A model generated the notes under the pieces. That model ran no database searches and was not told where the DNA came from. It was given only the letters and a program-made list of their open reading frames with translations. From Vicinamibacterales bacterium (GTDB taxonomy: Bacteria > Acidobacteriota > Vicinamibacteria > Vicinamibacterales > UBA8438), in the NCBI GenBank assembly GCA_965243615.1, contig CBDEVO010000003.1, positions 4,058,471 through 4,122,470 on the forward strand: a DNA stretch of 64,000 bases, in the 5' to 3' direction. Position 1 is the stretch's first letter, and each line of letters opens with the position of its first letter. The translations under genes were made by a program, and so were the position numbers. Positions 1-64,000 of this stretch are shown here, piece by piece.

Positions 1-605
1 GGTCGAGGTCGCGTACGAGGCCGTGCTCGAAGCAGTGATCACGCGTTTGTGGGAAGTCGCACATCTGTTGGGCCGGCGTCGCGCGCGCAGGAGAGCTCCG
101 GCGGGCGGTCTTGTCGGCCCCGAGGAGTTCCCGCCGCTGCGAGATGTGGAGATGCTCCCGGACCTTCCGTGGCGGTTGCTCTCGCTGCAGCGTCTCGTCA
201 ATGACGCCACTGCCCGAGGACTGGACGCGGGTTGGGCCGACACCCAGGGGCTGAAGATCACGCCTCAGCCGTGGGGCTACGGTCGGTACCTGTGGCTCGC
301 GGGTGCGGAAGTGTGGTTCGGCATCCATTACGAGGATTGGGCTCGGCTCCCTCCCGATACTCCCCTCTGGCTCTGGTTCAGACCGAATTTCTCTCGAGAG
401 GCGCAAGACGACGCGCCGTGCGCTCGGTCCGCTTCGCAGAAGGAGCCCTCGCGAGCTCTTCGACGACGACGGTGGCGGTCTTGCTGTTCCCGTCCCGTTG
501 CCGGTGGAAAAGGAGTACGGTGCAGTACTCGACGCTGCGGTCCAGCGCCTTGAGGAAGTCGCACGGCTAATCGGTGAGACACCAAGCAGACGCAGAAGCA
601 GGTAG
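1..605 (+). pseudogene. Hypothetical protein, cut by the window edge, with an apparent frame change near 430-455 (frameshift or sequencing error)
   Basis: Frame 2 is open from nt 2 (VEVAYEAVLEAVITRLWEVAHLLG...GAEVWFGIHYEDWARLPPDTPLWLWFRPNFS) and then decays into R/C/S-rich text. Frame 3 continues with protein-like ELFDDDGGGLAVPVPLPVEKEYGAVLDAAVQRLEEVARLIGE, ending at TAG 603-605. The frame-3 tail repeats the motif seen at nt 2-70. Confidence 0.35.
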
Positions 606-634
606 TCAGCGACCGGGACGCAACTGGGTGTTCC

Positions 635-1426
635 ATGCATGAGACTCTCGATGTACGTTCGCGCGGCCCTCGGCGAGACAGCCGCTCGGAGAGCGGCTAC
701 GCCATGGCCGGGCTGCTCGTCGCCATCGGAATCATGAGCATCCTGATGACGGTGGCGATGCCCGCATGGCGCACCCTCGCCAAGCGGGAGAAGGAAGCCG
801 AGCTGCTGTTTCGCGGCCAGCAGTACATGCGGGCCATCGACCTGTATCAACGGCGCTTCCCCGGGGCCTACCCGACCGATATCGAGATGCTAGTGGAGGA
901 GCGCTTTCTCCGGCGGCTCTATCCCGACCCGATGACCGGAGAGCCGTTCCGGATCCTGACGCAGGGCTCGGCCGCGGCGTCCGCCGACGAGACTGCCGAG
1001 ACGGACACGGCGGGTGGCCGTCCGGGCCTCCCGGGGTCCCGGCGCGCCGCGGGGAATCTGCCCAGCGCGGCGCGTTCGGGCGTGGTCTCGGGCCGAGCCG
1101 GCAGAGTCTCCCCCGGCCCGTTCTCGGGGGCGCCAGGGGGCGAAGACGAGGAAATGGGCGGCATCGTCGGGGTGGTCAGCCGATCCACGGAGGAGTCGCT
1201 CCGCGACTACAACGGCGCTACCCGTTACGATCAGTGGCTCTTCGTTCACCAGGGGCAGGCGGTCGCGCCCGGGGCCGCGGGAGCGGCGGCCCCGTTTCCC
1301 GGAGGCATCGGGAGCGGACCGGGCGGACCGGACCGCATGGGCGGCGCGTCGGGGAACCTCGATAGCGGCTTTTTCTCGCGCCCCGCTGGCGGCGGTTTCC
1401 GTGACCGCGCCGGGCCGGGGCGGTAG
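635..1426 (+). CDS. Prepilin-type pseudopilin, GspG-like, with a long Gly/Pro/Ala-rich insert
   Basis: The leader and hydrophobic helix read SESG/YAMAGLLVAIGIMSILMTVAMPAW. The GspG-like core reads REKEAELLFRGQQYMRAIDLYQ...YPDPMTGEPF and ...SLRDYNGATRYDQWLFV. Position +5 is Gly, not the usual Glu. Confidence 0.7.
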   Translation: MHETLDVRSRGPRRDSRSESGYAMAGLLVAIGIMSILMTVAMPAWRTLAKREKEAELLFRGQQYMRAIDLYQRRFPGAYPTDIEMLVEERFLRRLYPDPMTGEPFRILTQGSAAASADETAETDTAGGRPGLPGSRRAAGNLPSAARSGVVSGRAGRVSPGPFSGAPGGEDEEMGGIVGVVSRSTEESLRDYNGATRYDQWLFVHQGQAVAPGAAGAAAPFPGGIGSGPGGPDRMGGASGNLDSGFFSRPAGGGFRDRAGPGR

Positions 1427-1782
1427 CTCCCGCCCGCGCCGTCCAACCGTTTGCGGGACCAGCGACACGAAAGTGATGTCGGCCGGCCGACACGACTCTC
1501 GGACACTTTCGGCATGGCCCCGGAGCAACCCGGGTCGGTCGCCGCAGATCGGCCGCTGCACCTCGAACAGGCTCGACATCCGTTGCACAAAGTCGAGGAC
1601 GATATTCAACGACAATCAGCGGGGACGGTCGCGGCGCCGGCTCGGATCAGGTCCCGGGGCGAAATCGGCAAAGGCAGGTAGAATCCGAATTGGCTGGCCG
1701 TGAATTGACCTGAAACGGCCGGTCAGCACAGAATGGGTGGTGGTGAAGGAGGCATGAGAACACGCGCCACGCGAGTGGCCCG

Positions 1783-2457
1783 ATGAGGGTGCTCGCGACA
1801 GGCATGAACGCCACCACGATGGTCGATACCCCTCCATTGCGTCTCCACGCAGTCAGCGTCGTCGTGACGGCCGCATTCCACAACCCGTCGATCCTCAACC
1901 CGGACTTCCTGGTGTCCCGCGCGATCGTTCCCGAGGACTGGAACGTCGCCGAAACACTGACGACGCCCCCCGTTGCGGTCGTGAAGTACGACAACGGAAT
2001 CGCGTGGACGGCGGACGAGTCGAGGCTGACCGTCACGGAGGAATGCGGGCCGGCATTCGACGACGCCTATCGCGTCCATGGCCTCGTCGACGCCTACCTC
2101 AAGAAGCTGCCGCATGTACCGTATCGGGGTCTGGGCCTCAACTGCCAAGTGACGGTATCGCAATCCGATCCAGAACGCTGGCTGATCGAACGATTCGCCG
2201 CCGACTGGCTCCGTACGGACCCGCAGGTTCGCGCACTGCAGCCGACGTTCGCTCTCGACGCGGGCAACGCCGTGTGCAGAATCACGTTCATGGATGCCGG
2301 CAGAAGTCAGCACGCGTGCGTGGCGGCTGAGTGCAACATGCACCACCAAGGCCCCTTCGAGGTGCGCGAGTTGCGGTCGGCTATCGCGCGCTGGCCGGAG
2401 CGCCAGGAGTTCATCGTGTCGGCTCTCCGCAGACTGTTCGGGAATCAGCCGGCATGA
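1783..2457 (+). CDS. Hypothetical protein (cassette gene A, 224 aa), no family recognised
   Basis: The ORF has ordinary protein-like composition (AFHNPSILNPDFLVSRAIVPEDW...). Its stop overlaps the next start as ATGA (2454-2457). A 10-codon upstream ORF with a strong GAAGGAGG Shine-Dalgarno ends in ATGA on its start codon. Confidence 0.6.
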   Translation: MRVLATGMNATTMVDTPPLRLHAVSVVVTAAFHNPSILNPDFLVSRAIVPEDWNVAETLTTPPVAVVKYDNGIAWTADESRLTVTEECGPAFDDAYRVHGLVDAYLKKLPHVPYRGLGLNCQVTVSQSDPERWLIERFAADWLRTDPQVRALQPTFALDAGNAVCRITFMDAGRSQHACVAAECNMHHQGPFEVRELRSAIARWPERQEFIVSALRRLFGNQPA

Positions 2458-3137
2458 ACAGTTCCGATGCAACCGCCAGCCCGGCACTCGACGCTATGGT
2501 GCGCGCCGGGATCCTGGCGGCGCTGGTGCGTGCCGCCCCATCACGGGACGAGCGCAGAACCTGGTCTTCGTCAGACGAGACGACGCCGGGAACCGCGTCT
2601 GGAAGACTCACTCACGAGGCTCACGTCCTGAAGCTCGGCCAGCGATATGCTGCTATAGCTGCCGCAAACACTGCCGAGGCCGGCGACGACCTGAATTCCG
2701 TCGCGTCGCGAATTCTCGGGGCGCCGCGGCTCAACGACATCACGGCGGCCCTGTCGTTCGCGGGGCGTCGGATCGTTGCTGATCGCATCGAGGAACTCGA
2801 CGCGATCACAACGGAAGGCGCCCCGGACGAGCCGGCGATCGTGCTCGCGTCTCTGCGAGGACTGGCGCTGTTCCTCCTGAGCGAATCCCAGCTTGCCGAT
2901 CCGGAGATAGGGGTCAGTCCGAACGGGCTGTTGCTGGCGGAATGGGCCACGGCGGAAGGTGGCGTTGTCGCCATGGAGTTCAGGCCCGACGGAATCATCC
3001 AATTTGCCGCGGTCTCGGCGGCCGACGGCACCGGTAATCGGCTGCGCGTCCACGGCGGGTTGCCGAAGGACCGCGCCCTGAACGCTGTCCGGGATTTCGT
3101 TCCCCAGGTGGACCGCCCGGGTGCCCCATCTTCCTGA
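2454..3137 (+). CDS. Hypothetical protein (cassette gene B, 227 aa)
   Basis: The start is set at ATG 2454, which forms an ATGA overlap with gene A. The upstream part of the 2331 ORF overlaps gene A. The translation is protein-like (PAIVLASLRGLALFLLSESQLADPEIGVSPNGLLLAEWATAEGGVVAMEF...). Confidence 0.55.
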   Translation: MNSSDATASPALDAMVRAGILAALVRAAPSRDERRTWSSSDETTPGTASGRLTHEAHVLKLGQRYAAIAAANTAEAGDDLNSVASRILGAPRLNDITAALSFAGRRIVADRIEELDAITTEGAPDEPAIVLASLRGLALFLLSESQLADPEIGVSPNGLLLAEWATAEGGVVAMEFRPDGIIQFAAVSAADGTGNRLRVHGGLPKDRALNAVRDFVPQVDRPGAPSS

Positions 3138-3549
3138 CGGCGATCACGTATCCCGCTACTGCAAGCCCTCATCCGTGGGCGCGGACGGCCTGCCGTTGAC
3201 GTCCGCATTCCGGCTCAAGCCGGACGAGGACTATCTGTCCGTCAACTGGCTGGAGTACTTCAGCTCGCCCCGCCTCGCCGACGCAGTCGAGCATGTTCGA
3301 GAGGTCTTTCGTCACAAAGGGTATGGACTCCGGCCCAACGGCAGGTTCGCGGTGCTCCGTATCGGCTCGGCGAAGAACGCGGTGGCTGCAGCGGTCGGAC
3401 GCTCCGGTCGAGTCCAACACCTGCCCCTCGACAACGATGCGTCGCACGCCGGTCTCTTCGGAGATCCGTCGCACGATCTCGCGGTCGCTGTCGAGTTGCG
3501 CGCTCTGATCCAGCGCGACGACGTCCACTCCGCCACGACGGTTCCGTGA
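3121..3549 (+). CDS. Hypothetical protein (cassette gene C, 142 aa)
   Basis: A GTG start overlaps gene B by 17 nt. The translation reads MPHLPDGDHVSRYCKPSSV...LSVNWLEYF...REVFRH...DASHAGLFG. No family is assigned with confidence. Confidence 0.55.
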   Translation: MPHLPDGDHVSRYCKPSSVGADGLPLTSAFRLKPDEDYLSVNWLEYFSSPRLADAVEHVREVFRHKGYGLRPNGRFAVLRIGSAKNAVAAAVGRSGRVQHLPLDNDASHAGLFGDPSHDLAVAVELRALIQRDDVHSATTVP

Positions 3550-3591
3550 GGGAACCCATCTCAAGCACGGCGCCGGAGGGAACGCTCCGCC

Positions 3592-4038
3592 CTACCACTC
3601 GGCGTAGGGCGTGCCGTCGAGGCCAGCGCCGCTCGCGCCGCTGCGTACGTCGAAGACGCCCTGGGCGCGGGGATCGGCGGGGTCGTACTCGGCGAGGACC
3701 ACCTGCCAGGTCGCCGTCGACCGCGTGAACGGGTCTTCCGGGATCGCGCGCAGATACCCTTCGGAGACCAGGTTCTCCAGCGCCGGCGGATACTCGGTCC
3801 GGTCCGCGTAGTACTGGTCGATAGCGTCCCGCATGCGAAACAGGTTCTCCTTCAGGGCCGCTTCCCGGGCCCGCGTGACCGCCGTACCGTAGCCGACCAT
3901 GGCGACGGCCACGAGGGTCGACATCAGCGAGACCACCACCACGAGCTCGATGAGCGTCCAGCCCGCCGCCGAACCGGCCGGCGGCCGCGGCCGGACCGCG
4001 AGCCGGGACTCCACGTATCGGGTGCGCCAGGCTTCCAT
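3592..4038 (-). CDS. gspG: Type II secretion / type IV pilus pseudopilin, GspG-like
   Basis: It has the prepilin cleavage/methylation motif AAG/WTLIELVVVVSLMSTLVAVAM with Glu at +5. The C-terminal part reads YLRAIPEDPF...GLDGTPYAEW. The start is set at ATG 4036-4038 (MEAWRT) because the longer ORF overlaps the preceding gene. Confidence 0.85.
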   Translation of the reverse strand: MEAWRTRYVESRLAVRPRPPAGSAAGWTLIELVVVVSLMSTLVAVAMVGYGTAVTRAREAALKENLFRMRDAIDQYYADRTEYPPALENLVSEGYLRAIPEDPFTRSTATWQVVLAEYDPADPRAQGVFDVRSGASGAGLDGTPYAEW

Positions 4039-4040
4039 CT

Positions 4041-4550
4041 TCACCACTCGTCGTAACGGGTCCCGTCGAGCGCCGTCGCCCTCGACGTCGTGTAGACGTC
4101 GTACACGTTGTCGCCACTCCACCGCCGCGAGTCGGGCTCGTCGTCGTAGGAGCGCAGCCCCCATTCGCGGCTCTGCGTCATCGGATCGAACGGAATGCGC
4201 CGCAGGAAGCGCATCTTGCGGCCGGTCGCGTCGTTCGCCATCTCGACGCCCTCCACCAGGACCTCGAGGCTGGCCGGGTACCCCTCGTTGTCCGCTTCCA
4301 CCTCCGGGCCACCGATGGTGCCGAGATCGACCGCGTCCTTGTGGCGGTCGATCGCGGTGCGCATCTCCCGCAGCGCCCGCCGCAGCTCCGCCTCGCGCTG
4401 GCGCTGCATCGTCACCCGGGCCAGCGGCATCACCGCCGACGCCAGGATGAGCACGATGGCGCTGACCACGAGCAACTCGACGAAGCTGTACCCCCGCTCC
4501 GCCCCGACGCGGGCGTGAAGGGCGCGCAGGAGCCCGCGGCGCCCCCTCAT
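4041..4550 (-). CDS. gspG: Type II secretion / type IV pilus pseudopilin, GspG-like
   Basis: The prepilin motif is ERG/YSFVELLVVSAIVLILASAVMPL with Glu at +5. The C-terminus reads RRIPFDPMT...ALDGTRYDEW. Its start forms an ATGA overlap with the pilO-like stop at 4547-4550. Confidence 0.85.
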   Translation of the reverse strand: MRGRRGLLRALHARVGAERGYSFVELLVVSAIVLILASAVMPLARVTMQRQREAELRRALREMRTAIDRHKDAVDLGTIGGPEVEADNEGYPASLEVLVEGVEMANDATGRKMRFLRRIPFDPMTQSREWGLRSYDDEPDSRRWSGDNVYDVYTTSRATALDGTRYDEW

Positions 4551-5146
4551 GCCCCGGGGCCTCCCGCCTCGGCCGGGGAGGCGTCGCGATAGTACGTGGA
4601 CACCCCGAGGGTGAGCACCAACCCCTCGTCCGACTCGTTCCCCTGCCCCAGCATGACGTCCTCGACGAGGATGAACTCGGGGGCCGTCTCGAGGACGTGG
4701 ATGAAACGGCGGACGTCCTCGTACCGTCCCGCGAGCACCATCGTGGTTCGCAGCCGGGACAGCGGGCTGCCGCGTTCCCGTTCCGACACGCTGCTCTGCC
4801 GCTCGAGCACGAGGGCGGAATCGCGGGCCAGTCGATCGAGGTACGGCGAGAGAACAGCGCGGGCGCCCGCGAAGCCGGACGGGAGGACCTGCGTGTAGAA
4901 CTGTTCCAGCCGTTCCTCGGCGCGGTCGGTGCTGGCGCCGGTCTCGGCCGCCGCCTCCCAGGCGGCGCGCATCTGTGCGAGGCGGCTCTCGGCCGCCACC
5001 GCGTCCGCCTCGGCCCGCGCGACCCGCCGCGACCAGGGATACAGGGCCACCGCGTAGAGGAGGCCGTCGACCGCCAGCAACAGGGCGACGGCCGTCACCA
5101 ACCGCCGGTGATCCGAGGCGATTCGCCGCAGCAGCGTCATCGACAT
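4547..5146 (-). CDS. pilO: PilO/GspM-like inner-membrane pilus assembly protein
   Basis: It has a single N-terminal TM (LVTAVALLLAVDGLLYAVALY) followed by a coiled-coil stretch, and it sits directly after pilM and pilN. The start is set at ATG 5144-5146 (MSMTLL). Confidence 0.6.
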   Translation of the reverse strand: MSMTLLRRIASDHRRLVTAVALLLAVDGLLYAVALYPWSRRVARAEADAVAAESRLAQMRAAWEAAAETGASTDRAEERLEQFYTQVLPSGFAGARAVLSPYLDRLARDSALVLERQSSVSERERGSPLSRLRTTMVLAGRYEDVRRFIHVLETAPEFILVEDVMLGQGNESDEGLVLTLGVSTYYRDASPAEAGGPGA

Positions 5147-5183
5147 GCCGGTCTCGGGCCTCGCCCCCCCGCGACGCGTCCCC

Positions 5184-5837
5184 TCAGTCGCCAGGCCGGG
5201 CATCGGGGGCACCGGCACCCGGCCCCACCGCGGCGTTCGGCGGCGAAGCGCCTTCCCCCGGCCCGCCGCCGGCATCGGAGGACGCCGGTGGACCGAGGTA
5301 GCGGCCCCGCAGGACCGCGCGGTACATCCCGTCCTCGGTCAACTCCACCTGCCGGTTCAGCACGCCGTCGAACGCGCCGGACGCCTCCAGGGACGTGACG
5401 AACCGGCTGATGGCGTCGAGGCTCCGGCCCCGCACCCCCATTGCCACGTCGACCGTGCCCGGCTCGATCTCCGGCCGCACCTCGGTGACCATCACGTCGG
5501 GCGGCAGGGTGGTCTCGATACGGTTGAAGAAGTCGGTCCACGAGAACACCCGCTGGGTGATCAGGGTGTTGGCCTCGCGTGTCGCCTCGGCCAGCGTACC
5601 GAGGTCCCGCGGCGTCGCGTTCCGTTGCGCCTCCGCGGTGCGGGCCGCCAGCTCCGCCGTCTCCCGGGCCGCGCGGTCCACGCGCGCCTCGAGGTCGCGG
5701 TTGAGCCGGGCGAGGTCGACGAGGCGCACGACCCCGGCCGCCAGCAAGGCGAGGCCGAGTGCCGCGGCCAGACCGAGCGCCGCCCGCGCGAGGCGCTCGT
5801 TGTAGAAGGGTCGGGTCGCCAGATTCGTCCGCAGCAT
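5184..5837 (-). CDS. pilN: PilN-like fimbrial assembly protein
   Basis: The N-terminus MLRTNLATRPFYNERL is characteristic of PilN and is followed by a TM and a coiled coil. The start at 5835-5837 was found by reverse-complementing the plus strand. The longer ORF is a GC artefact. Confidence 0.75.
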   Translation of the reverse strand: MLRTNLATRPFYNERLARAALGLAAALGLALLAAGVVRLVDLARLNRDLEARVDRAARETAELAARTAEAQRNATPRDLGTLAEATREANTLITQRVFSWTDFFNRIETTLPPDVMVTEVRPEIEPGTVDVAMGVRGRSLDAISRFVTSLEASGAFDGVLNRQVELTEDGMYRAVLRGRYLGPPASSDAGGGPGEGASPPNAAVGPGAGAPDARPGD

Positions 5838-5896
5838 CGCCAAACTGCAACATACCACGGGCGCCGGCGGCGCCGGGGCGCCCGGTGCGTCTCCGG

Positions 5897-6859
5897 TCAG
5901 ACCCCGCCGCGTGGGGTGTGCTCGCGGACGAGAAGGCCCGCCGGCGCCGCCGCCACGTCGGGAAGCGCCCCCCCCTCGCCCGGCGACCCCGCCGACCGGC
6001 CCGCGGCGACGGGGGTGACCGCGGTGTCGAGATGGGTCTCGATGAGCCGCCGGAGCCCCGCGGCGTCCTCGGTGGTGGCCCCTTCCCGGCTGACGGCCAG
6101 CAGCACCCGCCCGTACCCGTTGCCCTCCAGCCGATCCTCGTAGTACATCGTCGTCTGGTGCACGAGGTCCACGAGGTCTTCGTCGCCGCCGGCCGGGCGG
6201 TGGCGGAACAGGATCAGGTGTCCCCGACGCACGACGGCGATGGACCGGTATCCTCCCGCCGCGTGCACGAGCAGCCAGTCCGGCTCGGCCGGCGGACGGG
6301 CCGCGAGCACCGCGTCGATCAGGCTGAAGCTGGCCAGATTCACCACCCCCGCGTGCGCCCCGCCCCGCGCGCACGCGCTCTCGTACTCCTCGACGACGTC
6401 CCGCCGCATCAGGCTCACGACGAACTCCCGGCCGCCGCCGTCGACGGGGGCGCCGGGCGCGCAGGCCACCTGGGCGTCCTCGATCCGGAACGGCGCCGTC
6501 TTCCGCGCCCGCCATCGCACGAGCTGGTCGAGGTCGGCGGCGCGCGCGGGCACCTTGTCGAACCGCAGCAGCGACACCTTGGCGGCGCTGTCGGGCACCA
6601 CCAGGGCCACGCGCCGGGGCGACCCGGGCAGGGCCGTCCGCACCTGCCGGACGACGTCGCGCACGGTGTCGGGCTCGAGCACGTTGGCGGCGTTGGCGGC
6701 GGGGATGACCGACCCGGCGGGCAGCGGCCGGGAGACGGCGGCGGCCACCCGCCGCTCGCGGTCGAGGACGACGCCGGTGACGCGGTCGGCGGCGATCTCG
6801 ATGCCCGCCGACGGCGGGGGGGCGGCGACGAGGCGGGACAGGCTGCCGAGCGCGCTCAT
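5897..6859 (-). CDS. pilM: PilM-like actin-fold pilus assembly ATPase
   Basis: The translation reads IEIAADRVTGVVL...RVALVVPDSAAKVSLLRF...AGVVNLASFSLIDAV...LLVHAAGGYRSIAVV. It lies upstream of pilN, and its ATG forms an ATGA overlap with the gspE stop (6856-6859). Confidence 0.75.
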   Translation of the reverse strand: MSALGSLSRLVAAPPPSAGIEIAADRVTGVVLDRERRVAAAVSRPLPAGSVIPAANAANVLEPDTVRDVVRQVRTALPGSPRRVALVVPDSAAKVSLLRFDKVPARAADLDQLVRWRARKTAPFRIEDAQVACAPGAPVDGGGREFVVSLMRRDVVEEYESACARGGAHAGVVNLASFSLIDAVLAARPPAEPDWLLVHAAGGYRSIAVVRRGHLILFRHRPAGGDEDLVDLVHQTTMYYEDRLEGNGYGRVLLAVSREGATTEDAAGLRRLIETHLDTAVTPVAAGRSAGSPGEGGALPDVAAAPAGLLVREHTPRGGV

Positions 6860-8559
6860 TTGACGAACGTGACCTTGTTGATCTCCTGCAGGGTGGTCAG
6901 GCCGGCCAGGACCTTCTCGACCGCCGACTCCCGCAGGAAGCGCATGTTCTCGTCCCGCATCGCCTGCTTGATCTCCGAGGTCGGCGCCCGCGCCAGGATC
7001 AGCTCCCGGATCCGGTCGCTCAGGTCGAGCAGCTCGCACAGGGCGGTGCGGCCGCGGTAGCCGGTCCCGTTGCACTCGATGCACCCAACGGCCTCGAAGA
7101 GCTCGTGGCCCCGCGCGAGATCGGGGTCGAGGCCGGCGTCGGCCAGGGCCTCGTCGCTCAGCCGCAACGGCCGGCGGCACTCGGTGCAGAGCATCCGGAC
7201 GAGGCGCTGGGCGAGCACGCAGTTCAGCGAGGAGATGAACTGGTAGGCCTCGACCCCCATGTTCAGGAACCGCCCGAGCACGTCGAGCACGTTGTTGGCG
7301 TGCACGGTCGTGAAGACGAGGTGGCCGGTCAGCGCCGACTGAATGGCGATCTGCGCGGTCTCCGAGTCGCGGATCTCGCCGACCATGATCTTGTCGGGGT
7401 CGTGCCGGAGGATGGAGCGCAGCCCGCGGGCGAAGGTCAGCCCCTTGCGCTCGTTGATGGGGATCTGGGTGACGCCGTGAAGCTGGTACTCGACGGGGTC
7501 CTCGATGGTGACGATCTTGTCCTCGGGCGAGTGGATCTCGGAGAGCGCCGCGTAGAGCGTCGTCGTTTTCCCGCTCCCGGTGGGACCGGTCACCAGCACC
7601 ATGCCGTAGGGCTCCTTGATGGCCCGGCGGAAGCGGCGCAGCTCGGCCTCGGCGAACCCGAGGACGTCGAGGCGCAGCTCGCGGAACTGCTCGCTGATCG
7701 TCTCCTTGTCGAGAATGCGGATCACCGCGTCCTCGCCGTGCACCGTTGGCATGACCGACACCCGGAAGTCGATGGTCTTCCCCGGCACCCGGACCTTGAA
7801 GCGGCCGTCCTGGGGAATCCGCTTCTCGGCGATGTCGAGCTCCGCCATGACCTTGATGCGCGAGAGGATGGCCCCGTGGAACTGCCTGTCCACCGGGCGC
7901 ATGGCCGGCTGCAGGGTGCCGTCGATGCGGTACTTGACGTGGACGGCGTCGTCGAGGGTCTCGACGTGGATGTCGCTCGCGCGTCGCTGCAGGGCCGTGT
8001 AGATGGTCGAGTCGACGAGCCGGATGATGGGGCTGATGTCGCTCGTGAGTCGCTCGACGGTCAGGCTGTCCTCGCCGGCCTCGTCCTCGTGCAGGATCTG
8101 CAGCTCGAAGCTCTCGGTCGCCTCGTCGAGGACCCGCTGCGACCCCTCGCTCTTCTTGAGGATGGACTCGATGGCCGACCGCGTCCCCACCGTGACCCGG
8201 ATGGGGGTGTCCAGCAGCAGGGCCAGCTCGTCGATCTTCGGGAGATCGATGGGGTCGGAGACGACGATGACGAGGGTGTCGCCGACCCTGCGGTAGGGCA
8301 CGAAGCCGTACCGGAGCATGAGATCGGCGGGAATGGACCGGAACAGGTCCGCGTCCATGCTGAACCGGTCCATGTCCGCGAATTCCACCCGGTAGCGCTC
8401 GGCGAGCCGACGGGCCCGCGCGACCTCCTCCGCGTGGTCGGCCACGGCCGGCCCGCCGGCGGCCGGCCCGTCGCCCGGATGGAGGGCGCCGGGCCCCGCC
8501 GCGCGGCCGCTCTCCGCCCTGGGCCCGCCGGCCGCCGCGGTCGGATCGGGGGCGCTCAT
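6856..8559 (-). CDS. gspE: GspE/PilB-family secretion ATPase
   Basis: It has the Walker A motif VLVTGPTGSGKTTTLYA, the MVGEIRD box and HLVFTTVHAN. The tetracysteine motif is CTECRRP...CIECNGTGYRGR. The start at 8557-8559 (MSAPDP) forms an ATGA overlap with the gspF stop. Confidence 0.95.
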   Translation of the reverse strand: MSAPDPTAAAGGPRAESGRAAGPGALHPGDGPAAGGPAVADHAEEVARARRLAERYRVEFADMDRFSMDADLFRSIPADLMLRYGFVPYRRVGDTLVIVVSDPIDLPKIDELALLLDTPIRVTVGTRSAIESILKKSEGSQRVLDEATESFELQILHEDEAGEDSLTVERLTSDISPIIRLVDSTIYTALQRRASDIHVETLDDAVHVKYRIDGTLQPAMRPVDRQFHGAILSRIKVMAELDIAEKRIPQDGRFKVRVPGKTIDFRVSVMPTVHGEDAVIRILDKETISEQFRELRLDVLGFAEAELRRFRRAIKEPYGMVLVTGPTGSGKTTTLYAALSEIHSPEDKIVTIEDPVEYQLHGVTQIPINERKGLTFARGLRSILRHDPDKIMVGEIRDSETAQIAIQSALTGHLVFTTVHANNVLDVLGRFLNMGVEAYQFISSLNCVLAQRLVRMLCTECRRPLRLSDEALADAGLDPDLARGHELFEAVGCIECNGTGYRGRTALCELLDLSDRIRELILARAPTSEIKQAMRDENMRFLRESAVEKVLAGLTTLQEINKVTFVK

Positions 8560-9764
8560 GACAGGACCGTCCCGAGTTGCAGGAGGGGCAGGTACAGGGC
8601 GACGAGGAGGGCGGCGATGACGAGCCCCATCACGATCAGCAGCACCGGCTCGATCACGGCCACGAAGCGCCCGAGCCGGGTCTCGATCTCCTCGTCGAAG
8701 AAGTCGGCGACGCTCGTCAGCATCTCGCGCAGGGCCCCCGTCGCCTCGCCCACCTCGACCATCCGGACGACGACCGACGGGAAGATCCCCCGCGCGGCCA
8801 GCGCCGCGGCCAGCGCCTCGCCCTCGCGGACCCGCTGCCCGACGACCGCGAGCTGTTCCGCGTAGAACCGGTTGCCGAGGGCGCGCGCCGCCACGTCGAT
8901 GGCGTCGACCAGGGGTATCCCGCCGCCGAGGAGGGTGGCCAGGGTGCGCGACAGTTGTGAGGTCGCGAACCGGCTCGCGATCGAGCCGACGCCCGGAAGC
9001 CGCAGGACCAGCCGGTCGAGCAGCGCCGCCCGGCCCGGCCGCTGCAGCCAGCGCCAGGCCGCCCAACCCGCGAGCCCGGCGCCCGGGACGACGAGCAGAA
9101 GGTTGCTCCTCGCCGCGTCCGACACCGCGACCACGAGGCGGGTCATCAGCGGCAGCTCGGCCCCGAACCCGCCGTAGAACGCCTCGAACTCCGGCACCAC
9201 CCGAAGGATGATGATGGACACCACGACGAGCGAGAGGCCCAGCAGGATCACCGGGTAGATCAGCGCGGAGAGGGTCTTGCGTTGCAGGGCGGTGACCACC
9301 TTGACGTAGTCGACGTAGCGCCGGATGACCTCCTCGAGGCCCCCGCTCTTCTCCCCCGCCAGCAGCGAGGCGGTGTACACGCCGGGGACGAGCTCGCCCT
9401 GCGCGTCGAACGCCTCCGAGAGCGACGCGCCGGCGTGAACGCGGTCGTGGACGTCGTTCAGGACGGCCTTGAAGCCGGGATCGTCCATGCGCTGGCGCAG
9501 GATGTCGAGCGACTGCACGAGGGGTAGCCCCGCCCGCAGGAGCGTCGCCAGCTCCTGGTTGAAGACCAGGAACTCCCGGGTCCTGATGCGCCGGCGGGGC
9601 GCCGGCGAGAAGCCGGACCAGGCGAACGAGCCGCGGCGGCTGAGGGCGAGGACGTGGAGGCCCTTGGCCGCCAGCTCCTGTCGGAGGGCCGCCTCGCTCT
9701 CGGCGACGTGCACGCCCTCGATGACCTCGCCGGTCTCGTTGCCGAGTCTGCAGTGGAACTCCAT
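8556..9764 (-). CDS. gspF: GspF/PilC-family polytopic platform protein
   Basis: It contains two GspF repeats (FNQELATLLRAGLPLVQSL...; LSRTLATLLGGGIPLVDAI...) and a C-terminal TM, LLVALYLPLLQLG. The start is set at ATG 9762-9764 (MEFHCRL). Confidence 0.9.
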   Translation of the reverse strand: MEFHCRLGNETGEVIEGVHVAESEAALRQELAAKGLHVLALSRRGSFAWSGFSPAPRRRIRTREFLVFNQELATLLRAGLPLVQSLDILRQRMDDPGFKAVLNDVHDRVHAGASLSEAFDAQGELVPGVYTASLLAGEKSGGLEEVIRRYVDYVKVVTALQRKTLSALIYPVILLGLSLVVVSIIILRVVPEFEAFYGGFGAELPLMTRLVVAVSDAARSNLLLVVPGAGLAGWAAWRWLQRPGRAALLDRLVLRLPGVGSIASRFATSQLSRTLATLLGGGIPLVDAIDVAARALGNRFYAEQLAVVGQRVREGEALAAALAARGIFPSVVVRMVEVGEATGALREMLTSVADFFDEEIETRLGRFVAVIEPVLLIVMGLVIAALLVALYLPLLQLGTVLS

Positions 9765-9930
9765 GCGTCGGGGCCCGCGCCGCCGGGACGTGCACCGCGC
9801 CTCCGGCCTGCCCGACGCGATTCTAGCAGTCCGCGGCCCTCCGCGCCACGGCATCCGCGGTGCGCGCGCGGTTGCCGCATGTTTCACGGCATGTTAGAGT
9901 TGCGCCGTTTTCGCACGCACGGGAATCGAC

Positions 9931-10024
9931 CCTCCGGCAGTCCGCGCCGCAAACGGCGCGGACTGCCGGAGGGTTGGTTGGGCGCCCAGGGGAACCGAAA
10001 GCGACGAAGGGCGGACCGACTCGG
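9931..10024 (+). repeat. Dispersed intergenic repeat, copy A (best-preserved)
   Basis: It starts with a perfect 19-bp inverted repeat, CCTCCGGCAGTCCGCGCCG-caaa-CGGCGCGGACTGCCGGAGG (9931-9972). This is followed by GTTGGTTGGGCGCC...GAACCGAAAGCGACGAAGGGCGG. Confidence 0.8.
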
Positions 10025-10054
10025 ATGCCACGCACACGGCGGAGAACGACGGCG

Positions 10055-10339
10055 ATGTCTCTCGAAGCGCTCGGCATGGTGGAAACCAAGGGCCTCGTCG
10101 GCTCGATCGAGGCGGCCGACGCCATGGTCAAGGCCGCCAACGTGCTGCTCGTCGGCAAGGAGTACATCGGCGCCGGCTACGTGACCGTCTTCGTCCGGGG
10201 CGACGTCGGCGCCGTCAAGGCCGCCACCGACGCCGGCGCCGCCGCCGCCCGGCGGGTCGGCGAGCTCGTGGCCGTCCACGTCATCCCGCGCCCCCACGGC
10301 GAGGTGGAGAAGATCCTGCCGCAGGAGCCCGCGCCGTAG
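10055..10339 (+). CDS. Bacterial microcompartment shell protein, BMC-H (PduA/EutM/CcmK type)
   Basis: The translation [30 protein letters not shown]...[37 protein letters not shown] is a near-textbook BMC domain. A GGAGAA Shine-Dalgarno lies 8 nt upstream of ATG 10055. Confidence 0.95.
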
Positions 10340-10416
10340 AACGGCGCGGACTGCTGGAGGGTTGGTTGGGCGCCGAGCGGAGCCGTCAGGCGACGATGGG
10401 CGGGCCAAGTCCGCGA
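10321..10416 (+). repeat. Dispersed intergenic repeat, copy B
   Basis: The sequence is GCGCCGtagaACGGCGCGGACTGCTGGAGGGTTGGTTGGGCGCCGAGCGGAGCCGTCAGGCGACGATGGGCGGGCC. The left hairpin arm overlaps the last codons and stop of the BMC-H gene. Confidence 0.8.
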
Positions 10417-10539
10417 CGCCAAGTGATCGACCCACCGCGCATCCGGCCATGGCTGATCGGGCCCTCCTGAACGGCACGGACCTCGGGTCGAGTCCCGACT
10501 CGCGCACGCCCGGCGCCCGGCCCCCCGGCGCGTCCCGCC

Positions 10540-12339
10540 ATGGCTGACAGCCCCCCCCGCATCGACTCGGACCTCGACTCGATACGCGAGGCGCGGCAGC
10601 TCGCCCGGCGGGCCCGCGACGCCCAGACGCGCCTCGCCGAGCTGACCCAGGAGCAGGTGGACGGCATGGTCGGCGCCGCCGCCGCGGCCGCCGCCACCCA
10701 GGCCGCGCCGTTCGCCCGGATGGCGGTGGAGGAGACCGGCTACGGCAACGAGGCGGACAAGGTCCGCAAGAACCTGTTCGCGGCCGAGACTATTCACCGG
10801 TTCATCGAGCCCATGCGCACCGTCGGCGTCATCCGGCGCCTCGAGGCCGAGCGCGTCGTCGAGATCGCCGAGCCGTTCGGGGTCGTCGCCGCGGTGGTGC
10901 CGTCGACCAACCCCACCTCCACCGCGATCTACAAGATCCTGGTCTGCCTGAAGGCGCGGTGCGCGGTGGTCCTGAGCCCGCATCCCGCCGCCGCCCGGTG
11001 CGTGCGACGGGTCGCCGAGGTGATGACCGCGGCCGCCGTCGACGCGGGCATGCCCGACGACGCGGTCACCTGCATGACGACCGTGACCCTCGAGGGCACG
11101 CAGGAGCTGATGCGGCGCCGCGAGGTCGCCGTCATCCTCGCCACCGGGGGCCTCGGCCTCGTCCGCGCCGCCTACAGCGCGGGGAAGCCGGCCTACGGAG
11201 TCGGGCCCGGCAACGCCCCCGCGTACATCGAACGGACGGCGGACCTGCCCAAGGCGGTGGCCGACATCATCACCGGGAAGACCTTCGACAACGGGCTGCT
11301 CTGCTCGTCGGAGAACTCCGTGGTGGTCGACGAGGCGGTGGCCGGGGAGGCGCGCCGCGAGTTCGAGCGGCAGGGCGGCTACTTCCTGAACGCGAGCGAG
11401 GCCGACCGCCTCGCCGGCGCCCTCGTCACCGCCGACCGCCTGCCCAGCCCGGAGCTGGTCGGCCGTACCGCGGCGGAGATCGCGGCCCGCACCGGTATCG
11501 ACGCGCCGGCGGGGACCCGGGTCCTCGTCGCCCCCCTCGAGGGGGTGGGGCGCGACCACCCCCTGTCGATCGAGAAGCTCTGTCCGGTCCTCTCGTTCTA
11601 CGTCGTCGCCGACTGGCGGGCGGGCTGCGAGCGGTGCATGGAGATCCTGCGCTACGGCGGGATGGGTCACACCATGGCCATCCACTCGCAGGACGAGCAG
11701 GTGATCCTCGAGTTCGGCCTCCGCAAGCCCGCCTTCCGCATCGTCGTCAACACCCCGACGACCCTCGGCTCGATCGGCATGACGACGGGGCTCGACCCCT
11801 CGATGACCCTCGGCTGCGGCGGGCACGGCGGCAACATCACCTCGGACAACATCACCCCGCGGCACCTGCTGAACGTCAAGCGCCTGGCCTGGGAGGTGCG
11901 CCCTGCCGACCGGCCTTCGCCGGAGCGGACCGACGCCGCCGCCCCTTCTCCGGCTACCCCGGCCGCCGGGCGGCCGCGCCCCAGGAGGCTCGACCCCGGA
12001 CTACTCTCCCGCCGAATCGACACGTTCCTCGCCTCGCGGGGCGTCGGCACGGCTCCGCCCTCCGCGGCGGCAGGGCCCCCCGCCCCGGCCGCGGCCCCGG
12101 CGGGGGCGGCCCCGGCGGACGACCCGAGCCCGGCGCCCCCCACTCCCCCCGCCGCATCGACGGCGCCGGCCCGGGTCGACGCGCCGACCGGGCAGAGCGC
12201 CGCCGTCGAGTTCGTCTGCGAGGACGACGTCCGCCAGGCGGTGGAGGTCGGCCGGCGCATCGCCGTCGACGAACGCACGATCATCACCCCCGCCGCCCGC
12301 GACCTCGGAGAGCGGCACGGGGTCTTCGTGGAGGCCTGA
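10540..12339 (+). CDS. CoA-acylating aldehyde dehydrogenase (PduP/EutE-like) with a ~146-aa C-terminal extension
   Basis: The ALDH core reads VVPSTNPTST, GGLGLVRAAYSAGKPAYGVGPGNAP and the catalytic-Cys context FDNGLLCSSENSVVV. From about nt 11899 there is a Pro/Ala-rich linker. The protein ends with AAVEFVCEDDVRQAVEVGRRIAVDERTIITPAARDLGERHGVFVEA. Confidence 0.9.
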   Translation: MADSPPRIDSDLDSIREARQLARRARDAQTRLAELTQEQVDGMVGAAAAAAATQAAPFARMAVEETGYGNEADKVRKNLFAAETIHRFIEPMRTVGVIRRLEAERVVEIAEPFGVVAAVVPSTNPTSTAIYKILVCLKARCAVVLSPHPAAARCVRRVAEVMTAAAVDAGMPDDAVTCMTTVTLEGTQELMRRREVAVILATGGLGLVRAAYSAGKPAYGVGPGNAPAYIERTADLPKAVADIITGKTFDNGLLCSSENSVVVDEAVAGEARREFERQGGYFLNASEADRLAGALVTADRLPSPELVGRTAAEIAARTGIDAPAGTRVLVAPLEGVGRDHPLSIEKLCPVLSFYVVADWRAGCERCMEILRYGGMGHTMAIHSQDEQVILEFGLRKPAFRIVVNTPTTLGSIGMTTGLDPSMTLGCGGHGGNITSDNITPRHLLNVKRLAWEVRPADRPSPERTDAAAPSPATPAAGRPRPRRLDPGLLSRRIDTFLASRGVGTAPPSAAAGPPAPAAAPAGAAPADDPSPAPPTPPAASTAPARVDAPTGQSAAVEFVCEDDVRQAVEVGRRIAVDERTIITPAARDLGERHGVFVEA

Positions 12340-12639
12340 ACCGGCGCGAACCGTCGACTCCCGGCCGGCGGCTTCCGTGGCGGGGCGCCCCCGCCATCGG
12401 TCTTCCGTTCGGCACGGCCGTGCCCGGGGCCGCCGGCGTGCAGAGGAGGCGCTCGCGGCCGCGAGCGTCGGGGACACCGCTCCCGGCCGCCGGCACGGCC
12501 AGGACGCCCGGGGCAGTGCCGCGCACTTCCTGCGATCAGGCGCCCCCGCGCTCCCGTTCGGTTCCTGCACCCCCAATCCGGGGCAAGCGCCCGCAAGCAG
12601 CGCTCAGGCGCCGGCAGTCTTCTTGCAACCAGACCCGCC

Positions 12640-14154
12640 GTGCTCGCCATCGTGCAAAGCGCGGCCGTGTTCGGCATCGAGGCGCATCCCGTCCGGGTCG
12701 AGGTCGACGTCTCGGACGGCGGGTTGCCGACGACCGTCCTCGTCGGCCTGCCCGACGCCAGCGTGCGCGAGAGCCGCGAGCGTATCGACAGCGCCATCCG
12801 CAACTCCGGCATCGAGTTCCAGAAGCGGCGAGTGACGGTCAACCTCTCGCCCGCGGACATGCGAAAGGTGGGCTCGGCATTCGATCTGCCGATCGCCCTC
12901 GGCATGCTCGCCGCCGCCGGTCTCGTTCCGAGGGACCGGCTCGACCGGACGCTGATCGTCGGCGAGCTTTCTCTCGACGGCGCGGTCCGGCCGGTGCGGG
13001 GGCTCCTCCCGATCGCGGCCCAAGCCGCGCGGGACGGAATCGAACGCCTGGTGGCGCCCGACGCCAACGCCGGCGAGGCGGCCATCGTCGGCGGCCTCGG
13101 GGTGCTGCCCGTGGCTACGCTCGAAGAGGCCGTCGCGGTCCTGGCGGGGCGATCCGGCCGGACCGCGGAGCCGGGGCCGCGTCCCGCCCCCGCCGTCCCC
13201 CCGGCGCCGGACCTCGCCGACGTGCGGGGACAAGCGTTGGCCCGCCGGGCGCTGGAGATAGCCGCCGCCGGAGGCCACAACCTGATCTTCATCGGGCCGC
13301 CGGGGGCCGGCAAGAGCATGCTCGCCCGGCGGCTGCCGGGCATCCTGCCCGCGTTGACGACGCACGAGGCCCTCGAGGTGACCACCATCCACTCGGTGGC
13401 GGGGCTGCTGCCGCCGGGCGGCGGGCTCGTGACCACCCCGCCCTTCCGTGCTCCCCACCACACCGCGTCGGACGTCGCGCTCGCCGGCGGCGGCGCGATC
13501 CCCCGGCCCGGCGAGATCAGCCTCGCCCACAACGGCGTCCTCCTCCTCGACGAGGCGGCGGAGTTCGCCCGCCACGTCCTCGACGCCCTGCGCCAGCCCC
13601 TCGAGGAGGGTGCGGTGCAGGTGGCCCGCGCGGCGCGATCGACGGTCTTCCCGGCCCGCTTTCTGCTCGTCGCCACCACGAATCCCTGCATCTGCGGCTA
13701 CCTCGGGGAGCCGACCCGCCCGTGCCGCTGTTCCCCGCGCCAGATCGCGCGCTATCGGAGCCGGCTCTCGGGACCGTTGCTCGACCGCATCGACCTGAGC
13801 GTCCGGGTGCCGGCGGTGCCCTTCAGCGCGCTGACCGGGACCGAGCCCGGCGAGGCGTCGGCGCCGGTGCGCCGGCGGGTCGCGGCCGCGCGCGAGGCGC
13901 AGCGGGCGCGGAACCGGTGTCAGGACGGAGCCCCGGTGAACGCCCGCCTGCACGGTCGCGCCCTCTCCCGGCACTGCGCCCTCGACGCGGCCGGGCTCCG
14001 GATCCTCGACGCGGCCAGCCGCCGGTTTCGTCTCAGCGCCCGGAGCTGCCACCGGTTGATGAAGGTGGCGCGCACGATTGCCGACCTTGCGGGCGATGAG
14101 ACGATCGCGGCCGAGCATCTCGCGGAAGCGGTACAGTTCAGGCTCGACGAGTGA
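12640..14154 (+). CDS. comM: YifB/ComM family Mg-chelatase-like AAA+ ATPase
   Basis: The N-terminus is MLAIVQSAAVFGIEAHPVRVEVDVS.GGLP...VGLPD and the Walker A is LIFIGPPGAGKSMLARR. The zinc-ribbon-like segment is NPCICGYLGEPTRPCRCSP. It uses a GTG start. Confidence 0.95.
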   Translation: MLAIVQSAAVFGIEAHPVRVEVDVSDGGLPTTVLVGLPDASVRESRERIDSAIRNSGIEFQKRRVTVNLSPADMRKVGSAFDLPIALGMLAAAGLVPRDRLDRTLIVGELSLDGAVRPVRGLLPIAAQAARDGIERLVAPDANAGEAAIVGGLGVLPVATLEEAVAVLAGRSGRTAEPGPRPAPAVPPAPDLADVRGQALARRALEIAAAGGHNLIFIGPPGAGKSMLARRLPGILPALTTHEALEVTTIHSVAGLLPPGGGLVTTPPFRAPHHTASDVALAGGGAIPRPGEISLAHNGVLLLDEAAEFARHVLDALRQPLEEGAVQVARAARSTVFPARFLLVATTNPCICGYLGEPTRPCRCSPRQIARYRSRLSGPLLDRIDLSVRVPAVPFSALTGTEPGEASAPVRRRVAAAREAQRARNRCQDGAPVNARLHGRALSRHCALDAAGLRILDAASRRFRLSARSCHRLMKVARTIADLAGDETIAAEHLAEAVQFRLDE

Positions 14155-14248
14155 CGCCGTCAGGAGTCCGCGCCGTCCCATGGCGCAGACTCGGGGCCCT
14201 CGAGGCGACGGGTGTCCGGAACGCGCGAGCGTGCCGATACTCCGGGAC

Positions 14249-14758
14249 ATGGAACTGCGCAGGACGGGAGTGTTCGATTCGCCGACGCTGCTGCTTCGGG
14301 CGGCCGGGCTGGCGCTGGGGATGGTCCTCGCCGGCCAGGCCCCGGGGGGCGGCGTCGCGGCGGCCCAGTCCGACGACGACCCGCGGGGCTGCCTGGCGCT
14401 GGCGGTCTACTGGGAAGCGGGCGGCGAGGGTCGCGAGGGCATGGCGGCGGTGGCCTGGGTCGTCCTCAACCGTCGCATGCACCGCGACTTCCCTCCGACG
14501 GTCTGCGATGTCGTCTACCAGGGCGGCACCGCGCCCGGCTGCCAGTTCAGGTTCTGGTGCGACGGGAAGAGCGACGAGCCGCGGGACGCCGACCTCTGGG
14601 CCCTCGCCCTCGACGTCGCAACGGAAGCGCTGGAGGGCCGCGGAGCCGATCCGACCGGCGGTGCGCTGTTCTTTCACGCCGCCGCCCTCGGAACCGCGCC
14701 GTGGCGGGTGCCGCGGGAACGCACCGTCCGGATCGGGCGGCACATCTACTATCGGTAG
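14249..14758 (+). CDS. SleB-like cell wall hydrolase (Hydrolase_2 family)
   Basis: It has a signal-like N-terminus. The core reads CLALAVYWEAGGEGREGMAAVAWVVLNRRMHRDFPPTVCDVVYQ...CQFRFWCDG. The start is set at ATG 14249. Confidence 0.75.
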   Translation: MELRRTGVFDSPTLLLRAAGLALGMVLAGQAPGGGVAAAQSDDDPRGCLALAVYWEAGGEGREGMAAVAWVVLNRRMHRDFPPTVCDVVYQGGTAPGCQFRFWCDGKSDEPRDADLWALALDVATEALEGRGADPTGGALFFHAAALGTAPWRVPRERTVRIGRHIYYR

Positions 14759-14788
14759 CCGGCCCGTCGCCGCGCCGCGAGCGGGCGC

Positions 14789-16906
14789 TCAGGACCCCGC
14801 GCCGACCGGCTCCGCGACGCTCCTGCCCCGACGAATCAACTCCTCCTGCACCTCGCGCCGCGGCTCGCCGGCGGCGGGGGTTCTGAGGACGTACTCGCCG
14901 TCGGACCCGCAGTCCCACACCGAGCAGTTGTCCTGCTCGTAGGCGGCCAGGATCTCGTCGAGCTCGCGCTTGAGCGCGGGGTCCTCGACGGGGATCACCG
15001 TCTCCACGCGGCCGTTCAGGTTCCGCTTCATCCAGTCCGCGGAGCCGATGAAGTGCTCCGGTCGTCCCGCGTTGACGAACCGGAAGATCCGGCTGTGCTC
15101 GAGGAAGCGCCCCACGACGCCGAACACCCGCACCGTCTCCGACAGCCCGTCCACCCCGGGACGCAGGCAGCACAGCCCGCGGACGTTGAGCCGGACGGGC
15201 ACGCCCGCCCCGCTCGCGTCGTAGAGCTCGTGGATGATCTCGGCGTCCTGGAGCTGGTTCATCTTCGCGTCGATTCCCGATGGCCGCCCCTCCCGGGCGT
15301 GCTCCGCCTCCCGGCGGATCAGCTCGATGAAGCGGCGCCGCATCGACACCGGGGCCACCAGCAGCTTGCTGCTCTCGGGATAGGGAATCACGCCGGTCAG
15401 CGAGTTGAAGACGGTGGCGACGTCGTTGCCGATCGACTCGTCGCAGGTCAGCAGTCCGACGTCCTCGTATATCCGGGCCGTACCCGAGTGGTAGTTCCCG
15501 GTGCCGACGTGCGCGTAGCGCCGCACCCCGTCCGGCTCGTCGCGCACGACGAGGGCGAGCTTGACATGGGTCTTGAGCCGCTCCACCCCGTAGGACACGT
15601 GCACGCCTTCCTTCTCCAGGAAGTTGCCCCACGCGATGTTCGGGGCCTCGTCGAACCGGGCCGTGATCTCGACCAGCACCGCCACCTGCTTGCCCTGCCG
15701 CGCAGCCTCCGCCAGTGCCCGCAGCAGCGGCGAGTCGCGGCTGGTGCGGTAGATCGTCAGCTTGATCGCGAGCACCGCCGGGTCCGTCGCGGCCGAGTTC
15801 AGGAACCGCAGCACGGAGCCGTCGAAGCTCTGGTAGGGGTGGTGCAGCAGGATGTCGCCGCGCGCGATCTCGTCGAAGATCGCCGAGGAGGTGTCGGGCA
15901 GCCGCTGGAGCCGCGGGTGGTCGGCCGGCTCGTGCGGCGGCTGGCGCAGGTCGTCGCGGCCCGGTCCGTCGAAGATCTGAAGGTCGCTCACGCCGAGCGG
16001 CGCCCGCGTGGGATAAACGTCGTCGGGGCCGATGCCGAGCTGGCGGCTCAGCCACGACACCTGATGCTCCGGCATGGTGCTGTCCACCTGCAGCCGGACC
16101 ACCCCCGCGAACCGACGGGCCTTCAGCTCCGAGCTCACCTGCCGGACGATGCTCCCGGGTTCCTCGAGCGGCGCGTCGCCGCCGTCCGCCTGGTCGACGT
16201 CTCCCTCCGCCGCGCGAGTGACCCGGAACACGTGGACCGCGGCGGGCGGCGAGCCGGGATACAGCAGGTCGAGGTTGGCGGCGATGACCTGCTCGATGGG
16301 CACGACGCCGGGGCGGTCGTCCAGGGGAATCCACCGCGGGCGGTTGCCGGGCACCTTGATGCGCACGAAGCGGGTATCGCCGTCGTGCGGAATGAAGACC
16401 GCGAGATTGAGCCCGAGGTTGCTGATGAACGGGAACGGATGCTCCGAATCGACGGCGAGCGGTGTCAGTATCGGCTGGATGTTGCGCGCGAAGTAGGCGC
16501 GCAGGGCCGCGCGCTCGTCCCGCTTCAGGTCGTCGTGCCGCAGGATGGGCAGCCCCGCCCGGGCGAGGTCCGGCACCAGCTCCTCGTGCCACAGCCGGCC
16601 GAGCTCCGCCACCTGGGTGAGGAGCTGGGCGCGGCAGGCGGCCAGCTCGTCGGCCGGGGTGCGGCCGTCGATGGAGAGCTTCTTGGCCCGGTTGTCGATC
16701 TCGCGCTTGAGGCCGCTCATGCGCTTCATGAAGAACTCGTCGTGGAGCATCCCGATGATGCCCGCGAACTTGACGCGCTCGAGCAGGGGCAGATCGGCGC
16801 GGCCGACGAGATGCAGCACCCGGCGGGCGAACCCGAGCCAGCTCAGCTCGCGGCTGAGGAACGCCCGGGCCGGTCCCAGGGCGGCGAGGCGTGCTCTGGT
16901 CGACAC
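14789..16906 (-). CDS. ppk: Polyphosphate kinase 1
   Basis: The translation looks like PPK1 along its full length: FLSRELSWLGFARRVL...RVKFAGIIGMLHDEFFMKR...LHHPYQSF...HVGTGNYH...GSADWMKRNL. Confidence 0.95.
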   Translation of the reverse strand: MSTRARLAALGPARAFLSRELSWLGFARRVLHLVGRADLPLLERVKFAGIIGMLHDEFFMKRMSGLKREIDNRAKKLSIDGRTPADELAACRAQLLTQVAELGRLWHEELVPDLARAGLPILRHDDLKRDERAALRAYFARNIQPILTPLAVDSEHPFPFISNLGLNLAVFIPHDGDTRFVRIKVPGNRPRWIPLDDRPGVVPIEQVIAANLDLLYPGSPPAAVHVFRVTRAAEGDVDQADGGDAPLEEPGSIVRQVSSELKARRFAGVVRLQVDSTMPEHQVSWLSRQLGIGPDDVYPTRAPLGVSDLQIFDGPGRDDLRQPPHEPADHPRLQRLPDTSSAIFDEIARGDILLHHPYQSFDGSVLRFLNSAATDPAVLAIKLTIYRTSRDSPLLRALAEAARQGKQVAVLVEITARFDEAPNIAWGNFLEKEGVHVSYGVERLKTHVKLALVVRDEPDGVRRYAHVGTGNYHSGTARIYEDVGLLTCDESIGNDVATVFNSLTGVIPYPESSKLLVAPVSMRRRFIELIRREAEHAREGRPSGIDAKMNQLQDAEIIHELYDASGAGVPVRLNVRGLCCLRPGVDGLSETVRVFGVVGRFLEHSRIFRFVNAGRPEHFIGSADWMKRNLNGRVETVIPVEDPALKRELDEILAAYEQDNCSVWDCGSDGEYVLRTPAAGEPRREVQEELIRRGRSVAEPVGAGS

Positions 16907-16991
16907 CGCTTCCCCTTTCGATTCGGCGGCTCGCTGTTAATATCTCGCGGGGTTTCCGCTCCCGGAAGCCTTCGATTATAGGACACCCGTC

Positions 16992-18494
16992 GTGCCGAAC
17001 CCGACAGAGACCCTTCCCGAGAACATCGCCGCCGTCGACCTCGGCTCCAACAGCTTCCACATGCTCGTCGCCCGCACCAAGGGCGGTGAGCCGATCCTCG
17101 TCGATCGCCTGCGCGAGATGGTGCAGCTCGCTTCCGGCCTCGCCCCCGACGGACGCCTCAGCCCCGAGTCGCGCGACCGGGCCATCGAGTGCCTTCGACG
17201 GTTCGGGCAGAGGCTGCGCCACATGGATCCCAGCGAGGTCCGGGCGGTGGGCACCAACACGTTGCGGGCCGCGGTCGACGCTGGCGAGTTCCTGGTCGAC
17301 GCGGAGCGGGCGCTGGGACACTCGATAGAGACGATCTCCGGCATCGAGGAGGCCCGCCTGATCTTCCTCGGGGTGACGCGGACCCTGCCCGGGCCGCAAT
17401 CCCGGCGGCTGGTCGTCGACATCGGCGGCGGCAGCACCGAGCTGATCGTGGGTGACGAGGCCCCTCTCGACATGGAGAGCCTCTACATGGGCTGCATCAA
17501 CGTCAGCCGCGCCCATTTCGGCGACGGCCGGCTCACCCCCGAGAACTGGCGGCGGGCCGAGCTCGCCGCGTTGCAGGAGCTGGAGCCGGTCACCGGGCGC
17601 TTCCGCGCGATCGACTGGGAGGAGGCGGTCGGGGCCTCGGGGACCATCCGGGCCATCGACGGCCTCGTCCGCACCTACGGATGGAGCCGGAAGGGGATCA
17701 CGGCCGGCGCCCTGGGCAGGCTGCGCGAGGCCCTGCTGCGGGCGGGACGCGTCGGCCGGCTGAAGCTGGAGGGGCTGAACCCCAGGCGCAGGACGACCAT
17801 CGCGGGGGGGGCGGCGATCCTGTCGGCCCTGTTCGAGGCGCTCGGCATCGAGGTCATGCGACGCTCGGACGGGGCCCTGCGAGAGGGCCTGCTCTACGAC
17901 TCTCTCGGCCGGATCCGCGATCAGGACGTGCGCGAGCGGGGGGTCGAGGCCCTGGCGGATCGCGCGCACGTCGACCGGCAGCAGGCGGCGCGCGTGAAGC
18001 AGACGAGCCTGCTCCTGCTCGCCCAGGTGGCGGACGGCTGGGACCTCGGGAGCCGCAACGCGCGGCAGTTCCTGTCCTGGGCCGCGAACCTGCACGAGAT
18101 AGGTCTCGACATCGCCCACAACCACTACCACCGGCACGGCGAGTACATCGTCGCCCACGCCGACCTGCAGGGATTCTCGCTGCCCGAGCAGCAGGTGCTC
18201 GCGACCCTGGTTCGGTCTCACCGGCGCAAGTTCCCGAGCGAGGTCATCGCCGCCATCCCCCGGAACTGGTCGGCGTGGACCGAGCGGCTCGCGATGCCGC
18301 TGCGCCTGTCGGTGGTCCTGCACCGGAGCCGGAGTCCGCTGCCCCTCCCCCCGATCGAGCTCAGCGCCGCGAAGAACGCCCTGGACCTGCGGTTCCCCCC
18401 CGGGTGGCTCGACCAGCACCCCCTGACGCGGGCCGATCTGGAAACCGAGGCCACCTACCTCCGGGGAGCCGGCTACAAGCTGTCGTTCGGCTGA
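16992..18494 (+). CDS. ppx: Exopolyphosphatase Ppx/GppA
   Basis: The translation reads AAVDLGSNSFHMLVAR...VGTNTLR...GIEEARLIFLGV...VVDIGGGSTELI plus a C-terminal HD-like region. It is divergent from ppk across an 85-nt spacer. Confidence 0.95.
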   Translation: MPNPTETLPENIAAVDLGSNSFHMLVARTKGGEPILVDRLREMVQLASGLAPDGRLSPESRDRAIECLRRFGQRLRHMDPSEVRAVGTNTLRAAVDAGEFLVDAERALGHSIETISGIEEARLIFLGVTRTLPGPQSRRLVVDIGGGSTELIVGDEAPLDMESLYMGCINVSRAHFGDGRLTPENWRRAELAALQELEPVTGRFRAIDWEEAVGASGTIRAIDGLVRTYGWSRKGITAGALGRLREALLRAGRVGRLKLEGLNPRRRTTIAGGAAILSALFEALGIEVMRRSDGALREGLLYDSLGRIRDQDVRERGVEALADRAHVDRQQAARVKQTSLLLLAQVADGWDLGSRNARQFLSWAANLHEIGLDIAHNHYHRHGEYIVAHADLQGFSLPEQQVLATLVRSHRRKFPSEVIAAIPRNWSAWTERLAMPLRLSVVLHRSRSPLPLPPIELSAAKNALDLRFPPGWLDQHPLTRADLETEATYLRGAGYKLSFG

Positions 18495-18556
18495 CAGGGT
18501 TGGTTGGGCCGGCGGAGCCGAAGGCGACGATGGGCGGGCGGCGGCCGGCTCGGGCC
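18495..18556 (+). repeat. Dispersed intergenic repeat, copy C (core only, no 5' hairpin)
   Basis: The sequence CAGGGTTGGTTGGGCCGGCGGAGCCGAAGGCGACGATGGGCGGGCGG lies directly after the ppx stop. Confidence 0.7.
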
Positions 18557-18582
18557 CCTGGCGGTGCGTGTCGGCCGGCCGA

Positions 18583-19086
18583 CTACGGCTCGAGCCGGGC
18601 CAGCATCCGGGGAACGACCAGCCACTGCAGCTCGCCGAGGCCGGGCCGGACCTCGTTCCAACCCGCCGCGTCGAGCCGGATGCACGCGAGGGCGGCGGTC
18701 GGGAACCGGAGGGCCGCTCCGCCGATCAGGATCGAGGCGGTCTCCGAGCAGGCCGGCTCGTGCCCCACGACGAGGAGGGTCTCCACGCCGGGGTCGACGG
18801 CGCGCACGCACGCCAGCACGTCGTCGGGCGACGCGCCGTACAGCTCGGGGACGACGGCGGCCGGGGCCCGCCATCCGCCGGCGTCGGCGGCGTGCCGCAG
18901 GGTCTCGGCCGTGCGGACGGCCGGCGAGCAGAGGACGTGATCGGGAGCCGGCCCCGCCCGCTCGAGGAACCGCCCCATGCACCGGGCCGCCCTCACGCCG
19001 CGCGGGGCGAGCGGGCGCTCGCGATCCGGCCGCGGCGGGGCGTCCCAGCTCGACTTGCCGTGACGGAACAGGAGAATCGTCTTCAC
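18583..19086 (-). CDS. sixA: Histidine phosphatase family protein, SixA-like
   Basis: It has the RHG motif (MKTILLFRHGKSSW...LAPRG) and VVGHEP. Its start forms an ATGA overlap with the parA-like stop (19083-19086). Confidence 0.75.
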   Translation of the reverse strand: MKTILLFRHGKSSWDAPPRPDRERPLAPRGVRAARCMGRFLERAGPAPDHVLCSPAVRTAETLRHAADAGGWRAPAAVVPELYGASPDDVLACVRAVDPGVETLLVVGHEPACSETASILIGGAALRFPTAALACIRLDAAGWNEVRPGLGELQWLVVPRMLARLEP

Positions 19087-19841
19087 GACGGCTCCGGGCG
19101 GGCCTCCTCGAGCCGCCGCACCAGCTCGCCCCAGAGGGCCGCGTAGGCGCGCGCGGCCTCACTCGTCCTCCGGAACGCGCAGAGGGGCTCGCGCCGCGCG
19201 CTCATCTGCTCGACCGCGCTCGAGTACGGAATCCCGGTCGCGAGCATCGGGCACGGCATCTCTTCCGGGGCTTCGCAGATCCGGCGATGCAGGGTCCGGC
19301 GGCGATCGACCATCGAGTAGAACGGCAGCACCCGGACCGCCGCCGGTTCCCGCCGCAGGTGCCGGGCGAGCTGGCGGAGGGTCCGTCGCGACAGCGCCGT
19401 GGGAATGGTCGGCACGATCAGGGCGTCGGCGACCGCGAAGACCGCCTCCGAGGCGAGCGAGATGCCGGGGGCGCAGTCGAGGAAGACGTAGTCGTAGCCG
19501 GCGCCGAGCTCGCGGATTCTGCGGGTGAGGCGCCGGACGTACTTCGGGCTGTCGAGCAGCAGATCCAGGTGGCGGTACGAGAAGTCGGCGGGAAGCAGGT
19601 CCAGCCCCTCGTAGTCCGTCTCGCGGACGTAGCGGGCGAGGGCGCGCTTGCCGCGGACGAGCTTCCTGCCGCCTCCCCGGACCCTCATCTTGACCCGGAA
19701 GCACCAGGTGGCCGCGCCCTGCGGGTCGAGGTCGCAGATGAGGGTCCGCGCCCCCGCCGCGGCGGCGAGCCACGCCAGGTTGACGGCGGCCGACGTCTTC
19801 CCCACGCCGCCCTTGATGTTGTAGGCCGCCAGCACCTTCAT
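19083..19841 (-). CDS. ParA/MinD-family ATPase (orphan ParA-like)
   Basis: The deviant Walker A is MKVLAAYNIKGGVGKTSAAVNLA, followed by LICDLDPQG and DYVFLDCAPG. The start at 19839-19841 forms an ATGA overlap with the upstream CHAD gene. Confidence 0.85.
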   Translation of the reverse strand: MKVLAAYNIKGGVGKTSAAVNLAWLAAAAGARTLICDLDPQGAATWCFRVKMRVRGGGRKLVRGKRALARYVRETDYEGLDLLPADFSYRHLDLLLDSPKYVRRLTRRIRELGAGYDYVFLDCAPGISLASEAVFAVADALIVPTIPTALSRRTLRQLARHLRREPAAVRVLPFYSMVDRRRTLHRRICEAPEEMPCPMLATGIPYSSAVEQMSARREPLCAFRRTSEAARAYAALWGELVRRLEEARPEPS

Positions 19842-21412
19842 TGTGAACCGCGGGCTGCGTCCGGGGCTTTCGGACGGGAGGCGAGGAGCCGGTCGAGGTC
19901 GGCCGCGGTGCGCGCGGTCGCGAACCTGCCGACCTCGTCGGCGAGCCGCCGCCTCGCGGCGGTCTGCCGCGACTCCAGCCGGTCGACCAGGCGCCCCGCC
20001 GTCAGGAGCGCCGGCGCGTCCGCGCCGCCCGCCGCGAGGAGCTCGCGGGCGGTGTCCTGCAGCTCGCCCTGCTGGACCTCGAGATCGTTGTACTCCCCGA
20101 GATCGTCCTGCAGCCGCTTGAGGGAGCGGATGAACGTGTTCACGGGGCCGGCCGCGAACAGGCTGCGGAAGAACTCGAGCAGGTACCGCAGCTTCTTGCA
20201 GGCGATTCGCAGGTCGTGAATGGCTTCGGCCGGGGTCTCCACCGAGAGGCCGCGCCCACGCCTGCGCACTCTCTCGAAGGCCCGCTCGATGCGCTCGCCC
20301 GCCACCTCGCGGACGGGACGGGCGGCGTTCGCGCCGCCGCCGTCGCCGTCGGTCTCGAGAAGGCGCCGCCATTCCCGCTTCAGCCGTCGGTAGCGGGCCG
20401 AGTCGAGCCCCGCAAGCTGCTCCGCGTGCGCAGCCTCCCGCCGGCGCTTCAGGTGCTCGGCCAGCGGGGACAGGTCGCCGCGGGCGGACGGCGGCAGCTC
20501 GGCCTGGTGGCCCCGCAGGCCGAGCAGGTGCACGTCGAGGTCCCGGGGCGGCCCCGTCAACCGGCCGAGCCACGCGAACTCGCCGGCGAAGCGGCGCGTC
20601 GCGGCGTCGTCGAAGACGTCCCTGACCTGTCCCAGGCAGGAACGCGTCCGCCGCACGGCGACCCGGAAGTCGTGCAGGAACTCGGGGTCGAGGTCCGCCC
20701 GGAGCCCCGCCTCGTTGGCCTGCATCATCTCCCACAGCGCGGCGAGGATGCGCTTCACGGCGCGGTCGGTGCGCGCGTCCGGATCGAGGCGCAGCTCGAG
20801 CTTGCCGGTGTAGTCGCCGGGCTGACGACCGACCGCGGCGAGTGCGAGATCGATCTCCGTCCCGGGTCCCGGCGGGAGTCCCAGGTCCTCTTCCACGAAC
20901 CGGCGCACGCCGCGGTAGGCCTGCTCGTATCCCGTCATCCTGGCGAGGCGCAGGATCGTCGGCAGCCGCCGGCGGCGCCGCGTGGAACCGGCCGCGGTCC
21001 CATGATCGAGCGAGACGCGCACCACCGCCTTCTCCCGGCTGTCCACCACGGAGATCCGATCGCTGCGGCGCTCGATCCTCACCACCGGCAGCAGCCGCCG
21101 GATGTCCGTCACCGCCTGAAGCTCGTCCCGGAAGCCGCCCGGGGGCAGATCGCGGGCGAAGTCCGGCGGGGCCGGCAGGGTCGCCCGGTGGCGGCGGCGG
21201 CCGTCGAAATGGTCCCAGCGCAAGTGGCACGACCCGTCCGCGTCGTCGGACAGGACCGTCCCCGCGCCGCCGTAGAGGCGCCAGTCGAACGTGTCGAGAT
21301 AGGTGCGGGCGGAGGCCCGCTTGTCCTCACGCCGGGTCGGGAACCGCTCCGCGAGCCGGGACAGGATGCCGGCCGCGGTCCGCGGCCCGTCGAGCAGGTA
21401 CCTGTGACACAT
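19838..21412 (-). CDS. CYTH-like plus CHAD domain protein
   Basis: The N-terminal CYTH-like region reads YLDTFDWRLYGGAGTVL. The CHAD helices have conserved His/Arg: LHDFRVAVRRTRSCL and IHDLRIACKKLRYLLEFF. The start is set at ATG 21410-21412 (MCHRYLL). Confidence 0.85.
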   Translation of the reverse strand: MCHRYLLDGPRTAAGILSRLAERFPTRREDKRASARTYLDTFDWRLYGGAGTVLSDDADGSCHLRWDHFDGRRRHRATLPAPPDFARDLPPGGFRDELQAVTDIRRLLPVVRIERRSDRISVVDSREKAVVRVSLDHGTAAGSTRRRRRLPTILRLARMTGYEQAYRGVRRFVEEDLGLPPGPGTEIDLALAAVGRQPGDYTGKLELRLDPDARTDRAVKRILAALWEMMQANEAGLRADLDPEFLHDFRVAVRRTRSCLGQVRDVFDDAATRRFAGEFAWLGRLTGPPRDLDVHLLGLRGHQAELPPSARGDLSPLAEHLKRRREAAHAEQLAGLDSARYRRLKREWRRLLETDGDGGGANAARPVREVAGERIERAFERVRRRGRGLSVETPAEAIHDLRIACKKLRYLLEFFRSLFAAGPVNTFIRSLKRLQDDLGEYNDLEVQQGELQDTARELLAAGGADAPALLTAGRLVDRLESRQTAARRRLADEVGRFATARTAADLDRLLASRPKAPDAARGSQ

Positions 21413-21517
21413 CTGTCCGCCTGAATGGTACACCGTCGCCCCGTCGCCGGCTCGCGGCCGATTGCACACCGTTTCACAATCCACGGTCGGCGTGGTAGTA
21501 TCCGAGACGAGAGGTGG

Positions 21518-22453
21518 GTGCTGGTCAAACGCTATTCCTTCATCGTCGCTGATCGTTCGACCGGAGTCGTACACCGCTTCGCCCTGAGTTTCCGCCCGAA
21601 GCTGGTGGCAGCCCTGTTGATCGCTCTCCCCCTCGGGTGGGCCGGCCATGCCGCCTGGCTCGATGGGTCCCGGTTCGATCCGGCCCAGTGGCTGAAGTCG
21701 CCCCGCTGGACGATGAACGACCGGCTGCGCTCGTTCAACGCCCTGCTCCAGTCCGAAATCGACCGCTACGGCACCACCGTCACCGACCTGTCCCGCCGGG
21801 TGGCCGCCCTGCAGCCCGTCGTCGAGGCCCTGCACGATCAGTCCGTCGTCGACCCCGGCGTCAGGCAGGCCATGATGCAGGTGGCGGAGGTCGATCGCTC
21901 GCGGAGGGCGTCGACCCTGCGGACGGTGGCGCAGGCGGCGCCGACCGAGACCCTGAACCTGCTTCACGATCTGCTCGACGTGCTGGAGATCGAGCTCGGG
22001 GTCGTTCAGGGCAACATCCGGCTCCGGCGGGACCTCGCCGCCGCGACGCCGCTCGACCTCCCCGTCCGGGGCCGCATCATGTCCCGGTTCGGGTACCGGA
22101 GCGATCCTTTCACGGACGAGTGGAGGTTTCACGAGGGACTCGACATCGACACCGGATACGGGCAACCGGTCCGGGCGACGGCCGGCGGCCGCGTCGTGGA
22201 AGCCGGGCGCCATGGCAACCACGGCGAGATGATCGAGCTCGACCACGGCTTCGGCCGCCGCACGCGCTACGCTCATCTGTCGGAGTTCGCCGTCCGCGTG
22301 GGCGAAGATGTCGAGCGGGGGCAGGTCATCGGCTACGCCGGCGCCACCGGCCGCGCCACCGGATCGCACATCCACTACGAGGTCCTGGTCGGCAACCGGC
22401 CCATGAACCCGCTCCGGCTGGTGTTCGCCTCCGGCGGCGTCTCGGCGGACTGA
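21518..22453 (+). CDS. M23 family metallopeptidase
   Basis: The translation reads FHEGLDIDTGYGQPVRATAGGRVV...HGEMIELDHGFG..TRYAHLS...GATGRATGSHIHYEV. The start is uncertain. GTG 21518 follows GAGAGG, and ATG 21425 would leave only 12 nt to the divergent CHAD gene. Confidence 0.85.
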   Translation: MLVKRYSFIVADRSTGVVHRFALSFRPKLVAALLIALPLGWAGHAAWLDGSRFDPAQWLKSPRWTMNDRLRSFNALLQSEIDRYGTTVTDLSRRVAALQPVVEALHDQSVVDPGVRQAMMQVAEVDRSRRASTLRTVAQAAPTETLNLLHDLLDVLEIELGVVQGNIRLRRDLAAATPLDLPVRGRIMSRFGYRSDPFTDEWRFHEGLDIDTGYGQPVRATAGGRVVEAGRHGNHGEMIELDHGFGRRTRYAHLSEFAVRVGEDVERGQVIGYAGATGRATGSHIHYEVLVGNRPMNPLRLVFASGGVSAD

Positions 22454-22524
22454 TTTCCGCCGGCGGGCCGGCCGGCGTCATCCCTCTTCCACCAGGGCTC
22501 CCCGTTTCCCGAAAACTCCGCGAG

Positions 22525-22625
22525 CCAGGAATCTGCGCCGCAGGCGGCGTGGGCTCCTGCAGGATTGGTTGGGCGCCCGGCGGAGCCGAAGGCGACGATG
22601 GGCAGGCCGGGTTTCGCCGGCTCGC
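22525..22625 (+). repeat. Dispersed intergenic repeat, copy D
   Basis: The sequence is CTGCGCCGcaggCGGCGTGGGCTCCTGCAGGATTGGTTGGGCGCCCGGCGGAGCCGAAGGCGACGATGGGCAGGCCGG plus a small GCCGG/CCGGC hairpin. Confidence 0.75.
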
Positions 22626-22825
22626 GCGCCCGTTGTTGGGCGGCGGCGGCGGCCCCGGTTTCGCAACGGTCGAACCCGTCGTCTTGACGCGTATAGGCCC
22701 CTTCCCTACAATCGATCACATCCGTGTCTACCGGATCGACACCCGCCTTGGATCATCATCGACAGCGCAACGCTACGGAGGGGCCGGCCCTGCCCGAGGA
22801 ACGGCCGGCGGTCCCGGCCGCGGGA

Positions 22826-22888
22826 CGGCGCGAGCTGCCGGAGGGATGGTCGGGCGCCAAGCGTAGCCGCGGGCGACGATCGCCGCGC
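22826..22888 (+). repeat. Dispersed intergenic repeat, copy E (degenerate)
   Basis: The sequence is CGGCGCGAGCTGCCGGAGGGATGGTCGGGCGCCAAGCGTAGCCGCGGGCGACGATCGCCGCG, about 35 nt upstream of secA. Confidence 0.55.
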
Positions 22889-22923
22889 TAGATTGCCTTC
22901 GACGCGGTCCCGGGACTCGACCG

Positions 22924-27343
<4,420 letters not shown>

Positions 27344-27402
27344 GCTGCTTGCGGCGAATCACGCATCGTCTTCCACCTCCCGCCGGGGCGGGACGACGAT
27401 CC

Positions 27403-27879
27403 TCACGCCTCCACCGAGTCCACCGGCCCGCTTCGGGGCAAAGCCGCGCCTGATCCTTCCGGCAGGTCGATGGCGATCTCCCGCGAGTCGCCGCCCCGGT
27501 CGTGGATGCGGACCGACACCGCGCCCGACACGGGACGCGGCAGGCGGTCCGCCCATTCGATGCACACGAGAGCGCCGGATTCCGGCAGCTCCTCGAGCCC
27601 GAGGTCGTCGGTCTCGGCCGGGTCGAGCCGATAGAGGTCGACGTGCTGGACCCGGCCCCCGCCGTAGGCCTGGACGATCGTGAACGTGGGGCTGCTGACC
27701 TCGTCGGGGTCGATGCCCATGCCCTCGACGAACCCCCGCACGAACGCAGTCTTCCCGGCCCCGAGGTCCCCGAAGAGCTGCACGACGGTCCCGGGGGGAA
27801 GACGCCGGGCGAGATCGGCGGCGATGTCCGCCGTCTGTCGTTCGGAGTGACTCTCGTGGCGTGTGTGCATGGCCGGCAC
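27403..27879 (-). CDS. tsaE: tRNA t6A37 biosynthesis ATPase TsaE
   Basis: The translation reads VQLFGDLGAGKTAFVRGFVEGMG....VSSPTFTIVQAY....VQHVDLYRL. Confidence 0.9.
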   Translation of the reverse strand: MPAMHTRHESHSERQTADIAADLARRLPPGTVVQLFGDLGAGKTAFVRGFVEGMGIDPDEVSSPTFTIVQAYGGGRVQHVDLYRLDPAETDDLGLEELPESGALVCIEWADRLPRPVSGAVSVRIHDRGGDSREIAIDLPEGSGAALPRSGPVDSVEA

Positions 27880-27896
27880 TCGTCGGGTCTGCAGGG

Positions 27897-29489
27897 TCAG
27901 AGGGGCTTGAACGCGGGCTCCTGTTCATGCCGGTCGGGTCCGTCGCCGGCCAGGGTCACGAGGGCGGGGCCGAGACCGCGCGCGAGGTCGCCGGCCAGCA
28001 ACCCCGCGCCGTGCTCGGCCGCCGCCGCGTCCCCCGCGAGCCCGTGCAGGCATACGCCGAGCCCGCAGGCGGTCTCGACGTCCGGGAGCTGCGCCATCCA
28101 CGCGGCCAGCACCCCGGTGAGCACGTCGCCGGTCCCGCCGGTGGCCATGCCCGGATTGCCGGTGACGTTGATCCACACGTCACCGGCCGGGGTCGCCACC
28201 AGGGTCCGCGCCCCCTTCAGGACGACGAAGATGCCCTGCTCCCCCGCCAGGTCGCGGGCCACGTCGAGGCGGTGGGCGGTCACGTACTCGGCCGGCCGGC
28301 CGATGATGCGCCCCATCTCGCCGGCGTGCGGGGTGATGACGAGCGGGCGGTCCGGACGTCCCCGGAGGCCGGCGGGGTCGCCGGCGAACGCGTTCAGGGC
28401 GTCGGCGTCGAGCACCATCGGGACCCGGGCGCGGTCCACCAGCTCGCGTACGAACCGCGTGACGCCGGTCGCGCGCCCCAGGCCGGGTCCGACCGCGAGG
28501 ACGTCGCAGCGCTCGGCGAGCACCGCGCCGGCCGCCTCGGCCGCGACGCGGCCCTCGCCGTCGTCGTCGAGCCCCAGGGTCATGTACTCCGGCGCCATCG
28601 CGGCCACGACGGGCTGGCAGACGCGGGGCGTCGCCACCGTGACCAGGCCCGCCCCCGAGCGCAGGGCGCCGAGCGCCGCGAGGCCGGCGGCGCCGGTCTT
28701 GCCCGTCGACCCCGCGGCGACGAGCACCCGCCCGTAGTCGCCCTTGTGGGTGTCCCGGGGCCGGTGCGGGACCTGCCTCCGGCACCATGCCCGGGTGACG
28801 ACGGTGACGCGCGATCCCGCCACCTCGTCCACGACCATCGCCGGAATCCCGATGTCGGCGACCAATACGGTGCCGGCCCGGGCCGCGGCCGGGTCCAGCA
28901 GCAGCGGCAGCTTCGGTGCGCCGAGCGTCACCGTGAGGGCGGCGGCGACCGCTTCCCCGATCGGTTCCGACGTATCCGCCGACAGACCGGACGGGAGGTC
29001 GATCGACGCCACCGGGACGTCCAAGGCGTTGAGACCGCGGACGACGGTCCGCCAGTGTCCGGCCAGGGGGCGCGTCAGGCCGGTACCGAACAGGGCGTCG
29101 ATCACCAGATCGCATCGGCCGGAGTACGCGCGCGCCGCTTCCCACGCGGCAGGGCTCGAGGCGTCGATCACCGGCACCCCGACTCGCCGGAGGGCCGCCA
29201 GGTTGACCCCGGCGTCTCCCCCGACGTCCGCCTCGGGCGCGGCCAGGTACGCCCTTACGGCGGCGCCGCGGTCGGTCAGGATGCGCGCCGCGACGAACCC
29301 GTCGCCGCCGTTGTTCCCCTTCCCGCACACCACCGCGATGCGCCGGTTCGCGCCGAGCGGCCAACGCGACTCCAGGGCGGCGACGACCTGCCGGCCGGCC
29401 GCCTCCATCAGCACCAGCGACGGCACTCGGAGATCGGAGATCGTCCGCCGGTCCGCGTCACGCATCTGGGCGGTGTTCAGCACCCGCAT
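27897..29489 (-). CDS. nnr: Bifunctional NAD(P)H-hydrate repair enzyme (epimerase/dehydratase)
   Basis: The YjeF_N part reads VVCGKGNNGGDGFVAAR. The C-terminal kinase-like part reads KGDYGRVLV...LDADALN...GTGDVLTGVLAAWMAQ. The start is set at ATG 29487-29489 (MRVLNTAQMR). Confidence 0.92.
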   Translation of the reverse strand: MRVLNTAQMRDADRRTISDLRVPSLVLMEAAGRQVVAALESRWPLGANRRIAVVCGKGNNGGDGFVAARILTDRGAAVRAYLAAPEADVGGDAGVNLAALRRVGVPVIDASSPAAWEAARAYSGRCDLVIDALFGTGLTRPLAGHWRTVVRGLNALDVPVASIDLPSGLSADTSEPIGEAVAAALTVTLGAPKLPLLLDPAAARAGTVLVADIGIPAMVVDEVAGSRVTVVTRAWCRRQVPHRPRDTHKGDYGRVLVAAGSTGKTGAAGLAALGALRSGAGLVTVATPRVCQPVVAAMAPEYMTLGLDDDGEGRVAAEAAGAVLAERCDVLAVGPGLGRATGVTRFVRELVDRARVPMVLDADALNAFAGDPAGLRGRPDRPLVITPHAGEMGRIIGRPAEYVTAHRLDVARDLAGEQGIFVVLKGARTLVATPAGDVWINVTGNPGMATGGTGDVLTGVLAAWMAQLPDVETACGLGVCLHGLAGDAAAAEHGAGLLAGDLARGLGPALVTLAGDGPDRHEQEPAFKPL

Positions 29490-29694
29490 CCTGTTCCGCC
29501 GATCGGTGGTAGCCCATCCTCGGGCCTGCCCGTCGCCCACTGCCCCCGGGCATGCCGCCGCTCTCCGACGGGCACCGGCCGCGGCCGCGGTTCGCGCCGA
29601 CATCGGTCCCGTCCCGCGACCGGCGAGCTGACGGCATCGGCGCGACCGTTCTGCCGCGCTCGGCCCGTCACCGAGGCCCTGCGCGTATGGTACC

Positions 29695-30630
29695 GTGGAC
29701 GGCGTGAATCCGAACCCTGTCGACGCGCCCGCCGCCCCCGCCGCCGGCATCGCCGAGGCCACCGTGAACGTGAACGGGGTCGTGACCTCCGGCGACCGGG
29801 CGGTGGTCTCGGTCTTCGACCACGGCTTCCTCTACGGCGACGGCGTTTACGAGACCTTGCGCACCTACAACCGCCGGCCCTTCCTGCCCGACCGCCACCT
29901 CGCCCGGCTCCGCGCGTCGGCCGCGCGCCTGTCCCTGGAGGTCCCGGTGACGGACGCGGAGCTCGAGTCCCGCATGCGCGACACCATGCGGGGGGTCCAT
30001 GCCCAGGGCGAGGTGATGCTGCGGATTCTCGTCACGCGGGGAGTCGGCGACCTCGGCTACGACCCCGCCGTGTGTCGCACGCCGACGGTAGTCATCATCG
30101 CCCGCCCGCATCGCGAGTCGCCCGCCCGCGTGCAATGCGACGGCGTGCGGCTGGTCGTGGCCAGCGTCGTGCGCAACCACCCCCGCAGCGTCGACCCCGT
30201 CATCAAGTCGAACAACCTGCTCAACAACGTGCTGGCGATGCAGGAGGCGGTGCGCGAGGGCGCCTACGAGGCGATACTCCTCAACCACCGGGGCGAGCTC
30301 GCCGAGTGCTCGCAGTCGAACCTGTTCGTGGTGCGGGACGGCGTCGTCCTGACCCCGCCGCTCGACGCCGGGCTGCTCGAAGGGGTGACGCGCAACCTGC
30401 TCTTCGAGGTGGGCGCGGGCGCCGGGGTGCCGGTGCGGGAAGCCGTGCTCCGCCAAACGGACCTGGCCTCGGTGGACGAGCTGTTCATCACCAGCACCAC
30501 GCGCGAGGTGGTGCCGGTGGTCCGGGTCGGCGACCACGTGATCGGGTCCGGCTCGCCGGGCCCCGTGACCCGGCGACTGCTGGCGCGGCTTCGCGAGCGG
30601 GCCGACCATCTCACCCGCGCGCCCGACTGA
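29695..30630 (+). CDS. Class IV aminotransferase (BCAT / D-AAT / ADC lyase family)
   Basis: The translation reads VSVFDHGFLYGDGVYETLRTY...RHLARLRASA...KSNNLLNNVLAMQEA...ECSQSNLFVV...ITSTTREVVPV. Confidence 0.85.
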   Translation: MDGVNPNPVDAPAAPAAGIAEATVNVNGVVTSGDRAVVSVFDHGFLYGDGVYETLRTYNRRPFLPDRHLARLRASAARLSLEVPVTDAELESRMRDTMRGVHAQGEVMLRILVTRGVGDLGYDPAVCRTPTVVIIARPHRESPARVQCDGVRLVVASVVRNHPRSVDPVIKSNNLLNNVLAMQEAVREGAYEAILLNHRGELAECSQSNLFVVRDGVVLTPPLDAGLLEGVTRNLLFEVGAGAGVPVREAVLRQTDLASVDELFITSTTREVVPVVRVGDHVIGSGSPGPVTRRLLARLRERADHLTRAPD

Positions 30631-30735
30631 TCCCGCGATGATCGGGGCCCGCCCGTCGGGCCCCGTGGCCCGACGCCTGCTGCAGCGCTGCACGAGCGGG
30701 CCGACCATCTCGCCTGCGCGCCCGACTGATCCCGC
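30557..30735 (+). repeat. Degenerate tandem duplication of the last ~80 nt (including the stop) of the aminotransferase gene
   Basis: Copy 1 (30557-30636) and copy 2 (30657-30735) both run CGGGCCCCGTG...GAGCGGGCCGACCATCTC.CC.GCGCGCCCGACTGATCCCGC. The period is 99-100 nt and copy 2 has a 1-nt deletion. Confidence 0.85.
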
Positions 30736-30737
30736 CA

Positions 30738-30795
30738 CGCCCCGGCCAAACCAACCAGGGAGGGCCGTATTCGGCGCTCCCCACCGACGTATCCG
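30738..30795 (-). repeat. Dispersed intergenic repeat, copy F (truncated, inverted orientation)
   Basis: The plus strand reads CCAAACCAACCAGGGAGGGCCGTATTCGGCGC. This matches the reverse complement of the GGTTGGTTGG and GCGCCG-loop-CGGC parts of the repeat. Confidence 0.35.
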
Positions 30796-30864
30796 GTCAC
30801 CGGCAGCGACTCGGGCGGGAGCACCCGGGCTCGCCTGGCCGCCTGCCGCCCCTGCCACACCGGG

Positions 30865-33759
30865 TCACTCCTGATAGGCCTCCACGGGCGGGCAGGCGCA
30901 GACCAGGTTGCGGTCGCCGTGCGCGTCGTCGATCCGCCCCACCGACGGCCAGAACTTGTTCGCGCGCACGAAGGGCAGCGGGTAAACGGCCTGCTCCCGG
31001 GAGTAGGGGTGGGACCAGACGTCGGCAGTGGCCTCGGCCGCGGTGTGGGGGGCGTTCTTCAGCACGTTGTCGGCGGGGTCGGCGGCGCCGCCCACGATGG
31101 CCTCGATCTCGCCGCGGATGGCGATCAGGGCGTCGCAGAACCGGTCGAGCTCCTCGCGCGGCTCGCTCTCGGTCGGCTCCACCATCATCGTCCCCGGCAC
31201 GGGAAACGATACCGTCGGAGCGTGAAACCCGTAGTCCATGAGGCGCTTCGCGACGTCGAGCTCGGTGACGCCGTGCGGCCGGAGGGCCCGCAGATCGAGA
31301 ATCAGCTCATGCGCGACCCGGCCGTTGGCTCGCGCGTACAGCACGTCGTAGTGCGAGGCGAGGCGCGCCTTGACGTAGTTGGCGCCGAGTATCGCGGCCG
31401 CGGTGGCCCGCCGCATGCCGTCCGGCCCGAGCATCCGGACGTATCCGTGCGAGATGAGGAGAATGCTGGCGCTCCCCCACGGCGCGGCCGAAATCGCGGG
31501 AATCGCCCGCCCGCCGCCGACCGGCGCCAGCGGATGCCCCGGCAGGTACGGCGCGAGGTGCTCCGCGCACGCGATCGGCCCCATGCCGGGCCCGCCGCCG
31601 CCGTGGGGAATCGCGAACGTCTTGTGCAGGTTGATGTGGCAGACGTCGGCCCCGATCGCGGCGGGGCTGGTCACCCCGACCTGGGCGTTCAGGTTCGCCC
31701 CGTCCATGTACACCTGACCGCCGGCGTCGTGGACGACGTCGCAGATCTCGCGGATGGCGTCTTCGAAGACCCCGTGCGTGGACGGGTACGTGATCATCAG
31801 GCCGCACAGGGCGTTGCGGTGGGCCGCCGCCTTGGCGCGCAGGTCCTCGAGGTCGACGTTCCCGCCGTCGTCGCAGGCCACCACCACGACCCGCATCCCC
31901 GCCATCGTCGCGGTGGCCGGGTTCGTGCCGTGGGCGGACGCCGGAATCAGGACCACGTCGCGGCCGCCGCCGCCGTGATCGCGGTGCCAGGCGCGAATGA
32001 CCATGAGCCCCGCGAACTCGCCCTGCGCCCCCGAGTTCGGCTGCAGCGACACCGCGGGCAGCCCGGTGATGGCGGCGAGCGACGCCTCGAGCTCGCGGAA
32101 CACGGTCCGGTAACCCTCGGTCGTATCCGCCGGCGCGAACGGGTGGACGGCGGCGAACGCCGGCCAGCTCACGGCGCGGATCTCGGAAGCCGCGGTCAGC
32201 TTCATCGTGCAGGACCCGAGGGGGATCATCGACGTGTCGAGACCCAGATCGCGCCGCTCGAGCTGCTTCAGATAGCGCATCATCTGGGTCTCGGACCGGT
32301 GCCGGTGGAAGACCGGATGGGTCAGATACGCCGACGTGCGCACGAGGGGCTCGGGCCAGTCGGGAGCCGCTTCCCGGGTGGCGGCGGCCCCGTCCGGGGC
32401 GGCAGCCGCGGGGGGCGGGGCCGGCCGGTCGAGGGCGCCGGCGACGAGCGACAGGATGTGGGCCACGTCGCCCGGGCTCGTGGTCTCGTCGAGGGCGATG
32501 CCCACCGACTCGTCGCCGCGGTAGCGGAAGTGCACGCCCGCCGCCTCGGCGCCGGCCCGCAGCCGCTCCCGCGCGGCAGTCGGCAACGGCACCGTGACCG
32601 TGTCGAAGAAGTGCGGGTGAACGGGCGCAAGGCCCAGCCCCCGCAGCCCCTCCGCCAGCCGCCGGGCCAGCCCGTGCACGCGGACGGCGATGGCGCGCAG
32701 GCCGTCCGGGCCGTGGTAGACCGCGTAGAAGCCGGCGAGGTTGGCGAGCAGGGCCTGGGCGGTGCAGATGTTCGAGGTCGCGCGGTCGCGTCTGATGTGC
32801 TGCTCGCGGGTCTGCAGCGCCATCCGATAGGCGGGGTGACCGTGCCGGTCGACGGACAGCCCGATGACGCGTCCCGGCACCTGCCTGACGAGCTTCTCGC
32901 GGGTGGCGAAGAACGCCGCGTGCGGTCCGCCGTAGCCCATCGGCACGCCGAACCGCTGCGAGTTGCCCACCACGACGTCCGCCCCGCTCTCGCCGGGCGG
33001 CGTCATCAGGGTCAGGGCCAGCAGGTCGGTGCAGACGGCGGCCAGGGCCCCCGCCCCGTGGGCGCGGTCCACCACCTCCGCAATCGGGAGCACGGCGCCG
33101 TCCTCGCCCGGCGTCTGAAGGAGGACGCCGAAGACCCCGTCGTCGATCCGCATCGCCGCCGGGTCGCCCACCTCGACCCTGATGCCCAGCGGCTCGGCCC
33201 GGCCCCGCACCACGTCGACGGTCTGGGGGAAGCAGTGCCGCGACACCAGCAGCCGGTCGGCGCCGGGCGCGGTGCGCGACCGCACGCGGTGCATCATCGC
33301 CATCGCTTCCGCCGCCGCCGTCGCCTCGTCGAGGAGCGAGGCGTTCGCCACCGCCATCCCCGTCAGGTCGCCCACCATCGTCTGGTAGTTCAACAGCGCC
33401 TCGAGGCGCCCCTGCGCCACCTCCGCCTGATACGGCGTGTAGGGGGTGTACCAACCGGGGTTCTCGAACACGTTGCGCAGGATGACGCTCGGGGTGATGC
33501 AGCCGTAGTACCCCAGGCCAATGCAGGCCCGGCCGGACCGGTTGCGGGCGGCGATGGTGCGCAGGCGGGCGAGGTACTCGGCCTCGGTCTCCGGTCCCGG
33601 CGTCCGCAGGGGGGCGTCCAGCCGGATGTCGGGGGGCACCGCCTCGTCGACGAGGGCCTCGAGCGAGGCGGCACCCACCGCGGCGAGCATCCCCTCGACG
33701 TCGTCGGGGCGAGGCCCGATGTGTCGCTCGGAGAACCGGTCGGCTCGTGCGCGGGTCAC
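30865..33759 (-). CDS. gcvP: Glycine dehydrogenase (decarboxylating), P protein
   Basis: It is a full-length single-chain GcvP: FSERHIGP...TPYQAEVAQGRLEALLN...NLHKTFAIPHGGGGPG (PLP lysine context). The start is set at GTG 33757-33759, which gives 964 aa. Confidence 0.95.
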   Translation of the reverse strand: MTRARADRFSERHIGPRPDDVEGMLAAVGAASLEALVDEAVPPDIRLDAPLRTPGPETEAEYLARLRTIAARNRSGRACIGLGYYGCITPSVILRNVFENPGWYTPYTPYQAEVAQGRLEALLNYQTMVGDLTGMAVANASLLDEATAAAEAMAMMHRVRSRTAPGADRLLVSRHCFPQTVDVVRGRAEPLGIRVEVGDPAAMRIDDGVFGVLLQTPGEDGAVLPIAEVVDRAHGAGALAAVCTDLLALTLMTPPGESGADVVVGNSQRFGVPMGYGGPHAAFFATREKLVRQVPGRVIGLSVDRHGHPAYRMALQTREQHIRRDRATSNICTAQALLANLAGFYAVYHGPDGLRAIAVRVHGLARRLAEGLRGLGLAPVHPHFFDTVTVPLPTAARERLRAGAEAAGVHFRYRGDESVGIALDETTSPGDVAHILSLVAGALDRPAPPPAAAAPDGAAATREAAPDWPEPLVRTSAYLTHPVFHRHRSETQMMRYLKQLERRDLGLDTSMIPLGSCTMKLTAASEIRAVSWPAFAAVHPFAPADTTEGYRTVFRELEASLAAITGLPAVSLQPNSGAQGEFAGLMVIRAWHRDHGGGGRDVVLIPASAHGTNPATATMAGMRVVVVACDDGGNVDLEDLRAKAAAHRNALCGLMITYPSTHGVFEDAIREICDVVHDAGGQVYMDGANLNAQVGVTSPAAIGADVCHINLHKTFAIPHGGGGPGMGPIACAEHLAPYLPGHPLAPVGGGRAIPAISAAPWGSASILLISHGYVRMLGPDGMRRATAAAILGANYVKARLASHYDVLYARANGRVAHELILDLRALRPHGVTELDVAKRLMDYGFHAPTVSFPVPGTMMVEPTESEPREELDRFCDALIAIRGEIEAIVGGAADPADNVLKNAPHTAAEATADVWSHPYSREQAVYPLPFVRANKFWPSVGRIDDAHGDRNLVCACPPVEAYQE

Positions 33760-33770
33760 GCCGGGTCCGC

Positions 33771-34151
33771 CTACTTCACCAGCTCGGCATAGGCGGCCGA
33801 GTCGAGGAGTCCGGACGCGGCGGCGGTGTCGGTCAGCTCGATCGCCATCATCCAGGTGCCGTGGGGGTCGGCGTTCACCGTCTCGGGGGTCGTCGCGAGC
33901 GCCGCGTTGACCTCGGTGACCCGGCCGGCCAGGGGGCAGTAGAGGTCGGACACCGCCTTCACCGACTCGATCGACCCGAACTGGGCGCCCTGCTCGAGCT
34001 GCCGCCCCACCTCGGGCAGCTCGACGTACACCACGTCGCCGAGCTGGGCCTGCGCGTAGTCGGTGATGCCGACCCGGGCCGTCGTCCCCGAGATCAGGAT
34101 CCACTCGTGGTCCTTGGTGTAGAGCCGGTCAGTCGGATACATGCTGCTCAT
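33771..34151 (-). CDS. gcvH: Glycine cleavage system H protein
   Basis: The translation is YTKDHEWI...ARVGITDYAQAQLGDVVYVELPEVG....GSIESVKAVSDLYCPLAG, with the lipoyl-lysine motif. Its start forms an ATGA overlap with the gcvT stop (34148-34151). Confidence 0.95.
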   Translation of the reverse strand: MSSMYPTDRLYTKDHEWILISGTTARVGITDYAQAQLGDVVYVELPEVGRQLEQGAQFGSIESVKAVSDLYCPLAGRVTEVNAALATTPETVNADPHGTWMMAIELTDTAAASGLLDSAAYAELVK

Positions 34152-35263
34152 CCCGGGCGCTTGTAGAACGGTAGCGGCACGACGCGGGCCGGCACCCGGC
34201 GCCCGCGGACGTCCACCTCGTACTCGGTGTCGGGCGCGGCAGCCGCGGCGGGGACGTAGGCGAGGGCGACGGCCTTCTCGAGGAACGGCGTTCGGGTGCC
34301 GCTGGTCACCCGGCCTACCTCCTCGCCGCCGGCGTAGACTCGGTAGCCGTGCCGCGCAATACCTGGCCCCGCCATCCCGAGCCCCACGAGCTTGCGGTCG
34401 ATCCCGGCTTCGCGCTGCTTCACGAGCGCCTCGCGCCCGACGAAATCGGGCTTGTCCCAGCCCACGATCCAGCCGAGGCCGGCCTCGAGGACCGTCGTGG
34501 TGCGGTCGATGTCCTGGCCGCTGAGCCGCATAGCGGCCTCGAGGCGCAGCGTGTCGCGGGCGCCCAGCCCCGCCGGCTGCAGCCCGTGGTGTCGGCCGGC
34601 CGACATCAGCGCCGTCCACAGCCGGTCGGCCGCCTGCGGGGCCACGAACACCTCGAGCCCGTCCTCGCCCGTGTAGCCGGTGCGCGAGATGGTCGCGCGA
34701 ATGCCCGACACCTCGCCCGTCGCGAAGCGGTAGTAGCGGATGGCCGCGAGGTCGACCTCGGTCAGCGGCTGCACGACGTCGAGGGCCCGCGGCCCCTGCA
34801 CCGCGATCAGGGCGTAGCGCGAGCTGGTGTTCACCGCCACCGCGTCGCCGACGCCCGCGATGTGGTCGCGAATCCACTCGAAGCCGGTCGCGATGTTGGC
34901 GGCGTTGACCACCAGCATGAAGTGGTCGCCGGCCAGCCGGTACACCAGCAGGTCGTCGACGAAGGTGCCCTCGGGCGTTGCCAGCGCCGAGTACTGGGCC
35001 TGGCCGACCTCGAGGCGGCTGGCGTCGTTGGTCGAAATCCGCTGGACGGCGGCGAGGGCGTCCGCCCCGGCGATCTCGATCTCGCCCATGTGGCTGACGT
35101 CGAACAGCCCCGCCGCGCGCCGCACCGCGAGGTGCTCCTCGGTGATGCCGGCGTACTGCAGGGGCATCTCCCACCCCGCGAACGGCACCATCTTCGCGCC
35201 GAGGGCCACGTGACGGCCGTGCAGGGGCGTCTTCGAGGGGGCGGAAGCCGAGGCGTCGGTCAT
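34148..35263 (-). CDS. gcvT: Glycine cleavage system aminomethyltransferase T
   Basis: The translation reads TPLHGRHVALGAKMVPFAGWEMPLQY...FDVSHMGEIEI...ISRTGYTGEDGLEVF...GLGARDTLRLEA. The start is ATG 35261-35263. Confidence 0.95.
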   Translation of the reverse strand: MTDASASAPSKTPLHGRHVALGAKMVPFAGWEMPLQYAGITEEHLAVRRAAGLFDVSHMGEIEIAGADALAAVQRISTNDASRLEVGQAQYSALATPEGTFVDDLLVYRLAGDHFMLVVNAANIATGFEWIRDHIAGVGDAVAVNTSSRYALIAVQGPRALDVVQPLTEVDLAAIRYYRFATGEVSGIRATISRTGYTGEDGLEVFVAPQAADRLWTALMSAGRHHGLQPAGLGARDTLRLEAAMRLSGQDIDRTTTVLEAGLGWIVGWDKPDFVGREALVKQREAGIDRKLVGLGMAGPGIARHGYRVYAGGEEVGRVTSGTRTPFLEKAVALAYVPAAAAAPDTEYEVDVRGRRVPARVVPLPFYKRPG

Positions 35264-35481
35264 GACACGGTAGCGTCGGTGGCGGGCGGTCCGTGCCGGG
35301 AGCGCCGGCTTGCGGAAAGAAGTCCTGGCCGCGGGCTTGGCCGCAGCCAGCGCCAAGGTGCCGGAAGAACCTGATAGAAACGTACTATGGGACCCGCGGG
35401 GGGTCAAGGCGCGGCTCCCCCGCCGCCCGCGGTCCTGGGGCGCTTCCCGAGCGTGTGACGACCGGAGCCGGCTGGACGGCC

Positions 35482-36846
35482 TCAGGACGGATGACGCAGG
35501 TACGACTGCAGCGTATGGTAGCTGATGCCGAGCACCTCGCACGTACGCCGCTTGTTGCGACCGCAACGCTCGAGCATCAGCCGTGCATAGCGGCTGCCCC
35601 AGGTGCGCATCGACTCCGCCCGGGTGATGGACGGCAGCAGCAGCTCCGCGTAGTCGCGGGTCAGCTCCGCCGGCAGGTCCTGCAGGCCGATGGTGTCCTC
35701 GGTGGCGAGGGCCAGGGCCCGTTCGACGACCCGTTGCAGCTCCCGGACGTTCCCGGGCCAGTCGTGAGCGCGCAGGGCGTCGGCGGCGCTCTCCGACAGG
35801 GCCAGCCGGCGCAGTCCGTCATGCCGGGACAGAAAGTGCTCGGCGAGCGAGATGACGTCCTCGCGACGCTGCCGAAGCGGCGGAACGTGCAACTCGACGC
35901 CGGCGAGGCGGTAGTAGAGGTCGGTGCGGAAGTGCCCCTCGTCCGCGAGTCGCCGCAACCTCTGGTTCGTTGCCACGACGATGCGGATGTCCACCGCCCG
36001 GGCCCCGTGTCCGCCGACCCGCTCGACGGAGAGCTCCTGTATGGCGCGCAGCAGCTTGGCCTGCGCCGCCGGCGACAGATCGGCGACCTCGTCGAGGAAC
36101 AGCGTGCCCTGGTCGGCGATCTCGAACTTGCCGCGGCGGGCGCGCACGCCGGTCGCGACCCGGTCCTCGATGCCGAACAACTCGGCTTCCAGCAGCGTCT
36201 CGACGAGGGCGGCGCAGTTCACGGCGACGAAGGGTCCCGGGCGCCGTCGACTCAGCTCATGCACCTGCCGCGCCACCAACTCCTTGCCGGAACCGCACTC
36301 GCCCTCGATCAGAACCGTGAAGTCGGTCGCCGCCACCCGCTCGATCTGCTCCCTCAATCGGCGCATCGGCGCGCTCGTTCCGACCAGCGGCGCCGCCGGC
36401 TCCGGCGGCCGACCCGGCAGCGGCGCCCGGCAAGCGATGAGCAGACCGACCACCCGGGCCGCCTGCCGCAGCGCCTGTCGCTCCCACGCGTCGAGCGCCA
36501 AACCGGGATCGATGCTCACCTCCAGGGCGAGATCCGAGCGTGGGGAGACCGATACGGGGAACCTCAGAGAAGATGCCGCCGGCCCCTCGCGCGCGGCCAG
36601 CGGAGGGGCGGGAGCCGCCGTCAGGCGCGCGCCGCGAATCGGAACGAGACGCTCCAGGGCCGCGGGGACCGCGGCCTCCAGCACGCCAATCTTCGCGCCG
36701 CCGACGATCCGTGACTCGAGAACGGCGAGGAACTCCGAGAAGCGCTGGCCGCGCTCGACGAAGTCGCCACGGTGGACGACGGGGTTCGGACACGACATCG
36801 ACAGCTCGGCCATGGCAAAAGCGCGCTCCTCCATGTCAGTGAGCAC
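35482..36846 (-). CDS. Enhancer-binding-protein-type (NtrC-family AAA+) transcriptional activator with a divergent GAFTGA loop
   Basis: The AAA+ core reads [15 protein letters not shown]...[10 protein letters not shown]...RIVVATN...WPGNVRELQ. The C-terminal HTH is [23 protein letters not shown]. The loop reads [13 protein letters not shown] instead of ELFGHEKGAFTGA. Confidence 0.85.
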
Positions 36847-36931
36847 GAGGGCTGCGGGATGGTCGGACGCACGGCGCTCGAAGGCGCCGTGCGTGTAATC
36901 ACACGAATGATATGCAAATCACACGAGAATA

Positions 36932-37285
36932 TCAACGTGTTTGCACTTGCCCGCGCTCTCGAGCGTCGCCCCCTTCCGGCAGGGTCATCGGCCGGTCGAA
37001 ACGCAACGCCCCCCGGTAGAGCACACCGCGGTCCGGCGGGATCGCGGACACCCAGGCCCGCACGACTTCGCCGGAGGCTCGCAACTCGCCGTCGGTGGTC
37101 GTCAACAGGAGCAGTGCCTTCAACCCGGGACGGAGTCGGGTCAGCGTCTCCACGAGGGCTCCTCCACGCGACACGTCCACCAGCCCGGCTTCGAAGCCGG
37201 GTCGGAGGCGCGCGGCCCGCAGCCACCCCAGGTCGGTCCCGGAACGGCGAACATGCCGTCTTCTCTCGGTCCGCCCGCTCGTCAT
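36932..37285 (-). CDS. PilZ domain protein
   Basis: It has the RRRHVRR and DVSRGGA motifs (RxxxR ... D/NxSxxG). The start was chosen at ATG 37283-37285 (ATGA overlap with the upstream gene). An alternative ATG lies at 37295-37297. Confidence 0.7.
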   Translation of the reverse strand: MTSGRTERRRHVRRSGTDLGWLRAARLRPGFEAGLVDVSRGGALVETLTRLRPGLKALLLLTTTDGELRASGEVVRAWVSAIPPDRGVLYRGALRFDRPMTLPEGGDARERGQVQTR

Positions 37286-37977
37286 CGGGTCACCCATGAC
37301 GCCGTGCCCTCGTTGAACTCGAGGATGCGGACCCGCCCGGTCGCACCCAGCACGCGCACCGCGAGCTGCCGCCCCGACCGGTAGTGCAGGTACAGGGTGC
37401 CGCTCGTCGCGGTTCCCATCGGGCTGAACGTCAGGCCGTCGGATGCGCCGAACCGAATCGGGTCCGAACCGGCGGCCAGCGCCTCGCGGCCGGCTATCCC
37501 CGGCAAGCGGGCCGCGATACCGATGGCGACGCCCGGAAACCGGTCGCCGATGCGCTCGAAGTCGGCCAGCCGCGCGTCCACGCCGCTTCGGATGTCCCGT
37601 GCCCGCAGGCCGTCGCCGTCCCCGTCCGCGTACATCGCGTAGCGGTACCGCTCGCCATCGTGCTCGAACCTCAGTCCCACGTGAACCGACTGCGTCACCG
37701 CCCGCACCCGGGTCGACTGGATCAGGGCCGCGAGATGCCGGGCCGCGGCGACGGCACGCAGACCGTCGACTCGCGACCGCACCGACGGGAGCGCGAGCGC
37801 GGCGGCAACGCCGAGCAAGACGAGCACGACACCGGCCTCGACCAGGGTGAACCCGGCCGCGCGCACGGGTCTGTCGTCGGCGTGAACCGGCCCGAACCGG
37901 TTGCGCGGTACCCGCGCGCCCCGGGGGCGGTGCCCCGGGGCGCGCCGGCACGCACGGCTACGGACGCTGGCCGGCAT
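37282..37977 (-). CDS. GspH/FimT-like minor pseudopilin
   Basis: The prepilin motif is RAAG/FTLVEAGVVLVLLGVAAALALP with Glu at +5. The start is uncertain: GTG 37864-37866 would give a short, typical leader (MRAAG/F). Confidence 0.65.
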   Translation of the reverse strand: MPASVRSRACRRAPGHRPRGARVPRNRFGPVHADDRPVRAAGFTLVEAGVVLVLLGVAAALALPSVRSRVDGLRAVAAARHLAALIQSTRVRAVTQSVHVGLRFEHDGERYRYAMYADGDGDGLRARDIRSGVDARLADFERIGDRFPGVAIGIAARLPGIAGREALAAGSDPIRFGASDGLTFSPMGTATSGTLYLHYRSGRQLAVRVLGATGRVRILEFNEGTASWVTR

Positions 37978-38290
37978 CGGGCTCGGCTGCCACGACGGTC
38001 ACCAGCGGCTTCAACCGGAGGAAGGTGCGCTCGCCGATGCCGCGCACGTCCATCAGGTCCTCGATCCTCTCGAAGCCGCCATGTTCACGGCGATACTCGA
38101 GAATCCGCTCCGCCGTGCGCGGCCCGACTCCCGGGAGCGTATCGAGCTCCACGGCCGTCGCGGAGTTGAGATCGATCAGCTCCGACTGCGCGCGCGGCGC
38201 CTCCGGCGCCGTCTCCTGGACCTCGGCCGCACCCCAGTGGCTGGCGCACAGGGTCAGAACCATCACCATGCCCCACAGCACTCTTCGCAT
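37958..38290 (-). CDS. comEA: ComEA-family helix-hairpin-helix DNA-binding protein
   Basis: It has a signal/anchor N-terminus followed by IDLNSATAVELDTLPGVGPRTAERILEYRREHGGFERIEDLMDVRGIGERTF. Confidence 0.85.
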   Translation of the reverse strand: MRRVLWGMVMVLTLCASHWGAAEVQETAPEAPRAQSELIDLNSATAVELDTLPGVGPRTAERILEYRREHGGFERIEDLMDVRGIGERTFLRLKPLVTVVAAEPDAGQRP

Positions 38291-38321
38291 CGTCTTCTCT
38301 CCTGTTGCAAGGAACTCCGGT

Positions 38322-38350
38322 GGTCACCGGCGCCTCCTGCGCCGGTGACC
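38322..38350. other. Perfect 12-bp hairpin upstream of comEA
   Basis: The sequence is GGTCACCGGCGC-ctcct-GCGCCGGTGACC. It lies 32-60 nt upstream of the comEA start codon. It could be an operator, an attenuator or a bidirectional terminator. Confidence 0.4.
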
Positions 38351-38848
38351 GGCTCACGCCCCGCCGCCAGGCGCGGCGACCGCAACCAGGTCGGGCACGC
38401 GGGCCGCCGCGTGACGGCGGGGACAACCACTCAGAGCAAGAAGCCGGCCAAGATTCCGGCGCTGCCCGCCGGGAAAGGGTCAAGTTCCGTGTTGTCAGGT
38501 ACTTGCGGTCGAGAGCGCGGTGCTCGAAGACACGGGATGACGGCAACCTCCGCCATCCGGACGGAACCCCTGGTCGACCTCGCGACGACGGGCATACGTG
38601 GAACGCCGCCGTCAACCACGGATCCGCGCTGGACACCGCTGGTTGACTCCTGCGGAACGGGGGCGTCGAGGCCGCAGGTGGGCGTCGACCGCGCTGGCCA
38701 ACCGGCTCGCGATGAATCTCGGGCCGGAGCGTCCCTGAAGCCGGCTGCCCCTGATCGCCCGGGGGGTGAAGTGGCGTATACTGAAGTGTTTCGTGAGGGC
38801 CGCTCCAGACCGTCCGGCCGCCCTGCGAGGCGCACGCGCACTTCCCGC

Positions 38849-38924
38849 GTCCCCATCGTCCAGAGGCCTAGGATTCAGCCCTTTCAAGGCTGAGACACGG
38901 GTTCGAATCCCGTTGGGGACGCCA
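38849..38924 (+). tRNA. tRNA-Glu (anticodon UUC), CCA encoded
   Basis: The sequence is GTCCCCATCGTCCAGAGGCCTAGGATTCAGCCCTTTCAAGGCTGAGACACGGGTTCGAATCCCGTTGGGGACGCCA. The acceptor stem is GTCCCCA/TGGGGAC and the anticodon arm is CAGCC-CTTTCAA-GGCTG. The T arm is ACGGG-TTCGAAT-CCCGT. It closely resembles the E. coli tRNA-Glu layout. Confidence 0.9.
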
Positions 38925-38937
38925 TCGCTCGCTCGCC

Positions 38938-38956
38938 CGGTCTCTGCCCGAGACCG
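38938..38956 (+). terminator. Hairpin after tRNA-Glu
   Basis: CGGTCTC-tgccc-GAGACCG lies 14 nt after the tRNA 3' end. There is no clear U-tract. Confidence 0.3.
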
Positions 38957-39095
38957 TCATCCGCCCCTCCAGCGTCCAGCGCCGGTGCGTGGTAACCTCT
39001 TTGGAAGGTGCCGTGCGGCGGGGAGGCCGGTGGACATTCCCACGCGGCGAACTCGTTGGCGACAGGGCCGCCTGCCGGGTGCGCGGGGAAGCGTC

Positions 39096-40946
39096 ATGGG
39101 ACATCGAATCGCGCGGGCGCTGCGGGCCGTGGCCTTCTGCGTCGTTGCAACCTCGGCGGCCGCCGCGGGCCAAGCGCCCTCCTCCGGAAGCGCTTCCGCG
39201 CCGCACGTCGCTCCCCTTGCCCTGACTCCCGCCGAGTACAACAACACCATCGCCGACCTCTTCGGCTTTCCCCGGGACGGCGACCGGTGGCCGGCGCGCC
39301 CCGCCCTCGCCGACCGCATCAGCCCCCGGCGCGAGCCGAGCAAGGGCGTTTTCGCGGCCCCGCCGCCCCCGCCCGTGTGGCCTTGGCGCTTCCCGTCGGA
39401 GACCGGCTCCGAGGGGTTCGAGGGCATCGCCGAGGGGCAGGCGCCGTCCTCCTACCAGGTCGAGGAGCTGCACCTGGCAGCGATGCACTTCGCTTCGTTC
39501 GCCCTCGTGTCGCCGACGTTCTTCACCTGCGACGGGTGGGGCTCGCTTCCCGCCGCCGAGCGGGCGGCCTGCGCGTGGACGAGCCTCCTGCGCTTCGCCC
39601 GGCGGGCCTACCGCCGGCCCCTCGACGCCGGGGAAAGCCGGCGCCTGGAGGCGTTCTGGCAGGACAACGCCGCGTCCGGGCCCCTCGACGAGGCGGTTGC
39701 GCTGACGGTGGCGGGCATCCTGCAGGCGCCGACCTTCCACTTCAGGATCGAGCCGCGCGAGCGGGCCGACGCCTCCAAGCCACTGAGCCGGTGGGAGCTG
39801 GCGTCGCGCCTCGCCTACTTCCTGTGGGACTCGATGCCCGACGAGGCGCTGCTCGCGGCGGCCGGGGCGGGACAACTCGACACCCGGGCCGGCATCGAGA
39901 CCCAGGCCCGGCGGATGCTCGACGACCCCTGGGCCCCGCCCGCCGTCGTGCGCTTCCACCACCAGTGGCTCGGCACCGACGACGTGCTGCTCGTCGCGCC
40001 CGCCCGACGCGCGTTCGGTCCGCTGTTCGGCCTCGAGCCCCGGCTCGCAACCGCCCGCGACGACGACGTGGAGTGGCCCGCCGTCATGGGTCCCGTGCGC
40101 CACTCGATGAAGATCGAGACGGAGCTGTTCGTCGAGCGGACGGTCTTCGACGGCGCCGGCACGTTCACGGCGCTGATGACCGACCACCAGGGCTACATGT
40201 CGGACGCCACCGCCCCCATCTACGGCGACGGCGCCGAGCGCGTCGAGGGCCCCGAGGTCACCCGGACCATCGACCTCGTGGTCGCCTCCATCGGCCGGCG
40301 GAAGCCGCTGACCCTCTATCCAGCGAGCTTCCCCCCCGGAGAGCGGGCGGGGGTGCTGACCCTGCCCTCGGTGCTCGCCCTCGGCGCCTACGCGGTGCAG
40401 CCGGGGCCCATTCCCCGCGGAGTGCGGGTGCTCGAGCGGCTCGCCTGCATGCACCTCGGCACGCCGGTCCAGGGGGCGGAGACGGCCCTGCCCCCCGACA
40501 CCCTGACGGCGGAGAGCACCAACCGCGAGCGCACCGCCGCCGCCACCCGGCCCGGCACGTGCGTCACCTGCCACCGGACCATCAACCCGCCGGGGTTCGC
40601 CTTCGAGCACTACGACGCCATCGGCCGCTGGCGCTCGCACGACAACGGGCAGCCGGTCGACGCGAGCGGCTCGCTGACCCTGGCCGGCGGAGAGCGCATC
40701 GCGTTCGCCGACGGCGTCGACTTCGCGCGGCGGCTCGCGGCAAGCGGCCGCGTACGCGACTGCTACGTGCTGCACTGGACGCGCTACGCCCTCGGCGAGC
40801 GGCTCGACGCGGCGGCGCCGGGGCTCGACGCGTTGCGGGCGGGCTTCCGCGCCGACGACTCGATCGAGGAGCTGCTGGTGTCGATTGCCGGCAGCGACCT
40901 CTTCCGCCGGCGGCCGGGCGCCGGCGCGACGGGAGGCCACGAATGA
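39096..40946 (+). CDS. DUF1592/DUF1588-type exported protein (PSD-family, CxxCH-containing)
   Basis: The signal peptide is MGHRIARALRAVAFCVVATSAAAAGQ. Family motifs include LASRLAYFLWDSMPDEALL and RFHHQWLG. Another is GTCVTCHRTINPPGFAFEHYDAIGRWR. It is paired with a DUF1552-type gene through an ATGA overlap. Confidence 0.8.
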   Translation: MGHRIARALRAVAFCVVATSAAAAGQAPSSGSASAPHVAPLALTPAEYNNTIADLFGFPRDGDRWPARPALADRISPRREPSKGVFAAPPPPPVWPWRFPSETGSEGFEGIAEGQAPSSYQVEELHLAAMHFASFALVSPTFFTCDGWGSLPAAERAACAWTSLLRFARRAYRRPLDAGESRRLEAFWQDNAASGPLDEAVALTVAGILQAPTFHFRIEPRERADASKPLSRWELASRLAYFLWDSMPDEALLAAAGAGQLDTRAGIETQARRMLDDPWAPPAVVRFHHQWLGTDDVLLVAPARRAFGPLFGLEPRLATARDDDVEWPAVMGPVRHSMKIETELFVERTVFDGAGTFTALMTDHQGYMSDATAPIYGDGAERVEGPEVTRTIDLVVASIGRRKPLTLYPASFPPGERAGVLTLPSVLALGAYAVQPGPIPRGVRVLERLACMHLGTPVQGAETALPPDTLTAESTNRERTAAATRPGTCVTCHRTINPPGFAFEHYDAIGRWRSHDNGQPVDASGSLTLAGGERIAFADGVDFARRLAASGRVRDCYVLHWTRYALGERLDAAAPGLDALRAGFRADDSIEELLVSIAGSDLFRRRPGAGATGGHE

Positions 40947-42343
40947 TCTCGCGACGACGCGTGCTGCGGATGGGCGGGCTCACCGCCCTCGGCGCGGCGG
41001 TTCCCGACGCCGCGTTGCGGGCCTTCGCCCGCGAGTCCGTTCCGGTCCGGCGCCTCGTCGTCATCAGCCACTGCCACGGCTGGCCCTACGAGGGCTGGCG
41101 GATGCTCCACCCCGGCCGGTCCACGGGCGAGCCGTGGACGCTCGACCTCGCGCCGCTCGCCGCGAGCGACCTCAGCCGCGCGCTGGCGCCGCTCCACTCG
41201 CACCGCCGCCGCGTGCTCGCGCTCGACGGGCTCTCGCTGGCCACCGCCGAGCTCGACGCCGGGGGCAACCGCCACGACCGGGGGTGGATTCACGCCTGGA
41301 CCGGCGACAACGCCGACTTCGCGGCGCGAGACACGCGGTCGGTCTCGCCGTCGCTGGATCAGGTCGTCGCCGCGCACGTCGCGAGGCCCGACCGGCTGCC
41401 CTCGCTCGAGCTGTCGCTCGACGCCGCCCTCGAGGCGGGACGGCCCATCAGCTACAGCCTCGGGGGCATGCGCCTGCCGGCGGAGCGGTCGCCGCTCGGG
41501 GCCTGGAACCGGGTCTTCGGGCCGGCGTCGTCGGGCGACGCGGTGGGCCGGCGCCGCCGCACGACCCTCGACTTCGCGTACCGCGAGTACCGCGAGCTGG
41601 CCCCTCGCTTCACCGCCGGCGAGCGGGCCCGGCTCGAGACCCACTTCGGGCTCGTCGAGCGGCTGGGCCACCGCCTCGAGAGCCTCGCCACCCTCGCGTG
41701 CGACGCCCCGGCGCAGCCCGCGGCCGAGTTCGAGCGCTACGACCTGGGGTTCGACGCGTTCACCGACGTCGTCGCGGCCGCCTTCAGCTGCGACATCACC
41801 CGGGTCGTCACCCTGTCGCTCGGCGAGATGCCGACGGCCGAGTTCGGGGCCGACCACATCAGCGACAAGGTGCACAAGGGCATCGCCCACTACATTCACG
41901 AAGACCCCGCCAAGTACGCCGCGATGACCGACTACGTGCGCCACCACGCGGCCCAGGTCGCCCGGCTCGTGAGCACCCTCGAGGCGGTCCCCGACGCGGG
42001 CGGCGGGTCCATCATGGACAACACGCTCGTCGTCTGGGGCTCCGAGCTCGGCGACGGGTGGCACGGCTACGCTCACTACTGCCCCGTGCTCATCGGCGGC
42101 GAGTGGGCGTTCAGGACGGGGCGCTATCTCCACTGGCCGCACGAGACGCCGGCGGAGATGCGGGTGCCGTCGCAGGTGCTGACCGGCGGCGCGACCCGGT
42201 TCTCGGGCATTCCCCACCAGCGGATGCTGGTGAGCGCGGCCCGCGCCATGGGGCTCGACCTGGACCACGTCGGGCTGAAGCACGTCCGCGGGCAACGGGG
42301 CGACTTCATCGACGTCAGCGGCCCGCTGCGAGGCCTTGCCTAG
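40943..42343 (+). CDS. DUF1552-type protein with a Tat-like signal
   Basis: The twin-arginine leader is MISRRRVLRMGGLTALGAA, and the body includes TRVVTLSLGEM...LVVWGSELGDG. This is the classic partner position behind DUF1592. Confidence 0.8.
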   Translation: MISRRRVLRMGGLTALGAAVPDAALRAFARESVPVRRLVVISHCHGWPYEGWRMLHPGRSTGEPWTLDLAPLAASDLSRALAPLHSHRRRVLALDGLSLATAELDAGGNRHDRGWIHAWTGDNADFAARDTRSVSPSLDQVVAAHVARPDRLPSLELSLDAALEAGRPISYSLGGMRLPAERSPLGAWNRVFGPASSGDAVGRRRRTTLDFAYREYRELAPRFTAGERARLETHFGLVERLGHRLESLATLACDAPAQPAAEFERYDLGFDAFTDVVAAAFSCDITRVVTLSLGEMPTAEFGADHISDKVHKGIAHYIHEDPAKYAAMTDYVRHHAAQVARLVSTLEAVPDAGGGSIMDNTLVVWGSELGDGWHGYAHYCPVLIGGEWAFRTGRYLHWPHETPAEMRVPSQVLTGGATRFSGIPHQRMLVSAARAMGLDLDHVGLKHVRGQRGDFIDVSGPLRGLA

Positions 42344-42386
42344 CACCAGAAACTCGGGCGAAATCTCCAAACTCCAGCTTCGGCCG

Positions 42387-43520
42387 TCAGCCGCCGTTCG
42401 CGGTCAGGTATCGCCGGCCCGAGAGCACCATCGCGCCGAGGCCGAGCCACGTCGCCGCGAGCCAGAAGAGCCCGCCGAGCCACGGGATCTCGAACAGCAG
42501 GTAGAGCGCGAGGATGCCGACGGCCATCGCCGCGTACGGCGAGGCGTCGGGGCGGCCGGCGCGGGCGAGCAACTCGTTGCCCGCCCACACCGCGATAGGG
42601 AGCTTGGCCACGTAGAGGGCCACGGCGAACAGGAGCATGCCGATGATGCCGATGGGCAGCCCGACCAGCGTCATCATCACCACCGCCGCCCCGACCGGCA
42701 CTATCAGGAACGCGCCGAACCCGAGCAGCGCGCCGAGGGTGGTCTCGCCCGCGATGGCCGAGGCCAACCGCTGTAGCAGGGGCCGGAGCAGCGCGACGGC
42801 CAGCATGCCGGCGAGCAGCGCCGCCCCCGCCTGCCACGTCCAGAAGAGGAGACTCCGCGCCGCGCTGCCGTCGTCCTCGTCGTCCTCGTCGATCGGTTCC
42901 TGGTAGCGCACCACCCCCGCCACCCGGGCCGCCGCCTCCGGGCTCAGGGGTATCCGCGTCCGATAGTCGAGGTCGCCCTCGATGCGCGCGTCTGGGGCGA
43001 GGTCGAGGCGGTCGGCGATGACGTTCGCATTGCCGCGCACCGTACCGCTGAGCACGAGCTCACCCACCGCCGCGCGCAGGTCCTCCTCCACCGTCCCGTC
43101 GATCTCGAGGCTGCTCGCGGCGGCCGCGACGCCTCCCCGGATGACGGCGCCCTCGAGGAGCTGCAGCCGGTTCCCCCCCGCGATCAGGTCGCCGTCGATC
43201 GTGGAGTCCACGGTCACCTGGTCCCCGACCACGCGGGTCGAGTCGCCGATGACGCCCCGCAGGTCGACGGTCCTGGCCGCCGCGAACACGTCTCCATCGA
43301 CCCGACCGTCGACGAGCACCCGCTGCGCCCCCGCCACCAGGTCTCCGGCCAGTTGCCCGTGGACGCGGACCGCCTCGCCCGCCGCGTAGAGATCGCCCTC
43401 GCGGACCTCGCCGCTCGGAACGGTCACCACCGTGCCCGCCTCGCCTTCCTGCGCCGCGGCCGGCGTGGACGCGGCCGCCAGCGCCGCCGTCAGCAGCAAT
43501 CCCATCGCTCGGTGAACCAT
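42387..43520 (-). CDS. Exported bactofilin-like (beta-helical repeat) domain fused to a C-terminal multi-TM domain
   Basis: The signal peptide is MGLLLTAALAAASTPAAAQ. It is followed by repeated G-D/x-V-x-G units (VHGQLAGDLVAGAQRVLVDGRVDGDVFAAARTVDLRGVIGD...). Then come the acidic linker EPIDEDDEDD and about 5 hydrophobic helices. Confidence 0.55.
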   Translation of the reverse strand: MVHRAMGLLLTAALAAASTPAAAQEGEAGTVVTVPSGEVREGDLYAAGEAVRVHGQLAGDLVAGAQRVLVDGRVDGDVFAAARTVDLRGVIGDSTRVVGDQVTVDSTIDGDLIAGGNRLQLLEGAVIRGGVAAAASSLEIDGTVEEDLRAAVGELVLSGTVRGNANVIADRLDLAPDARIEGDLDYRTRIPLSPEAAARVAGVVRYQEPIDEDDEDDGSAARSLLFWTWQAGAALLAGMLAVALLRPLLQRLASAIAGETTLGALLGFGAFLIVPVGAAVVMMTLVGLPIGIIGMLLFAVALYVAKLPIAVWAGNELLARAGRPDASPYAAMAVGILALYLLFEIPWLGGLFWLAATWLGLGAMVLSGRRYLTANGG

Positions 43521-43722
43521 GTGTCGTCCTCCCGGGTAGGATGGTGTCGTCCCCCCGCCTCCACAATCAACCCGACTTGCGATCGGCGGTTGCTCGGGGG
43601 TCGCCAGCGGTCGGGAACCGCCGATGGCCGGCTCGCATCCTGCTCGGGCATCGCGTCACCGCTTCTCCCCCGCTGCTTCCCCGGCTGGCCCTGACCGACG
43701 CGCGCGGTCACGCCCCCGCGGC

Positions 43723-44487
43723 TCACCAGGGGAATATCTCGCGCAGTCGGCGGGCCTGCCGCCGGGACAGCGCCACCGTACCTGCGCCGGGGCACACGAT
43801 GGTGTACGCGCCCGCGTCGGCGGGCCGGATCTCGGCGATCCGGGCGAGGTTGACCAGACAGCCCCGGTGGGCGCGAAAGAACCGGCCCTCCAACTGGTCC
43901 TCGAGATCGGAAAGGGTGCGATCCACGAGGAACCGTGCGGCCGGGGTCCGGGCGAAGACGAGCGTGTCCTCCGCCTCGAACCACACGATCTCGTCCGGAT
44001 CGAGCAGCAGAATCCGCGAGCCGCGCCGGACGCTGATGCGGTCGGGCCGCGGTGCCGCGACGACGCCTCCGGCGACGGTTCGCCGCAGGGCGTCGAGCTC
44101 GTCGAGTATGCGCCGGGCCGGGCCGGCGGTGTCGATGCGCTCGCGGGCGCGCTCGAGGGCCTCGGCGAACCGCTCCCGTCCCACGGGCTTCAGCAGGTAG
44201 TCGATGGACCGCACCTCGAACGCCGGCACCGCGTAGCGGTCGTAGGCGGTGACGAAGATCACGTGCGGGACGTGGCCGACCCGCTCGAGGACGTCGAAGC
44301 CGGTGCCCTCGGGCATCCGCACGTCGAGGAAGCAGAGGTCGGGCGTGGTCTCGTCGATCAGCTTGACAGCCGCCTCGGCGTCGGCGGCCTCCCCCGCGAG
44401 CTCGAAGTCGGGATGCGCGGCAAGTAGCCGCTTGATCCGGTCGCGGGCAGGTTTCTCGTCGTCGATGACGACGCAGCGGCGGCTCAT
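43723..44487 (-). CDS. LytTR-family response regulator
   Basis: The receiver domain reads VVIDDEKPARDRI...DLCFLDVRMPEGTGFDV. The LytTR DNA-binding domain reads FEAEDTLVFART....FLVDRTLSDLEDQL...FFRAHRGCLVNL. Confidence 0.9.
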   Translation of the reverse strand: MSRRCVVIDDEKPARDRIKRLLAAHPDFELAGEAADAEAAVKLIDETTPDLCFLDVRMPEGTGFDVLERVGHVPHVIFVTAYDRYAVPAFEVRSIDYLLKPVGRERFAEALERARERIDTAGPARRILDELDALRRTVAGGVVAAPRPDRISVRRGSRILLLDPDEIVWFEAEDTLVFARTPAARFLVDRTLSDLEDQLEGRFFRAHRGCLVNLARIAEIRPADAGAYTIVCPGAGTVALSRRQARRLREIFPW

Positions 44488-45590
44488 GGCGCGCTCTCCG
44501 CGCGCCCGGACGGCGCCGGCGCGGCGGGCAGCGTGAGCCGCGCGCGCGCGCCGGCTCCGCGCGGGCCGGCGGACAGCGCGAGGGCCGCGCGCCCGCCGTA
44601 GGACGCCTGGAGCCGGCGGGCGATGTTGCCCAGGCCGTGGTCGTCGCGGACCAGGTCTTCCCCGTCGCCGGCGAGTCCGATTCCGTCGTCGATCACGTCG
44701 ATGCGCAGCACGCTGTCGTCGAGGGCGGCGGAGACGTCGATGCGGCCTCCGCGCGACCGCGGCGCGAGCCCGTGCCCGACCGCGTTCTCGACGAGGGGCT
44801 GGAGAATCAGACCGGGCACCCGCACCCGAAGCGAGTCGGGCTCGACGTCCCAGGCCACCCGCAGCCGGTCGCCGAAGCGGACCTGCTCGATGCGCAGGTA
44901 GCCCTTGGTGAAGGCGATCTCGTCGCGCAGGGCGACGGGCGCGGCGTCGGCCGCGGCGAACACGTAGCGGAAGAGGTCGGCGAAGGTCTCCAGCAGCTCC
45001 TCGGCCGTCCGCGCATCCTCCTCGACCATCGAGCCGATGGTGTTGAGGGTGTTGAAGAAGAAGTGCGGGTTGATGCGCGCCTGGAGCGCGGCCAGCTCGG
45101 CGCGGGCCGCCTCCTCGCGCAGCCGCGCCTCGACCAGCCGCACCTCCCGCATCTCGCGCAGGGCGTCCTGCAGCCGCAACCGCATCTCCTCGTAGCCGAG
45201 CACGACGCCGCCGACCACCAGGGCGAGGACGCTGTTGAGGACGACGACCCCGACCGCGAGGCGCGGCTCGCGGAAGACGAACAGTGGATAGGCCCCGAGC
45301 ACGGCCACGCTGCCCAGGCCCGCGCCCGACAGCAGGGCTACGACGAGCAGCGGAAACCGGAGCAGGCTCGAGCGTCCCCGCAGCCGCGGAAAGAGCCAGA
45401 CCGAACAGACCAGCGCGGTGAGGCCGACCACGTTGGCGAAGAGCACGGAGATCACCAGGATGGGGCGCTCGACGCCCTCCCCCTGGAACACGCTGACGCC
45501 GAGGCCGACGGCGAGGCCGGCGAGGCTGCAGGCCGAGATCCAGAACGCGGCGTGGCGACCGAGGCTTCGGGCCGGGCGCGAGCGGCTCAC
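44484..45590 (-). CDS. LytS-type sensor histidine kinase (His_kinase + HATPase_c) with a multi-TM sensor
   Basis: It has INPHFFFNTLNTIGSMV and LILQPLVENAVGHG, and GLGNIARRL. GTG 45588-45590 forms a GTGA overlap with the upstream gene, and ATGA joins it to the regulator at 44484-44487. Confidence 0.88.
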   Translation of the reverse strand: MSRSRPARSLGRHAAFWISACSLAGLAVGLGVSVFQGEGVERPILVISVLFANVVGLTALVCSVWLFPRLRGRSSLLRFPLLVVALLSGAGLGSVAVLGAYPLFVFREPRLAVGVVVLNSVLALVVGGVVLGYEEMRLRLQDALREMREVRLVEARLREEAARAELAALQARINPHFFFNTLNTIGSMVEEDARTAEELLETFADLFRYVFAAADAAPVALRDEIAFTKGYLRIEQVRFGDRLRVAWDVEPDSLRVRVPGLILQPLVENAVGHGLAPRSRGGRIDVSAALDDSVLRIDVIDDGIGLAGDGEDLVRDDHGLGNIARRLQASYGGRAALALSAGPRGAGARARLTLPAAPAPSGRAESAP

Positions 45591-46798
45591 CGCACCCTCG
45601 CGAGGACGAGGGTGACGTCGTCGTGGGCGTCGACGGGGCCGCTCCACCGCAGGAGGGCCTCGAGCACGGTGTCGATGATCGCCTCGAGGGGACGCGCGCG
45701 GTGCGCGTGCAGCAGATCGGCCAGCCTCTCCGCCCCGAACTCCTCGCCGTCGGGCGCCGGCGCCTCGGTGACGCCGTCGGTGAACAGCGCCAGCAGATCG
45801 CCGGGCACCAGTGTCCTGGCGCCGGTCTCGTAGGCCGCGCCCTCGAACAGTCCGATGGGCATGCCGCCGTCCTCGCAGCGCTCGGTGTCGCCTCCCCGGA
45901 CGAGGATCGCCGGCAGGTGCCCGGCGTTGGTGTAGGACAGGAGGCGCGTCTCGGGATCGAAGGTGGCGACGAACGCGGTGGCGTAGCGGGCGGCGGACGA
46001 CGAGCCGCACAACGCCTCGTTCAGGCCGGCTGCGAGCGATCCGGGGGTCCTCGCGGTCGGGAAGCGGCTGCGCATGGAGGCCTGCAGGTTGGCCATGAGG
46101 AGGGCGGCGGGGACTCCCTTGCCGGACACGTCGACGATGGCCACACCCAGCCGGCCGTCACCGTCCCGGAGGTAGTCGTAGAGGTCGCCGCCGACCGCGA
46201 TGGCGGGCCGGCAGACACCCGCCAGCTCCAGCCCCGCGACGTCGGGGACCTCGCGCGGCAGCAGCTCGCGCTGGACTTCCCGGGCCACCTTCAGCTCGCG
46301 CTCGAGCGCGTCCCGCTCCCGCAGGACCCGGTACGACGCCTCGATCTGGCGCCGCATCCGGTCGTAGGTTCCCAGGGCCACCGCGACCCCCGCCGCGAGC
46401 ACCGCGTTGAACGCGACGAGAAACAGGGCGGCCCGGGGCTGCGCGGCCACGTAGAACGGATCGGTGAAGATGACCAGGATCGAGCCGAAGATCGTGCCCG
46501 ACACGACGATCAGGGCCTCGAGCACGAGGCGCAGCCCCCCCGGCACGCGGGCCAGCAGCGGGAACACCACCCGGGCCGAGATGTACGCGCTGAAGCCGAC
46601 GACCTCGGCGAACAGCACGCTCAACCGCAGGACGGGGCCGAGATCGACGCCGGCCCCGAACGAGATGCCGGCCGCGAAAACCACGCCGACCCCGAGCCAC
46701 GCGGCGGTCCAGCCGGTGAGGAAGCGCCAGCCCGGAGCCGCCGCCTCGGCCGGTGACCGTGGACTCGGGGTCGGCGCCGCGGAAGGAGACGGAGTCAT
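45587..46798 (-). CDS. Membrane-anchored PP2C/SpoIIE-family phosphatase
   Basis: The C-terminal domain reads AREVQRELLP...AIAVGGDLYDY...AIVDVSGKGVPAALLMA...TNAGHLP...LFTDGVTEA...HDDVTLVLARV. The N-terminal TM block is homologous to that of the adjacent kinase. Confidence 0.88.
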   Translation of the reverse strand: MTPSPSAAPTPSPRSPAEAAAPGWRFLTGWTAAWLGVGVVFAAGISFGAGVDLGPVLRLSVLFAEVVGFSAYISARVVFPLLARVPGGLRLVLEALIVVSGTIFGSILVIFTDPFYVAAQPRAALFLVAFNAVLAAGVAVALGTYDRMRRQIEASYRVLRERDALERELKVAREVQRELLPREVPDVAGLELAGVCRPAIAVGGDLYDYLRDGDGRLGVAIVDVSGKGVPAALLMANLQASMRSRFPTARTPGSLAAGLNEALCGSSSAARYATAFVATFDPETRLLSYTNAGHLPAILVRGGDTERCEDGGMPIGLFEGAAYETGARTLVPGDLLALFTDGVTEAPAPDGEEFGAERLADLLHAHRARPLEAIIDTVLEALLRWSGPVDAHDDVTLVLARVR

Positions 46799-46810
46799 GG
46801 GCCGGCGCCG

Positions 46811-47419
46811 TCAGCGGAGAGACCGACCGGACTCGAGCTCCCGTGGACCCGCGGAACCGACGCCGTTCACCGGTACCGCGCGCCCGTCCCGCAGCACGTG
46901 ACGGGTCTCGCCCGCGAGAACGCTCCACTCTCCGTTCCACCGCTCGACGCGCGGCCGGTGGCCGGGGAACGGGTTGGACAGGCGGAAGGTGGTGTCGGCG
47001 GACACAAAGAAGAGCAGCCCGGGGGCCGAGTCGCCCCGGCAGCGGGGACTCCGGAACACCAGGGCGTCCCGCCTGCCGTCGCCGTCGAAGTCGCGCTGGT
47101 CGGGGAGATCGAGACACATGTCGTCGGTCTCGCCGATCACGATGTGCTCGCGGTTGCCGATGCGGGCGACGAGAATGTCGAAGAAGCGGGCGCCCTTGAC
47201 GACGTGGTACACGATGCGGTCGGACGCAGCCGGGGAGTCGCGCCCGAAGGGAACGGCGGCCGTCCCCGGCCCGGCCGGCGAGAGCTTGTCGTCCGCCTCT
47301 GGGGCGGGAGCGGAATCGGAAGCCGGATGGCCCGCGGGTTGCGGCCCGCCATCGATCCGGCAACCGCCGAGCGCCGCCGCAAGGACCACCAACGTTCCCA
47401 GGGCGGCGCCCGGTCTCAT
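46811..47419 (-). CDS. Hypothetical lipoprotein
   Basis: It has the lipobox LAAALGGC and an FG-GAP-like segment, DQRDFDGDGRRDALVF. Confidence 0.6.
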   Translation of the reverse strand: MRPGAALGTLVVLAAALGGCRIDGGPQPAGHPASDSAPAPEADDKLSPAGPGTAAVPFGRDSPAASDRIVYHVVKGARFFDILVARIGNREHIVIGETDDMCLDLPDQRDFDGDGRRDALVFRSPRCRGDSAPGLLFFVSADTTFRLSNPFPGHRPRVERWNGEWSVLAGETRHVLRDGRAVPVNGVGSAGPRELESGRSLR

Positions 47420-47435
47420 GCGGTATCCGGCCCGC

Positions 47436-47777
47436 TCAGCCGAGCACGCCGGCGTAGCTGTCGGCGTCGAAGCCGACGAGCAGGGTCTTGCCGACCCGCA
47501 GCAGCGGCGCCCGCAGGTTGCCGGTGGCGCCGACCATGGCGTCCACCACCGCGTCGTCGGGCGCCCCGCGGGGCTTGAACTCCGCCACCTTCCGGCCCTT
47601 GGCGACGATGATGCGCGACGCCGCCTCGGCCAGCTCGCGGGCGTCGGTCCGGCCGAGCTTGCGGCTCGCCGGCACCCGTTCCTTCACGTCGATCCCGTTG
47701 GCCTCCAGGAACTTGGAGGCTCTGGAGCAGCTCGTTCAACCGGATCGGTGGTAGTACCAGTCGACCCTACTGCCCAT
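47436..47777 (-). CDS. ArsC/Spx/YffB-like thioredoxin-fold protein with an in-frame TGA (candidate selenocysteine, UxxC)
   Basis: The minus strand reads ATG(47777-47775) GGC AGT AGG GTC GAC TGG TAC TAC CAC CGA TCC GGT TGA(47738-47736) ACG AGC TGC. This translates as MGSRVDWYYHRSG-U-TSCSRASKFLEANGIDVKERV..., running into the 83-aa track ORF (...GNLRAPLLRVGKTLLVGFDADSYAGVLG). Confidence 0.6.
47701..47720 (-). promoter_or_regulatory. Candidate bacterial SECIS hairpin
   Basis: On the mRNA, GCCUCC-AAGUUCCU-GGAGGC starts 15 nt after the UGA, and the apical loop contains GU. An alternative CUCCAG/CUGGAG pairing (47729-47703) is also possible. Confidence 0.45.
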
Positions 47778-48777
47778 CGTTCGCCGCCGCCTTCTCGACC
47801 GCCCGGGCCCCGGTCAGCGTGCCGTCCATGCCGTAGTTGCCCTCGTGGCACGCGTACTCGAACAGCGGGAGGTCGCTCAGCCGCATCGGGAGCTCCACCG
47901 ACCACGGCTGCGTCCACGTCGTGGGGTCCGTCACCGTGAACGAGTAGAGCAGCACGTCGTCGCTCATGCGCCGGAACCGCTCGACGAGATGGAGGTTCTC
48001 GCTCGAGTTGCGGAAGCTGGTCTCGCGCAGGAAGTTCTTCGTCTCGACGACCAGGGTGTCGCCGTCCCAGTGACCGCGGGACACGCCGGTCCACATCGGC
48101 ACGGTGCCGTGGCCGCTGCCGTCGAGGGGGACGATGCGGGCGTTGTGCACCATCTCGTTGAGTATCACGACGTGGTCGGCGGTCTGGAAGATCTGCACGT
48201 TCATGTTGTAGGCGGCGGGCAGCATCGGCGGCCCCGAGTTGAACCCGGTGATGCACCGCTCGCCGAGAGGCCGGTCCTCCGGGCCCCACGACGGCCGCTG
48301 GTTGACGCGCAGGCGCTCGGCCGCCCGGGCCTCGGCCGCCTCGGTCAACGCCGGCACCCGGCCGTTCGGGGGATCGACGACGAGCGAGGTCCGGCGGGTC
48401 TCGACGACGGAGTCGCCGCGGTCCCACCAGAAGTCGTTGTAGGCGAGGGCGAGGTCGCGGCTTTCGCGGGTGCCGTTCACCTCTCCCCGGGCGGTCGTCT
48501 CGAGCTTGCGGGCCTCCCGGTCGCGGTCGGCGTTGCTCTCCCGCACGCGCTCGGCGGCGTAGGCGGAGACCTCCTCCTCGGAGAGGAACGCCTGGTCCGC
48601 GAACTCCTCGGGACGCTCGAGGGGGGTCACGGTCCGGAAGTCCCAGACGCCGCTGATGTCGGGGTGCCCGTCGGGGGTGCGCAGGATCTCGCTCCCGGAC
48701 TGGGCGGCGGCCGGGGCCGCGAGAGACAGCGCGAGCGCGGCGCTGCCCGCGAGCACGGCGATGGTTCGGATGTTCAT
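47767..48777 (-). CDS. Exported protein, unnamed family (paralog 1 of 4; C-terminal EYACHEGNYG motif)
   Basis: The signal peptide is MNIRTIAVLAGSAALALSLAAPAAAQ, and it carries the shared motifs listed in the findings. An alternative GTG start lies at 48789. Confidence 0.8.
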   Translation of the reverse strand: MNIRTIAVLAGSAALALSLAAPAAAQSGSEILRTPDGHPDISGVWDFRTVTPLERPEEFADQAFLSEEEVSAYAAERVRESNADRDREARKLETTARGEVNGTRESRDLALAYNDFWWDRGDSVVETRRTSLVVDPPNGRVPALTEAAEARAAERLRVNQRPSWGPEDRPLGERCITGFNSGPPMLPAAYNMNVQIFQTADHVVILNEMVHNARIVPLDGSGHGTVPMWTGVSRGHWDGDTLVVETKNFLRETSFRNSSENLHLVERFRRMSDDVLLYSFTVTDPTTWTQPWSVELPMRLSDLPLFEYACHEGNYGMDGTLTGARAVEKAAANDGQ

Positions 48778-48989
48778 GGTCTTCGTCACCTCTGATGAAA
48801 GACGGCGTCTACCCGCAACGCGGGGTACTCCTGGCTACCGTTCGAACGAGCTTTCCCGTTGCCGGATCGGACTTCGGCTCGACCGATTCGGTTCGCGTCG
48901 GCTGCTCCCGGTCTCCTCAAGCTCGGCGAACGCCGAGATGAAGGGCTTCGTCGAGGCGATCGTGAACGACCGCCTCGGTGCATTCCTCC

Positions 48990-50036
48990 CTACTGCCCCG
49001 CCTCGGCCGCGGCTTCCTGCACCCGCGCGCCGGCGAGGATGTTGTAGAGGCCGTAGTTGCCCTCGTGGCAGGCGTACTCGTACATCGGCTGCTCGTTCAA
49101 CACCATCGGCACCTCGTAGGTCCACGGCCTCGACCAGACGGTCGGGTCGTCGATCGTCGCCTCGTAGTTCAGGACTCCGGGCGACACCCGGGTGAAGCGC
49201 TCGGTGAGGCGGAGGTTCGCATCGGTCGAGCCCGAGCGGAAGCTCGTCTCGCGCAGGAAGTTGGCCGTCTCGACGACGAGGGTGTCCCCCTCCCAGTGCC
49301 CGCGGGAGTCCCCCTGCCACTGCGGCAGATCGATCTCCGCCCGCCCGTCGAGGGGAACGATGCGCACGTTGTGGTTCATCTCGTTGAGCAGCGCCACGTG
49401 GTCGGGGGTCTGGAAGATCTGCACGTTGTTGTTGTAGCCCCCCGGGGTCATCGGCGGACCCGCGTTGAAGCCGGTGATGCAGCGAAGCTGCAGGCCGTTG
49501 GCCCCGAGGTCCTCGACCCAGCCGCCCGGCGTCGGCGAGTGGTTGTCGACGCCCTCCCGCGCCGCGCGCAACGCCGCCTGCCGCTCGGCCGCCTCTGGGA
49601 CCAGCGCCGGGATCTTGCCGTCCGGCGGGTCGACGACCAGCGACGTGCGCCGCGTGCCGACGGTGGTGGTGCCGCGGTCGAGCCACAGGTTGTTGTAGAA
49701 GCCGGGGGCCCCCTCCTCGCCGCGGTCGACGCTCGCGGTGACCTCCGTTCTCACGGCGGGGCGATTCAGGAGCTCCTCGTTGCGGGCCAGGGTCTCCTGC
49801 TCCAGGTTCGCGGCCTCCTCCTCGCTGAGGAAGGCCCGGTCGCCCAGATCGTCGGGACGCTCCATCGGCGTGATCGAGCGGAAGTCCCAGACGCCCTGGA
49901 TGTCGGGGGCGCCCCACGCGGTCCGCGGCACCGCCTCGTCGGCGCCCTGACCGGCGGCGACGGCCGGGGCCAGCATTCCCAAGGCGACGGCGACGGCGAT
50001 CGCCCGACCCGTTGCGGCGCGGTTTCGATGGTTCAT
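48990..50036 (-). CDS. Exported protein, unnamed family (paralog 2 of 4)
   Basis: The start is ATG 50034-50036 (MNHRNRA), preceded by GAGGAGGG. It has a signal peptide and full-length similarity to the other three copies. Confidence 0.85.
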   Translation of the reverse strand: MNHRNRAATGRAIAVAVALGMLAPAVAAGQGADEAVPRTAWGAPDIQGVWDFRSITPMERPDDLGDRAFLSEEEAANLEQETLARNEELLNRPAVRTEVTASVDRGEEGAPGFYNNLWLDRGTTTVGTRRTSLVVDPPDGKIPALVPEAAERQAALRAAREGVDNHSPTPGGWVEDLGANGLQLRCITGFNAGPPMTPGGYNNNVQIFQTPDHVALLNEMNHNVRIVPLDGRAEIDLPQWQGDSRGHWEGDTLVVETANFLRETSFRSGSTDANLRLTERFTRVSPGVLNYEATIDDPTVWSRPWTYEVPMVLNEQPMYEYACHEGNYGLYNILAGARVQEAAAEAGQ

Positions 50037-50112
50037 GTCACCCTCCTCGGTCCACTCGGATGGATACGCATGATCGCCCACTTCGGCGGCCGGACGCAAG
50101 GCGCCCGGGGCG

Positions 50113-51456
50113 TCAGTAGTCGGCCGCATCGAGCGAGAAGCTGACGATCTCCTCGTCGTTCCGGGTGAGGACGTGCCGGTTGGCGTAGGCGGGATGGACC
50201 CAGCTCACGTTGCGCAGCTCCCGGCGGTTGCCGGGGTTGGAAGTCGGCGCGATCAGTTGCGTGCGGCTGATCTCCTCGTAGCCGGCCGGACTCAGCCGCG
50301 AGATGATCAGCTCGCCCCGGTCGTTGTTGATGAACACGCGGTCCCGGTTCTTGACCATGAACCCCGAGACCCAGCGGCGCCGCTCGACCGTGGCCTCCTG
50401 CGTCTCCCAGATGCGCTCGCCGGTCTCGGCGTCCAGGCAGCGGAGCTGGCCGTAGCTGCAGATGCCGTAGATGTACCCGCCGTCGATGATGGGCGTGGCG
50501 AGCACCGCGTGCAGCCCCTCGGTGCGGATCTCGCTGTTGCTGCTCCCCTTCCACTCGATGGTCGCCGCGGGGCGGTCCTGGTTGAGGGCGAGCATCATCG
50601 GGCCGTCGTAGAACGTGGTGAAGAAGAGCCGGGCCCCCACCTGCACGGGCACCGCGACGGTCATGGCGCCGCCCACGACGTACGGCTGCCGCCAATAGAC
50701 GTCGCCCGTCACCGGGTCGAGCGAGGCGACCTCCTCCGGGTCCCAGACGATGAGCTGCCGCGCCCCGCCCGCCTCGATGATGATGGGCTGCGCGACCCCG
50801 AGGTCGGCCTCGCTCGGCAGGGCCCGCCAGATCTCCTCCCCCGTCATCTTGTCGAAGGCGACGACGCGGGCGTCGGGCGGGCCGCCGACGAGGCAGATGA
50901 GCCGCTCGCCGTCGACCAGCGGCGCGCTCGCGAAGCCCCAGTCGAAGCCCCACCGCATGCGGTCGACGCCGTAGTCCTCGGCGTAGCGTTTCCGCCACAG
51001 GAGCTCGCCGGTGTCGACGGCCAGGGCCGACATCACGCCGGTGCGCCCCAGGACGTAGACGCGGTCGCCGTCGACGGTCGGCGTCGCCCCCGGCCCGATC
51101 TCCCACTGGATGCCCGCGTAGTCGGCCTCCCACGACCGGGTCCAGAGAATCTCGCCGGTCGCCTCGTCGAGGGCGAGGGCCCGCTCGACCCCGCGCATGC
51201 CCTGTTGCGGCTCCCAGTCGGTGACGAACACGCGGCCGTCGGCCACCGCGGGGCCGGAGTAGCCGGCCTTGACGGGGGTGCGCCAGCGCGCCCTGAGCCC
51301 CTCGTCGGGGAACGCGCGGAGGATGCCCGTCTCGTTCCACACCCCGCGGCGCCCCTCTCCGCGGAACTCGGGCCAGTCTTCGGCCGCCACCTCCGCCGCG
51401 CCGCCGGCCAGCCAGGCCGCGCAGGCGACGATCGCAGTCAGTCTCGCGCAGGTCAT
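50113..51456 (-). CDS. PQQ-like / BamB-like beta-propeller repeat protein, exported
   Basis: After the signal peptide it reads WPEFRGEGRRGVWNETG. It then has repeated D..TGE.LW and V.G..VY.. blades (ALDEATGEILW, AVDTGELLW, FDKMTGEEIW, LDPVTGDVYW, LDAETGERIW). Confidence 0.8.
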   Translation of the reverse strand: MTCARLTAIVACAAWLAGGAAEVAAEDWPEFRGEGRRGVWNETGILRAFPDEGLRARWRTPVKAGYSGPAVADGRVFVTDWEPQQGMRGVERALALDEATGEILWTRSWEADYAGIQWEIGPGATPTVDGDRVYVLGRTGVMSALAVDTGELLWRKRYAEDYGVDRMRWGFDWGFASAPLVDGERLICLVGGPPDARVVAFDKMTGEEIWRALPSEADLGVAQPIIIEAGGARQLIVWDPEEVASLDPVTGDVYWRQPYVVGGAMTVAVPVQVGARLFFTTFYDGPMMLALNQDRPAATIEWKGSSNSEIRTEGLHAVLATPIIDGGYIYGICSYGQLRCLDAETGERIWETQEATVERRRWVSGFMVKNRDRVFINNDRGELIISRLSPAGYEEISRTQLIAPTSNPGNRRELRNVSWVHPAYANRHVLTRNDEEIVSFSLDAADY

Positions 51457-51609
51457 TCGTGCATGTCTCCGGTCAGGGCCCCAGGTGATTGGATGGCCAT
51501 CTCGAGCTCGGTGAGGCGAAACCCATCGGGTTCCCTCGATCGCTCCACGCTCTTCCTTCGATTCGGTATGGTCGACACCGGAAGGATGCCATGGCTGACT
51601 GCCGGAGGG

Positions 51610-52551
51610 TCAGCGCGGGGCGAGCTCGGTGTAGAGCGCCTCGACGGCGGCCGGCAGACCCGTCAGGTCGTACTCGGCATACCGATCCGGCAACTCCAAC
51701 GCCCCCGCCGCCTCCGCGGCGCTCCGGCCGGCCGAGTGCTCCCGCTCCACCGCGGCGACCAGCTCGCGCATGAACCCGGCGTACTCGGCGAGGTCGTCCC
51801 ACGTCAGGAACCCGCTCCAGGCGCGTGCCCTGCCCCGCTCCCGGCGCCCCCGGCCCGCATAGGTCGAGGGGAACGGCCCGTGCCCGGTGATCACCCGCGC
51901 CACCCCGTCGATGGCCGCGACGGCGCGGTCGAGGGTGTCGGGAAAGGCGAGCCCGCTGCCGCCCCGCTCGAGGTCGATGACGGGGACCGCCCTGTCGGGG
52001 AACAGGCCGCCCAGATAGGCGACCCCCTTCTCGGGAAAGACCACCACGACGTCGCCGTCGGTATGGGCGGGACCGAAGTGGTAGAGGTCGATGCGGTCGA
52101 GGTCGTCGAGCAGCGTGAAGCGATCGGTGAAGGTGGCCGTCGGCAGGCCCGGCCCGTCCTCGGCGTAGCGGCCGTCGCGGACCATCGCGGCCCGGGCGTT
52201 GGCGTGGGCGACGATGGTGACCGCGTCGGGGAACTCCGCGTTGCTGCCCGCGTGCTCCTCGTGGGCGTGGGTGTTGATGATCGTGGTAACCGGGAGGTCG
52301 GTCACCTGCTCGACCGCCTCGCGCATGGCGTCGCCCCAGCCCGGCGGCTTGGTGTCGATCAGGACCACGCCGCCGTTGATCTCGTCGATGAGGGCGAGGC
52401 CGTTGCCGCCCCCACCCCCGAGGTGGTAGAGCACGTCCCGGACGTTGAGGGTGTCGATGCTGACGATGCGCTCCGTCCCGGCCTGCGCGAGGGCCGGCAC
52501 GGCGGACCCCGACAGGAGGACGGCGGCCACGGCCGCCCCGATCCATCTCAT
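51610..52551 (-). CDS. MBL-fold metallo-hydrolase, exported
   Basis: After the signal peptide it has the HxHxxH-type motif INTHAHEEHAGSN, then GPAHTDGDVVV and ITGHG. The start ATG 52549-52551 is preceded by GGAGAGAG. Confidence 0.85.
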   Translation of the reverse strand: MRWIGAAVAAVLLSGSAVPALAQAGTERIVSIDTLNVRDVLYHLGGGGGNGLALIDEINGGVVLIDTKPPGWGDAMREAVEQVTDLPVTTIINTHAHEEHAGSNAEFPDAVTIVAHANARAAMVRDGRYAEDGPGLPTATFTDRFTLLDDLDRIDLYHFGPAHTDGDVVVVFPEKGVAYLGGLFPDRAVPVIDLERGGSGLAFPDTLDRAVAAIDGVARVITGHGPFPSTYAGRGRRERGRARAWSGFLTWDDLAEYAGFMRELVAAVEREHSAGRSAAEAAGALELPDRYAEYDLTGLPAAVEALYTELAPR

Positions 52552-52652
52552 GCGACTCTCTCCGCTTCCTCGCCCGGGTCCTCGCCTTGTCCGCATCCAC
52601 TCGAGCCGACCCTTCCGCGTCCGACCCGGTTCCACGGCGCCGACTCCTGCAG

Positions 52653-53561
52653 CTACAGCACCCCGGCCTGCTCCATGACCGCCTCGCACTTGCCCCGTAT
52701 CTCGGTCGCCACCTCGAACGGGTCCCCCTGCTGCAACTCGGCCCGGAACAGCTCGACCGACAGCGCCCCCGTGAACTCCTTCTCGGCCAGCTTCTGCAGA
52801 ATGCGCACCACCGGGGCGATGCCGTCGCCGGGAATGATCCGCGAGTCGTTGTCGATGAGCTCGCGCGGTCCGTCGAGGAGGTCCTGGAAGTGGGTGTGGG
52901 CCAGCTCGCCCGGCTCGAGCAGGTCGAGGTCCTCGAACTTGCTCATGCCCGACCAGAAGTGGAAGAAATCGATCATCGGCCGGACGGCGGGATGGTCCGC
53001 GGCCCGGATCATCGCCAGCGACGACGTCAGCGTGGACAGATGGGTCGAGGTGCGCGTGAACTCGATCATCGTGGTGAGACCGAACCCGGCGGTGATCTCC
53101 GCGACCTCGCGGATGGCGGCCGGCGTAGCGTCGAAGTCGGCGGCGGTGACCGGCCGGTTCGTGACCGACGGCGAGTAGATGAGCTCGAGGCCGAGGCTCG
53201 CGAACTGCTCGCAACGCTCCCGCCAGGTGTCGAGCGAGGCCGCGCGGGCCGGCCCCGGAATCCACAGGTCGGGCAGGGCCACCGCGGCCGAAACGGGGGT
53301 CATCCCGTTGTCGGTCATCACGCGTCCCGCCGCCGCCAGCGTGTCGTTGGCGAGGAAGTCGACCAGCATCTGGTCGTTGAGCTCGACGTAGCGGATGCCC
53401 GCCCTCGCCCAGCCCTCGAGCGAGCCGCGGTAGCCGGCCCCCCGCGACGTGTTCTGGTGCATGGCCAGCAGCATCTTGCCGGGCTCGGCGGACTGCGCGC
53501 CGGCCAGCCGGGCGAAAGGCAAGGCCAGGGGCGCCATCAGAAGGTTGCGTCTCGTCAGCAT
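52653..53561 (-). CDS. Xylose-isomerase-like TIM-barrel protein (sugar phosphate isomerase/epimerase family) with a Tat-like leader
   Basis: The leader is MLTRRNLLMAPLALPFARLAGAQS. The body reads GIRYVEL...GLELIYSP...TTMIEFTR...HFQD...GALSVELF. The start ATG 53559-53561 is preceded by GAGAGGAA. Confidence 0.75.
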   Translation of the reverse strand: MLTRRNLLMAPLALPFARLAGAQSAEPGKMLLAMHQNTSRGAGYRGSLEGWARAGIRYVELNDQMLVDFLANDTLAAAGRVMTDNGMTPVSAAVALPDLWIPGPARAASLDTWRERCEQFASLGLELIYSPSVTNRPVTAADFDATPAAIREVAEITAGFGLTTMIEFTRTSTHLSTLTSSLAMIRAADHPAVRPMIDFFHFWSGMSKFEDLDLLEPGELAHTHFQDLLDGPRELIDNDSRIIPGDGIAPVVRILQKLAEKEFTGALSVELFRAELQQGDPFEVATEIRGKCEAVMEQAGVL

Positions 53562-53663
53562 GGATTCCTCTCGTGTCGTCGTCGGCCTTCTGCGGCCGCG
53601 CGTTCTTCCGCCGCGCCGGCGCCGCAACGGCGGTCGGCCCGCGGCACCGTCCATATCCGGCGG

Positions 53664-54677
53664 CTACCGGCCGCTTTCCGCCGCCCCCGCTTCCTGCACC
53701 ACCGCGCCGGCGAGGATGTTGTAGAGCCCGTAGTTGCCCTCGTGGCAGGCGTACTCGAACAGCGGCTGGTCGTTCTTCACCATGGGGATCTGGTAGCTCC
53801 AGGGCCGGTCCCAGGCGCCCGGATCGTTAACCGTCACCTGGTACATCAGCGTGCCCTCGGACACCCGGGTGAACCGCTCGACGAGGTGCAGGTCGGCAGT
53901 GGTCACGCCGCCCCGGAAGCTCGTCTCGCGCAGGAAGTTGGTCGTCTCCACCACCAGGGTGTCGCCCTCCCAGCGACCCCGCGAGTCGCCCATCCACTGC
54001 CGCACGCCGTCGTCGAGGTTCGGCCGCCCGTCGAGCGGGATCACGCGCGAGCTGTGCACCATCTCGTTCAGCAGGACCACGTGGTCCTCGGTCTGGAACA
54101 CCTGGAGGTTCTGGTTGTAGCCGCCCGGCGTCATCGGCGGGCCGGTGTTGAAGCCGAGGATGCAGCGGACCGCGAACATGCCCGGCCCGAGGTCCTCGAC
54201 CCAGCCGCCGGGGGTCGGCGAGTGGCGGTTGACGCCGGCCCGCGCCTGCTGCTCCGCCTCCCGTCGCGCCGTCGCGGCCGCCGACAGGGGCGGCACCCGG
54301 CCGTCGGGCGGGTCCGTCACCAGCGACGTCTGGCGGGTCTCGCTGACCCGGTTGCCGGGGTCGAACCAGAACTGGTTGTAGTTGCCGACCACGTCGGCCG
54401 GCTCCTGGTCGTCGCGCACCGCGAACGCCGCGAGGCGATCGGCCTCGAACTGCGCCGCCTCCTCGGGCGTGAACACCGCCTGATCGGCCAGCGCCTCGGG
54501 CCGCTCGAACGGGGTCAGGGTGCGGAAGTCCCACACGCCGTTGAGGTCCGGGGCGCCCCAGGCGGTCCGGGGGGCCGCGTCGTCGGCCGCCGGCTGGGCG
54601 ACCGCGCCCGGCGCGAGAACGCCGGCCGCGAGAACGAGCACCGCACACGCCGCCGCCGCATATCGCTGGATGGCCAC
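53664..54677 (-). CDS. Exported protein, unnamed family (paralog 3 of 4)
   Basis: GTG 54675-54677 is preceded by a strong AGGGAGGAAG Shine-Dalgarno, although the ORF extends to 54716. This copy is closest to paralog 2: both contain HSPTPGGWVEDLG. Confidence 0.85.
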   Translation of the reverse strand: MAIQRYAAAACAVLVLAAGVLAPGAVAQPAADDAAPRTAWGAPDLNGVWDFRTLTPFERPEALADQAVFTPEEAAQFEADRLAAFAVRDDQEPADVVGNYNQFWFDPGNRVSETRQTSLVTDPPDGRVPPLSAAATARREAEQQARAGVNRHSPTPGGWVEDLGPGMFAVRCILGFNTGPPMTPGGYNQNLQVFQTEDHVVLLNEMVHSSRVIPLDGRPNLDDGVRQWMGDSRGRWEGDTLVVETTNFLRETSFRGGVTTADLHLVERFTRVSEGTLMYQVTVNDPGAWDRPWSYQIPMVKNDQPLFEYACHEGNYGLYNILAGAVVQEAGAAESGR

Positions 54678-54828
54678 GGGGCTTCCTCCCTGGTTCCGTT
54701 TACGGTTCCCCTTCAACTGTCGACCGGCGCATGATCGCTCCGATGCCCGCGGCCGTCAACCCGGCCGGGTCAGGGAGAGGGCCCGGCAGGCGTGAGGACA
54801 TCGAACCGGCAACGTGTAAGCTTGGTGC

Positions 54829-55044
54829 GTGAAGGCAAGGACGATTGCCATCGACCGGGAAGCGCATGAGCTGCGGGCTGCAAGCAAGCGGCGCGGGGAG
54901 CCCTTCAGCGACGTAATCGAGCGCGCCGTCCAGGCGGAACGGCACACGGCGTCGTATCTGCTCGATCACATCGACGACATCCTACTGGCCGAGGACACCC
55001 TCACCGCCATCGAGGCGGTGATGAGCGAGCGGAGACGCTCCTGA
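54829..55044 (+). CDS. Small VapB-like putative antitoxin / RHH-like protein, with no adjacent toxin
   Basis: KARTIAIDREAHELRAASKRRGEPFSDVIERAV resembles the archaeal-type VapB antitoxin pattern (TI.I.DE.Y..L......GESFSDVI.RL). It is 71 aa with a GTG start. Confidence 0.55.
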   Translation: MKARTIAIDREAHELRAASKRRGEPFSDVIERAVQAERHTASYLLDHIDDILLAEDTLTAIEAVMSERRRS

Positions 55045-55108
55045 CCGCATCGTTGCCGGTTCCGTGGAGATTCGGGTCGGACAGTCGTCACGACAACGGA
55101 GGGTTGGA

Positions 55109-56143
55109 ATGCAGGCACGTCCCATCGCCGCGCTCGGCATGTTGCTCATCGTCTCGCTCATCGCCGGCCCGGCGCGCGGTCAGGCCCCGCGGCTGCCCGA
55201 CGGGCGGCCGGACCTGCAGGGGGTGTGGGACTTCCGCACCATGACGCCGCTGCAGCGGCCCCAGATGATGGCCGATCGGGAGTTCCTGACGGAGGAAGAG
55301 GCCGCGACCCAGGAGAACCGGATCGCGGCGTTCCGGGCCAGCCAGCTCGAGCCGAGCGAGGTGCGGACCGAGCCGCTGCCGGCCGGTGGCGGAGGCCGCG
55401 CGGTGGGCGGGTACAACGACTTCTGGCTCGACTACGGCACGACCGTCGTCGAGGACCGCCGCACCTCGCTCATCGTCGACCCGCCGGACGGTCGGCTGCC
55501 CGCCCTGACCCCCGAGGGCGAGGCGCTCCGCCAGGTAGGCTCGCTGATCGAGGACCTGCCGATTCCGCTGCCGGTGCGGGTCCGCAGCGCCGGCACCGGC
55601 GCCGACCGGCCCGAGGACCGCGGCCTCGCCGAGCGCTGCCTCGTCGGGTTCAACAGCGGCCCGCCGATGATGCCGAGCGGCTACAACAACAACATGCAGC
55701 TCTTCCAGACCGCGGACACCGTCGCGATCCTGAACGAGATGGTGCACGACCTGCGGGTCATTCCCCTCGACGGCCGCCCGCGGCTCCCGGAGGGCATCCG
55801 CCAGTGGGCGGGCAGCTCGCGGGGGCACTGGGAGGGCGACACCCTGGTGGTCGAGACCACCAACATGACCGACAAGACGGGCAGCTTCGACCCGTCGGCC
55901 ACCACCGCCATCGGCACCGGCCTGACCGTCACCCTGACGGAACGGTTCACCCGCCTCGACGGCGACACCCTGCTCTACGAGTACACGGTGGACGACCCCG
56001 TCATCTTCTCGCGGCCGTTCACCGTCGCGGTGCCGATGCGGCGGTCCGACGAGCCGATGTTCGAGTACGCCTGCCACGAGGGCAACTACGGCCTGCTCAA
56101 CATCCTGAGCGGCGCCCGCGCCGAGGACGCCGCCGCCCGCTGA
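55109..56143 (+). CDS. Exported protein, unnamed family (paralog 4 of 4)
   Basis: ATG 55109 is preceded by ACGGAGGG. The signal peptide is MQARPIAALGMLLIVSLIAGPARGQ, and the shared motifs are present. Confidence 0.85.
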   Translation: MQARPIAALGMLLIVSLIAGPARGQAPRLPDGRPDLQGVWDFRTMTPLQRPQMMADREFLTEEEAATQENRIAAFRASQLEPSEVRTEPLPAGGGGRAVGGYNDFWLDYGTTVVEDRRTSLIVDPPDGRLPALTPEGEALRQVGSLIEDLPIPLPVRVRSAGTGADRPEDRGLAERCLVGFNSGPPMMPSGYNNNMQLFQTADTVAILNEMVHDLRVIPLDGRPRLPEGIRQWAGSSRGHWEGDTLVVETTNMTDKTGSFDPSATTAIGTGLTVTLTERFTRLDGDTLLYEYTVDDPVIFSRPFTVAVPMRRSDEPMFEYACHEGNYGLLNILSGARAEDAAAR

Positions 56144-56289
56144 GCCGTCGCGGCGTGCTCAAGGCTCATCGGAGTCGACCTTGCCGAGGGCCCAGCCGCG
56201 GAAGGCTTCGAGGTCGCCGAGGTCGTCCCGGATCGCCCGGTACGCGATGCCGTGATCGGCGCTGGAACCACGGAACGTCCGGCCGGGCG

Positions 56290-56823
<534 letters not shown>

Positions 56824-57364
56824 TGACCCGGCCTGGGGTCGGCCGGCGGCCCGGTGCCCGGGCCAGTCCCGGCGCGCCTCGGAGTGCTGCCCCGCAGCCG
56901 CGGGCCGGGTCGGAACGGGCCCATTCTCACACAGCCGTCACGGGGCGGGGCGGCCGATGGCACGAACTCCCCGCCCCGCGCGGCCGGGGGCGCCGTTCCA
57001 CGAGGCGCCTGGCAGGGGCGCCGGCGCCGGCCGCGGGTCATCCCATCGCGTCCGTGCCCGCGAAGGGCCGGCAGGCCGACACGCGCCGCCCCCCGGCGCT
57101 CCCGTCCCGCCGGGCTGGTGCACGACAGGTCTGCGGGGTGACGCCCGGCCGGGTCGGGCTGGTGGTTGGGGTATCGTGGTCGGCGGCATCTCACCTGTCG
57201 CCGCCCCCTCGCGGCGCATGCTCGTGAACCGCCCGCAGGTAGTTGATAAGGTGAGGCGTTCCCCGGAGGCCGCGGGGCGGGGAGGCCGACGCCCCGATGC
57301 GTCACGGATGCGATAATCGACCGCCTCGGCCTGGTCACCAGGAAGCGAATCCGGAGGTGTGACG

Positions 57365-58813
57365 ATGAAGGTGTTGAGAAGCCTCGTTCCCATCGGCGCG
57401 CTCGGACTGACGTTCCTCGCTCTCCCGGCCGCCGCGCAGCCGGCGCCCGAGACGATCATCCGCGGCGGCGACGTCTTCACCGCGGGCGGCCTGCGGCAGG
57501 CCGACATCCGGGTCGTCGGGTCGACCATCGCCGAGATCGGCACCGGTCTCGCGGCCCGTGGCGCGGGCACCCGCGAGATCGACGCGCGCGGCCGGCTGGT
57601 GCTGCCGGGGGGCGTCGACCCCCACGTGCACCTCGGCCGCGACCGGCTGGACGACTACACGTCGGGCTCGGCGGCTGCCCTCGCGGGGGGTCTCACGACG
57701 ATCTCGAACTTCGGCGGGGTGGGGGCGGGCAGCACGCCGGCCGCGGCGGTGGCCCAGGCCGCCGCGGACGTGGCCGAGCAGGCGATCGCCGACTTCATCT
57801 TCCACCCCATCGTCTCGGACCCCGCCACCGCCACCGCCGAAACCCTCGCGGCCCTCGCCGACACCGGGCAGACCACCATCAAGGTGTTCATGGTGCGGCC
57901 CACGTTCGACGCCAGGGCCCCCGGCTTCGTCTCGACCATGCACGCGGCCCGCGAGAACGGCGTGCTCATGATGATGCACTGCGAGGATGCGGCGCTCGTG
58001 CAGATCACGTCGGAGCGGCTGCTGGCGGAAGGGCGCGGCGGCCTCGAGAACTTCCCCGACGCCCGGCCGGTGACGGCGGAGGTCGCGGCGACGCAGCGCG
58101 CGGTGTCGATGGCCGAGCAGACGGGCGCCGCCCTCTACATCGTCCACCTGTCTTCGGAGGGCGCCCTGCGGGTCGCCGAGCGGGCGCAGGCGCGCGGCCT
58201 GCCGGTGTACGTCGAGACGCGCCCCATCTACCTGCACCTGACGCGTGAGCGGTTCGACGGCCCCACCCCGGGCCTCTACATCGGTCAGCCCCCGCTGCGG
58301 GAGCAGAGCGACGTCGACGCCCTGTGGGACGGCATCGCCCGCGGGACCGTGCACGTCGTGGCCACCGACCACGTCGCCTACACGCGCGAGCAGAAGCTCG
58401 ACCCCGCGCAGAACGTCGTGCAGCACCGCGCGGGGATGAGCAACCTCCAGGTGATGCTGCCGATGCTCTACTCCGAGGGGGTCCGGGACGGCCGGATCAG
58501 CCTGGAGCGCTTCGTCGAGGTCACCTCCAGCAACCCCGCCAGGCTGTTCGGCCTGTATCCCCGCAAGGGGGCAATCGCGGTGGGGTCCGACGCGGACCTC
58601 GTGCTGTGGGACCCGGAGGAGACGCGGACCATCCGCAACGAGGACATGCTGTCGAACAGCGGCTACTCGGTGCACGCGGGCCGGGTGGTCACGGGCTGGC
58701 CGACCCTGACCATGCGGCGCGGGGAGATCGTGTACCGCAACGGCGAGGTCCTGGGCGCGGCGGGCAGCGGCGAGCTCGTCGACCGCGATCGGTGGCGCGG
58801 ACCACCGCTGTGA
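57365..58813 (+). CDS. Cyclic amidohydrolase (dihydropyrimidinase/hydantoinase/dihydroorotase-like) with a signal peptide
   Basis: The metal ligands are GGVDPHVHL, KVFM, MMHCED, IVHLSS and ATDHVAY. The N-terminus is MKVLRSLVPIGALGLTFLALPAAAQP. A GGAGG Shine-Dalgarno lies 7 nt upstream of ATG 57365. Confidence 0.85.
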   Translation: MKVLRSLVPIGALGLTFLALPAAAQPAPETIIRGGDVFTAGGLRQADIRVVGSTIAEIGTGLAARGAGTREIDARGRLVLPGGVDPHVHLGRDRLDDYTSGSAAALAGGLTTISNFGGVGAGSTPAAAVAQAAADVAEQAIADFIFHPIVSDPATATAETLAALADTGQTTIKVFMVRPTFDARAPGFVSTMHAARENGVLMMMHCEDAALVQITSERLLAEGRGGLENFPDARPVTAEVAATQRAVSMAEQTGAALYIVHLSSEGALRVAERAQARGLPVYVETRPIYLHLTRERFDGPTPGLYIGQPPLREQSDVDALWDGIARGTVHVVATDHVAYTREQKLDPAQNVVQHRAGMSNLQVMLPMLYSEGVRDGRISLERFVEVTSSNPARLFGLYPRKGAIAVGSDADLVLWDPEETRTIRNEDMLSNSGYSVHAGRVVTGWPTLTMRRGEIVYRNGEVLGAAGSGELVDRDRWRGPPL

Positions 58814-58858
58814 TGCAGGCGCGGCGCCGCCGGAACGGCCGGCGTCGGGGAGCCGGCG

Positions 58859-59569
58859 TCATGCGAGCTCCCATGGACGGCGGGCGGCCGCGGCCCGCGC
58901 CGCGCCTCGCCGGACCCCCGCCGCGATGGAGATGAAGAAGCCCGCGACGAGCCCGGGCAGCGCCGCGAGGTCCCGCCGGAAGGACTGCTGGTCGGCGTCG
59001 CCGACGATGAGGACTCCGCGCCGCATCGCGAACAGGGTGAAGGCGGCCGAGGCGAGCGTCAACGCCACGGAGGCGGCCGTGGCGCGCCCGAGCTCGGCCG
59101 TGCCGGCGGCGAGGTGTACCCCGAACTCGAGCACGTGCGCCGCCACCGGGATGGCGACCATGACGACGAGGGCGGCCGCCCAACCCGGGGTGGCCCGGCG
59201 AAAGGCCTGGGTGAGCGCGGACCAGCCACCGGTGCTCGCCACCCGGTACGCGAACTCGACCCCCAGCGCGGCGCCCGCCGCTTCCACGCCCGAGCCGCGC
59301 GTCACCGCCAGGAACAGAAGGCCCCGCACCACGCCGCTCACGAAGGCCGCCTTCCAGTTCCAGCGCGCGACGAGGTGATGGCGCGGCCGCCTCACCACAT
59401 CGGCGAGCACCGCCTTCACCGCAAGATCTCCGGCCTCGCCGCCCCGGCAGGCGCAGCCGGCCGCCGCCGGCCGCACCCCCTCGTGTGGTGAGTCGGGCAC
59501 GACCATACCCAGGCGGCGCGCCCGGGCTTCGAGCGCGACGCTTCCGCCGGTGTCGGTACACCCCCTCAT
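58859..59569 (-). CDS. Hypothetical membrane protein (start uncertain)
   Basis: It has several hydrophobic helices (AAFVSGVVRGLLFLAV, AAALVVMVAIPVAAHVL, VALTLASAAFTLFAM, LVAGFFISIAAG). No family was recognised. Confidence 0.4.
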   Translation of the reverse strand: MRGCTDTGGSVALEARARRLGMVVPDSPHEGVRPAAAGCACRGGEAGDLAVKAVLADVVRRPRHHLVARWNWKAAFVSGVVRGLLFLAVTRGSGVEAAGAALGVEFAYRVASTGGWSALTQAFRRATPGWAAALVVMVAIPVAAHVLEFGVHLAAGTAELGRATAASVALTLASAAFTLFAMRRGVLIVGDADQQSFRRDLAALPGLVAGFFISIAAGVRRGAARAAAARRPWELA

Positions 59570-59711
59570 GTCTGACCTCCGCGACGGAATGCGTCAGACA
59601 TCGTCGAATCGGCTCGCGCCCATGGAACAGGACGCGGGATCGGCCTCTCTGGCCGTGCGGGGACGTGGCGCTGGGATGCGGTTGGAGTTGGACGACGACG
59701 ACCGGCGAGGG

Positions 59712-61097
59712 CTACCGGACGCCGTCCATGAACTTCGCCCGCAGGGCCTCGCGGTCCACCACCCCGCCCCGCAGATGGACGCTGTCGATCCGGCGCGTGT
59801 TGGTGATGTCATCTAGCGGGTTCGCGTCGAGCACCACGAACGAGGCCTGCTTGCCGGGGGCCACCGTGCCGAGATCGTCGAGCTTCAGGATGGCGGCGTT
59901 GACCGCCGTCGCAGCGACGATAACCTCCATCGCGGTGAGGCCGCAGCCGGCCATGTCGCGCAGCTCGATGTGCGTGGTCCAGGCGACGCTGACGCCCGAG
60001 TCGGTGCCCATGCCGATGATCATCCCCGCCTCGCGGTTCCTCGCGAGGTTCCGGCACTGCAGCTCGAAGGACCCGCCGGGGCCCTCGGCCGCGAGACGGT
60101 CGGCCTCGCGGCGCAGGTTCTCGATCTCGAACGGCGGCAGCGTCTCGCTCAGCCACGGCAGGTCGTCGTGCGTGACCGGCGAGCCGGGCAGGTTGGGGAC
60201 GGTCCAGACCTCGGGGCGCTCGCGGACCAGGGCCATGTGCTCGTCGTCGATGTCGCGGTCGCGCACGGTGTGGGCGAAGCCGTCGACGCCGGCCCGCAGC
60301 AGCGCCTTGGCGTCGGCGAGCCCGCTCGTGGTGCCGAGATGCGCCGTCACCCGCATGCCGCGGGCGTGCGCCTCGCCGATGATGGCCTCGTACACGGCCG
60401 GCTCGAGCTTCGGAACGGTTCCGCCCCGGTCGTCGACCCAGATCTTCACGAGGTCGACGCCGTGCCCGTGCAGCTCCTCGACGGCCCCGCGGCCCTCGGC
60501 CTCGGTGCCCGCCCCGCGGGGGATCCCCAGGCGATAGGGTTGCTGGGGCCCGGCCATCGGCGTGGCGGCGATGCCCCGGCCCGACGTCAGGAAGCGCGCC
60601 GCGCCGGGGAGCATCGCCTCCCGCAGCTCGAACGCCAGCGCCTCGTCGAACTCGAGCCCGAGGCTCATGGTGGCCGCGACCCCGTGATACGCCGACCGCT
60701 CCAGATGCTCGACGAGGTTGGCGCGCGTGTAGTTGTCGGGGCTGTGCGACCCGTCCTTCACGTTCGTTAGCCCGATGTGCTGGTGCGCGTCGATCATCGC
60801 GGGAATCACCGTCTTCCCCGACAGGTCCACCCGCGCCGCGCCCGGCGGCGCCTCGCGTTCCCCCGCCTCGCCTACCCAGGCGAAGACGCCGTCCTCGACG
60901 AGAAACGCGGAGCGCTCGACGGGCGGACCGCCGCCGCCGTCGATGAGCCTCGCGCCCTCGAACCAGGTTGCGTTCCCCGCCGCAACCGGCGGTTCGTCCA
61001 CCGGGGCGCAGGCAATAGCCAGCAGCACGGCAGCGCATGCGAGCAGGCTCGGGGACACGAGTCGAGACCGCCGGGTCGAAGAAAAAAGGGTCGACAT
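59712..61097 (-). CDS. Amidohydrolase family lipoprotein (imidazolonepropionase/prolidase-like)
   Basis: It has the lipobox LLAIAC. The body reads GKTVIPAMIDAHQHIG...VKIWVDD...VTAHL...GVDGFAHT...GMGTDSG. Confidence 0.8.
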   Translation of the reverse strand: MSTLFSSTRRSRLVSPSLLACAAVLLAIACAPVDEPPVAAGNATWFEGARLIDGGGGPPVERSAFLVEDGVFAWVGEAGEREAPPGAARVDLSGKTVIPAMIDAHQHIGLTNVKDGSHSPDNYTRANLVEHLERSAYHGVAATMSLGLEFDEALAFELREAMLPGAARFLTSGRGIAATPMAGPQQPYRLGIPRGAGTEAEGRGAVEELHGHGVDLVKIWVDDRGGTVPKLEPAVYEAIIGEAHARGMRVTAHLGTTSGLADAKALLRAGVDGFAHTVRDRDIDDEHMALVRERPEVWTVPNLPGSPVTHDDLPWLSETLPPFEIENLRREADRLAAEGPGGSFELQCRNLARNREAGMIIGMGTDSGVSVAWTTHIELRDMAGCGLTAMEVIVAATAVNAAILKLDDLGTVAPGKQASFVVLDANPLDDITNTRRIDSVHLRGGVVDREALRAKFMDGVR

Positions 61098-61157
61098 CTC
61101 TCAGCTCCCGGGGAAAACCGCCATCCATGATAAGCGGCCGTCGGCACCCGCCGCGGC

Positions 61158-61742
61158 TCATCGCCGCCGCAGCGCGACGTGCAGGTCGAAGTGCTCGACG
61201 ACGGCCGTCAGCACCGTCAGGGCGACGTGCCCGGGGACGAGCATCGGGAACTCGCGCGAGAGCGCGGGACAGAGCAGGCCTATCGCCGCGAACTGCAACA
61301 CGATGCCCGCGTGCATGGGGTGGGAGATCCACGAGTAGGGAAACGACGTGACCCGGGCGCGCGGCACCGCGCCGAGCTCGACCCCGTAGTACGTCCGGGT
61401 CACGCCGAGGGCCCGTACCGCCAGCGCGTTCAGGACGATGCCGGCGACGAGCAGCGACCATCCCGCGACGGACGGCGCCAGCTCGCCCGACCGGACAGCG
61501 AGTGCGGCGAGCAGGCCGAACGCCACGGTCCGCCAGGCGGCGGACTGCAGCGCGAAACGCGCGGCCACGGTGCGCCGGAAGACGAACGCGGAGAGATTGA
61601 CGGCATGGTAGCCAGAGCTCAGGCCGTAGACGAGCACCCGCACGTCCTCGACCACGACGAGCAACGGCAGCAGCGCCGCGAGCGCCAACACCGCCTGCCC
61701 GACGAGGCCCGCCGCTTGCGATCGCCAGTCCGCCATGGTCAT
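61158..61742 (-). CDS. Membrane methyltransferase-like protein (PEMT / ICMT family-like)
   Basis: It has multiple TM helices and a C-terminal YSWISHPMHAGIVLQF-type segment typical of this family. Confidence 0.5.
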   Translation of the reverse strand: MTMADWRSQAAGLVGQAVLALAALLPLLVVVEDVRVLVYGLSSGYHAVNLSAFVFRRTVAARFALQSAAWRTVAFGLLAALAVRSGELAPSVAGWSLLVAGIVLNALAVRALGVTRTYYGVELGAVPRARVTSFPYSWISHPMHAGIVLQFAAIGLLCPALSREFPMLVPGHVALTVLTAVVEHFDLHVALRRR

Positions 61743-62008
61743 GCGGAGCGTCGCCGGCTCTCCGGCCGCATGGTAGAGCCCCGTCTATCGGTTGGGTGAC
61801 GGCGCCGACAATCCCGGGCTACGGTGCGTGTGTCCTGCCGAACCGCGATGATGGCGACAGCGTTCGCGATCGCGCGCCAACGCGTCGAGCGAGCAGGACC
61901 GCGGGGCTTCGACTACCGTGACCTAGGGTGCGCGCGCCGACATCGTCGTAGTCGATCATACCGGCGCCCGGACGACACACCCGAACTCACCTCCGTTCGA
62001 TGGCGCAT

Positions 62009-62407
62009 CTACCAGTATCTGACGGGGAGGCCATCCACTCGGCCGAAGCTCCGGCGGTCGCGCGTGGCGACCGAGTAGCCGAGACGCACCGCGGTCGCCG
62101 CAATCATCAGGTCGTGGGCGCCCATGGGCGTGCCCTTCAGTGCGAGATCCGCGGCCAGCGCCGCGTGCACCTGCGCAGCCTGCAGGTCGAAAGCGCTGAC
62201 CGGGAGGATCGCGAGCCACCGCTCGGCGAACGCGCGCGCCTGCATGAGGCGCAGGCCGCTGAGCCGGTGGGTGCCGTGGAGCAGCTCGGACGCGGTAATC
62301 GCGGCGATGCCCACGGGTTCGTCCGGGCCGGCCGCGAGCGCGGTCTCGAGGTCCAGTCGGCCACGTTCGGCCGCGATCAGGATGCTCGAGTCGATCAGGG
62401 TTCCCAT
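62009..62407 (-). CDS. vapC: PIN-domain toxin VapC
   Basis: The acidic residues are in the canonical PIN positions in MGTLIDSSILIAAERG...ITASELLHG...HDLMIAATAV...VATRDRRSF. The start is ATG 62405-62407. Confidence 0.85.
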   Translation of the reverse strand: MGTLIDSSILIAAERGRLDLETALAAGPDEPVGIAAITASELLHGTHRLSGLRLMQARAFAERWLAILPVSAFDLQAAQVHAALAADLALKGTPMGAHDLMIAATAVRLGYSVATRDRRSFGRVDGLPVRYW

Positions 62408-62727
62408 CGGTTCTCGGGGACCTCGGGGCGATTGTACAGGGCGATGCCCTCCTCGACCGCCTCGAGGTAGTCCTCGCCGGGCGATGGCACGGACCCTGAA
62501 CGGACGAGCTCGACGAAGTCGCGAATCGTGACGGTCTTCGCCTTCACGGGGCTGATCTCGGCTACCGGCGTGCCGCCACGCTCCACGACGTAGACGGCGT
62601 GCTCCTCCCGCACCCGATCGACGATCGCTCCGAAGTTCTTCGCGGTCTCCGTCGCGGTGACGACCCGTGCGCCGGATGCCGCTGGCGACCGCGGCCCGGC
62701 CCCGCTGCCTCGCAATCGTTTGGCCAT
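62395..62727 (-). CDS. Phd/YefM-type antitoxin
   Basis: TATETAKNFGAIVDRVREEHAVYVVERGGTPVAEISPV is the typical Phd N-domain. It overlaps the vapC start by 13 nt. The start may be internal. Confidence 0.75.
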   Translation of the reverse strand: MAKRLRGSGAGPRSPAASGARVVTATETAKNFGAIVDRVREEHAVYVVERGGTPVAEISPVKAKTVTIRDFVELVRSGSVPSPGEDYLEAVEEGIALYNRPEVPENRWEP

Positions 62728-62849
62728 TCACCCATGTTACGGATTATGCGGAGTATGCGCAATCTCTGGATCCGGACCGGAGAGTGCGGCGTCCTCTCCC
62801 CGAGAAACGCCTGCACCGGTCGATCCCCGTGGCGCTCGGCGAAGTGCGA

Positions 62850-62972
62850 CCGGGAGTCTGCGCCGCAGAACGGCGCGGACTCCGGGAGAGTTGGTTGCGC
62901 GCCAGACCGAGCGGCAGGCGACGATTGGCGGCCAAGGCCCGGGGACGTTTCCGCAAGCGGCCGGCCTTGGCC
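62850..62972 (+). repeat. Dispersed intergenic repeat, copy G, plus a 10-bp terminal hairpin
   Basis: The repeat reads CCGGGAGTCTGCGCCGcagaACGGCGCGGACTCCGGGAGAGTTGGTTGCGCGCCAGACCGAGCGGCAGGCGACGATTGGCGG. It is followed by GGCCAAGGCC-N23-GGCCTTGGCC (62930-62972), 7 nt beyond the PQQ dehydrogenase stop. Confidence 0.75.
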
Positions 62973-62978
62973 CTCCGT

Positions 62979-64000
62979 TCAGGGCAGAGCGAGCGCGATC
63001 AACTCGGCGCCGCCCTCGGCGCTCGACGTGCCGACGGCCACCGCGATGTACTGCTTCCCCTCGTGCAGGTAGCTGACCGGGTTGCCGTAGGGCACGGCCG
63101 GCAGCTCCACCGACCCCAGGTAGGCTCCGGTGTCCTTGTCGTAGGCGGTCATGGCCCGCGCCGCCTCGACCATGTCGTCGACGTAGCGACCGCCGGAGTT
63201 GACGATGAGCAGAGTCTTCGTGACGAGGGGACCGCCCCCGTGCATGCCGTTGTGGCCGCCGAGCGGAGGCAGCCCGAGGTGGCGCAGGGCCGGGTGGTTC
63301 CGCGGGCCGTCGCCGTGGGGAACCATCCAGGCGTGGTCGCCGGTGTTCAGGTCGATGGCGGTGACCCGCTTGTAGGGCGGCTTCACGAGGGGCAGCCCCT
63401 GCGGCCCCGGCACCGGCTGCGCCCACGGATCGGTGAAGTAGCCGACGGTGGCGGGAGGCGGGTACTCGACCAGCTCGACCGCCCGCAGCCGGGTCTGCGA
63501 CGGCACGAACAGGCGCCCCGTCTCGGGGTCGACGGCCGCGCCCGGCCAGTTGATGCCCCCGCCGGGGCCCGGCGACTGGATGATGGGCCGGCCCTCGCCC
63601 CGCACCGGCGGCGGCGTGAAGATGGGCCCGAGCTGCGCCCGCCCGGCGAGGCGGAGGGCCTCCGTGCGGAGCTCGGGGGTGAAGTCGATGAGGTCGTCGA
63701 CGGTGATGCCCTGCAGGTCGAACGCGGCCGGCTTCGTCGGGAACGGCTGGGTCGGCGCGTACCACTCCCCCGGCACCGCGCCGGCGGGGACCGGCCGCTC
63801 CTCTATCGGCCACACCGGCTCGCCGGTCACGCGGTCGAAGACGTACACGAAGGCCTGCTTGCTGGGCTGGGCGATCGCCTTCACGTCCCTGCCGCCGACA
63901 CGGATGTCGACGAGGTTGCCGGCGGTCGGGAAGTCGTAGTCCCAGAGCCCGTGGTGCACCGCCTGGAAGTGCCAGACCCGCTGACCGGTCTCGACGTCGA
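62979..64000 (-). CDS. PQQ-dependent dehydrogenase (glucose/quinate-type), 3' part; the gene continues beyond the window
   Basis: The frame is open to the window edge (VDVETGQRVWHFQAVHHGLWDYD...). The propeller blades read AIDLNTGDHAW and AYDKDTGAYLG. Confidence 0.85.
   Translation of the reverse strand, partial: DVETGQRVWHFQAVHHGLWDYDFPTAGNLVDIRVGGRDVKAIAQPSKQAFVYVFDRVTGEPVWPIEERPVPAGAVPGEWYAPTQPFPTKPAAFDLQGITVDDLIDFTPELRTEALRLAGRAQLGPIFTPPPVRGEGRPIIQSPGPGGGINWPGAAVDPETGRLFVPSQTRLRAVELVEYPPPATVGYFTDPWAQPVPGPQGLPLVKPPYKRVTAIDLNTGDHAWMVPHGDGPRNHPALRHLGLPPLGGHNGMHGGGPLVTKTLLIVNSGGRYVDDMVEAARAMTAYDKDTGAYLGSVELPAVPYGNPVSYLHEGKQYIAVAVGTSSAEGGAELIALALP

Follow-up and report, generated by a model that had tools for sequence, protein, structure and literature searches.

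The microcompartment (BMC) catalogue of Sutter, Melnicki, Schulz, Woyke and Kerfeld (2021, Nat Commun 12:3809, PMC8217296) describes an ACI type with 125 loci in Acidobacteria, mainly in subdivisions 4 and 6. Its main locus combines a class II aldolase (pfam00596) with an encapsulation peptide (EP) at the C terminus, a hydroxyacid dehydrogenase (pfam00389/02826), three adjacent BMC-P genes (a triplet) and at least one BMC-H with standard interface motifs. It also encodes a protein of approximately 80 amino acids (aa), in which an EP-like N-terminal helix and three cysteines are conserved features (Sutter et al. 2021, PMC8217296). The aldehyde dehydrogenase (AldDh) sits on a satellite locus, sometimes together with a BMC-H. 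It contains an EP near its C terminus, followed by a ~50-aa domain without known function (Sutter et al. 2021, Supplementary Data 2, PMC8217296). In phylogenies, the AldDh of this type belongs to the ACI/MIC3 clade.

Contacts between cargo and shell have been described in the Eut and Pdu systems. In EutQ of the Salmonella/E. coli Eut microcompartment, residues 9-41 (H1/H2) bind the shell and H3/H4 bind cargo EPs; by NMR, EP binding does not involve H1/H2 (Sci Adv 2025, PMC12487888). PduM, a structural protein, has an N-terminal EP and a body that is required for shell-core coupling. It localises to the core and is stated to lack homologues outside Pdu (PMC12108088).

Here, we analyzed a BMC-H/AldDh gene pair in a 64-kb stretch of Vicinamibacterales DNA (the window). 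The locus type is already catalogued, and the pair adds one more case of a microcompartment that abounds in soil Acidobacteria. What is new is only a plausible link, at the sequence level, between the C-terminal 46-aa domain of the AldDh and the termini of EutQ, EutT and PduM.

Results

The gene pair consists of a BMC-H gene (10055-10339, plus strand) and a gene for a 599-aa CoA-acylating AldDh with a long tail (10540-12339, plus strand), at the coordinates given in an initial annotation of this DNA. The 94-aa BMC-H hexamer shell protein, called near-canonical there, is canonical. It matches PF00936 (E 4e-28) and the EutM model (129.8 bits), and the interface motifs KAAN and PRPH are visible in its sequence. 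The flanking genes are also those of the initial annotation: upstream, on the minus strand, a secretion operon represented by GspE and GspF (T2SSE, T2SSF), and downstream comM, whose product belongs to the Mg_chelatase family. Besides the satellite BMC-H, no BMC-H or BMC-P gene was found in the 64-kb window, in agreement with the earlier claim that BMC-P is missing near the pair. A promoter and terminator consensus scan of positions 9700-12700 gave zero sites.

A dispersed palindromic (REP-like) repeat brackets the BMC-H gene with one copy at 9954 and one at 10342, both in direct orientation, as previously noticed. The upstream copy (9921-9987, no strand assigned) consists of a 20-bp perfect inverted repeat and a tail, TTGGTTGGGCGCC, with an RNA fold of -60.7 kcal/mol (z -8.1). 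The second copy (10342-10374, no strand assigned) is a right arm only, with 1 mismatch to the core and a weak hairpin (z -1.8). It abuts the BMC-H stop codon inside the BMC-H/AldDh spacer, which is 200 nt long here versus 12-60 nt in most relatives. Genome-wide, 63 copies of the repeat were counted (33-nt core, at most 4 mismatches). The upstream copy plays no part in microcompartment function.

Scanning of the full genome for BMC-P genes and a main locus, as the initial annotation had suggested, revealed both at C3:220065-223438, 3.85 Mb from the satellite. This locus encodes a 294-aa class II aldolase (PF00596, E 1e-48) with a ~70-aa extension that ends in a C-terminal EP, the helix EVRLTYRELTALIADAVTQLR. 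Three PF03319 genes form a BMC-P triplet (C3:221105-222165) adjoining the main-locus BMC-H gene (C3:222183-222476, PF00936), the product of which is 81% identical to the satellite BMC-H. Directly downstream of the triplet, a 324-aa 2-hydroxyacid dehydrogenase is encoded (PF02826, E 2e-54; PF00389, E 4e-30). In the product of a small ORF (C3:223466-223741, 91 aa), the N-terminal helix is hydrophobic, and this single sequence has exactly three Cys, in a YHS/TRASH-like C terminus. In total, the genome contains two BMC-H and three BMC-P genes.

The main locus does not contain an AldDh gene, and thus main and satellite loci are complementary. A complete locus with its own AldDh, which would reduce the pair to an ordinary satellite, is therefore not what the main locus provides. 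In addition, the genome does not contain a second AldDh of the same type. Because the only such AldDh is encoded on the satellite and the main locus lacks one, the BMC-H/AldDh pair is an obligate satellite of the microcompartment (a metabolosome), in line with what Sutter et al. 2021 state about the ACI type.

Comparison with the published BMC classification assigned this microcompartment to the ACI type (Sutter et al. 2021, PMC8217296). The assignment is based on component matching: every component of the published description was found in the source genome, distributed over main locus and satellite, and nothing substantive differs. Unlike in the ACI description, a dispersed palindromic repeat has been inserted to the left and to the right of the satellite BMC-H gene, and the genome contains neither a PduS/PduT pair nor a fourth BMC-P. 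A PduL-type phosphotransacylase was not found in the genome either, which leaves the CoA-recycling step of a canonical metabolosome unexplained. The combination of an aldolase and a BMC-P triplet had suggested a PVM-type (Planctomycetes/Verrucomicrobia) microcompartment. This candidate was rejected because of the Acidobacterial relatives, the lack of PduL and the exact fit to the ACI description.

The initial annotation had called the shell gene stand-alone and had left two alternatives, a satellite of a main BMC locus or a minimal two-gene system. "Stand-alone" holds only locally, given a main locus at a distance of 3.85 Mb, and of the two alternatives the satellite was right. According to the other one, the two genes are a minimal autonomous microcompartment or scaffold, with BMC-H sheets or tubes decorated with AldDh. 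The lack of other BMC genes in the window and the tight conservation of BMC-H and AldDh as a unit would fit such a system. However, in the source genome and in 26 of 26 relatives, a BMC-P triplet is encoded at another place together with a second BMC-H and EP-tagged cargo, and the published ACI definition likewise makes the AldDh a satellite (PMC8217296). We consider an autonomous pair practically excluded.

The conservation of the satellite was analyzed by comparing the 80 closest related AldDh loci, of which the best match was 90% identical. Almost all belong to Vicinamibacterales, Vicinamibacteria or Acidobacteriota (MAGs). A BMC-H gene is located directly upstream of the AldDh gene in 78 of them, with 83-100% identity, and the gspF/comM context is found on both sides in 46, showing that this is the usual setting of the pair. 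BMC-H together with a BMC-P triplet was detected in 26 of 26 relatives from 11 genera. In closed genomes of relatives, the two BMC-H genes are megabases apart. The BMC-H/AldDh pair and the tail architecture of the AldDh are conserved across the order, in agreement with the published ACI description.

The catalytic core of the AldDh comprises residues 1-455 (10540-11904, plus strand) and matches TIGR02518 (E 1e-171, residues 9-456) and PF00171 (E 2e-23). Among 80 homologues, the column identity in the core is 0.55-0.96, and all of 76 homologues analyzed share the catalytic Cys255 (nt 11302-11304). The enzyme had been called PduP/EutE-like. Its sequence agrees with an acylating AldDh, but models of the AdhE-N-terminal / TIGR02518 type score much higher (572 and 513 bits) than the PduP/EutE-type model PRK15398 (233 bits). 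The 572 bits were obtained with TIGR02518 over residues 9-456, for which the curated cut-off is 620.1 bits; the satellite AldDh is thus nearer to the AdhE-N / TIGR02518 branch than to PduP/EutE, yet under the TIGR02518 cut-off. Its predicted chemistry (aldehyde + CoA + NAD+ to acyl-CoA) is that of PduP, EutE and the TIGR02518-type acetylating AldDhs of metabolosomes. The satellite AldDh has in common with them the catalytic cysteine and, presumably, targeting by an amphipathic EP. PduP and EutE have a short N-terminal EP alone, whereas the satellite AldDh has a C-terminal EP and an extra folded domain.

From the core outward, the tail is composed of a flexible linker, a conserved amphipathic helix, a second flexible linker and the folded 46-aa domain. 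Linker 1 (residues 456-483; 11905-11988, plus strand) is Pro/Ala-rich and variable, with an identity to homologues of 0.22 and pLDDT below 50 at residues 458-480. It is followed by an EP-like amphipathic helix, LDPGLLSRRIDTFLASRG (residues 484-501; 11989-12042, plus strand), a conserved island with 0.56 identity, with F496 and L497 invariant and a conservation of at least 90% at L489, R492, R500 and G501. AlphaFold2 (AF2) predicts a helix at residues 486-499. Linker 2 (residues 502-553; 12043-12198, plus strand) is again a Pro/Ala linker, variable and indel-rich, with 0.21-0.29 identity, up to 48% gaps and pLDDT below 50 at residues 504-550. Helix 484-501 is a putative canonical EP. The ~100-aa Pro/Ala linker of the initial annotation is therefore Pro/Ala-rich and variable in stretches, but it is not featureless, since the conserved helix lies inside it. 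The idea that the tail serves encapsulation was broadly right; the EP, however, would be this helix, and the 46-aa module is an additional folded domain. The novelty that the earlier reading had implied is absent, because the catalogue already records both tail features, the EP and the ~50-aa domain (Sutter et al. 2021).

The C-terminal mini-domain (residues 554-599 and stop codon; 12199-12339, plus strand) shows 0.64-0.71 identity among homologues. A structure prediction of this module, proposed in the initial annotation, yielded a confident monomer fold (AF2 pLDDT 91.5) with the topology beta-alpha-beta-beta-alpha-beta. F558, E561, D563, V564, A567, T583, P584 and A586 are invariant, and Cys560 is at least 90% conserved. 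The predicted topology and the conserved Cys560 would be in line with a regulatory or ligand-sensing unit, ACT-like or with Cys560 as a redox sensor, which modulates AldDh activity and has no role in targeting. However, an hhalign alignment places a Thr at the Cys560 position in EutQ, and by visual alignment the corresponding motif in EutT is FITE. Moreover, ~100 disordered residues separate the core from the domain, which is unusual for an allosteric domain, and the sequence relatives are, without exception, terminal regions of microcompartment proteins whose catalytic parts are unrelated. A regulatory role is thus highly improbable.

These relatives were found by comparing the module with 18,950 NCBIfam models. 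Matches were essentially confined to microcompartment families and were always located at a protein terminus; a single non-BMC match was obtained with the 76 module sequences used. Positions 157-204 of 207 in TIGR02536 were matched by 75 of the 76 sequences (best E 6.6e-6), positions 5-40 of 233 in the EutQ model by 28, positions 114-151 of 153 in the PduM model by 22, and positions 3-45 of 267 in the EutT model by 3. Residues 1-50 of Escherichia coli EutQ match the same region of TIGR02536 as the AldDh module does. In the whole E. coli K-12 chromosome, the module profile had one match, the 5' end of eutQ (E 0.057), and when 16 Eut proteins were compared with the module, only EutQ and EutT scored. 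Alignment of the module to E. coli EutQ residues 5-42 by hhalign gave E 2e-4, a probability of 46% and 33% identity over 36 columns. In JGI annotation, 43-aa fragments of the module are called EutT.

The single matches to EutQ, PduM or EutT are all marginal (E 0.005-0.1). When E. coli EutQ 1-50 was used in a reverse single-sequence search of the source genome, no match was obtained, showing that the kinship is not reciprocal at the single-sequence level; in a homologue search with the EutQ N terminus, all sequences obtained shared at least 88% identity with that of E. coli. No Pfam family was detected in the module or in the tail as a whole. Sequence searches of the PDB with a single module sequence and with the profile returned de novo mini-proteins only and nothing meaningful, and Foldseek comparison of the module model with the PDB gave no match better than E 1.6. 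Since no solved structure resembles the module, its kinship rests on weak yet highly specific sequence signals.

A second copy of the module was not found in the source genome. Among the best 150 of 486 matches in a representative library, practically every module sits in an AldDh tail or a fragment of one. Odd N termini occur in a few hosts and look like chimeric or frameshifted metagenome calls.

EutQ H1/H2 and the AldDh module are alike in length, in having two helices, and in their location at a protein terminus beside a flexible linker. They also have a motif pattern in common, h-h-x-E/N-D-V/I-R-x-A ... I-I-T-P-x-A-R-D/E. The EutQ copy is N-terminal, in fusion with two EP-binding helices and a cupin acetate kinase, whereas the AldDh copy is C-terminal and attached to an enzyme with its own EP. 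In PduM and TIGR02536 "eut_hyp", which are short microcompartment proteins, the module is matched by the last ~40 residues. An EP and a module-like domain occur together in PduM, as in the AldDh tail, but PduM and TIGR02536 proteins stand alone, with no enzyme attached. On these grounds, the 46-aa domain is likely homologous to the N-terminal H1/H2 region of EutQ. More tentatively, and with chances slightly below even, the ACI ~50-aa domain may be a portable shell-docking unit homologous to EutQ H1/H2, the EutT N terminus and the C termini of PduM and TIGR02536.

Alternatively, the 46-aa domain could drive cargo-cargo association, with the AldDh oligomerising or binding aldolase or other EPs, and so nucleate the enzymatic core without binding the shell. 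This would be compatible with the EP-binding part (H3/H4) that the EutQ N-terminal region also contains, with the core localisation of PduM, and with the constant position of the 46-aa domain beside an EP on a flexible tether. The sequence match, however, covers EutQ residues 5-42, i.e., the shell-binding H1/H2 part, for which NMR detected no EP binding (PMC12487888). Cargo association alone is therefore an unlikely role.

Discussion

In the ACI compartment as we envisage it, the class II aldolase would be the aldehyde-generating signature enzyme and, enclosed by the shell, would cleave a sugar phosphate. From the aldehyde released, the AldDh would form acyl-CoA with NAD+, and the hydroxyacid dehydrogenase probably recycles the NADH. 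The amphipathic helix 484-501 would bring the AldDh into the cargo core, and the 46-aa domain would dock on a shell facet, for which the co-encoded BMC-H is a possible partner. In this way, the tail of the AldDh would tether cargo to shell, as EutQ does in Eut compartments and PduM/PduB do in Pdu compartments. Taken as a whole, this explanation, an ACI satellite with the proposed workings of its enzymes and tail, is in our view very probably correct. For its part on the tail, shell docking of the 46-aa domain and tethering of cargo by analogy to EutQ, we see an even chance.

The terminal regions of EutQ, EutT, PduM and TIGR02536 have so far not been recognised as one family, and no curated family exists. 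If they are related and bind the shell as proposed, this would explain the domain left without function in the catalogue, and PduM and the EutT N terminus would gain a testable role. On a single flexible tail, the ACI AldDh would bear a peptide for the cargo core as well as a shell anchor and would thus be a shell-cargo linker. Next to the amphipathic EP, the module would represent a second targeting device, and a widespread one. As a compact 45-residue tag distinct from EPs, it could be used for anchoring proteins to microcompartment shells, and the ACI compartment would become easier to reconstitute and study.

A satellite BMC-H/AldDh pair belongs to a split microcompartment locus

The gene at window positions 10055-10339 encodes a 94-aa hexamer shell protein (BMC-H), as the initial annotation had proposed. 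It contains a full-length BMC domain (PF00936, E 4e-28) and scores 130 bits with the EutM model; the KAAN and PRPH facet-interface motifs are recognizable in its sequence. The neighboring gene (10540-12339) encodes a 599-aa CoA-acylating aldehyde dehydrogenase (AldDh), whose residues 1 to ~456 match acetylating acetaldehyde dehydrogenase models. AldDh reached 572 bits with TIGR02518 (E 1e-171), slightly below the curated cut-off of 620 bits, and 513 bits with the N-terminal half of AdhE, but only 233 bits with the PduP/EutE-type model PRK15398. The enzyme is closer to the TIGR02518/AdhE branch than to the PduP/EutE type suggested earlier. A C8 homopolymer (10551-10558) lies within AldDh codons 4-7. 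Residues 1 to ~10 are poorly conserved in the homologue alignment (identity 0.55 with gaps). The expected pilus/secretion and comM flanks were identified as opposite-strand GspE and GspF genes on the upstream side and a gene for a ComM-type Mg-chelatase-like ATPase on the downstream side.

The pair had been viewed as stand-alone, either a satellite of a main locus or a minimal two-gene system. A scan of the whole host genome (6.75 Mb, 71% G+C), in which the window occupies C3:4058471-4122470 (C3, contig CBDEVO010000003.1), detected exactly two BMC-H and three BMC-P genes. The remaining BMC-H gene, whose product is 81% identical to the satellite BMC-H, and all three BMC-P genes are clustered at C3:221105-222476. 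In gene order, this minus-strand operon encodes a 91-aa protein whose N-terminal helix is hydrophobic and whose C-terminus is YHS/TRASH-like with three cysteines (C3:223466-223741; weak PF04945 match, E 4e-5), a 294-aa class II aldolase (PF00596) with a ~70-aa extension terminating in the amphipathic helix EVRLTYRELTALIADAVTQLR, BMC-H, the three BMC-P proteins, and a 2-hydroxyacid dehydrogenase (PF00389/PF02826). The satellite reading was thus right and the two-gene reading wrong; the pair is not stand-alone at the genome level. The main locus itself contains no aldehyde dehydrogenase, and a genome-wide search for AldDh paralogues found none at E<=1e-3.

The Acidobacterial microcompartment type (ACI) was defined from 125 loci, found only in Acidobacteria and mainly in subdivisions 4 and 6 (Sutter et al. 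2021, PMC8217296); BMC-H sometimes accompanies AldDh in it (Supplementary Data 2 of the same study). Because the BMC-H/AldDh locus and its unusual AldDh tail were already catalogued there, the novelty of this feature is low. We found no later paper characterizing ACI. A PduL-type phosphotransacylase (PF06130), which would serve CoA recycling, was not found in the whole genome by a search to which control genomes did respond, although the compartment has an acylating AldDh.

The satellite position is old and conserved

Sampling one genome per species yielded 80 loci with full-length AldDh relatives (61-90% identity); almost all of these loci come from records titled Vicinamibacterales, Vicinamibacteria or Acidobacteriota. 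BMC-H (83-100% identical) was located directly upstream on the same strand in 78 of them, the other two being contig ends. Of the two neighbors gspF and comM, 46 loci have both and 73 have one or both, showing that the satellite position is old. BMC-H and a BMC-P triplet were present in all 26 sampled relatives (11 genera), and the closed genomes among the relatives have two BMC-H genes megabases apart. The Vicinamibacterales MAG CBDDJQ01 (contigs 8 and 12) contains three copies of the pair, two toward the opposite ends of a single contig, the third at a contig start, which looks like assembly duplication rather than true paralogy.

REP-like elements were detected in the window at 9921-9987, 10342-10374, ~22826 and ~62871. 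The predicted bracketing of the shell gene by two copies was confirmed (9954 and 10342). This dispersed element consists of a 20-bp perfect palindrome and, after it, TTGGTTGGGCGCC; the palindrome is present in the upstream copy, with an RNA folding energy of -60.7 kcal/mol (z -8.1). The 33-nt core of the element has 63 genome copies (<=4 mismatches). Within the BMC-H/AldDh spacer, a half-copy directly adjoins the stop codon of BMC-H; it extends the spacer to 200 nt, compared to 12-60 nt in most relatives.

The AldDh tail contains a putative encapsulation peptide and a module predicted to fold

The conserved catalytic core (residues 1-455, with invariant Cys255) is followed by a variable linker (456-483), the conserved island LDPGLLSRRIDTFLASRG (484-501), a variable, indel-rich linker (502-553) and a conserved 46-aa C-terminal module (554-599). 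In the island, F496 and L497 are invariant and L489, R492, R500 and G501 are conserved to at least 90%; the module has invariant F558, E561, D563, V564, A567, T583, P584 and A586. AlphaFold2 with the full-length alignment predicted a helix at 486-499, two disordered linkers and a folded C-terminal unit. Modeled alone, the module gave a beta-alpha-beta-beta-alpha-beta fold (mean pLDDT 91.5). The tail had been described as a Pro/Ala linker with a short terminal module. The module stands, but the island and its predicted helix indicate that a canonical encapsulation peptide (EP) is hidden within this linker; the module is an additional domain.

The module resembles termini of microcompartment proteins

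Pfam, PDB sequence and Foldseek searches gave no meaningful match to the module. Across 1.84 billion representative proteins, a full HMMER search found 486 matches; the best 150 are, almost without exception, tails of AldDhs like this one, and more distantly related enzymes, for example a Bryobacteraceae protein, are represented among them. Since the module pattern resembled the EutQ N-terminus, Escherichia coli K-12 eutQ was chosen as a test sequence. Using hhalign, a profile of 76 module sequences aligned with EutQ residues 5-42 (E 2e-4, probability 46%). A six-frame search of the entire K-12 chromosome with this profile returned a single match (E 0.057), located at the eutQ 5' end, and scores among the 16 Eut proteins were confined to EutQ (residues 8-39) and EutT (residues 15-42).

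The 76 sequences were also scanned against 18,950 NCBIfam models. TIGR02536 ('eut_hyp') was matched by 75 of them (model 157-204 of 207, best E 6.6e-6), at the same positions as those matched by E. coli EutQ 1-50. Matches were also obtained to EutQ (28 sequences; model 5-40 of 233; 0.0065), the PduM family TIGR04493 (22; 114-151 of 153; 0.0045), PduM NF011957 (8; 133-156 of 162 for the one member shown; 0.016), EutT (3; 3-45 of 267; 0.022) and the unrelated QEGLA (1; 0.12). Individually these matches are weak, yet apart from QEGLA they fall at termini of microcompartment proteins, a pattern not accounted for by chance. The module is probably homologous to the EutQ N-terminus (H1/H2 region).

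The K-12 EutT N-terminus MKDFITEAWLRANHTLSEGAEIHLPADSRLTPSARELLESRH (residues 1-45; eutT at L094:18503-19306, minus strand) shares the module pattern with that of EutQ, suggesting that EutT, too, bears the putative shell-association domain. We found no paper placing such a domain there. Module fragments of 43 aa are named 'ethanolamine utilization cobalamin adenosyltransferase' by the JGI pipeline.

AldDh as a candidate shell-cargo tether

Salmonella EutQ contacts the shell at EutM/EutL through residues 9-41 (helices H1/H2), and its H3/H4 recognize cargo EPs; the flexible stretch separating the two helix pairs is required for shell-core coupling (PMC12487888). PduM has an N-terminal EP and a body required for shell-core coupling, and is described as lacking homologues beyond Pdu (PMC12108088). 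The ACI AldDh tail follows the same logic in a single chain, combining a peptide directed to the core, a flexible spacer and an EutQ-H1/H2-like domain. Based on this shared logic, we propose that, in the ACI compartment, AldDh could serve as the core enzyme and also tether cargo to the shell. We give shell binding by the module an even chance; the conserved co-encoded BMC-H would be its obvious candidate partner. In the putative pathway, the aldolase would generate an aldehyde, AldDh would turn it into acyl-CoA, and the hydroxyacid dehydrogenase would recycle NADH. The link between the module and the termini of EutQ, EutT, PduM and TIGR02536 offers a new, if modest, starting point that can be tested directly.

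What the first reader, a model, noticed from the sequence alone, without database searches (positions are those of the whole stretch)
14789..21412. ParA-type ATPase embedded in a polyphosphate gene cluster (ppk, ppx, CYTH-CHAD, ParA-like, SixA-like): candidate polyP-granule positioning module
ppk (14789-16906, -) and ppx (16992-18494, +) are divergent. Immediately beyond ppx lies a three-gene minus-strand operon joined by ATGA overlaps:
- a CYTH+CHAD protein (19838-21412)
- a ParA/MinD ATPase with the deviant Walker A KGGVGKT (19083-19841)
- a SixA-like histidine phosphatase (18583-19086)

CHAD domains are experimentally known to bind polyphosphate and to decorate polyP granules. ParA-family ATPases are known to position plasmids, chromosomes and protein organelles, for example McdA for carboxysomes.

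This ParA-like gene has no parB or plasmid context and is translationally coupled to a CHAD protein. That is the arrangement expected for a dedicated granule-spacing system, with the CHAD protein as the cargo adaptor. To my knowledge no such dedicated system has been characterised.
Basis: partly seen in the sequence, partly recalled or inferred. Interest (0 to 1): 0.65.

Follow-up and report, generated by a model that had tools for sequence, protein, structure and literature searches.

The report
ParA ATPase paired with polyphosphate-binding protein
A small ParA-type "positioning" ATPase is encoded as an overlapping gene pair with a polyphosphate-binding CHAD protein here and in at least eight bacterial phyla, which makes the pair a concrete but untested candidate for the unknown machinery that organises polyphosphate storage granules.

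Summary
ppk1 and ppx are divergent, and next to ppx lies a minus-strand operon: CHAD protein, ParA-like ATPase (KGGVGKT), SixA-like phosphatase. The stop/start overlaps are ATGA and GTGA, not two ATGA.

The CHAD-ParA pair is a conserved module, not a chance adjacency.
- A P0005-like CHAD gene lies directly upstream in 71 of 81 related loci from at least 8 phyla.
- Most pairs overlap by 4 or 1 nt.
- In 301 Acidobacteriota genomes, all 17 carriers of the ATPase have a CHAD gene, and 14 have it adjacent.

The ATPase family is a separate, very basic clade of Soj-like ParAs. No ParB, centromere-like repeat or microcompartment gene accompanies it. Some members are fused to a CYTH domain.

The partner is orthologous to CtCHAD of Chlorobium tepidum, whose polyphosphate complex is solved. 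Its four validated binding residues are conserved, and the Chlorobaculum gene is also followed by this ATPase. The "CYTH" part is real only as a fold and lacks the catalytic motif.

An ATP-driven granule-organising system is the best reading, but it is untested. Two of the canonical Soj DNA-binding residues are missing, so the surface the ATPase binds (DNA or polyphosphate) is open. I found no paper that describes such a system.

The parts
14789..16906 (-). ppk1, polyphosphate kinase 1 (705 aa)
   Evidence: Pfam PP_kinase_N, PP_kinase, PP_kinase_C_1 and PP_kinase_C; TIGR03705 707 bits against a cut-off of 466.
16992..18494 (+). ppx, exopolyphosphatase of the Ppx/GppA family (500 aa), divergent from ppk1
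   Evidence: Pfam Ppx-GppA 2.5e-69 and Ppx-GppA_III 8.3e-48. NCBIfam equivalog scores are below their cut-offs.
18583..19086 (-). SixA-like histidine phosphatase (167 aa), last gene of the operon
   Evidence: His_Phos_1 8.9e-09. TIGR00249 sixA scores 60.8 bits, below the 74.5 cut-off. RHG motif at residues 8-10. A homologue lies within one gene of the pair in about 9 unrelated loci. SixA is listed as a typical polyphosphate-operon neighbour in PMC12995831.
19083..19841 (-). ParA-like ATPase (252 aa) of a distinct CHAD-linked family
   Evidence: AAA_31 1.3e-27, and no NCBIfam model reaches its cut-off. The AlphaFold2 model has pLDDT 85.8, with Soj as best structural match at TM 0.85-0.88. The family is monophyletic against other ParAs.
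19794..19814 (-). Deviant Walker A, KGGVGKT (residues 10-16), including the signature lysine K10
   Evidence: Read directly. K10, G11, G12, V13, G14, K15 and T16 are invariant in 21 family members, as are D37/D39 (Walker A') and D122 (Walker B).
19644..19697 (-). Family-specific basic loop, residues 49-66 (RVKMRVRGGGRKLVRGKR)
   Evidence: 6-9 Lys/Arg (at least 7 in 20 of 21 members) and 0-1 acidic residue out of 18 positions across 21 members. The loop is absent from the genome's two canonical ParAs. Model confidence is lower here, pLDDT 65-74.
19838..19841 (-). ATGA overlap of the CHAD stop and the ParA start
   Evidence: In 66 orthologous pairs, 39 have a 4-nt overlap and 8 a 1-nt overlap.
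19083..19086 (-). GTGA overlap of the ParA stop and the SixA-like start
19838..21412 (-). CHAD partner protein (524 aa): degenerate CYTH/TTM-like domain plus CHAD domain
   Evidence: CHAD 9.8e-63. AlphaFold2 model with pLDDT 91.9 and pTM 0.90. It is the only CHAD gene in the genome.
20798..21412 (-). N-terminal CYTH/TTM-like domain (residues 1 to about 205), without the ExExK motif
   Evidence: Foldseek hits to YgiF 5A60, thiamine triphosphatases, class IV adenylate cyclases and SaTTM, all at probability 1.00 and target TM 0.5-0.7. No Pfam CYTH hit in 37 orthologues. The N-terminus reads MCHRYLLDG.
19877..20797 (-). CHAD domain with C-terminal helices (residues about 206-512), orthologous to crystallised CtCHAD
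   Evidence: The family profile hits 3E0S, 6QV7 and 6QVA at E 7e-92 over positions 205-518. Foldseek target TM 0.92, rmsd 1.9 A. The polyphosphate-binding H253/R256/R260/R296 of CtCHAD (PMC6537752) align with H247/R250/R254/R290, which are invariant or nearly so.

Best explanation
The CHAD protein and the ParA-like ATPase form a conserved two-component module that acts on polyphosphate granules. In this genome it is embedded in a ppk1-ppx-sixA cluster.

Shown:
- The two genes are co-inherited and translationally coupled across phyla.
- The partner belongs to the same family as CtCHAD and keeps the residues shown to bind polyphosphate.
- The ATPase keeps every ParA/MinD nucleotide motif and has a Soj-like predicted fold.

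Inferred:
- The CHAD protein coats the granule through its CHAD domain.
- It recruits the ATP-bound ATPase dimer and switches it off, probably through its degenerate CYTH-like domain and/or its basic C-terminal tail.
- The ATPase binds an extended polyanionic surface in its ATP form. The nucleoid is the most likely surface.
- Cycles of binding and partner-stimulated hydrolysis then distribute, separate or anchor granules, so that they do not coalesce and both daughter cells inherit them. This is the way McdA/McdB handles carboxysomes.

The SixA-like phosphatase, and the CYTH and NUDIX genes seen in other genomes, are accessory polyphosphate-metabolism genes. They are not part of the core pair.
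For: 1. Synteny.
- All 4 distant homologues looked up have a 520-760 aa CHAD gene directly upstream.
- 71 of 81 genome loci with room upstream do too.
- 14 of 17 carriers in an even sample of 301 Acidobacteriota have it adjacent. All 17 have a CHAD gene, against 104 of 301 genomes overall.
- In the window's own order, all 23 carriers have the long CHAD type adjacent. The other 12 CHAD-bearing genomes of the sample have only a short CHAD and no such ATPase.

2. Coupling. 47 of 66 pairs overlap by 4 or 1 nt.

3. Family specificity.
- The clade is separated from other ParAs by a branch of 1.73 substitutions per site, SH-aLRT 100. Unlinked members are nested inside it.
- The nearest non-family ParAs (E about 1e-44) have no CHAD neighbour.

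4. Cargo.
- The partner is orthologous to CtCHAD, with its four binding residues conserved.
- A Chlorobaculum protein 98% identical to CtCHAD is followed 3 nt later by this ATPase, and ppk1 lies upstream.

5. Domain fusions.
- At least 7 representative clusters are ParA-CYTH fusions. One that was checked is still preceded by a CHAD gene.
- There is one possible CHAD-ParA fusion next to ppk1.

6. Polyphosphate context. ppk1, ppx, ppk2, CYTH, NUDIX or a SixA-like gene lies within 7 kb in about a quarter of unrelated loci.

7. Not a DNA-partition system.
- The genome's two ParB genes sit beside two other, canonical ParAs.
- No ParB lies in any of 86 family loci.
- There are no iterated repeats.
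- Only 10 of 72,556 plasmid records carry a relative. At least five of the ten records are replicons larger than 290 kb, and at least one has the CHAD gene next to it.

8. The genes are functional: all ATPase motifs are invariant and dN/dS is 0.18-0.25.

9. The field has no known ATP-driven system for these granules.
Against:
- The canonical Soj DNA-binding patch is only half kept. The Arg matching TtSoj R182/BsSoj R189 is invariant. The positions of TtSoj R208 and R211 (BsSoj R215/R218, the latter needed for nucleoid binding) are a near-invariant Tyr and a variable non-basic residue. The genome's two ordinary ParAs keep IPRNVRL or ITKNVRL.
- The partner has no N-terminal basic peptide of the kind that stimulates ParA ATPases in ParB, ParG and McdB.
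- Neighbours are mostly enzymes, which fits a metabolic role as well as a positional one.
- About 12% of family members have lost adjacency, including a Methylococcales clade.
- The family is patchy: 17 of 301 Acidobacteriota carry it. It is therefore not a general requirement for granules.
- Other bacteria space granules without ParA: AlgP in P. aeruginosa, and no ParA dependence in S. elongatus.
- Reported deletions of CHAD proteins elsewhere have little effect on granule formation.
Confidence: 0.55

Rival explanations
1. The ATPase is a metabolic or assembly regulator and not a positioning motor. In this reading it is an ATP-dependent switch on the granule surface. It would recruit, localise or gate polyphosphate enzymes (PPK1/PPK2, PPX, CYTH triphosphatase, NUDIX, SixA-like phosphatase), or nucleate granules at a defined site. 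Other ParA/MinD members act on partner complexes in this way: BcsQ, FlhG/FleN and MipZ.
For: - The conserved neighbours beyond the pair are enzymes.
- The ATPase is repeatedly fused to a sequence-recognisable CYTH domain (Pfam CYTH match), a family of triphosphate-acting enzymes.
- In this window it is translationally coupled to a phosphatase.
- The canonical DNA patch is incomplete.
- BcsQ and FleN are good structural matches, TM 0.73-0.79.
Against: - The only invariant partner is the non-enzymatic CHAD protein, whose CYTH-like domain has lost the catalytic motif.
- Some loci hold the pair alone, with no enzyme gene nearby.
- Closest sequence and structure relatives are Soj-type partition ATPases.
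Confidence: 0.25
2. The ATPase patterns on polyphosphate itself and not on DNA. Its ATP-bound dimer would bind the granule surface through the family-specific basic loop and basic helix. The CHAD protein would turn it over, giving a dynamic coat that controls granule fusion, fission or size.
For: - The family is unusually basic, with median pI 9.9 and net charge +13. The two canonical ParAs of the same genome have pI 5.5 and 9.4 and net charge -4 and +4.
- The conserved loop at residues 49-66 has 6-9 Lys/Arg (at least 7 in 20 of 21 members).
- Two canonical DNA-patch residues are lost.
- The ATPase is fused to CYTH, a phosphate-chain-binding domain.
Against: - A basic surface binds DNA equally well.
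- The Arg matching BsSoj R189 is kept.
- Archaeal pNOB8 ParA uses residues in the equivalent N-terminal region (R52, K58) for DNA binding.
- No ParA/MinD member is known to use an inorganic polymer as its surface.
Confidence: 0.15
3. The ATPase is an ordinary chromosome, plasmid or other-cargo ParA that merely lies next to polyphosphate genes. One example would be a partner for the nearby microcompartment shell gene at 10055-10339.
For: - The fold and closest relatives are Soj-like.
- RefSeq annotates an orthologue with the GO term 'chromosome segregation' by inference.
- A BMC-H gene lies 9 kb away.
Against: - Adjacency to CHAD is conserved across phyla, while everything else around it varies.
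- No ParB or BMC-H homologue occurs in any related locus outside the window's own genus.
- The genome has two separate canonical parAB pairs.
- There are no centromere-like repeats.
- The family is nearly absent from plasmids.
Confidence: 0.03

Closest known systems
McdA/McdB carboxysome positioning system (ParA/MinD family)
   Same: - A small ParA-type ATPase is encoded next to a cargo-bound adaptor, with no ParB or centromere.
- The cargo is a cytoplasmic, non-DNA body.
- The predicted fold matches McdA at TM 0.79-0.81.
   Different: - The adaptor is a large folded CYTH-like/CHAD protein and not a small, disordered McdB.
- The profile match to McdA is weak (1.5e-11).
- The ATPase is far more basic and lacks two canonical DNA-patch residues.
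- Nucleoid binding, partner stimulation and any positioning phenotype are untested.
Soj/ParA of chromosomal ParABS systems (T. thermophilus Soj 1WCV/2BEK, ParA 8RAY, H. pylori Soj 6IUB)
   Same: - These are the best sequence hits (E 1.6e-31 to 3e-20) and the best structural hits (TM 0.84-0.88).
- Same length class, same deviant Walker A with signature lysine, same Walker A' and Walker B.
- The Arg matching BsSoj R189 is kept.
   Different: - No ParB or parS.
- IPYSSxVE replaces IP(K/R)(S/N)V(K/R)L.
- The basic loop 49-66 and a basic helix (DRRKxLHR) are specific to this family.
- It forms a separate clade on a long branch.
CtCHAD of Chlorobium tepidum (PDB 3E0S, 6QV7, 6QVA) and CHAD 'phosins' such as PptA
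   Same: - The partner's CHAD part is orthologous: E 7e-92, target TM 0.92.
- The validated polyphosphate-binding residues are conserved.
- Phosins localise to granules in vivo (cited).
   Different: - Published work used only the CHAD fragment.
- It mentions neither the N-terminal CYTH-like domain nor the downstream ATPase gene.
YgiF of E. coli (CYTH triphosphatase fused to CHAD, PDB 5A60)
   Same: It has the same two-domain architecture at the fold level.
   Different: - The partner here lacks the ExExK motif and gives no Pfam CYTH match, so it is probably not an enzyme.
- YgiF has no ParA partner (my own knowledge, not checked here).
AlgP of P. aeruginosa, and PhaM/PhaF/PhaH for PHB granules (nucleoid tethers)
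   Same: These are the only proteins so far tied to spacing of storage granules.
   Different: - They are histone-like DNA-binding tethers with no ATPase.
- The 2025 review states that it is unknown whether energy is spent on polyphosphate granule localisation.

Membership tests
ParA/MinD (deviant Walker A) ATPase superfamily | Deviant Walker A KGGxGK[ST] with N-terminal signature lysine | tested here: met
   KGGVGKT at residues 10-16, invariant in 21 family members.
ParA/MinD (deviant Walker A) ATPase superfamily | Walker A' (switch I aspartates) and Walker B aspartate | tested here: met
   D37, D39 (DLDPQ) and D122 (LDCAP) are invariant.
ParA/MinD (deviant Walker A) ATPase superfamily | Characteristic fold | tested here: met
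   AlphaFold2 model with pLDDT 85.8; Foldseek TM 0.85-0.88 to Soj and 0.79 to MinD and McdA.
ParA/MinD (deviant Walker A) ATPase superfamily | ATP-dependent dimerisation and partner-stimulated ATPase activity | not testable with these tools
   Needs biochemistry.
ParABS DNA-partition system (Soj/ParA type Ib) | Cognate ParB gene adjacent and a parS/centromere | tested here: not met
   ParB_N hits lie only beside two other ParAs of the genome. No ParB occurs in 86 family loci. There are no iterated repeats.
ParABS DNA-partition system (Soj/ParA type Ib) | Continuous basic non-specific DNA-binding patch (HpSoj K199/K227/K230/K247 = TtSoj R182/R208/R211) | tested here: inconclusive
   R181 (= TtSoj R182) is invariant. 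Y206 and a variable non-basic residue replace R208 and R211. Other family-specific basic residues exist.
MinD-type membrane ATPases | Conserved C-terminal amphipathic membrane-targeting helix | tested here: not met
   Sequences end at or shortly after the last core helix, and the tails are variable and unconserved.
McdAB-like cargo-positioning system (function-level class) | ATPase gene linked to the gene of a cargo-bound adaptor | tested here: met
   71 of 81 loci and 14 of 17 genomes; overlapping stop and start in 47 of 66 pairs.
McdAB-like cargo-positioning system (function-level class) | Adaptor binds the cargo | tested here: met
   Met by orthology only. The partner matches CtCHAD, which was crystallised with polyphosphate, and the binding residues are conserved. 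Granule localisation of this protein itself is untested.
McdAB-like cargo-positioning system (function-level class) | Adaptor contacts the ATPase and stimulates it; the ATPase forms gradients on the nucleoid; loss mispositions the cargo | not testable with these tools
   Only indirect support exists: ParA-CYTH fusions and one possible CHAD-ParA fusion.
CHAD domain (PF05235) | Pfam model above the gathering score, and the two four-helix-bundle fold | tested here: met
   212.6 bits against a cut-off of 25.6. Target TM 0.92 to 6QVA.
CYTH / triphosphate tunnel metalloenzymes (PF01928) | Beta-barrel tunnel fold | tested here: met
   Foldseek probability 1.00 to YgiF, ThTPase, CyaB-type cyclases and SaTTM.
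CYTH / triphosphate tunnel metalloenzymes (PF01928) | N-terminal ExExK metal-binding motif and a match to the family model | tested here: not met
   The N-terminus reads MCHRYLLDG. 0 of 37 orthologues match Pfam CYTH at E 0.1. Two long CHAD proteins of the phylum that are not linked to ParA do have ExExK.
SixA phosphohistidine phosphatase (TIGR00249) | Score above the equivalog cut-off; RHG catalytic motif | tested here: inconclusive
   60.8 bits against a cut-off of 74.5. RHG and the GHEP histidine are present. It is a branch-1 histidine phosphatase, and its substrate is unknown.

The most novel reading that the evidence does not exclude
The ATPase uses polyphosphate itself, and not DNA, as the surface on which it cycles. 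Its ATP-bound dimer would bind the granule through the family-specific basic loop and helix, and the CHAD/CYTH-like partner would reset it. This would be the first ParA/MinD-family machine that patterns on an inorganic polymer. It would control granule fusion, fission or size from the granule surface.
Probability: 0.15. Interest if true: 0.9.

Novelty: new variant of a known kind. Interest (0 to 1): 0.72.

Why it matters
Polyphosphate granules are found in many bacteria, and in several species they are evenly spaced or deliberately inherited. Reviews and papers up to 2026 state that the positioning proteins are unknown in most organisms. They also state that it is unknown whether energy is spent on the process.

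This gene pair makes that question directly testable. It is a defined ATPase plus a defined polyphosphate-binding adaptor, and it is present in cultivable and partly tractable bacteria: Chlorobaculum, Paracoccus, and Acidithiobacillus as drawn in PMC10892726.

It also reframes the best-studied CHAD protein. CtCHAD was crystallised as a fragment of a two-domain protein whose gene is coupled to this ATPase.

If the ATPase turns out to work on polyphosphate and not DNA, the known range of ParA/MinD surfaces would grow beyond DNA and membrane.

Tried and rejected
- **Microcompartment cargo.** A BMC-H gene and an aldehyde dehydrogenase lie 9 kb away, but no BMC-H homologue occurs in any related locus. 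Rejected.
- **DNA partition.** No ParB in family loci, no repeats, and almost no plasmid copies. Rejected.
- **Long CHAD architecture as a ParA marker.** I considered whether the CYTH-like N-domain plus CHAD layout is itself diagnostic of ParA linkage. That holds only within the window's order. Across the phylum, many long CHAD proteins lack the ATPase. Some of them have a true ExExK CYTH, and others are degenerate and paired with a metallophosphoesterase.
- **Pfam CYTH search on the partner.** No match in any of 37 orthologues. Only the fold search showed the relationship.
- **Promoter and terminator scan.** No minus-strand sites define the operon ends. Uninformative in 72% G+C DNA.
- **Weak fusions.** The single CHAD-ParA fusion comes from one 7.7 kb contig and has a truncated CHAD. 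The ParA-S6PP fusion comes from a 2.3 kb contig at about 2.6-fold coverage. I give little weight to either.
- **Model coordinates.** They were not available, so I could not map the basic loop relative to the dimer and DNA faces.

Full report
**1. What is in the window**

The window has 72% G+C. By its closest relatives it comes from a Vicinamibacterales bacterium of the Acidobacteriota.

| Gene | Coordinates | Evidence |
|---|---|---|
| ppk1 | 14789-16906 (-) | all four PPK1 domains |
| ppx | 16992-18494 (+) | Ppx-GppA plus domain III |
| SixA-like phosphatase | 18583-19086 (-) | His_Phos_1; RHG motif; below the SixA equivalog cut-off |
| ParA-like ATPase | 19083-19841 (-) | AAA_31; KGGVGKT |
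| CHAD protein | 19838-21412 (-) | CHAD 9.8e-63 |

These assignments rest.
- ppk1 and ppx are divergent, with 85 bp between them.
- The CHAD stop and the ParA start overlap as ATGA. The ParA stop and the SixA start overlap as GTGA.
- The flanking genes are housekeeping: a comM-like gene, a cell-wall hydrolase, an M23 peptidase and secA.
- The genome has a single CHAD gene.
- It has two other ParA genes, each followed by a ParB gene, at distant sites.
- Within the genus the three operon genes have dN/dS of 0.18-0.37, and ParA is the most constrained.

**2. The CHAD-ParA pair is a conserved module**

The ATPase has thousands of relatives of 245-260 residues at 55-67% identity in public data.

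Adjacency:
- Four distant relatives were looked up, and all have a 520-760 residue CHAD gene directly upstream. The wider context varies: ppk1/ppx/ppk2/CYTH/NUDIX/histidine phosphatase, a phosphate-uptake cluster, or nothing related.
- A scan of one genome per species with the family alignment found more than 595 relatives. I analysed the best 80 loci.
- Of 81 loci with room upstream, 71 carry a full-length homologue of the window's CHAD protein immediately upstream on the same strand.
- In 66 pairs the stop and start overlap by 4 nt in 39 cases and by 1 nt in 8.

The loci come from Acidobacteriota, Pseudomonadota (alpha, beta, gamma, zeta), Thermodesulfobacteriota, Actinomycetota, Planctomycetota, Gemmatimonadota and Rhodothermota. 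Chlorobiota is added.

Sampling less tied to hit score gave the same picture:
- In 41 relatives of the window genome, all 23 carriers of the ATPase have a long, high-scoring CHAD gene next to it. The other 12 CHAD-bearing genomes of that sample have only a short CHAD and no such ATPase.
- In an even sample of 301 Acidobacteriota, 17 genomes carry the family, at E 4e-72 or better. The next hit is at 1e-42, so the boundary is clear.
- All 17 carriers have a CHAD gene, against 104 of 301 genomes overall, and 14 have it adjacent.
- In one exception (strain Mor1) the CHAD gene still sits with sixA and ppx exactly as in the window. The ATPase gene has moved 1.2 Mb away.

On a tree the family is one clade, separated from six other ParAs by a long branch with SH-aLRT 100. 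Members without an adjacent CHAD gene are nested inside it, which implies several secondary losses of linkage. One loss covers a Methylococcales clade. The nearest non-family ParAs have no CHAD neighbour, and one of them has a ParB.

**3. The cargo side**

- A profile of 37 partner proteins hits PDB 3E0S, 6QV7 and 6QVA at E 7e-92 over positions 205-518. These are the CHAD domain of Chlorobium tepidum.
- That domain was crystallised with polyphosphate, and mutagenesis showed that it binds through H253, R256, R260 and R296 (PMC6537752).
- These residues align with H247, R250, R254 and R290 of the window protein. They are invariant or nearly so in the family.
- The AlphaFold2 model (pLDDT 91.9) superposes on 6QVA at target TM 0.92.
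- The full-length Chlorobaculum protein is 522 residues and 98% identical to the crystallised fragment. Its gene is followed 3 nt later by a member of this ATPase family (45% identical to the window's, E 2e-75), and ppk1 lies upstream. The 2019 paper does not mention this neighbour.
- The N-terminal ~205 residues have a CYTH/TTM fold. They give no Pfam CYTH match in any of 37 orthologues and lack the ExExK motif. This domain is therefore probably a binding or interaction domain and not an enzyme.

**4. The ATPase side**

- All nucleotide motifs are invariant.
- The model is Soj-like, with TM 0.85-0.88.
- The best solved relatives by sequence are a ParA (8RAY, 1.6e-31) and T. thermophilus Soj. 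McdA is distant at 1.5e-11.
- No curated NCBIfam model reaches its cut-off. RefSeq calls an orthologue simply 'AAA family ATPase'.

The family differs from ordinary ParAs in three ways.
1. **Charge.** Median pI is 9.9 and net charge +13. The two canonical ParAs of the same genome have pI 5.5 and 9.4.
2. **Basic loop.** A conserved loop at residues 49-66 has 6-9 Lys/Arg in 18 positions (at least 7 in 20 of 21 members), and there is a basic helix DRRKxLHR.
3. **DNA-binding patch.** I used the residue map for HpSoj, TtSoj and BsSoj in PMC6393308 and the profile alignment to TtSoj. The Arg matching BsSoj R189 is invariant. The positions matching BsSoj R215 and R218 are a near-invariant Tyr and a variable non-basic residue: IPYSSxVE in place of IPRNVRL.

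There is no conserved C-terminal amphipathic helix of the MinD kind.

**5. Independent links to polyphosphate**

- Searching 1.84 billion representative proteins gave 805 hits at E 1e-30 or better. All of the best 150 score 3e-72 or better.
- Among those 150, at least 7 clusters are fusions of this ATPase to a C-terminal CYTH domain that Pfam recognises. One of them is still preceded by a 524-residue CHAD gene.
- One contig has an apparent CHAD-ParA fusion right after ppk1. This is weak evidence, because it is a single contig and the CHAD part is truncated.
- In Paracoccus aestuarii DSM 19484 the annotated operon is CHAD, ATPase, CYTH, NUDIX.
- Unbiased clustering of all ORFs in 82 loci shows the most recurrent neighbours beyond the pair: ppk1 in 10 loci, the SixA-like gene in 10, ppx in 9 and ppk2 in 7.

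**6. Rivals tested**

- **DNA partition.** No ParB in any family locus, no iterated repeats, and only 10 of 72,556 plasmid records with a relative, at least five of them replicons larger than 290 kb.
- **Microcompartment cargo.** No BMC-H homologue in related loci.
- **Chance.** Excluded by section 2.

**7. Mechanism**

*Shown:* co-inheritance and translational coupling; a partner of the polyphosphate-binding kind; an intact ParA/MinD ATPase.

*Inferred:* the CHAD protein marks the granule; the ATPase cycles between an ATP-bound, surface-bound dimer and a released form under control of the partner; this cycling organises granules in space.

*Open:*
- whether the surface is DNA or polyphosphate;
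- which part of the partner contacts the ATPase. Candidates are the CYTH-like domain, suggested by the fusions, and the basic C-terminal tail, which has a median of 3 Lys/Arg in the last 15 residues;
- whether the output is spacing, anchoring, size control or enzyme recruitment.

**8. Literature**

- Reviews and primary papers from 2022 to 2026 name only AlgP for polyphosphate granule spacing. They state that other mechanisms are undefined and that any energy dependence is unknown.
- A 2024 paper draws folD-ppk-parA-CHAD as conserved in Acidithiobacillus but describes ParA only as a plasmid-partition protein.
- SixA, CHAD, PPX and NUDIX are listed as typical polyphosphate-operon neighbours in a 2026 paper. 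ParA is not on that list.
- Full-text searches for a ParA system for these granules found nothing else.

**9. Earlier notes of this scan**

Other agents reached the same reading on other genomes. Those notes are not independent evidence, and I re-derived the conservation here.

**10. Verdict**

The link of this ATPase family to polyphosphate is strong: I put it at about 0.85-0.9. I put the specific claim of ATP-driven spatial organisation of granules, with the CHAD protein as adaptor, at about 0.55. It is a new variant of the ParA/MinD cargo-handling theme, and it makes a long-standing question testable.

Noticed in passing
P0248, P0249, P0254, P0269, P0270, P0271, P0316; L130:4427-7515: Fusion proteins of this ParA-like ATPase with a C-terminal CYTH domain recognised by Pfam, 504-544 aa, in at least 7 clusters at 50% identity. 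In L130 the fusion gene is still preceded by a 524-aa CHAD gene with a 1-nt overlap.
   Followed up: partly
L061, L068, L073, L080, L083, L089, L102 (Methylococcales); L132:67-1752: A Methylococcales sub-clade of the family has lost the CHAD neighbour. There the gene lies next to a glycogen-phosphorylase-like gene or next to dtd. One low-coverage contig encodes a fusion of the ATPase to a sucrose-6F-phosphate phosphohydrolase domain. This may mean the ATPase was re-used with carbohydrate storage, or it may be coincidence.
   Followed up: no
L115-L119 (other Acidobacteriota): A different subfamily of long CHAD proteins, also with a degenerate CYTH-like N-domain, is consistently preceded by a ~240-aa metallophosphoesterase gene. 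In three of the five loci (L115, L116, L118) an ABC-transporter ATPase gene follows it. No ParA-like gene is present.
   Followed up: no
L121:951-4585 and L122:2920-3723 (Acidobacteria bacterium Mor1): ppx, sixA and CHAD are arranged as in the window, and sixA now overlaps CHAD by 4 nt. The ParA-like gene has moved 1.2 Mb away and remains intact.
   Followed up: partly
outside the window: genome contig C3:4033824-4034931, about 24 kb upstream of window position 1; also C3:673703-674943: Two canonical parA-parB pairs lie in one chromosome-sized contig. The second pair sits only about 24 kb from the window and may mark an integrated element or a second partition system.
   Followed up: no
window 10055-12339: A stand-alone BMC-H shell gene (BMC domain 4e-28) and an aldehyde dehydrogenase. 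They are not conserved next to the ParA-like family elsewhere.
   Followed up: partly
window 21413-21640: The divergent intergenic region between the CHAD gene and the M23 peptidase gene has lower G+C. It holds the only sigma-70-like match of the scanned stretch, on the plus strand at 21473-21501. No minus-strand promoter-like site was found for the CHAD operon.
   Followed up: no
L133:4484-7651 (Paracoccus aestuarii DSM 19484, 296-kb replicon): A cultured type strain carries the annotated operon CHAD, 'AAA family ATPase', CYTH, NUDIX. Several Paracoccus marcusii replicons also carry the ATPase. These are possible experimental hosts.
   Followed up: partly

What the first reader, a model, noticed from the sequence alone, without database searches (positions are those of the whole stretch)
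47436..47777. In-frame TGA at the CxxC cysteine position of an ArsC/Spx-like gene, with a hairpin just downstream: candidate selenoprotein truncated by the ORF track
The ORF track lists only an 83-aa ORF (47436-47687) that starts at an internal GTG.

Reading the minus strand upstream in the same frame gives ATG GGC AGT AGG GTC GAC TGG TAC TAC CAC CGA TCC GGT TGA ACG AGC TGC TCC AGA GCC TCC AAG TTC CTG GAG GCC AAC GGG ATC GAC GTG AAG. This translates as MGSRVDWYYHRSG-[TGA]-TSCSRASKFLEANGIDVK.

That restores the beta1 strand, the redox motif and helix 1 of an ArsC/Spx/YffB-type thioredoxin fold. The TGA (47738-47736) sits where the first Cys of CxxC normally lies, which would give UxxC.

Fifteen nt after the UGA, the mRNA can form GCCUCC-AAGUUCCU-GGAGGC. 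This is a 6-bp GC-rich stem whose apical loop contains GU. The distance and loop content match what bacterial SECIS elements require.

The ATG overlaps the stop of the upstream exported-family gene by 11 nt, so the two genes look co-translated. UxxC thioredoxin-fold selenoproteins, including arsenate-reductase-like ones, are an established class. This particular gene would be missed or truncated by standard callers.
Basis: partly seen in the sequence, partly recalled or inferred. Interest (0 to 1): 0.75.

Follow-up and report, generated by a model that had tools for sequence, protein, structure and literature searches.

The report
Miscalled ArsC-family selenoprotein gene with SECIS
A small redox-protein gene in a soil Acidobacteriota (Vicinamibacterales) genome reads an in-frame TGA as selenocysteine with the help of a conserved RNA hairpin. 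It belongs to an already catalogued selenoprotein family, so it is a correct annotation fix rather than a discovery.

Summary
On the minus strand, 47777-47436 is one 113-codon gene, MGSRVDWYYHRSG-TGA-TSC..., with an in-frame TGA at 47738-47736. ORF callers cut it to 83 aa.

With U read as C, it matches NCBIfam NF041106 "ArsC family (seleno)protein" end to end (109.9 bits, cut-off 85). A 2026 review lists this family as "Arsenate reductase-like protein, UxxC".

All 80 related loci from GTDB genomes, spanning at least seven phylum- or class-level lineages, carry TGA at this column. More distant full-length homologs carry Cys there.

The hairpin at 47720-47701 meets every published bacterial SECIS criterion. 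It pairs in 91% of cells across 76 sequences and shows compensatory changes (G-C, C-G, G-U, A-U at one pair). Its synonymous sites are frozen. Three Cys-type homologs lack its loop G, and two have lost the hairpin.

Fifteen Vicinamibacterales copies, the window's included, are intact with a single TGA and evolve under purifying selection. TGA is the usual stop codon in this window.

I could not test whether this genome encodes selA, selB, selC and selD. The substrate is unknown.

Verdict: a real selenoprotein gene and a new member of a known kind. Interest is low.

The parts
47436..47777 (-). Full selenoprotein gene: 113 codons plus stop. The start is ATG 47777-47775 and the terminal TGA stop is 47438-47436.
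   Evidence: Translation. Full-length match 1-107/107 to NF041106 at 109.9 bits, cut-off 85. Collinear with 80 or more homologs.
47736..47738 (-). In-frame TGA at codon 14, read as selenocysteine. It is the first residue of the U-T-S-C redox motif.
   Evidence: TGA at this column in all 80 genome loci, plus L001-L003 and L089. Cys at the same column in full-length homologs. It aligns with Cys10 of Spx.
47727..47729 (-). TGC at codon 17, the resolving Cys of the UxxC motif.
   Evidence: Cys in 77/77 distinct sequences, as TGC 51 and TGT 26.
47701..47720 (-). Bacterial SECIS hairpin at nt 19-38 counted from the U of UGA. The 5' arm is 47720-47714, the loop AGUUCC is 47713-47708 and the 3' arm is 47707-47701.
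   Evidence: Fold results; the hairpin alone is -11.7 kcal/mol. 91.3% of cells pair against 25-43% for slid controls, and pair 21-36 reads GC37/CG21/GU8/UG2/AU1. Synonymous sites are frozen. bSECIS criteria are from PMC13188914.
47712..47712 (-). Conserved loop G (nt 27 after the U of UGA), followed by U. This is the presumed SelB contact.
   Evidence: G in 81/81 Sec-type genes, in 3/3 more and in L089. It is A, A and C in the three Cys-type homologs.
47436..47687 (-). The truncated 83-aa ORF reported by ORF callers. Its start is an artefactual internal GTG at 47687-47685.
   Evidence: It scores only 63.3 bits on NF041106, below the cut-off. The internal starts chosen in relatives differ.
47767..47777 (-). 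11-nt overlap between the selenoprotein ATG and the end of the upstream exported-protein gene (47767-48789).
   Evidence: Conserved in 13 of 14 Vicinamibacterales relatives.

Best explanation
47777-47436 (minus strand) encodes a 113-residue cytoplasmic thiol/selenol redox protein of the ArsC/Spx/YffB superfamily. It is a member of NCBIfam NF041106, 'ArsC family (seleno)protein'.

Proposed mechanism of decoding: codon 14 (UGA) is decoded as selenocysteine. As the ribosome reaches the UGA, the hairpin 15 nt downstream is bound by the SelB-GTP-Sec-tRNA(Sec) complex, which delivers Sec instead of letting release factor 2 terminate. The hairpin has a 7-bp stem and the loop A-G-U-U-C-C, and the loop begins 22 nt after the UGA. 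The same gene's terminal UGA has no such hairpin and terminates normally.

Proposed chemistry: the product carries a U14-T-S-C17 motif after strand beta-1, at the start of helix alpha-1. It most likely cycles between a selenol/thiol form and a selenenylsulfide form to reduce an as yet unknown substrate.

Shown here: the gene structure, family membership, the Cys/TGA pairing, conservation of the TGA, RNA-level selection on the hairpin, and the fold. Inferred: actual Sec insertion, SelB binding and the redox chemistry.
For: Family membership: NF041106 matches full length at 109.9 bits against a cut-off of 85, while the truncated ORF scores 63.3.

TGA conservation: TGA sits at the same column in all 80 best GTDB genome loci, from Acidobacteriota, Myxococcota, Gammaproteobacteria, Planctomycetota, Opitutales, Spirochaetaceae and Binatia. 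Flanking residues are conserved on both sides.

Cys homologs: ten full-length homologs have Cys there. Four database entries with W were flagged as likely TGA read with genetic code 4; this was confirmed on the DNA of one, P0025.

bSECIS criteria from PMC13188914 are all met. The loop is 6 nt (allowed 3-9). The stem is 7 bp (allowed 4-16). G is the second loop base and is followed by U. The spacing is 22 nt (allowed 16-37). The hairpin energy is -11.7 kcal/mol (threshold -7.5).

Covariation: 91.3% of cells pair, with 0/500 shuffles reaching the score. Pair 21-36 uses five pair types, and column 21 is a synonymous Ala third position.

Synonymous freeze inside the hairpin: Ser+7 is TCC in 71/71, Lys+8 is AAG in 60/60 and Leu+10 is YTG only. 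The same amino acids elsewhere in the gene use 2-6 codons.

Cys-type controls: the loop G is absent in 3/3 and the hairpin is lost in 2/3.

Within Vicinamibacterales: 15/15 copies are intact with one TGA. pN/pS is 0.37 upstream of the TGA and 0.29 downstream of the internal GTG.

Stop-codon usage: TGA ends 20 of 26 confident long ORFs in the window, so there is no genome-wide reassignment.

Linkage to machinery: a genuine selB (TIGR00475, 278 bits against a cut-off of 242) lies about 7 kb from the gene in another Acidobacteriota MAG, L042.

Fold: PDB profile hits to Spx, YffB and ArsC-like proteins at E about 1e-7, with U aligned to Spx Cys10. An AF2 model of a 61%-identical Cys homolog has pLDDT 91.7, and its top Foldseek hits are Spx and ArsC-family structures.

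Literature: the family is listed as a selenoprotein.
Against: No selA, selB, selD or tRNA-Sec was found in the 64-kb window or in the 20-kb loci of the Vicinamibacterales relatives. This covers about 1% of a genome, so it says little either way.

The window's own genome is not in the searchable collections.

The single-sequence fold is not significant.

No Rfam family matches the hairpin.

Pfam ArsC (PF03960) scores 20.6, below its gathering score of 24. Structural similarity to Spx/ArsC is only moderate, with TM about 0.55.

No experiment shows Se incorporation for any member of this family that I could find.
Confidence: 0.93

Rival explanations
1. The TGA is a real stop. The functional product is the 83-aa protein starting at the internal GTG (47687), and the upstream similarity is a remnant.
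For: The ORF list gives only this ORF. Public databases hold the relatives as 79-96-aa proteins.
Against: The internal starts differ between close relatives, giving 79, 83, 85 and 96 aa, so no start is conserved. The 83-aa product lacks strand beta-1, the redox motif and helix alpha-1, and scores below the family cut-off. The 13 codons upstream of the TGA are under purifying selection (pN/pS 0.37) and are conserved across phyla.
Confidence: 0.02
2. It is a decaying pseudogene of a Cys-type ArsC-like gene in which TGC mutated to TGA.
For: One nucleotide separates TGC from TGA. No Sec machinery was seen in the window.
Against: TGA is present in 80/80 genome loci across at least seven phylum- or class-level lineages, with no other lesion. 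A dedicated hairpin is conserved through compensatory changes. Synonymous sites are constrained only in Sec-type genes.
Confidence: 0.01
3. The UGA is read through, but not as Sec. Options are near-cognate Trp or Cys insertion, or a lineage-wide UGA reassignment. On this reading the hairpin only stimulates read-through.
For: Sec insertion itself is not demonstrated. Sec machinery is not verified for this genome.
Against: TGA is the dominant stop codon in the window, ending 20 of 26 long ORFs, and it also terminates this gene. The hairpin matches the SelB-type bSECIS model, including the loop G-U. The column is the catalytic Cys of a CxxC motif, the classic Sec position. A selB gene lies near the gene in L042.
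Confidence: 0.03
4. The conserved hairpin is a by-product of conserving the peptide A-S-K-F-L-D/E-A, not an RNA signal.
For: The hairpin lies wholly in coding sequence, and the peptide is highly conserved in Sec-type genes.
Against: Synonymous third positions inside the stem and loop are invariant, while the same amino acids elsewhere vary freely. The synonymous third base of the Ala codon (column 21) co-varies with the third base of the Asp/Glu codon (column 36). In Cys-type homologs the same peptide is variable (AEAFL, VNGFL, ASAFL, ADAFL and others), and the hairpin or its loop G is lost.
Confidence: 0.01

Closest known systems
NCBIfam NF041106 'ArsC family (seleno)protein'. This is the 'Arsenate reductase-like protein, UxxC' of PMC13188914 and PMC9312934, and probably the 'Arsenate reductase 2 (cd03032), UxxC' of the GOS selenoproteome (PMC2398784).
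   Same: Full-length HMM match above the curated cut-off. U-x-x-C motif at the same position. About 113 aa. Cys-containing homologs exist. A SECIS hairpin lies just 3' of the UGA.
   Different: Nothing of substance. This copy is in Vicinamibacterales, where public records hold the orthologs as truncated unnamed ORFs. Its start overlaps an exported-protein gene by 11 nt, a clade-specific arrangement.
Spx (Bacillus subtilis; PDB 1Z3E, 3GFK, 6GHO) and YffB (PDB 1RW1), of the ArsC/Spx/YffB superfamily (Pfam PF03960).
   Same: Glutaredoxin-like beta-alpha-beta core. The CxxC-type motif is at the N-terminus of helix 1, with U aligned to Spx Cys10 and C17 to Cys13. It has a conserved R-x-P motif (GNLRAP here, against LLRRPI in the Spx chain aligned).
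   Different: It has Sec instead of Cys. It falls below Pfam's gathering score (20.6 against 24). TM is only about 0.55. The model places a helix, a beta-hairpin and a second helix (H43-52, E55-60, E63-68, H74-80) in the central region between the N-terminal core and the C-terminal strands; from my own knowledge, Spx and ArsC have a helical subdomain there. There is no evidence of RNA-polymerase binding.
Arsenate reductase ArsC of plasmid R773 / E. coli (glutaredoxin-coupled), and the Sec-containing 'Arsenate reductase (ArsC) 1, UxxS' family (TIGR00014).
   Same: Same superfamily, with the nucleophile at the equivalent N-terminal position.
   Different: That family has a single nucleophile (UxxS or CxxS) and matches TIGR00014. 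The window protein has UxxC, and TIGR00014 does not appear among its hits. Only one of the catalytic arginines I recall for R773 ArsC (Arg60, Arg94, Arg107; from my own knowledge) has an evident counterpart, R89. Arsenate reduction is therefore not supported.
Bacterial SECIS elements, such as the E. coli fdhF SECIS and the bSECIS consensus model of Zhang and Gladyshev.
   Same: A hairpin inside the coding sequence just 3' of the UGA, with a small apical loop whose G-U sits in the first positions. Spacing and stability fall within the model's ranges.
   Different: The sequence is family-specific (consensus GCSUCCARGUUYYUGGASGC). There is no Rfam model for it. No lower stem or bulged U is evident.

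Membership tests
NF041106 ArsC family (seleno)protein | Score at or above the curated NCBIfam cut-off over the full model | tested here: met
   109.9 bits against a cut-off of 85, model positions 1-107 of 107, with U replaced by C.
NF041106 ArsC family (seleno)protein | U/C-x-x-C motif after strand beta-1, with Cys in non-Sec homologs at the TGA column | tested here: met
   G-U-T-S-C in the window. G-C-T-x-C in 10 full-length homologs. TGA in 80/80 genome loci.
NF041106 ArsC family (seleno)protein | Selenium actually incorporated at residue 14 | not testable with these tools
   This needs 75Se labelling or mass spectrometry.
Bacterial SECIS (bSECIS consensus model, PMC13188914 Fig. 2 legend) | Apical loop of 3-9 nt and upper stem of 4-16 bp | tested here: met
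   6-nt loop AGUUCC and 7-bp stem.
Bacterial SECIS (bSECIS consensus model, PMC13188914 Fig. 2 legend) | G in one of the first two loop positions, usually followed by G or U | tested here: met
   The loop is A-G-U-U-C-C. The G is invariant in all Sec-type genes and absent in 3/3 Cys-type genes.
Bacterial SECIS (bSECIS consensus model, PMC13188914 Fig. 2 legend) | 16-37 nt between the UGA and the apical loop, and MFE of -7.5 kcal/mol or lower | tested here: met
   22 nt, and -11.7 kcal/mol for the hairpin alone. 73 of 81 Sec-type homologs are at or below -7.5.
Bacterial SECIS (bSECIS consensus model, PMC13188914 Fig. 2 legend) | Structure maintained by selection (covariation) | tested here: met
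   91.3% paired against 25-43% for slid controls. 44 cells have a change on both sides, and 0/500 shuffles reach the observed score. Synonymous sites are frozen.
Bacterial SECIS (bSECIS consensus model, PMC13188914 Fig. 2 legend) | Binds SelB and directs Sec insertion | not testable with these tools
   This needs binding or reporter assays.
Sec-decoding trait of the host genome | selA, selB, selD and tRNA-Sec (selC) present in the same genome | not testable with these tools
   None was found in the 64-kb window or in the relatives' 20-kb loci. Indirect support: selB lies near the gene in the Acidobacteriota MAG L042, and the Sec trait is documented in Acidobacteriota (PMC12013277; PMC1794560).
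ArsC/Spx/YffB superfamily (Pfam PF03960) | Pfam gathering score | tested here: not met
   20.6 bits against 24. Superfamily-level homology is nevertheless supported by profile hits to the PDB (E 6e-8 to 2e-7, full length) and by Foldseek top hits with probability 0.97-1.0 and TM about 0.55.
Glutaredoxin-coupled arsenate reductase (ArsC R773 type) | Catalytic Cys plus an arginine triad, and arsenate reductase activity or ars-operon context | tested here: inconclusive
   Only one invariant Arg (R89) is seen. No ars genes are nearby, and no neighbour is conserved across phyla. TIGR00014 is not among the hits.
Spx/MgsR RNA-polymerase-binding regulators (TIGR01617) | Family score, and residues that contact the RNAP alpha C-terminal domain | tested here: not met
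   28.1 bits against a cut-off of 75.05.

The most novel reading that the evidence does not exclude
In Vicinamibacterales this selenoprotein may have been recruited as the cytoplasmic redox partner of a clade-specific, expanded family of uncharacterised exported proteins of about 340 aa. That family has a conserved C-terminal EYACHEGNYG motif, four copies in the window, and no Pfam or NCBIfam match. The selenoprotein is translationally coupled to one copy by a conserved 11-nt overlap. Separately, the NF041106 family may be a structurally distinct branch of the ArsC/Spx fold, with a helix-beta-hairpin-helix central region, and may have a substrate unrelated to arsenate or to transcription control.
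Probability: 0.12. Interest if true: 0.4.

Novelty: new member of a known kind. Interest (0 to 1): 0.2.

Why it matters
The practical value lies in annotation. In this soil lineage (Vicinamibacterales), public records hold the gene as unnamed fragments of 79-96 aa that lack the active site. Some metagenome entries carry a spurious Trp at the Sec position.

Recognising the gene restores a redox-active selenoprotein. It also implies that these abundant soil Acidobacteriota use selenocysteine.

The family-wide alignment gives an unusually clean example of a coding-region SECIS, with compensatory changes, frozen synonymous sites, and relaxation in the Cys-type relatives. It could serve as a covariance model for finding or checking such genes.

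It does not change what is known about selenoproteins. The family, the motif and the mechanism are already described.

Tried and rejected
1. Exact-sequence look-ups of the window's 340-aa neighbour and of the 83-aa ORF found nothing on record, so the source genome could not be retrieved.

2. ARAGORN found no tRNA-Sec in the window or in 81 loci.

3. tblastn with E. coli SelD, SelA and SelB against the window and all loci gave only the L042 selB and a weak L054 hit. The L054 hit proved to be a DgaE-type SelA relative, not SelA.

4. Rfam gave no SECIS family. A weak htlv_FSE hit (21.7 bits against 45) on the hairpin is a chance match to a GC hairpin.

5. Single-sequence folding statistics were not significant and were not used as evidence.

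6. A scan of the window for other in-frame TGAs flanked by high-GC3 coding sequence returned only S/R/T-rich antisense-frame artefacts, so no second selenoprotein is evident.

7. Neighbour clustering across 80 loci found no partner gene conserved across phyla. Synteny is confined to Vicinamibacterales.

A 61%-identical Cys homolog, P0015, was modelled instead.

9. I decided not to spend a 13-CPU-hour protein search on the L042 SelB fragment. The 120 best hits would almost certainly be relatives of that low-GC lineage, not Vicinamibacterales.

10. No paper in the library links Vicinamibacter to selenocysteine decoding.

Full report
OBSERVATION

The minus strand from 47777 to 47436 reads ATG GGC AGT AGG GTC GAC TGG TAC TAC CAC CGA TCC GGT TGA ACG AGC TGC ... 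This translates as MGSRVDWYYHRSG*TSCSRASKFLEANGIDVKERV...DSYAGVLG*.

The in-frame TGA is at 47738-47736. The mechanical ORF list reports only the 83-aa ORF 47436-47687, which starts at an internal GTG.

The ATG overlaps the upstream gene (47767-48789, TAG stop) by 11 nt. Third-position GC in this frame is 0.94 over the whole gene and 0.83 over the first 30 codons, clearly above the other frames.

ViennaRNA gives GCCUCCA-AGUUCC-UGGAGGC, with 7 bp and a 6-nt loop, beginning 15 nt after the UGA. In 72% GC DNA its energy is not unusual, with z-scores of -0.36 and -0.73. The single sequence therefore proves nothing about the hairpin.

WHAT THE PROTEIN IS

With Sec written as Cys, the 113-aa product matches NCBIfam NF041106 'ArsC family (seleno)protein' over the whole model (1-107 of 107) at 109.9 bits, against a curated cut-off of 85. 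The truncated 83-aa ORF reaches only 63.3 bits. Pfam ArsC (PF03960) is sub-threshold at 20.6 against 24.

A profile of the family hits solved structures of a putative arsenate reductase (2M46), Spx (1Z3E, 3GFK, 6GHO) and YffB (1RW1) at E 6e-8 to 2e-5 over residues 8-112. The Sec column aligns with Cys10 of the Spx C10-x-x-C13 motif.

An AlphaFold model of a 61%-identical Cys-type homolog (P0015) is confident, with pLDDT 91.7. It begins with strand E4-10, the redox motif, and helix H15-26. Its best Foldseek matches in the PDB are Spx, ArsC-family and YffB structures with probability 0.97-1.0, but TM is only about 0.55. So the core fold is shared and the middle of the protein is divergent.

COMPARATIVE EVIDENCE FOR THE TGA

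A protein search shows a telling pattern. The closest relatives, at 80-95% identity, are nearly all stored as fragments of 75-96 aa. More distant full-length relatives of 112-119 aa carry DWYYHRxG-C-TxC.

Four 'full-length' entries carry W at the column. I fetched the DNA for one of them, and it has TGA there (L089).

A scan of one genome per GTDB species found at least 595 relatives. I examined the best 80 loci. They come from Vicinamibacterales and other Acidobacteriota, Myxococcota and 'Deltaproteobacteria', Gammaproteobacteria, Planctomycetota, Opitutales, Spirochaetaceae and Binatia.

All 80 have TGA at this column. The motif DWYYHRxG-U-TSCxRASKFL is conserved on both sides, down to about 55% protein identity.

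Record titles place the window in Vicinamibacterales; the best match is 96% identical. Within that order, all 15 copies, including the window's, are intact 113-codon ORFs with a single TGA. pN/pS is 0.37 for the 13 codons before the TGA and 0.29 for the part that callers keep.

The internal starts used by callers differ between genomes, giving 79, 83, 85 and 96 aa, so they are artefacts.

TGA terminates 20 of 26 confident long ORFs in the window, and it also terminates this gene. Recoding at codon 14 must therefore depend on local context, not on a genome-wide reassignment.

COMPARATIVE EVIDENCE FOR THE SECIS

I aligned the 60 nt from the UGA in 76 distinct Sec-type genes. Positions 19-26 pair with positions 31-38 in 91.3% of cells. 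When the 3' partner is slid by 1-3 nt, pairing falls to 25-43%. None of 500 shuffles reaches the observed pairing or covariation score.

Pair 21-36 reads G-C in 37 sequences, C-G in 21, G-U in 8, U-G in 2 and A-U in 1. Column 21 is the synonymous third base of an Ala codon, and column 36 is the third base of the Asp/Glu codon. Protein-level selection cannot explain that coupling.

Synonymous sites are frozen exactly inside the hairpin:
- Ser+7 is TCC in 71/71 sequences, while Ser+2 and Ser+24 use 5-6 codons.
- Lys+8 is AAG in 60/60, while Lys+18 is 24 AAG and 19 AAA.
- Leu+10 is only CTG or TTG, while Leu+27 is mostly CTC.

The published bSECIS constraints (PMC13188914) are a 3-9-nt loop, a 4-16-bp stem, G in the first two loop positions followed by G or U, 16-37 nt from the UGA to the loop, and MFE of -7.5 kcal/mol or lower. 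The window element meets all of them. It has a 6-nt loop, a 7-bp stem, the loop A-G-U-U-C-C, a spacing of 22 nt, and an energy of -11.7 kcal/mol.

The loop G (nt 27, window position 47712) is present in every Sec-type gene examined.

As a control I fetched the DNA of three Cys-type homologs, with TGT or TGC at the column. All three lack that G, having A, A and C. Two have lost the hairpin. One keeps the stem but has an AUUC loop.

At protein level, the peptide ASKFL(D/E)A is nearly invariant in Sec-type genes. In Cys-type genes it is variable: AEAFL, VNGFL, ASAFL, SQGFL, ADAFL and others.

SEC MACHINERY

The window contains only a tRNA-Glu. It has no match to E. coli SelA, SelB or SelD. The same holds for the 20-kb loci of the Vicinamibacterales relatives. 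Together this is about 1% of a genome of 4.4-7.2 Mb, so it is uninformative.

The source genome is not in the exact-match collection. The genome-level test therefore remains open.

Indirect support comes from three sources:
- In another Acidobacteriota MAG (L042), a genuine selB lies about 7 kb from its copy of the gene. It scores 278 bits on TIGR00475 against a cut-off of 242, from the first 247 residues alone.
- The Sec trait is documented in Acidobacteria (PMC1794560; Occallatibacter riparius in PMC12013277).
- Maintaining the TGA, the hairpin and an intact ORF across 15 genomes of the order, most of them GTDB species representatives, is hard to reconcile with the absence of decoding.

CONTEXT

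In Vicinamibacterales the gene sits in a conserved block. The order is a PQQ/BamB-like beta-propeller gene, two paralogous exported proteins of about 340 aa, the selenoprotein gene, a small lipoprotein-like ORF, and then SpoIIE-type phosphatase, histidine kinase and LytTR response-regulator genes.

The 11-nt overlap with the upstream exported-protein gene is conserved in 13 of 14 relatives. Outside this order no neighbour is conserved. Context therefore gives no general clue to the substrate.

MECHANISM AND COMPARISON WITH KNOWN SYSTEMS

The best-supported reading is standard bacterial Sec insertion. SelB bound to Sec-tRNA(Sec) recognises the hairpin's apical G-U as the ribosome decodes UGA-14. 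The result is a U14-x-x-C17 redox protein of the ArsC/Spx superfamily.

This is the same kind of thing as the families listed as:
- 'Arsenate reductase 2 (cd03032), UxxC' in the GOS selenoproteome, with 42 Sec and 238 Cys sequences (PMC2398784).
- 'Arsenate reductase-like protein, COG1393, UxxC' (PMC9312934).

It is not demonstrably an arsenate reductase. It has no ars context, only one conserved Arg, and a UxxC motif rather than UxxS. It is not an Spx regulator either, scoring 28 bits on TIGR01617 against a cut-off of 75. According to the 2026 review, the functions of such bioinformatically identified selenoproteins remain largely uncharacterised.

VERDICT

The gene is a genuine selenoprotein gene that ORF callers miss or truncate.

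It is a new member of an already curated family. The mechanism and motif are textbook for bacterial selenoproteins. Interest is low (0.2).

The residual uncertainty, about 5-7%, is whether this particular genome decodes Sec. One HMM and tRNA scan of the full genome would settle that.

Noticed in passing
window 47767-48789 (-), 48990-50129 (-), 53664-54755 (-), 55190-56113 (+): Four paralogs, 48-60% identical, of an exported protein of about 340 aa. Each has a signal peptide and a conserved C-terminal motif (F/Y)EYACHEGNYG, and none has any Pfam or NCBIfam match. Five or more copies occur per 20 kb in related Vicinamibacterales genomes. One copy overlaps the selenoprotein start by 11 nt.
   Followed up: partly
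L042 17166-17912 (in-frame TGA at 17541-17543): In an Acidobacteriota MAG, a genuine selB (TIGR00475, 278 bits) lies about 7 kb from its copy of the selenoprotein gene. That selB itself contains an in-frame TGA (RELA-TGA-LEVRELV). This could be a sequencing error, a pseudogene or something else; I did not resolve it.
   Followed up: partly
L086 154-492 (Cys-type homolog P0015, TGT): This Cys-type gene still has a perfect 8-bp stem at the SECIS position (GCGUCCAG/CUGGACGC, -13.8 kcal/mol) but has lost the loop G, so its loop is AUUC. It looks like a recent Sec-to-Cys conversion, or a pre-SECIS state.
   Followed up: partly
proteins P0001-P0024 and P0025, P0044, P0046, P0050 (database entries): Public protein collections hold the Sec-type genes either as unnamed N-terminally truncated ORFs with inconsistent starts, or as full-length products with Trp at the Sec position. 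I flagged the four W entries as likely TGA read with genetic code 4, and confirmed TGA on the DNA of P0025 only (L089).
   Followed up: yes
model m0c3cfd899f05 (P0015), residues 43-80: The AF2 model places a helix, a beta-hairpin and a second helix in the central region. From my own knowledge, Spx and ArsC have a helical subdomain there. TM to the best PDB hits is only about 0.55, so NF041106 may be a structurally distinct branch of the superfamily.
   Followed up: no
window 44484-46798 (-) and 50113-51456 (-): The flanking block conserved in the clade has a SpoIIE/PP2C-type phosphatase, a histidine kinase (with a LytTR regulator in relatives) downstream, and a PQQ/BamB-like beta-propeller protein upstream.
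   Followed up: no
window 38849-38924 (+): tRNA-Glu (UUC) is the only tRNA in the window. The same tRNA lies about 8 kb from the gene in relatives L009 and L015, which supports synteny.
   Followed up: no
L054 14177-14929 (-): A SelA-related PLP-enzyme fragment lies about 4 kb from the selenoprotein gene in another Acidobacteriota MAG. It is DgaE-like (TIGR01437) and is not SelA.
   Followed up: yes
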